Source: Candidatus Sulfotelmatobacter sp.
GTDB lineage: Bacteria; Methylomirabilota; Methylomirabilia; Methylomirabilales; DASPOZ01
Reading direction: 5' to 3'
Length of the DNA stretch: 12,859 nucleotides
NCBI GenBank assembly: GCA_035625755.1
Contig: DASPOZ010000194.1
Location: forward strand, 1 to 12,859
The notes beneath the pieces are model-generated. The model saw nothing but the letters and a program-made list of their open reading frames with translations. It was not told where the DNA came from and did no database searches. The first letter of the stretch is position 1. Each line of letters opens with the position of its first letter. The position numbers and the translations under genes are program-made. Positions 1 through 12,859 of the stretch are shown here, one piece after another.

Positions 1-59
1 TCCACCGGAACGCCCCGTGAGGCGGCGTCCGCGGAGAGCGGAATGTCTTTGCTTGCCAT
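1..59 (-). CDS. Possible 5' end of a gene running leftwards off the window (MASKDIPLSADAASRGVPV...). Only 19 codons are visible.
   Basis: ATG at 57-59 (minus strand) preceded by GAGGA (reverse complement of 64-68) at a good spacing. GC3 is about 70%, consistent with coding in this genome. No domain is identifiable from 19 residues. Confidence 0.25.
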   Translation of the reverse strand, partial: MASKDIPLSADAASRGVPV

Positions 60-456
60 AGTTCCTCGCCTGACGAAACGTCCAGGCAAGACGAGGCGCA
101 AGGACGGGGCGCGCCCTCCCAGGGGCAGGAAAATCTCGGCGCGGAGGCAACAAACCGGGGCGGCTCTGCCGATCGAAACCCGGGGCGCAAAATTGGCATC
201 TTACATCTAATATAGGTCCTTTCCACAGCCCGTCAACGATCCCGCCAGACCCGGCCCTGGCGACACCACCTTCGGGGCTGTCGGCTCCTCCGCATGAGCA
301 CGAACGCCCCGCCGGGGGATCCAAGTCCCCGGTGGGGCGTCCGTGGCCCGACAGGCCGGGCCGCGCGGGCGATCGACCATACGAGATCGCTAGAAGATGT
401 TTCGATGGGTGGCGCCGGGGCCCCGCGGGGAAAGCCCACGAGCCCCCGGCGCGGAG

Positions 457-1269
457 TTACGTCCCCTTCCCTTGGCTGCCCCCGGCCGCGGCCCGCCGCC
501 GCTGCAGGAAGGACCGGAGGAGGCTGAAGGGGATCGGGAAGGCGATGGTGGAGTTCTTTTCGGTCCCGATCTGGGTGAGGGTCTGCAGGTAGCGGAGCTG
601 GACGGTTACCGGCTCCGACGCCACGATGCGGCCGGCCTGGGAGAGCTTCGTGGCGGCCTGCAGCTCGCCCTCGGCGTGGATGACCTTGGCCCGCTTCTCC
701 CGTTCGGCCTCGGCCTGCATGGCCATGGCGCGGCGCATCGCCGTGGGGAGGTCCACCTGCTTCACCTCCACCACCCCCACCTTGACGCCCCAGGGCTCCG
801 TGTGGGCATCGATGATCTGCTGGAGGCGCTGGTTGATCCGCTCCCGCTCCGCCAGCAGCTCGTCCAGCTCCGACTGGCCCAGCACGCTCCGCAGGGTGGT
901 CTGGGCGATCTGCGCCGTGGCGAAGAGGTAGTCCTCCACCTCCATGACGGCCAGCTCGAAATCGATGACGCGGAAGTAGATGACCGCGCTCACCTTGACG
1001 GAGACGTTGTCCCGGGTGATCACGTCTTGCGCGGGCACCTCCATCACGACCGTCCGCAGGCTCACCCGCACCGGCCGGTCGATGATCGGGATCAGGAGGA
1101 TCAGCCCGGGGCCGTTGCCGGCGCCGCCCAGGTTGATCAGCGCGCGGGCCTTGCGGCCCAGGCGGAAGACCACCGCCCGCTCGTACTCCCGCAGCACCTG
1201 CACCGACGCCCGCAGGATATACAAGGCCAGTGCCACCAGGATGAGGATGGAGAAGATGCCGGCTTCCAT
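457..1269 (-). CDS. SPFH/band-7 (stomatin/prohibitin-like) membrane protein, 270 aa
   Basis: N-terminal transmembrane helix ([15 protein letters not shown]). It is followed by a typical SPFH core ([37 protein letters not shown]). A C-terminal coiled-coil Ala/Glu/Arg-rich stretch ([25 protein letters not shown]) follows. ATG at 1267-1269 with GGGAGGGA RBS on the minus strand (reverse complement of 1273-1280). Confidence 0.9.
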
Positions 1270-1335
1270 GCGCTCCCTCCCGCCGGAACCACCCGGACGC
1301 CAGTGGAGTTATACCATGGTTCACGCCCGCCCGAA

Positions 1336-1371
1336 TAGGGGCCCCGCCCGGGGTTCCTCGCCCGGCCCCTT
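1336..1371. promoter_or_regulatory. Inverted repeat AGGGGCC-N22-GGCCCCT in the divergent SPFH/CDC48 intergenic region. A TATAAA -10-like box lies downstream at 1381-1386.
   Basis: Dyad seen directly in the sequence. TATAAA lies 26 nt upstream of the CDC48 ATG. No convincing -35 box. Confidence 0.25.
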
Positions 1372-1411
1372 TCTGCTAGTATAAAGCGCCGGGCGCGCAA
1401 GGAGCGAGGGG

Positions 1412-3694
1412 ATGCAGGACACCCAGGTCTTGGAAGGTCTTCGCCTCAAGGTGGCCGAAGCGGGCCAGGAAGACGTGGGGCGGGGCATCGTGCGCATCAC
1501 CGAGGCGGCCTTCGCCGCCCTGGAGATGGAGCGCGGCCAGATCGTGTCCATCGTGGGCGAGCGGGAGACGGCCGCCCAGGTGGCGGCCGCCCGCTCGGCG
1601 GACCAGGGGCTGGACGTGATCCGGATGGACGGCGTGATCCGCACCAACGCCCGCGCCAGTATCGGCGACTACGTGCAGGTGCGCAAGGCCCTCTGGCGGG
1701 AGGCCGAGAAGGTCACGCTGGCGCCGACCCGCAAGGGCATCCGCGTGGTGGCCCCGGGGGAGGCCCTGCGCCAGGCGCTCATCTACCGCCCGGTGGTGAA
1801 GGGCGACCTGATCACGGCCGGCACGGCCCAGCGCCCGCGGGAGATCCTGCCGCCCGGCATGTACCCGGAGGAGCTGCTGCGCGGCTTCCTGGGGTCGCTG
1901 GCCATCGGGCTGGGCGAGGTGCGGCTGATCGTGGCGGCCACGACCCCCTCCGGCATCGTCCGCATCACCGCCCAGACCGAGGTGGAGCTGCTCCCCGAGT
2001 ACGTGGAGACGAAGGAGGCCCGGGTCCCGGACATCACCTACGACGACATCGGCGGGCTGGGGGACGTGATCAACGAGATCCGCGAGGTCGTCGAATTGCC
2101 CCTCAAGCACCCGGAGCTGTTCGACCGCCTGGGGATCACGCCCCCCAAGGGCGTCCTCCTGAGCGGCCCGCCGGGGACCGGCAAGACCCTGCTGGCGCAG
2201 GCCCTGGCCAACGAGGCCAAGGCCCACTTCGCCTCCATCAACGGGCCCGAGATCATGGGGCGCTTCTACGGGGAATCGGAGGAGCGCCTGCGGGCCATCT
2301 TTCAGGAGGGCATGGAGCACCCGCCCGCCATCATCTTCATCGACGAGCTGGACTCCATCGCCCCCAAGCGCGAGGCGGTGACGGGGGAGGTGGAGCGCCG
2401 CGTGGTGGCCCAGCTCCTCACCCTGATGGACGGGCTGACGCCGCGGGGGAACGTCATCGTCATCGGGGCCACCAACCGGGTGAGCGCCGTGGATCTCGCC
2501 CTGCGCCGCCCCGGCCGGTTCGACCGGGAGATCGAGCTGCACGTCCCGGACCGGCACGGCCGCCGCCAGATCCTCACCATCCACACGCGGGCCATGCCCC
2601 TGGCCCCCGACGTGAACCTGGACTGGGTGGCGGACCTCACCCACGGCTGCGTGGGGGCGGACCTGGCCGCCCTCTGCCGCGAGGCCGCCCTGAGCGCCCT
2701 GCGGCGGATCCTGCCGGAGCTGGACCTGACGCTGGAGACCATCCCCCCGGAGATCCTGCAGCGGCTGGTGGTGGCCCACCAGGACTTCAGCCAGGCCCTC
2801 CACAAGATTCGCCCCTCGGCCCTGCGCGAGCTGCTCATCGAGGTGCCCCGCGTCACGTGGCACGATATCGGCGGCCTGGCCGACGTGAAACGGGCCCTGC
2901 GCGAGACGGTGGAGCTGCCCCTCACGCATCCCCAGGCCTTCCTGCGCCTGGGGATCAAGGCCCCCAAGGGCGTGCTCCTCTACGGGCCGCCGGGGACCGG
3001 GAAGACTTTGCTGGCCAAGGCCGTTGCCAACGAGGCGCGGGCCAACTTCATGCTGGCCAAGGGGAGCGACCTGCTCTCCAAATGGTACGGCGAGTCCGAA
3101 CAGCGCATCCGCGAGTTCTTCGCCAAGGCGCGCCAGGTGGCGCCCGCCATCGTGTTCTTCGACGAGGTGGACGCCCTGTTCCCCCGGCGGGGGATGGCGG
3201 CGGGCGAGCCCCACGTCACCGAGCGGATCGTGAACCAGCTCCTCTCGGAACTGGACGGGCTGGAGGAGCTGCGGGGGGTGGTGATCCTCGGGGCCACCAA
3301 TCGGCCGGACCTGCTGGACCCGGCCCTCCTGCGCCCCGGCCGTTTCGACGCCCTGGTGTACGTGCCGGTGCCGGACGCCGCGGCCCGCCGCGAGATCCTG
3401 GCCGTTCACACCAAGCCCATGGCCCTGGCCCCCGATGTGAACCTGGCGGATCTCGTGCGGCGCACCGAGCGCTTCACCGGGGCGGACCTGGCGGCCCTCT
3501 GCATGAAGGCCGCGCAGCTCGCCCTGCGGATGGACCTGGAGGCCAAGGCCGTGACCCACGCCGACTTCCAGGCCGCGCTGCAGGAGATCCTCCCCTCCGT
3601 CACCGAGACCATGGAGCGCGAGTACGCCGAGGTGGGGAAGCGCCTGCGCCAGGCGGTGCCCCGGGGCGATGGCGGCCCCGGCCATTACCTGTAG
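1412..3694 (+). CDS. CDC48/VCP/p97-like AAA+ ATPase with N-domain and two AAA modules (D1, D2), 760 aa
   Basis: Two Walker A motifs GPPGTGKT, at residues ~243 and ~524. Two Walker B motifs (IIFIDELD, IVFFDEVD). Two second-region-of-homology stretches (GATNR...). N-terminal double-psi barrel-like region. RBS AAGGAGCGAGGGG lies upstream of ATG 1412. Stop TAG 3692-3694. Confidence 0.93.
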   Translation: MQDTQVLEGLRLKVAEAGQEDVGRGIVRITEAAFAALEMERGQIVSIVGERETAAQVAAARSADQGLDVIRMDGVIRTNARASIGDYVQVRKALWREAEKVTLAPTRKGIRVVAPGEALRQALIYRPVVKGDLITAGTAQRPREILPPGMYPEELLRGFLGSLAIGLGEVRLIVAATTPSGIVRITAQTEVELLPEYVETKEARVPDITYDDIGGLGDVINEIREVVELPLKHPELFDRLGITPPKGVLLSGPPGTGKTLLAQALANEAKAHFASINGPEIMGRFYGESEERLRAIFQEGMEHPPAIIFIDELDSIAPKREAVTGEVERRVVAQLLTLMDGLTPRGNVIVIGATNRVSAVDLALRRPGRFDREIELHVPDRHGRRQILTIHTRAMPLAPDVNLDWVADLTHGCVGADLAALCREAALSALRRILPELDLTLETIPPEILQRLVVAHQDFSQALHKIRPSALRELLIEVPRVTWHDIGGLADVKRALRETVELPLTHPQAFLRLGIKAPKGVLLYGPPGTGKTLLAKAVANEARANFMLAKGSDLLSKWYGESEQRIREFFAKARQVAPAIVFFDEVDALFPRRGMAAGEPHVTERIVNQLLSELDGLEELRGVVILGATNRPDLLDPALLRPGRFDALVYVPVPDAAARREILAVHTKPMALAPDVNLADLVRRTERFTGADLAALCMKAAQLALRMDLEAKAVTHADFQAALQEILPSVTETMEREYAEVGKRLRQAVPRGDGGPGHYL

Positions 3695-3848
3695 CAGGCT
3701 GCTGAAAAAGGCCCAGCATCTCCTCCCGCTTCCTCGGCGGCAGCGGGTGGGGCGTTGGCGGCCTCGCGCACTCCCTGCGGCGTACCCGGAGTACGCCTCA
3801 GTCGGCGCTTCGCGCGCCGCCTTGCATCTGGACCTTTTTGAGCAGCCC
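3692..3848 (-). mobile_element. MITE-like repeat, copy 1, ~157 bp, in orientation B. Its right end is degenerate.
   Basis: Left terminus TAGCAGGCTGCTGAAAAAGGCCCAGCATC and right terminus GCATCTGGACCTTTTTGAGCAGCC form a ~25-bp inverted repeat. The interior carries the GC box (GCGCGCCGCCTTGC) and the hairpin CCCGCTTCCTCGGCGGCAGCGGG. It aligns end-to-end with copies 2, 3, 4 and 6. Its first three bases are the CDC48 stop codon. Confidence 0.8.
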
Positions 3849-3979
3849 GGGAGAGAACCGGATTTTCAGCATCCTGCGAGGCGTTGGGGGTGGGGGGTCG
3901 GAGTGGCAATACCTACGAGGCCTGCTCCGATGTGTCTCCCCGGCCCCTGACCCCCGGTCCCCAACTCCGCCCGGCATCA

Positions 3980-4008
3980 TTGACGGCCGCGGGGTTCGGT
4001 GCTAGGGT
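3980..4008 (+). promoter_or_regulatory. Sigma70-like promoter: -35 TTGACG (3980-3985), 17-nt spacer, -10 TAGGGT (4003-4008)
   Basis: Hexamers and spacing read directly from the sequence. It lies ~25 nt upstream of the GTG start of the small ORF at 4033. Confidence 0.4.
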
Positions 4009-4032
4009 CCTACCGAAGGTTGGAGCAGGCCG

Positions 4033-4278
4033 GTGGCACACAGCGGGGCGTACGAGCGGCGGCGGCGGGTTGCCATCGAGGCACTCTGGGAGAATGTCTG
4101 CGCGTTCCGCGCCACCCTCCGCACGGTGCCTCCCGCCGTGCGGGACATCGCCATCGAAACGTTCGAAACCGAGGCGGCCCGCCTCCTGGGCCCGGGCTCC
4201 CCGCTCCTGAAAGAGATGGTTCACGCCCTCCGCCGCGGCCTGCCCGGCGCCCCGAAACCCACGGTCCACCGCGCGTAA
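4033..4278 (+). CDS. Hypothetical small protein, 81 aa, GTG start
   Basis: High-GC3 open frame with an upstream promoter-like -35/-10 pair and a GGAG-containing leader. No recognisable motif. It lies between two inverted MITE copies. It could be a gene fragment. Confidence 0.35.
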   Translation: MAHSGAYERRRRVAIEALWENVCAFRATLRTVPPAVRDIAIETFETEAARLLGPGSPLLKEMVHALRRGLPGAPKPTVHRA

Positions 4279-4498
4279 CCACTGCCTCGGCTCCTCCCGC
4301 AAATCTCCCTTTTCGGTCGGCTCCACCGCCGCCCTTGCATCCGGCCCGGCCCAGCGCTGCCCCTGGACGAAGCTCGCCCCCCGTCCCACCTTACAGTATG
4401 AGGGTCTATTCCAAGAACTGGCGCGAGATCTGCTCCGACTCGAAGGGCGTGGACGTTCTGGGACAGGCCCTAACAGGATGCGGAACAGTCCGTGTTCG

Positions 4499-4688
4499 GA
4501 CAGGCCGCTCAAAAAGGTCCAGATGCAAGGCGGCGCGCGATGGGCCGAGTGAGGCGTACGCCGGGTACGCCGCAGCGCCACCGCTGCCACAACGTCGGCA
4601 GCGGGAAATTGTCCGAGCCCGCCAACGCCCCACCCGCTGCCGCCGAGGCAGCGGGAAGAGATGTCGGGCCTTTTTCAGCGGCCTGCTA
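4499..4688 (+). mobile_element. MITE-like repeat, copy 2, ~190 bp, in orientation A. It carries an extra internal hairpin module.
   Basis: Left end CAGGCCGCTCAAAAAGGTCCAGATGCAAGGCGGCGCGCGA. Right end GATGTCGGGCCTTTTTCAGCGGCCTGCTA. Two internal hairpins: CCGCTGCCACAACGTCGGCAGCGG and CCCGCTGCCGCCGAGGCAGCGGG. Both terminal repeats share the CTG-to-CCG variant. Confidence 0.8.
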
Positions 4689-4699
4689 AATGGGCGGCC

Positions 4700-5569
4700 A
4701 TGGAGAACCGGGACATCGCGCGGCACCTAGACGAGGTGGCGGAGCTGCTTGCCCTGCAAGTCGAGAATCCGTTCCGGGTGGCGGCCTACCGCCGGGCCGC
4801 GGCGACGCTCCGGGGCCTGGGCCGGCGCGCGGAGGAGGTGGTGCGCGCCGAGGGGCGCACGGGCCTCACCCGGCTGGTGGGCATCGGGGACTCGCTGGCC
4901 GCGAGCATCGAGGAACTGGTGGTCACCGGGCGTCTGGCCCTCCTGGACCGGCTACGCGGCCGGACGGACCCCGAGGCGCTCCTGGCCGGCGTGCCGGGCA
5001 TCGGCCCGAAGACCGCCCACCGGATCCACCAGCATCTGGGGATCGCCACGCTGGAAGACCTGGAGCTGGCCGCCCACGACGGTCGCCTGCGTGCCCTGGG
5101 CGGCTTCGGCCCCAAGCGGACCCAGGGCCTGCGGGATGCCCTTTCCGGCCGCCTGCGCCGGCGCCCCCAGCCGACCCCGCCCGCCCCACCGCCCCCCGAA
5201 GAGCCCTCCGTGGCCGAGTTGCTGGACGTGGACGCCGAGTACCGCCACAAGGCCGGCCGCGGCGCGCTCCCCACCATCGCCCCCCGTCGGTTCAACCCGG
5301 CCGGCGAGGCCTGGCTTCCCATCCTCCACACGGAGCGGGAACGCGCCCGCTACACGGCCCTCTTCTCCAACACCGCCCGCGCCCACGAGCTGGGAGCCAC
5401 GCGGGACTGGGTAGTGATCTACTTCGACGACGGCGTCGCGGAGAGGCAATGCACGGTGGTGACGGAACGGCGGGGGCCGCTGGCCGGCCGGAGGGTGGTG
5501 CGGGGGCGCGAGCCCGAATGCCGCGACCACTACGCCGCCGAAGGTGCAGGGACGCCCCGCGCCGCGTAG
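4700..5569 (+). CDS. DNA polymerase X family N-terminal-like helix-hairpin-helix DNA-binding protein, 289 aa. It has the 8-kDa-like and fingers-like domains but no palm. A Pro-rich linker joins these to an uncharacterised C-terminal domain.
   Basis: MENRDIARHLDEVAELLALQVENPFRVAAYRRAAATL matches the Pol X / Pol beta N-terminal helix pattern (N-EIA..L.EIA.LLEL.GENPF-RAYR-AA). Two HhH motifs (GIGDSLAASI, GIGPKTAHRI) are followed by a GGFGPKRTQGL segment. A PTPPAPPPPEEP linker follows, then ~110 aa with no recognisable motif. The start was chosen at ATG 4700 (M-E-N) rather than 4661, because 4661-4688 lies inside the MITE terminal repeat. Stop TAG 5567-5569. Confidence 0.72.
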   Translation: MENRDIARHLDEVAELLALQVENPFRVAAYRRAAATLRGLGRRAEEVVRAEGRTGLTRLVGIGDSLAASIEELVVTGRLALLDRLRGRTDPEALLAGVPGIGPKTAHRIHQHLGIATLEDLELAAHDGRLRALGGFGPKRTQGLRDALSGRLRRRPQPTPPAPPPPEEPSVAELLDVDAEYRHKAGRGALPTIAPRRFNPAGEAWLPILHTERERARYTALFSNTARAHELGATRDWVVIYFDDGVAERQCTVVTERRGPLAGRRVVRGREPECRDHYAAEGAGTPRAA

Positions 5570-5784
5570 CAGGCTGCTGAAAAAGGCCCAGCATCTCTCC
5601 GCGCCGCCTCGACGGCAGCGGGTGGGGCGTTGGCGCGCTCGGACAATTTCCCGCTGCCGACGTTGCGGCAGCGGTGGCGCTGCAGCGTCCCCGGCCCTCC
5701 CATTCCGCAATCCGCATTCCGCATTCCGCAATGGGGGGCGCCGCCTTGCACCTGGACCTTCTTGAGCAGCCTGCCCGGAAGGGG
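5567..5784 (-). mobile_element. MITE-like repeat, copy 3, ~218 bp, in orientation B. It carries the extra hairpin and the heptad array.
   Basis: Termini TAGCAGGCTGCTGAAAAAGGCCCAGCATC ... CCTGGACCTTCTTGAGCAGCCTGC. Hairpins CGACGGCAGCGGG and CCCGCTGCCGACGTTGCGGCAGCGG. GC box GCGCCGCCTTGC. The first three bases are the stop codon of the HhH gene. Confidence 0.8.
5711..5738. repeat. Tandem heptad array ATTCCGC-AATCCGC-ATTCCGC-ATTCCGC inside MITE copy 3
   Basis: Four direct 7-bp units read directly. The same array is present, reverse-complemented, in copy 6. Confidence 0.85.
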
Positions 5785-5824
5785 GTTCTTCAGCGAGTCT
5801 GTCGGCGTGCCGCTGGAGGGCGCA

Positions 5825-6781
5825 TCATGGCTCGACCATCCGGAGGATGCCTAGCACCGACCGCCGCGCATCCAGGCGGTGGATGCCTTCGGCCGCCGCT
5901 GCCGCCACGGCCTCGCGGTACTCCGCGGCGGTGATGGGTCGGGCGATGGCCGGGTGGCGGAAGGCGAGGCCACAGGGGCGATACTGGTCCATGATGTTCA
6001 CGTAGGTGTTCCGCGAGATCTCCCGCGCCAGGAAGCGCATGACGGCGCGGGTGCCGGCCAGGCCGTTCGGCATCACCAGGTGGCGAACCAGCAGGCCCCT
6101 GCGCGCGATGCCGCGCTCGTCCAGCACCAGGTCTCCCACCTGCCGGTGCATCTCGCGCAGGGCCGCCTTGGCCACCTCGGGGTAGTCGGGGGCGTCCAGG
6201 TAGGTCGCCGCCGCCTCGGAATCGGCAAACTTGAAGTCCGGCATGTAGATATCCACGATGCCGTCCAGCATGCACAGCGTGGGGACGGCCTCGTAGCCCC
6301 CGCAGTTGTACACCAGCGGGACGCGCAGCCCCGCCGGCGCCGCCAGCGCCAGCGCCTCCAGGATCTGCGGCACCTGGTGGGTGGGGGTGACGAAATTGAT
6401 GTTGTGGCACCCCATCGCCTGGAGCCGCAGCATCATGGCGGCTAGGGCGCCCGGCTCTACCTCCTCCCCCTCCATCCCGTGGCTGATCTCGAAGTTCTGG
6501 CAGAAGACGCAGCGCAGGCTGCACGACGTGAAGAAGATGGTGCCGGAGCCGCCCCAGCCCACCAGCGGCTCCTCCTCGCCGAAGTGCGGGTTGAAGCTCG
6601 ACACCATGGCCTTCGCCCCCACCCGGCAGTCCCCCAATTCGCCCTCCAGCCGCGTGGCCGCGCACGCGCGCGGGCAGAGGCAGCATTCCCGCATCCGCCC
6701 GCGCGCCGCCGCCGCCCTCGCCCGCAGCTCCCCCGGCTCCAACGACAGGTAGGCCGGCGCCCACTTCTTGCCCGTCACCAC
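5825..6781 (-). CDS. Radical SAM enzyme, PflX-like (pyruvate formate-lyase activase-related, COG1313-type), 318 aa
   Basis: Radical-SAM CxxxCxxC motif (FTSCSLRCVFCQN). There is also an N-terminal Cys cluster, CCLCPRAC, which I recall as characteristic of PflX-type proteins. GTG start at 6779-6781 with a GGGGAGA RBS on the minus strand (reverse complement of 6787-6793). This frame was preferred over the overlapping 5790..6764 frame, which is Gly/Ala-rich and low-complexity. Confidence 0.85.
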   Translation of the reverse strand: MVTGKKWAPAYLSLEPGELRARAAAARGRMRECCLCPRACAATRLEGELGDCRVGAKAMVSSFNPHFGEEEPLVGWGGSGTIFFTSCSLRCVFCQNFEISHGMEGEEVEPGALAAMMLRLQAMGCHNINFVTPTHQVPQILEALALAAPAGLRVPLVYNCGGYEAVPTLCMLDGIVDIYMPDFKFADSEAAATYLDAPDYPEVAKAALREMHRQVGDLVLDERGIARRGLLVRHLVMPNGLAGTRAVMRFLAREISRNTYVNIMDQYRPCGLAFRHPAIARPITAAEYREAVAAAAAEGIHRLDARRSVLGILRMVEP

Positions 6782-6923
6782 GTCATCTCCCCAATCTGAA
6801 CATCCTCAGACCTGAATATGGCGCCACTCCCGCCATCGCGCCGCCCCGATCACCCGCGCGACCGGATCTTGGCGAGATCCGCGGCGCGACGCCGGCCTGG
6901 CCCGCCGCTGCGGCGGCGGGTCC

Positions 6924-7054
6924 TAGCAGGCTGCTCAAAAAGGTCCAAATGCAAGGCGGCGCGCGAAGGGCCGACTGAGGCGTACGCCGGGTACGCCGCA
7001 GGGAGTGCCCAAGCGCGCCAACGCCGCAGGTGGGCCTTTTTCAGCAGCCTGCTA
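6924..7054 (+). mobile_element. MITE-like repeat, copy 4, ~131 bp, in orientation A. This is the minimal form, with the central hairpin region shortened.
   Basis: TAGCAGGCTGCTCAAAAAGGTCCAAATGCAAGGCGGCGCGCGAAGGGCCGACTGAGGCGTACGCCGGGTACGCCGCAG ... GGTGGGCCTTTTTCAGCAGCCTGCTA. The interior carries near-palindromic GGCGTACGCC. The element is flanked by TA on both sides. Its last three bases, CTA, are the LysR stop codon on the minus strand. Confidence 0.8.
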
Positions 7055-7978
7055 CCGGCGGCGCAGGATGGGCCGTCCGCCCGCCCCGACCACCTCGCTC
7101 ACCGCGGCCCGCAGCGTCCGCAGGAAGGCGAGGGCCTCCTGGCTCCTCGGGTGGTGGCGCGAGTGGATCACGTCCAGGCTCCGGCTCAACGATTCCGCGT
7201 CGCTGACCTCGATGGCGACGAAGCGCTTCGCCCGGATGTCCCGCGCCACGGCCAGCCAGGGAAGGAAGGCGAGCCCCAGCCCGCGCTCCACCATCTGCTT
7301 CGCGGCCTCGATGGTTTCCACCTCCAGCACCACGTTGGGCACCAGGCCGGCGCGCCGGAACAGGCCGTGGGTCAACGTCCAGTCGCTGGAGCCGCGATCG
7401 AAGAAGACCAGCGGCCAATCCGCCAGCTCCTCCAGGCGGGCCCGGCGCGCCTTCGTGGGCACGTGCGCGCGATGGGCCACCAGGATCAGGGGATCGTCCC
7501 CCAGGCTCACCGTCTCCACCAGGGGGTGGTGGAGCGAGCGGGCCAGGCCGATCTCCGCCTCGCCCCGCAGCACCATCTCCAGGACCTCCTTGGAGTGCCC
7601 CGCCCGCACGGTGATGGTGACCTTCGGGTGGCCGGCCTGGAACCGTTTCAGGACGTCCGGCAGCAGGTAGGTGCAGATGGAGAGCGCCGCCGCGATGTGC
7701 AGGGTCCCGGCGGCCGCGCCCCGCGTCTCCTGCACCGCCTGGCGGGCGACGGCCACGGCATGCAGGAGTTGCTCCGCCTGGGGGCGCAGGGCCCGCCCCG
7801 CGGCGGACAGCACCAGCCCCTCCCGGCCGCGCTCGAAGAGCGCCGCGCCCAGGGAACGCTCCAGCGCCTTGATCCGCGCGCTGACGGCGGGCTGGCTGAC
7901 GAACAGCACCTCCGCCGCCCGGCGGAAGCCGCCGAAGGTCGCCACCGCCACGAAGGTCTTGAGCTGGTCGAACTCCAT
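7052..7978 (-). CDS. LysR-family transcriptional regulator, 308 aa
   Basis: The N-terminal winged-HTH domain starts directly at MEFDQLKTFVAVATFGGFRRAAEVLFVSQPAVSARIKALE. A typical LysR substrate-binding domain follows. ATG at 7976-7978. The upstream in-frame extension to 8341 has no alternative start and would cover the divergent promoter region. Stop TAG at 7052-7054. Confidence 0.9.
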   Translation of the reverse strand: MEFDQLKTFVAVATFGGFRRAAEVLFVSQPAVSARIKALERSLGAALFERGREGLVLSAAGRALRPQAEQLLHAVAVARQAVQETRGAAAGTLHIAAALSICTYLLPDVLKRFQAGHPKVTITVRAGHSKEVLEMVLRGEAEIGLARSLHHPLVETVSLGDDPLILVAHRAHVPTKARRARLEELADWPLVFFDRGSSDWTLTHGLFRRAGLVPNVVLEVETIEAAKQMVERGLGLAFLPWLAVARDIRAKRFVAIEVSDAESLSRSLDVIHSRHHPRSQEALAFLRTLRAAVSEVVGAGGRPILRRR

Positions 7979-8055
7979 CGGGCCGCACCCCCCGGTCCGC
8001 CCCGGCCGGAACCGGCGCGGCCCCCCCGCCACCGGCGCCCCGGCCTCGTCCGTAT

Positions 8056-8072
8056 GATAACATTTTTTTATC
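8056..8072. promoter_or_regulatory. Perfect interrupted dyad GATAA-N7-TTATC, containing a T-N11-A LysR-type box, in the divergent LysR / isocitrate lyase intergenic region. A second GATAA lies at 8084-8088.
   Basis: Read directly. It is the only AT-rich patch in a ~350-bp GC-rich intergenic region, 78 bp upstream of the LysR start. Position and form match LysR-type regulator autoregulatory/activation sites. Confidence 0.45.
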
Positions 8073-8330
8073 GCGCCCATAAAGATAATCCGTTTGACTT
8101 GGTCTGCCCCGCGGGGCAATGTACGCCCACCCCAGCGCGCCCCGGCGGGCGCATCGCCGGGGTCCCTAGGGTAGACCCCTGCAGGGATCGGCACCACGGG
8201 CCCGGGCAGCCCCCGGGCCGGCAGCAGATCGTCCACGGGGTGCAGCCACGTACGCTCCGCACCCGCAGGCCGCGTCTTCGGCTGCGCTCCACAGGGCACC
8301 GAACCGTTCCGCCCAAGGAGGGAACGCTCC

Positions 8331-9386
8331 ATGGAGAGCAAAGGAAGGGAGTTCCGCCGTCTCCTGCGCCAAGAGCCCTACGTCTTCACGGGGGGTGTTG
8401 CCACGCCCCTCGACGCCCAGATCGCCGAACGGGTGGGGATGAAGGCCATCTACATGAGCGGCTACTCGGTGGCCATGGCCAGCGGGTGGCCGGACATGGG
8501 CTTCCTCACCATGACCGAGGTGACCAAGACCGCCTCCATGATGGCCAGCGCCGTCGGGATCCCCATCATCGCCGATGCGGACGACGGCTACGGCAACGCC
8601 CTCAGCACCCTGCGCACGGTCCAGGAGTTCATCAAGACCGGCGTCGCCGGGATCCACCTGGAAGACCAGCGGTTCCCCAAGCGGTGCGGCCACATCGCGG
8701 GTAAGACCATCGTGTCCCGGGACGAGGCCGTGGGCAAGTTCCGGGCCGCGGCCGCGGAACGGGACCGGCTGGACCCCGACTTCGTGCTCATCGCCCGCAC
8801 CGATGCCTTCGGGGCCGTGGGCGGGAGCCTGGAGGAGGCCGTCTGGCGCGGGCGCGCCTACGCCGACGCCGGCGTGGACCTGGTGTGGTGCGAGCTCTCC
8901 AACGCCGACCGTGCCCCCGCCGTGGCCTTCGCCGAGGCCATGCGGAAGACCCATCCCCACCTGCCCCTGGCCTTCAACTACTCCTCCTCCTTCCGCTGGC
9001 ACCAGAACCCGGAGCCCTTCCGCTTCCAGGAGCTGGCGGACCTGGGCTACAAGTTCATCTTCATCACGCTTTACGCGGCGCACGCGGCCATGTATGCTGT
9101 ATGGAACGCCATGGAAGACCTCGTGAGGAGCGAGGAGCAGGCCCAGTGGGCCCTGGAGCGGACGAAGGTGGGCCACCCCACCGAAAGCCACCACGTGATG
9201 GCGCGCGTGGCCCACTTCCAGGAGTTGGAGCGCCGGTTCGTGCCGGGCGCGGCCGAGCGCATCCAATCCTCCGACGGGTTCGGCGACGCCGGGCCCGACG
9301 GGCACTCAGGGCCGGCTCGACTGCTGGGATCCGAGGTCAGGGCGGCCGAGGGTTCGACCGTCGGCGCGCCCGCGGGGAGGCGCTGA
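8331..9386 (+). CDS. aceA: Isocitrate lyase (ICL/PEP-mutase superfamily lyase), compact 351-aa form with a Gly/Ala-rich C-terminal tail
   Basis: Family signature K-[KR]-C-G-H present as FPKRCGHIAGK, with the catalytic Cys. Segments align to E. coli AceA from memory: LVWCELS vs LVWCETS; LAFNYSSSFRW vs LAYNCSPSFNW; LGYKFIFITL vs MGYKFQFITL; ADADDGYGN vs ADAEAGFGG. Strong RBS AAGGAGGG lies 8 nt upstream of ATG 8331. Confidence 0.88.
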   Translation: MESKGREFRRLLRQEPYVFTGGVATPLDAQIAERVGMKAIYMSGYSVAMASGWPDMGFLTMTEVTKTASMMASAVGIPIIADADDGYGNALSTLRTVQEFIKTGVAGIHLEDQRFPKRCGHIAGKTIVSRDEAVGKFRAAAAERDRLDPDFVLIARTDAFGAVGGSLEEAVWRGRAYADAGVDLVWCELSNADRAPAVAFAEAMRKTHPHLPLAFNYSSSFRWHQNPEPFRFQELADLGYKFIFITLYAAHAAMYAVWNAMEDLVRSEEQAQWALERTKVGHPTESHHVMARVAHFQELERRFVPGAAERIQSSDGFGDAGPDGHSGPARLLGSEVRAAEGSTVGAPAGRR

Positions 9387-9397
9387 GGAGGTAGGTC

Positions 9398-11764
9398 ATG
9401 GCCATGATCCGCCAGGACGTTTTGCAGAAGTTCCCGCAGCTCTTCGGGACCAAGACGGCGAACGGCCGGCAAATCGACGTCGAGCAGGCCATCGCCACCC
9501 TCACCCGGGAGTTGGGTCCCGAGATCGCCGCGGCCCTCAGCGCGCGGCGGACGCTCCTGCAGTCCCCCGCGGGGGTCCGCGAGAAGTATGCCTGGCCCAA
9601 GTGGGACGACGCGTACGAAGATCCGCTCACCGGAAAGCCCTGGACGTTTCGCCAGATCGTCCAGGGCCTGATCGATAACATCCTCGGGCGGGACAGCCAG
9701 TGGCGCTGGCGCCTCAACGACGAGGTCCCCATCCCGGCGGACGCCCACCCGTTGACGAATCCCGGCCTGGAGCTCACCGGGCCGTGGCACCCGCTGGACA
9801 TGGCCTTCAACGCCTTGAACAGCCCGGCGCCCATGAACATGCCGGACTTCGAGGACGCCTCGCCGCCCCACTTCCAGCCCGACGGCACGCCCACGAACCA
9901 GCCGGTGGGGATCTTTGCGGCCATGCAGAACGCCAAGGAGATCCTGGAAGGCCGCTGGACCGGCCGCCCCTACGAGGTGGTGAAGAAAGGCCTATCGCGC
10001 GCGTACAAGATCAACACGTCCCCGGCGCAGTGGCCGACCCGTTTCGCCCGGCCCCCCGGCATCCACGTGCGGTATGACCACATCACGGTCGATGGCGAAC
10101 CGGCGCCCGGCTTGATCCCCATCACCCTTCTCTGGGCCCTCAACAACTACGACTCCCTCACGCAGGCGGGCACCGGCGTCTACTACTACATCCCGAAGAT
10201 CCAGACCCCCCAAGAGGCCCTCATCCTGGAGAAGCTCCTGGAGCGGCTGGAAGGCATGATGGGCCTCCGGCCCGGCACCCTCAAGATCAAGGTCCTCTAC
10301 GAGGAGGGGAATGCGGGGCGGTTCCTGCCCGCCATCGCCTGGGTCTTGCGGCGCCGGCTGCTGGGGACGAACGTCGGCCGCTGGGACTACCTGGCCAGCC
10401 TCATCGAGATGTGGAAGGACGACCCGCAGGGCGTCTTCCCGGATCCGCAGTTCATCGGCATGGCCACCCCGAACATGATCGCGTATCAGCGGTATAACGC
10501 CCTGATGATGCTGATGGCCGGCATGAAGGATGGCGAGCTCACCCACGGGGCCCCCATCGGCGGCATGGCGGCGGTCATGATCTACCAACCGTCCGATCCC
10601 TACGGCCGCTCGAAGTATAACCCGCTGGCCCTGCGCGCCATGGTCTTCGACAAGCTGCGGGAGCGCCTGCTGGGGCTCATGTTCGTGCCCGAGGCCCCGC
10701 CCCCCGCGGGGCACCGCCCCACCCTGGAAGACATCCTGGAGGGCCGCGTGAAGGGGCGCCTCTACGATGCCTATCGGCAGAGCTGGGTCGCCAGCCCGGA
10801 GCCGGCCTACGTCGCCGCCGGCAACGCCCCCTTGCGGGCCCCCGTGGCGCAGCTCCAGGCGATCCTGGATGCCCCCCACGAGACCGTGGACGTGAAGGGC
10901 AAGGCGGTGCCCACGGTCGCCAGCGGCCTGGTGGATGCGGAGCGGATCCTGCTGCAATCCCGCGGCCTGTTGAACCCGCAGGGCAGGATCACGCCCTGGG
11001 TCATCAGCAAGGATATGCTGAGCACGCCGGAGACACTCTTCACGCAGGAACTGTGGGACAGCATCTACGGCGTGCCCAAGGGTGAGATCACCATCGAGCA
11101 CATCCAGCACGCCTTCTACATGGCGGCGAACTACGGCTTCCAGATCCTCAACGGGAACTTCGCCGCCGCCATCGACGACTACGAGCTGATGCTGCGCTTC
11201 ATGAATGACCTCGCCACCTACCGCATCGACGTGTCCTGGCTGTGGAGCCTCGTCCACCACCAGGCCGCCATCACCAAGGACGGCCACCTCAAACGGCCGG
11301 CCCTCACCGAGGATGGGGTCGTGCCGGCGGTGAACGCCTTCGAGGTGAAGGCCGGGACGCGCTTCACCGCGGAGCTGTTCGAGAAATTGTGGGACTACCA
11401 CAACGAATGGACGGCGGCGTTCTTCGCCGAGCTGGACCGCCGCGGCGACCCCGGCCGCTTCGACCGCGCCAAGGCGCCCGTCATCATGGAGCTCCTGAAG
11501 CGGCAGCTGCTTTCGCCCCGTTACCTCCAGCACAGCGCCCGTGTGCTCTTCGTCGTGGGCCAGGCCAACGAGCAGGAGTGCGCCCAGATCCTGGACGCGA
11601 TCTTCGACCTCTCCCGCGAGGAGATCGTCCGGCGCGTTCAGGCAGGCACCCTGAGCAAGGTGGCCCTGGCCGCCCACGATTACGCCTACGACATCTTCCC
11701 GGCCACCGAGGGGGAGCAGCCAATGGCGGGGACATCCCAGCGGCAGGCCTACGCCAGAACGTGA
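9398..11764 (+). CDS. glcB: Malate synthase, G-type-like, 788 aa
   Basis: Alignment from memory to E. coli GlcB: YYYIPKIQTPQEA vs YIVKPKMHGPQEV; MGLRPGTLKIKVLYEEG vs LGMAPNTLKMGIMDEER; NVGRWDY vs NTGFLDR; TPWVISK vs TAWVPSP. The GAGGAGG RBS overlaps the aceA stop codon, indicating translational coupling. Confidence 0.85.
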   Translation: MAMIRQDVLQKFPQLFGTKTANGRQIDVEQAIATLTRELGPEIAAALSARRTLLQSPAGVREKYAWPKWDDAYEDPLTGKPWTFRQIVQGLIDNILGRDSQWRWRLNDEVPIPADAHPLTNPGLELTGPWHPLDMAFNALNSPAPMNMPDFEDASPPHFQPDGTPTNQPVGIFAAMQNAKEILEGRWTGRPYEVVKKGLSRAYKINTSPAQWPTRFARPPGIHVRYDHITVDGEPAPGLIPITLLWALNNYDSLTQAGTGVYYYIPKIQTPQEALILEKLLERLEGMMGLRPGTLKIKVLYEEGNAGRFLPAIAWVLRRRLLGTNVGRWDYLASLIEMWKDDPQGVFPDPQFIGMATPNMIAYQRYNALMMLMAGMKDGELTHGAPIGGMAAVMIYQPSDPYGRSKYNPLALRAMVFDKLRERLLGLMFVPEAPPPAGHRPTLEDILEGRVKGRLYDAYRQSWVASPEPAYVAAGNAPLRAPVAQLQAILDAPHETVDVKGKAVPTVASGLVDAERILLQSRGLLNPQGRITPWVISKDMLSTPETLFTQELWDSIYGVPKGEITIEHIQHAFYMAANYGFQILNGNFAAAIDDYELMLRFMNDLATYRIDVSWLWSLVHHQAAITKDGHLKRPALTEDGVVPAVNAFEVKAGTRFTAELFEKLWDYHNEWTAAFFAELDRRGDPGRFDRAKAPVIMELLKRQLLSPRYLQHSARVLFVVGQANEQECAQILDAIFDLSREEIVRRVQAGTLSKVALAAHDYAYDIFPATEGEQPMAGTSQRQAYART

Positions 11765-11802
11765 CCGTGGGGCGCCGCCCGTTGGCGGCCGCCCCGATCT
11801 TG

Positions 11803-11858
11803 AGGCCCGGCCCTCGCTTCCCCTGTTGGGAGGCGACGGCCGGGCCTGTGCATTTTTC
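11803..11858 (+). terminator. Intrinsic terminator: a long, nearly continuous helix followed by a U-run
   Basis: The outer stem AGGCCCGGCC (11803-11812) pairs with GGCCGGGCCT (11838-11847), 10 of 10. The inner stem CGCTTCCC (11815-11822) pairs with GGGAGGCG (11828-11835) with one G-U wobble, around a 5-nt loop. It is followed by GTGCATTTTT (T-run 11854-11858). It lies 39 nt after the malate synthase stop. Confidence 0.6.
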
Positions 11859-11896
11859 TGGCCCGTGAACGGAATACTGAACAACGCGCTCTTGCG

Positions 11897-11943
11897 CAGG
11901 CTGCTCAAAAGGGCCCAGATGCAAGGCGGCGCGCGAAGCGCCG
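11897..11943 (+). repeat. Truncated MITE-like copy 5: left terminal repeat plus GC box only
   Basis: CAGGCTGCTCAAAAGGGCCCAGATGCAAGGCGGCGCGCGAAGCGCCGA matches the left ~47 bp of copies 2, 4 and 6. Homology is then lost and no right terminal repeat is found downstream. Confidence 0.7.
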
Positions 11944-11975
11944 AGCCCAGGGCACATGCGCTCACTTAACCCTTA

Positions 11976-12099
11976 CCCCCCTTTGAAAAAGGGGGGAAGG
12001 GGGGATTTCGGGGATGCTGTGGTGGCAGCGATCTATCGGACGGTTGACGAGCAGTTGAGCGCCAAAATCCCCCCCGCCCCCCCCTTTGCTAAAGGGGGG
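11976..12099. repeat. Nested inverted-repeat element bounded by C/G homopolymer tracts (possible small RNA, bidirectional terminator or distinct MITE). Layout: C6-TTTGAAAAA-G6-AA-G6-ATTT ... AAAAT-C7-G-C8-TTTGCTAAA-G6.
   Basis: Two local hairpins: CCCCCCTTTGAAAAAGGGGGG at 11976-11996 and CCCCCCCCTTTGCTAAAGGGGGG at 12077-12099. A long-range complementarity is also present, GGGGGGAAGGGGGGATTT at 11991-12008 with AAAATCCCCCCCGCCCCCCCC at 12064-12084, which encloses a ~55-nt interior. It lies between the convergent malate synthase and VOC genes. Confidence 0.45.
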
Positions 12100-12167
12100 A
12101 GAAGAGGAAAAGGGGAGAGGGAATTTTCGGGAAGGGCATCCTGCAAACGTATTTCGATAACGCTACA

Positions 12168-12584
12168 CTAGATCCCGACGGGGGCGGTGGCCGTGGCCGA
12201 GCCGACGGCGCCGCTACGCTCCAGCAGCTCGATGCGCACGCCGTCGGGTCCTTCGAGGAAGGCGATCTTGGTGGTGGGGTTGAAGGCGGTGGGCTCCACG
12301 GTGAACTTCGCCCCCTTGGCCTTCAGCTCGGCCGCGGCGCGTTCGAGGCTCTCCACGCGGAGGCCGAAGTGGTCCAGCCGCGTGTTCTTCCCCTCGGCCA
12401 GCTCATCCGTGGGGCGGCGGGGGCGGACGATCAGCAGCGTGCCGCCGATGTCCAGCCACACCTGCGGCTGGCCGCTGACCAGTCCCCGATTCACCACCGC
12501 CGCGCCGAACATCCGCACGTAAAACTCCGCCGCCCGGTCCACGTCCGAAGCGATCAGGTGGACGTGATCGAATGTCCACTGCAT
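12168..12584 (-). CDS. VOC (glyoxalase I / bleomycin-resistance / dioxygenase) superfamily protein, 138 aa
   Basis: MQWTFDHVHLIASDVDRAAEFYVRMFGA has the typical VOC N-terminal beta-alpha-beta-beta-beta module, with a His in strand 1. A second module has LDHFGLRVESLERAAAELKAKGAKF ... IAFLEGPDGVRIELLE. ATG at 12582-12584 preceded by a very strong RBS GGGAGGGGGAGGG on the minus strand. Stop TAG 12168-12170. Confidence 0.85.
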   Translation of the reverse strand: MQWTFDHVHLIASDVDRAAEFYVRMFGAAVVNRGLVSGQPQVWLDIGGTLLIVRPRRPTDELAEGKNTRLDHFGLRVESLERAAAELKAKGAKFTVEPTAFNPTTKIAFLEGPDGVRIELLERSGAVGSATATAPVGI

Positions 12585-12635
12585 GTACCCTCCCCCTCCC
12601 ACCTCTCACACGATGATGAAAAACCTTCTCGTGCC

Positions 12636-12809
12636 CAGGCTGCTCAAAAAGATCCAGAGCAAGGCGGCGCCCATCATTGCGGAATGCGGATTGCGGAATG
12701 CGGAATAGAAGCGCCCGTACGTCGCGGCGCCGCGCGAGCGCGCCAACGTCCCACCCGCTGCCCCCGAGGCAGCGGGGAGAGATGTTGGGCCTTTTTCAGC
12801 AGCCTGCTA
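12636..12809 (+). mobile_element. MITE-like repeat, copy 6, ~174 bp, in orientation A. It carries the heptad array.
   Basis: CAGGCTGCTCAAAAAGATCCAGAGCAAGGCGGCGC ... CCCGCTGCCCCCGAGGCAGCGGGGAGAGATGTTGGGCCTTTTTCAGCAGCCTGCTA. It contains TGCGGAATGCGGATTGCGGAATGCGGAAT at 12678-12705, the reverse complement of the ATTCCGC array. Confidence 0.8.
12678..12705. repeat. Tandem heptad array GCGGAAT / GCGGATT x4 inside MITE copy 6
   Basis: Read directly. It is the reverse complement of the array in copy 3, and sits in the same position relative to the GC box. Confidence 0.85.
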
Positions 12810-12843
12810 GGCGGACCATGATGGTACCGAAGGAGGGCAAGAC

Positions 12844-12859
12844 ATGAAGATCGCGATCA
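12844..12859 (+). CDS. 5' end of an unidentified gene (MKIAI...) that continues off the window
   Basis: ATG at 12844 preceded by GAAGGAGGG at 12830-12838 with a 5-nt spacing. Only five codons are visible. Confidence 0.35.

Follow-up and report, generated by a model that had tools for sequence, protein, structure and literature searches.

The window analysed here, a stretch of 12,859 nucleotides, contains six copies of a repeat, five complete and one truncated, all present in both the places and the orientations given by the first-pass annotation. Together the copies make up 8% of the window, fill about half of its intergenic DNA and occupy 6 of the 9 intergenic regions (not nearly every one, as had been thought), where none would be expected by chance. 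The degenerate terminal motif CAGGCTGCTSAAAAAGGYCCA is matched 11 times in the window at up to three mismatches, while 200 shuffles predict no match at all. The places assigned to the copies proved right but their ends did not, since five of the six reach about 20-30 nt further on the ‘GCAAGG’ side. Because the true limits, CAGG...CCTG, differ from those first drawn, sizes range from 125 to 232 bp instead of 130 to 220 bp. As previously stated, no transposase is present in the window, either by Pfam on the large ORFs or by tblastn with an IS5-type transposase.

Copy A (3695-3876, minus strand) is a full form, in which a segment resembling the left end of an insertion sequence (IS) is joined to a foldback core with a single nested hairpin module. 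On its right it adjoins a CDC48-like gene, the stop codon of which (TAG, 3692-3694) lies within the flanking 4-mer GTAG (3691-3694); on the far side the flank is a degenerate CGAG (3877-3880), and the central part scores 53 bits with the covariance model built for the family. Copy B (4474-4685, plus strand; 39 bits), a full form containing nested hairpin modules at 4581-4604 and 4634-4654, is bounded by perfect 4-bp direct repeats, CTAA at 4470-4473 and again at 4686-4689, and ends on its right side 1 nt 5’ of an ATG at 4691 and 10 nt 5’ of the called start (4700) of a helix-hairpin-helix gene. The stop codon of the helix-hairpin-helix gene (TAG, 5567-5569) is adjoined by the right end of copy C (5570-5801, minus strand). 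This full form, the outer-left end of which is degenerate, contains nested hairpin modules (one of them at 5651-5674) as well as an ATTCCGC-like heptamer array (5702-5732). Copy D (6927-7051, plus strand) is a bare 125-nt foldback core without the outer-left segment, flanked by CTAG (6923-6926) and CTAC (7052-7055); at 138.5 bits it is among the best of the data set (top score 143.3). A minus-strand LysR-type gene ends within its right flank, at TAG 7052-7054, and the LysR C-terminus is of similar length in a relative (L182). Copy E (approximately 11871-11946, plus strand) has lost its right half; what is left comprises the inner terminal repeat, the GCAAGGCGGCGCGCGA box and an outer-left motif that is degenerate. 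Finally, copy F (12609-12806, plus strand; 32 bits) is a full form with a degenerate outer-left end, a heptamer array (12676-12706), a nested hairpin (12755-12775) and CTAG as right flank (12807-12810); a minus-strand M20 peptidase gene enters its right terminus by 11 nt, with its stop TGA at 12796-12798.

The unit is thus composed of a short IS-left-end segment followed by a 125-nt foldback, with termini 5’-CAGG...CCTG-3’. At the true left end the terminal motif recurs as an outer copy, TAGCAGGMTGCTGAAAAAC, which is seen in five of the six window copies, and the first 20-30 nt or so of the unit match an IS left end (CAGGATGCTGAAAAACCC...). The foldback is an imperfect palindrome, both arms of which are inverted copies of the right-end motif CAGGCTGCTSAAAAAGGYCC, and the terminal inverted repeats read CAGG(A/C)TGCTGAAAAA on the left and, in mirror image, TTTTTCAGCAGCCTG on the right. 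The fixed differences between the arms noticed earlier (C versus G, T versus C) are real and constant across the family. The core alone, as in copy D, is also found with flanking repeats of its own. On the other hand, the perfect hairpin CCCGCTGCCGCCGAGGCAGCGGG, once described as part of a conserved interior, is a nested module found only in copies from this window (4 of the 93 examined) and missing from copy D. Copies would later have gained such small nested hairpins and the heptamer arrays, while their outer-left ends decayed.

Open frames cross many copies on both strands, and ATG, TTG or GTG often occurs in the outer-left segment with a frame open to the terminal TAG (MLKNPQAAQKGPD...GPFSAAC*), as might be seen if the repeats were small protein-coding genes. 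Yet the reading frame is not kept, since cores of 124, 125, 126 and 127 nt are all found; flank residues show no amino-acid conservation between copies, variation is compensatory in the stems and not three-periodic, and a G+C content of 70% gives open frames by chance. We therefore regard a coding origin as extremely improbable. What is seen instead is a short element of 125-232 nt lacking a transposase ORF, the lengths of which do not preserve a reading frame.

The repeat extends well beyond the window. An exact-match genome scan returned at least 95 matching stretches and, among the matches listed, almost all belong to MAGs of Methylomirabilota (NC10/Rokubacteria). The covariance model located about 110 distinct copies in 690 kb of these loci, and several contigs terminate within copies. 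The family is therefore not confined to the copies first seen, one of two outcomes that would have overturned the initial reading. The other, a known structured RNA gene family, is contradicted by the Rfam 15 covariance models, which left the repeats of the window unmatched and returned only four miRNA matches at chance level. These miRNA matches fall on a different repeat, at 11969-12115.

The termini point to the parent element. Their outermost 16-18 nt (CAGGATGCTGAAAAACCC on the left, CAGGCTGCTGAAAAA on the right) match those of annotated IS5-family insertion sequences of Alphaproteobacteria and are shared with IS5-group elements including E. coli IS5. A Methylocella tundrae plasmid (NZ_LR536452.1) carries an annotated IS5-family IS whose left end agrees with the outer-left 30 nt at 28 of 30 positions. 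This 1263-bp element reads CTAG/CAGGATGCTGAAAAACCC...TTTTTCAGCAGCCTG/CTAG (slashes mark element ends); its transposase, of 353 aa, has DUF772 and DDE_Tnp_1 domains and scores 243 bits with NF033581 (cut-off 140). The IS also shares with the repeat the A-versus-C difference between its ends, CAGGA on the left and CAGGC on the right. Another IS of this clade (Limimaricola), now decayed and flanked by TTAG on both sides, has an end that the right terminus of the repeat matches at 22 of 22 positions. The two plasmid blastn matches are individually weak (E-values of 0.1 and 0.4) and convince only through their position, both lying precisely at IS termini. One related IS occurs in four copies, two flanked on either side by CTAA and two by CTAG, and at six sites in all the related full-length ISs show a 4-bp YTAR duplication, as the repeat does. 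YTAR is the target duplication of IS5 (PMC5009759). In other respects parent and derivative differ: the ISs are about 1.3 kb long, carry a transposase gene and have coding DNA as their interior, whereas the repeat, at 125-230 bp, has no such gene and its interior is a foldback of end sequence. Moreover, the full-length ISs with matching ends were found only in Alphaproteobacteria, while the host of the repeat belongs to Methylomirabilota.

Insertion as a unit can be followed at three orthologous site pairs, in each of which one genome carries the element and the other an empty site (L058 empty versus L090 filled, L042 empty versus L092 filled and L039 empty versus L045 filled). At the cleanest of these, the empty site ...CCTCC-TAAT... 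of L058 corresponds to ...CTAA/CAGG...CCTG/TTAA... in L090. Similarly, the CDC48 gene of four close relatives (L180-L184) ends in ...GHYL-TAA without an element, and that of the window in ...GHYL-TAG/CAGG, at copy A. Direct repeats of 4 bp, YTAR, flank the elements. Both ends have xTAy in 25 copies; in 16 of these the 4-bp repeats are perfect (CTAG in 9, CTAA in 4, including copy B, and TTAG in 3), and mismatches are seen in the remaining 9 flank pairs. The presence or absence of dispersed copies at orthologous sites, the target-site duplications, the ends common to full-length insertion sequences and the lack of an Rfam family bear out the earlier proposal of a dispersed, non-autonomous family of miniature inverted-repeat elements (MITEs) present in many genomes.

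IS630/Tc1 and RAYT had been suggested as parents to check. Transposons of the IS630/Tc1-mariner type insert at TA, preferably within CTAG, and duplicate only the TA; mariner/Tc1 ends read ACAGGTTG..., which the MITE termini, RCAGG...CCTGY, resemble. TA is found at both ends of most copies, the flank consensus C-TA-G suits the CTAG preference, and at the L058/L090 pair a 2-bp TA duplication fits perfectly, with complementary A...T end bases, where a 4-bp duplication requires one mutation. Against this, seven perfect 4-bp repeats are non-palindromic (CTAA at both ends in four copies, TTAG in three) where about two would be expected under TA-only duplication; the full-length ISs with the same termini encode IS5-family and not DDE_3 transposases and are themselves flanked by duplicated CTAA and TTAG; and a motif search for an IS630-like (YSPxLNPIE-type) ORF found none in any locus. 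Across the copies the duplication is not limited to TA, no DDE_3 transposase with the same termini turned up in the loci searched, and an IS630/Tc1-mariner origin is considered improbable. Because of the 4-bp YTAR flanks and of the termini matching IS5-family ISs, the elements are best assigned to the IS5 type. We thus conclude, with a probability of roughly 0.85, that an insertion sequence of the IS5 family, and of its IS5-group type, gave rise to the repeats, which form a family of non-autonomous transposons (MITEs). The family was previously undescribed and is spread through the uncultured phylum Methylomirabilota.

Mobilisation would require an IS5-type DDE transposase acting in trans, which would recognise the ends, insert at 5’-YTAR-3’ and duplicate 4 bp. 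A cognate transposase did not come to light: tblastn with the Methylocella-clade transposase found none in about 750 kb of Methylomirabilota loci, and its named close relatives are all alphaproteobacterial. It is for these reasons that we infer, rather than observe, mobilisation in the host by such an enzyme.

The target sequence also bears on where copies lie. In 50 of 93 copies (54%), a TAG, TAA or TGA at the right end, or a TGA 11 nt inside it, is shared with a coding-like ORF. YTAR contains TAG or TAA on both strands, and so insertion into a stop codon would rebuild the stop and leave the protein unchanged. In these genomes, with 70% G+C, YTAR occurs at 0.45 per kb of coding DNA against 4.1 per kb of non-coding DNA, a roughly ninefold depletion; stop codons and short spacers would therefore be the main tolerated targets, and copies would accumulate exactly at gene ends.

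Folding of the RNA, as had been proposed, gave about -75 to -85 kcal/mol for the core. On average the energy is approximately -85 kcal/mol on the plus strand and -76 kcal/mol on the minus strand, with consensus z-scores of about -9 and -7; copy D reaches -90.4 and -83.1 kcal/mol, respectively. On either strand the stem, of about 50 bp, has A5 upstream and U5 downstream, and one strand gives the better fold in 87 of 93 copies. Fourteen pairs are altered on both sides, where shuffles give 6.8 +/- 1.5, and in the middle helix 11 of the 15 pairs show compensatory change. A transcribed copy is thus predicted to form a very stable hairpin that may stop or stabilise transcripts, and it is plausible from these models that the elements shape transcript ends.

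These features, along with the position of copies at gene ends, might suggest that the repeat is primarily a host-selected structured element, i.e. a bidirectional intrinsic terminator, an mRNA 3’-end stabiliser or an RNase target, the function of which drives its conservation and spread. We consider this quite unlikely. The filled and empty sites with duplications indicate insertion as a unit, the A5/T5 tracts come from the IS termini, Rfam offers no match, and template-switching correction of quasi-palindromes can mimic compensatory change without selection. A simple terminator scan found 7 sites against 5.4 in shuffles, none spanning a whole foldback, which exceeds the stem and loop limits of the scanner. 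Finally, of the copies that could be classified, two-thirds are located between co-directional genes and just 18% between convergent genes, unlike what is expected of strong terminators. Secondary exaptation of MITEs of IS5 origin is possible. A bolder version is that selection keeps the foldback phylum-wide, beyond selfish DNA, as a ready-made gene-end cassette that settles on a stop codon, leaves the protein unchanged and, by its stable, orientation-biased A5/U5 hairpin, terminates or protects transcripts. We hold this doubtful; if true, the compensatory changes and the consistently better-folding strand would be signatures of function.

The IS5-type MITEs can be set beside other small repeats. 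REP/BIME repeats moved by a RAYT (IS200/IS605-like) tyrosine transposase are likewise palindromic, intergenic and abundant near gene ends, 3’ of stop codons. They are, however, much shorter hairpins of 20-40 nt, without terminal inverted repeats or duplications and tied to RAYT transposases, whereas our units of 125-230 nt have both features and termini matching DDE-type IS5-family elements, and Pfam on the large ORFs of the window found no RAYT-like gene or Y1 transposase. We rejected this origin as almost certainly wrong. ERIC/IRU elements of enterobacteria, imperfect palindromes of about 127 bp in transcribed intergenic regions, resemble the MITE in size (125-127 nt), in whole-element imperfect palindromy, in optional internal insertions and in adjoining genes within transcription units. 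Their sequence is unrelated, and the MITE directly reveals its parent IS type and its target duplication. Correia/NEMIS elements of Neisseria, of about 100-155 bp, duplicate TA and have reported effects on transcription and RNase III processing. Like the MITE they are dense, have terminal inverted repeats, lie at gene boundaries on TA-containing targets and can form long RNA hairpins, but their duplication is TA and not 4-bp YTAR, and termini and host differ. Tourist-type MITEs belong to the eukaryotic PIF/Harbinger superfamily, which is related to IS5, and duplicate TAA/TTA. Like the present family, they are non-autonomous, descend from IS5-related DDE transposons, have palindromic targets rich in TA and favour gene ends; they differ in being eukaryotic and having a 3-bp duplication, where the MITE is bacterial, with a 4-bp duplication and a foldback core.

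The repeat, found again and again in MAGs of Methylomirabilota, is now defined by sequence, structure, boundaries and a covariance model. Repeats of this kind cause breaks in assemblies, give rise to false ‘hypothetical protein’ calls and can lead binning astray. The finding links the repeats of an uncultured phylum to a clade of IS5 elements found very commonly in soil metagenomes (at least 8000 candidates in a protein search, all with E ≤ 1e-20). It also offers a simple reason why a transposon should sit exactly on stop codons: its YTAR target contains a stop and is duplicated on insertion. If the hairpins act on transcript ends, operon prediction in these genomes would be affected as well.

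A repeat finder, inspection of the sequence and alignment of the copies bore out a family of six transposase-less, MITE-like copies in both orientations in the window: A (3695-3876), B (4474-4685), C (5570-5801), D (6927-7051), E (truncated, ~11871-11946) and F (12609-12806). The window genes, listed from Pfam and from gene calls on identical metagenome contigs, are a Band_7 gene (- strand), a CDC48-like AAA ATPase gene (1412-3694, +), an 81-aa gene (4033-4278, +), a helix-hairpin-helix (HhH) gene (4700-5569, +), a radical-SAM gene (5825-6781, -), a LysR-type gene (7052-8080, -), a PEP-mutase/ICL gene (8331-9386, +), a malate-synthase-like gene (9398-11764, +), a glyoxalase gene (12168-12584, -) and an M20 peptidase gene (-, with its end at 12796); a tRNA/tmRNA scan found none. 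Copies lie in six of the nine intergenic regions, and not in “nearly every” one as the first-pass annotation had it. Their combined 1025 nt make up 8% of the window and ~46% of the DNA between its genes. At ≤3 mismatches, the window holds 11 matches to the degenerate terminal motif CAGGCTGCTSAAAAAGGYCCA, with 0 expected from 200 dinucleotide-preserving shuffles; G+C across the window is 64-77%. The CDC48 protein is 87% identical to a protein named ‘Candidatus Methylomirabilota bacterium’. Matches of this CDC48-type double-AAA ATPase (1412-3694) reach 85-94% identity in its own phylum and ~60-65% outside it, many of the named extra-phylum ones coming from methanogenic archaea (Methanothrix, Methanocella), and there is a hint in the sequence that the window bacterium may carry an archaeal-type Cdc48.

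In 125 inverted motif pairs, CAGG and CCTG are most often 125 nt apart (41 pairs); further length classes lie near 143-146, 164, 185-188 and 204 nt. When flanks were sorted across copies, the left flank was itself found to be conserved. The “left arm” formerly taken for the left terminus is therefore a repeat inside the unit, whose actual left end is ~20-30 nt farther out. The full unit reads TAG-CAGG(A/C)TGCTGAAAAACCCGYTTTCGCC-CAGGCTGCTCAAAAAGGTCCAGATGCAAGGCGG...GCCAACGCCGCAGATGGGCCTTTTTCAGCAGCCTG-CTA, preceded by c and followed by g. The 125-nt foldback core stands alone in copy D and likewise at L032:334 (L-numbers denote other genomic loci compared with the window).

An IS630/Tc1 parent was pursued first, given the TA ends, the CTAG flank consensus (C-TA-G) and a resemblance of the termini to those of Tc1/mariner elements. 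A motif search of the loci found no such transposase, and the idea was overturned by flank statistics and by full-length elements of the IS5 type. Both ends carry xTAy in 25 copies, and in 16 of them the two flanking 4-mers are identical. Seven of these 16 pairs, four CTAA/CTAA and three TTAG/TTAG, are non-palindromic, whereas duplication of TA alone predicts ~2. When the consensus was searched against plasmids by blastn, three weak matches emerged, two in Methylocella tundrae records and one in Limimaricola variabilis; both match regions inspected lie exactly at IS ends. A Methylocella tundrae plasmid carries a 1263-bp IS whose left end agrees with the outer-left 30 nt at 28/30 positions. This IS runs from CAGGATGCTGAAAAACCCTTTCGC to GGCGTTTTTCAGCAGCCTG with CTAG on either side; it encodes a 353-aa protein that bears an IS5-family transposase annotation and matches DUF772, DDE_Tnp_1 and NCBIfam NF033581. 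On the Limimaricola plasmid, a decayed member of the same IS clade (flanks TTAG/TTAG) has an end that agrees with the right terminus at 22/22 positions. Four copies of a related IS in one assembly are flanked by CTAA/CTAA, CTAG/CTAG, CTAA/CTAA and CTAG/CTAG. The difference between left CAGGA and right CAGGC is common to the Methylocella IS and the MITE. Duplication of a YTAR target is documented for IS5 (PMC5009759). From the 4-mer flanks, the IS-end matches, the related-IS insertions, the CAGGA/CAGGC difference and the YTAR precedent, we infer that the elements are IS5-type MITEs with termini CAGG...CCTG. The cognate IS would be ~1.3 kb long, with ends CAGGATGCTGAAAAACCCGTTTTCGCC... and ...TTTTTCAGCAGCCTG and YTAR flanks. 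No transposase of the Methylocella-IS clade was seen in any Methylomirabilota locus examined; the nearest named relatives of the Methylocella transposase, among the matches listed, are alphaproteobacterial, and the cluster names are likewise only alphaproteobacterial. Where two termini in a locus are 0.6-4 kb apart, they belong in every case to separate MITEs and never to a full-length IS; solo termini are decayed copies.

The wider family anticipated at first reading exists, with at least 95 stretches matched exactly in a scan of one genome per species. Among the matches listed, ~85 of 95 belong to over 20 MAGs that carry the labels NC10, Rokubacteria, Rokuibacteriota or Methylomirabilota. 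A few others fall in MAGs labelled Deltaproteobacteria, Thermodesulfobacteriota, Planctomycetota, Binatia or Baltobacteraceae, and may be due either to genuine spread or to mis-binning. With a covariance model trained on 20 copies, ~110 distinct copies were found in 690 kb of family-bearing loci, 0 in the 57 kb surrounding CDC48 in the window’s closest relatives and 0 in the loci of HhH relatives. The alignment from this model was left out of counting because the element is palindromic and both strands were mixed. Relatives of the HhH protein from a metagenome scan are ≤62% identical and without copies, and hence yield no usable empty sites. In the literature on repeats and MITEs in Rokubacteria/Methylomirabilota, no description of these repeats was found. 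The short MAG contigs L035, L037, L054, L072, L076, L079 and L083 start or end within a copy, suggesting that the element breaks up assemblies made from short reads in these genomes.

When the loci were compared all against all, three orthologous pairs from different MAGs emerged. Firstly, L058 is empty (...CCTCC TAAT AGG...) and L090 is filled (...CTAA/CAGGTTGCTG...CATCCTG/TTAA TAGG..., slashes marking element limits). Secondly, L042 is empty and L092 contains a 1.5-unit composite. Thirdly, L039 is empty and L045 filled. At the site of copy A, four relatives with CDC48 proteins 87-89% identical all end in ...G-H-Y-L-TAA followed by unrelated sequence, and the window gene ends in ...G-H-Y-L-TAG/CAGGCTG... 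(copy A). Copy A lies on the CDC48 stop codon, and the protein is unaltered by its insertion. In L182 (CDC48 89% identical), the LysR gene directly follows the 81-aa gene (L182:6958-8206 versus window 4474-7051), while in the window the HhH and radical-SAM genes lie between the two, bracketed by the co-oriented copies B and D. This block is an indel between close relatives. A composite transposon B-D carrying both genes is unneeded since copy B has its own perfect CTAA/CTAA repeats.

Gene ends were taken from a GC-phase gene caller, which recovers all 3’ ends known from contig annotation. At 50 of the 93 oriented copies (54%), a coding-like ORF terminates on the element; in 42 of the 50 its stop is a TAG, TAA or TGA directly adjoining the right CCTG on the outside, and in the remaining 8 a TGA 11 nt inside the right end. 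In the window, the 4-mers flanking copies A, C and D contain the CDC48, HhH and LysR stops, respectively, and the M20 peptidase ORF (- strand) enters the right terminus of copy F by 11 nt to stop at a TGA within GCTGCTGA (12796-12811), an arrangement also present in eight copies of other loci. Because ORFs stop at this internal TGA, the element provides stops in two reading frames. Of the 47 copies whose outer-left end is recognisable, 21 share a stop on the right, 10 on the left and 3 on both sides, a roughly 2:1 trend that is not established. YTAR holds TAR on both strands and its duplication would restore TAR upon insertion, which would explain why copies sit at stop codons. In these loci YTAR is about nine-fold rarer in coding DNA (0.45 per kb versus 4.1 per kb non-coding, the latter also counting the elements’ own duplications).

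Folded as RNA, the consensus core is predicted to form one long imperfect hairpin (-84.5 kcal/mol, z -9.3, for the + strand; -73.7 kcal/mol, z -7.1, for the - strand), the + strand being more stable in 87 of 93 copies (mean difference 8.5 kcal/mol). Covariation was counted on 20 equal-length, mutually related copies with the structure mapped by hand, because MAFFT and RNAalifold (57 copies) mis-paired the variable middle. Pairing cells amount to 94.1% versus 88.9% in shuffles, and both sides have changed in 14 pairs versus 6.8 ± 1.5 in shuffles (0/500 reach 14) and 1-7 in slid controls; in the middle helix, 11 of 15 pairs are compensatory. Paired changes can arise without selection, via quasi-palindrome correction. 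The counts show that the foldback is maintained; the cause of its maintenance lies outside what covariation shows. Reading the repeats as small ORFs was rejected because their lengths break the frame and the stem changes are compensatory. Rfam at permissive E-values gave nothing on the repeats, which match no family in it. The stem is flanked by A5 and T5, both belonging to the IS termini, and so looks terminator-like on both strands. Gene contexts (51 co-directional, 14 convergent, 12 divergent) do not suggest strong terminators, and a simple terminator and promoter scan, whose stem/loop limits exclude the whole foldback, showed no excess. The modelled fold is consistent with a possible effect of the element on transcripts, as first proposed.

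Longer window copies contain inserted CCGCTGCC-N-GGCAGCGG hairpins and GCGGAAT heptamer arrays; in copies from other MAGs, GGGTACCCAYCC-N4-GGRTGGGT hairpins are inserted at a number of sites, in either arm. These nested hairpins, of 20-30 nt, lie in the foldback arms, at times in both arms of one copy (window 4581-4604, 4634-4654, 5651-5674 and 12755-12775, with a variant at ~3726-3748; L011:4843, L014:2827, L075:4203, L096:4826 and others). Their sequence is lineage-specific, the former type being confined to the window and the latter found in other MAGs. Either local duplication or a second, tiny mobile hairpin could account for them. Tandem heptamer arrays (GCGGAAT/GCGGATT at window 5702-5732 and 12676-12706; other heptamers at L182:6840-6880, L183:2750-2790 and 2900-2940, L084:183-252 and in L011 upstream of 3325) recur within elements and intergenic DNA of related genomes and are reminiscent of cyanobacterial short tandem heptamer repeats. 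Downstream of the CDC48 stop codon, L183/L184:2745-2945 is an inverted repeat of CGGCCGT heptamers. Directly after copy E is a distinct inverted-repeat element (window 11969-12110) of two G/C-run hairpins, CCCTTACCCCCCTTTGAAAAAGGGGGGAAGGGG and CCCCCCCGCCCCCCCCTTTGCTAAAGGGGGGAG, ~50 nt apart, for which Rfam gave chance-level miRNA matches alone; comparable G-run/C-run hairpins are found within or beside copies in L024, L067 and L069. A small hairpin repeat, AGCCGTTACGAAAT...TTGACAACGGCT, adjoins elements or indels in two different MAGs (L042:~5199-5230, L045:~5265-5300).

In kind, this is an ordinary bacterial MITE. Its shape and size are closest to ERIC, its density to Correia, and its ancestry to IS5 and the eukaryotic Tourist/PIF lineage. 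What is new is the family itself, its host range in an uncultured phylum, its architecture of an IS left end plus a foldback, and its clear stop-codon logic.
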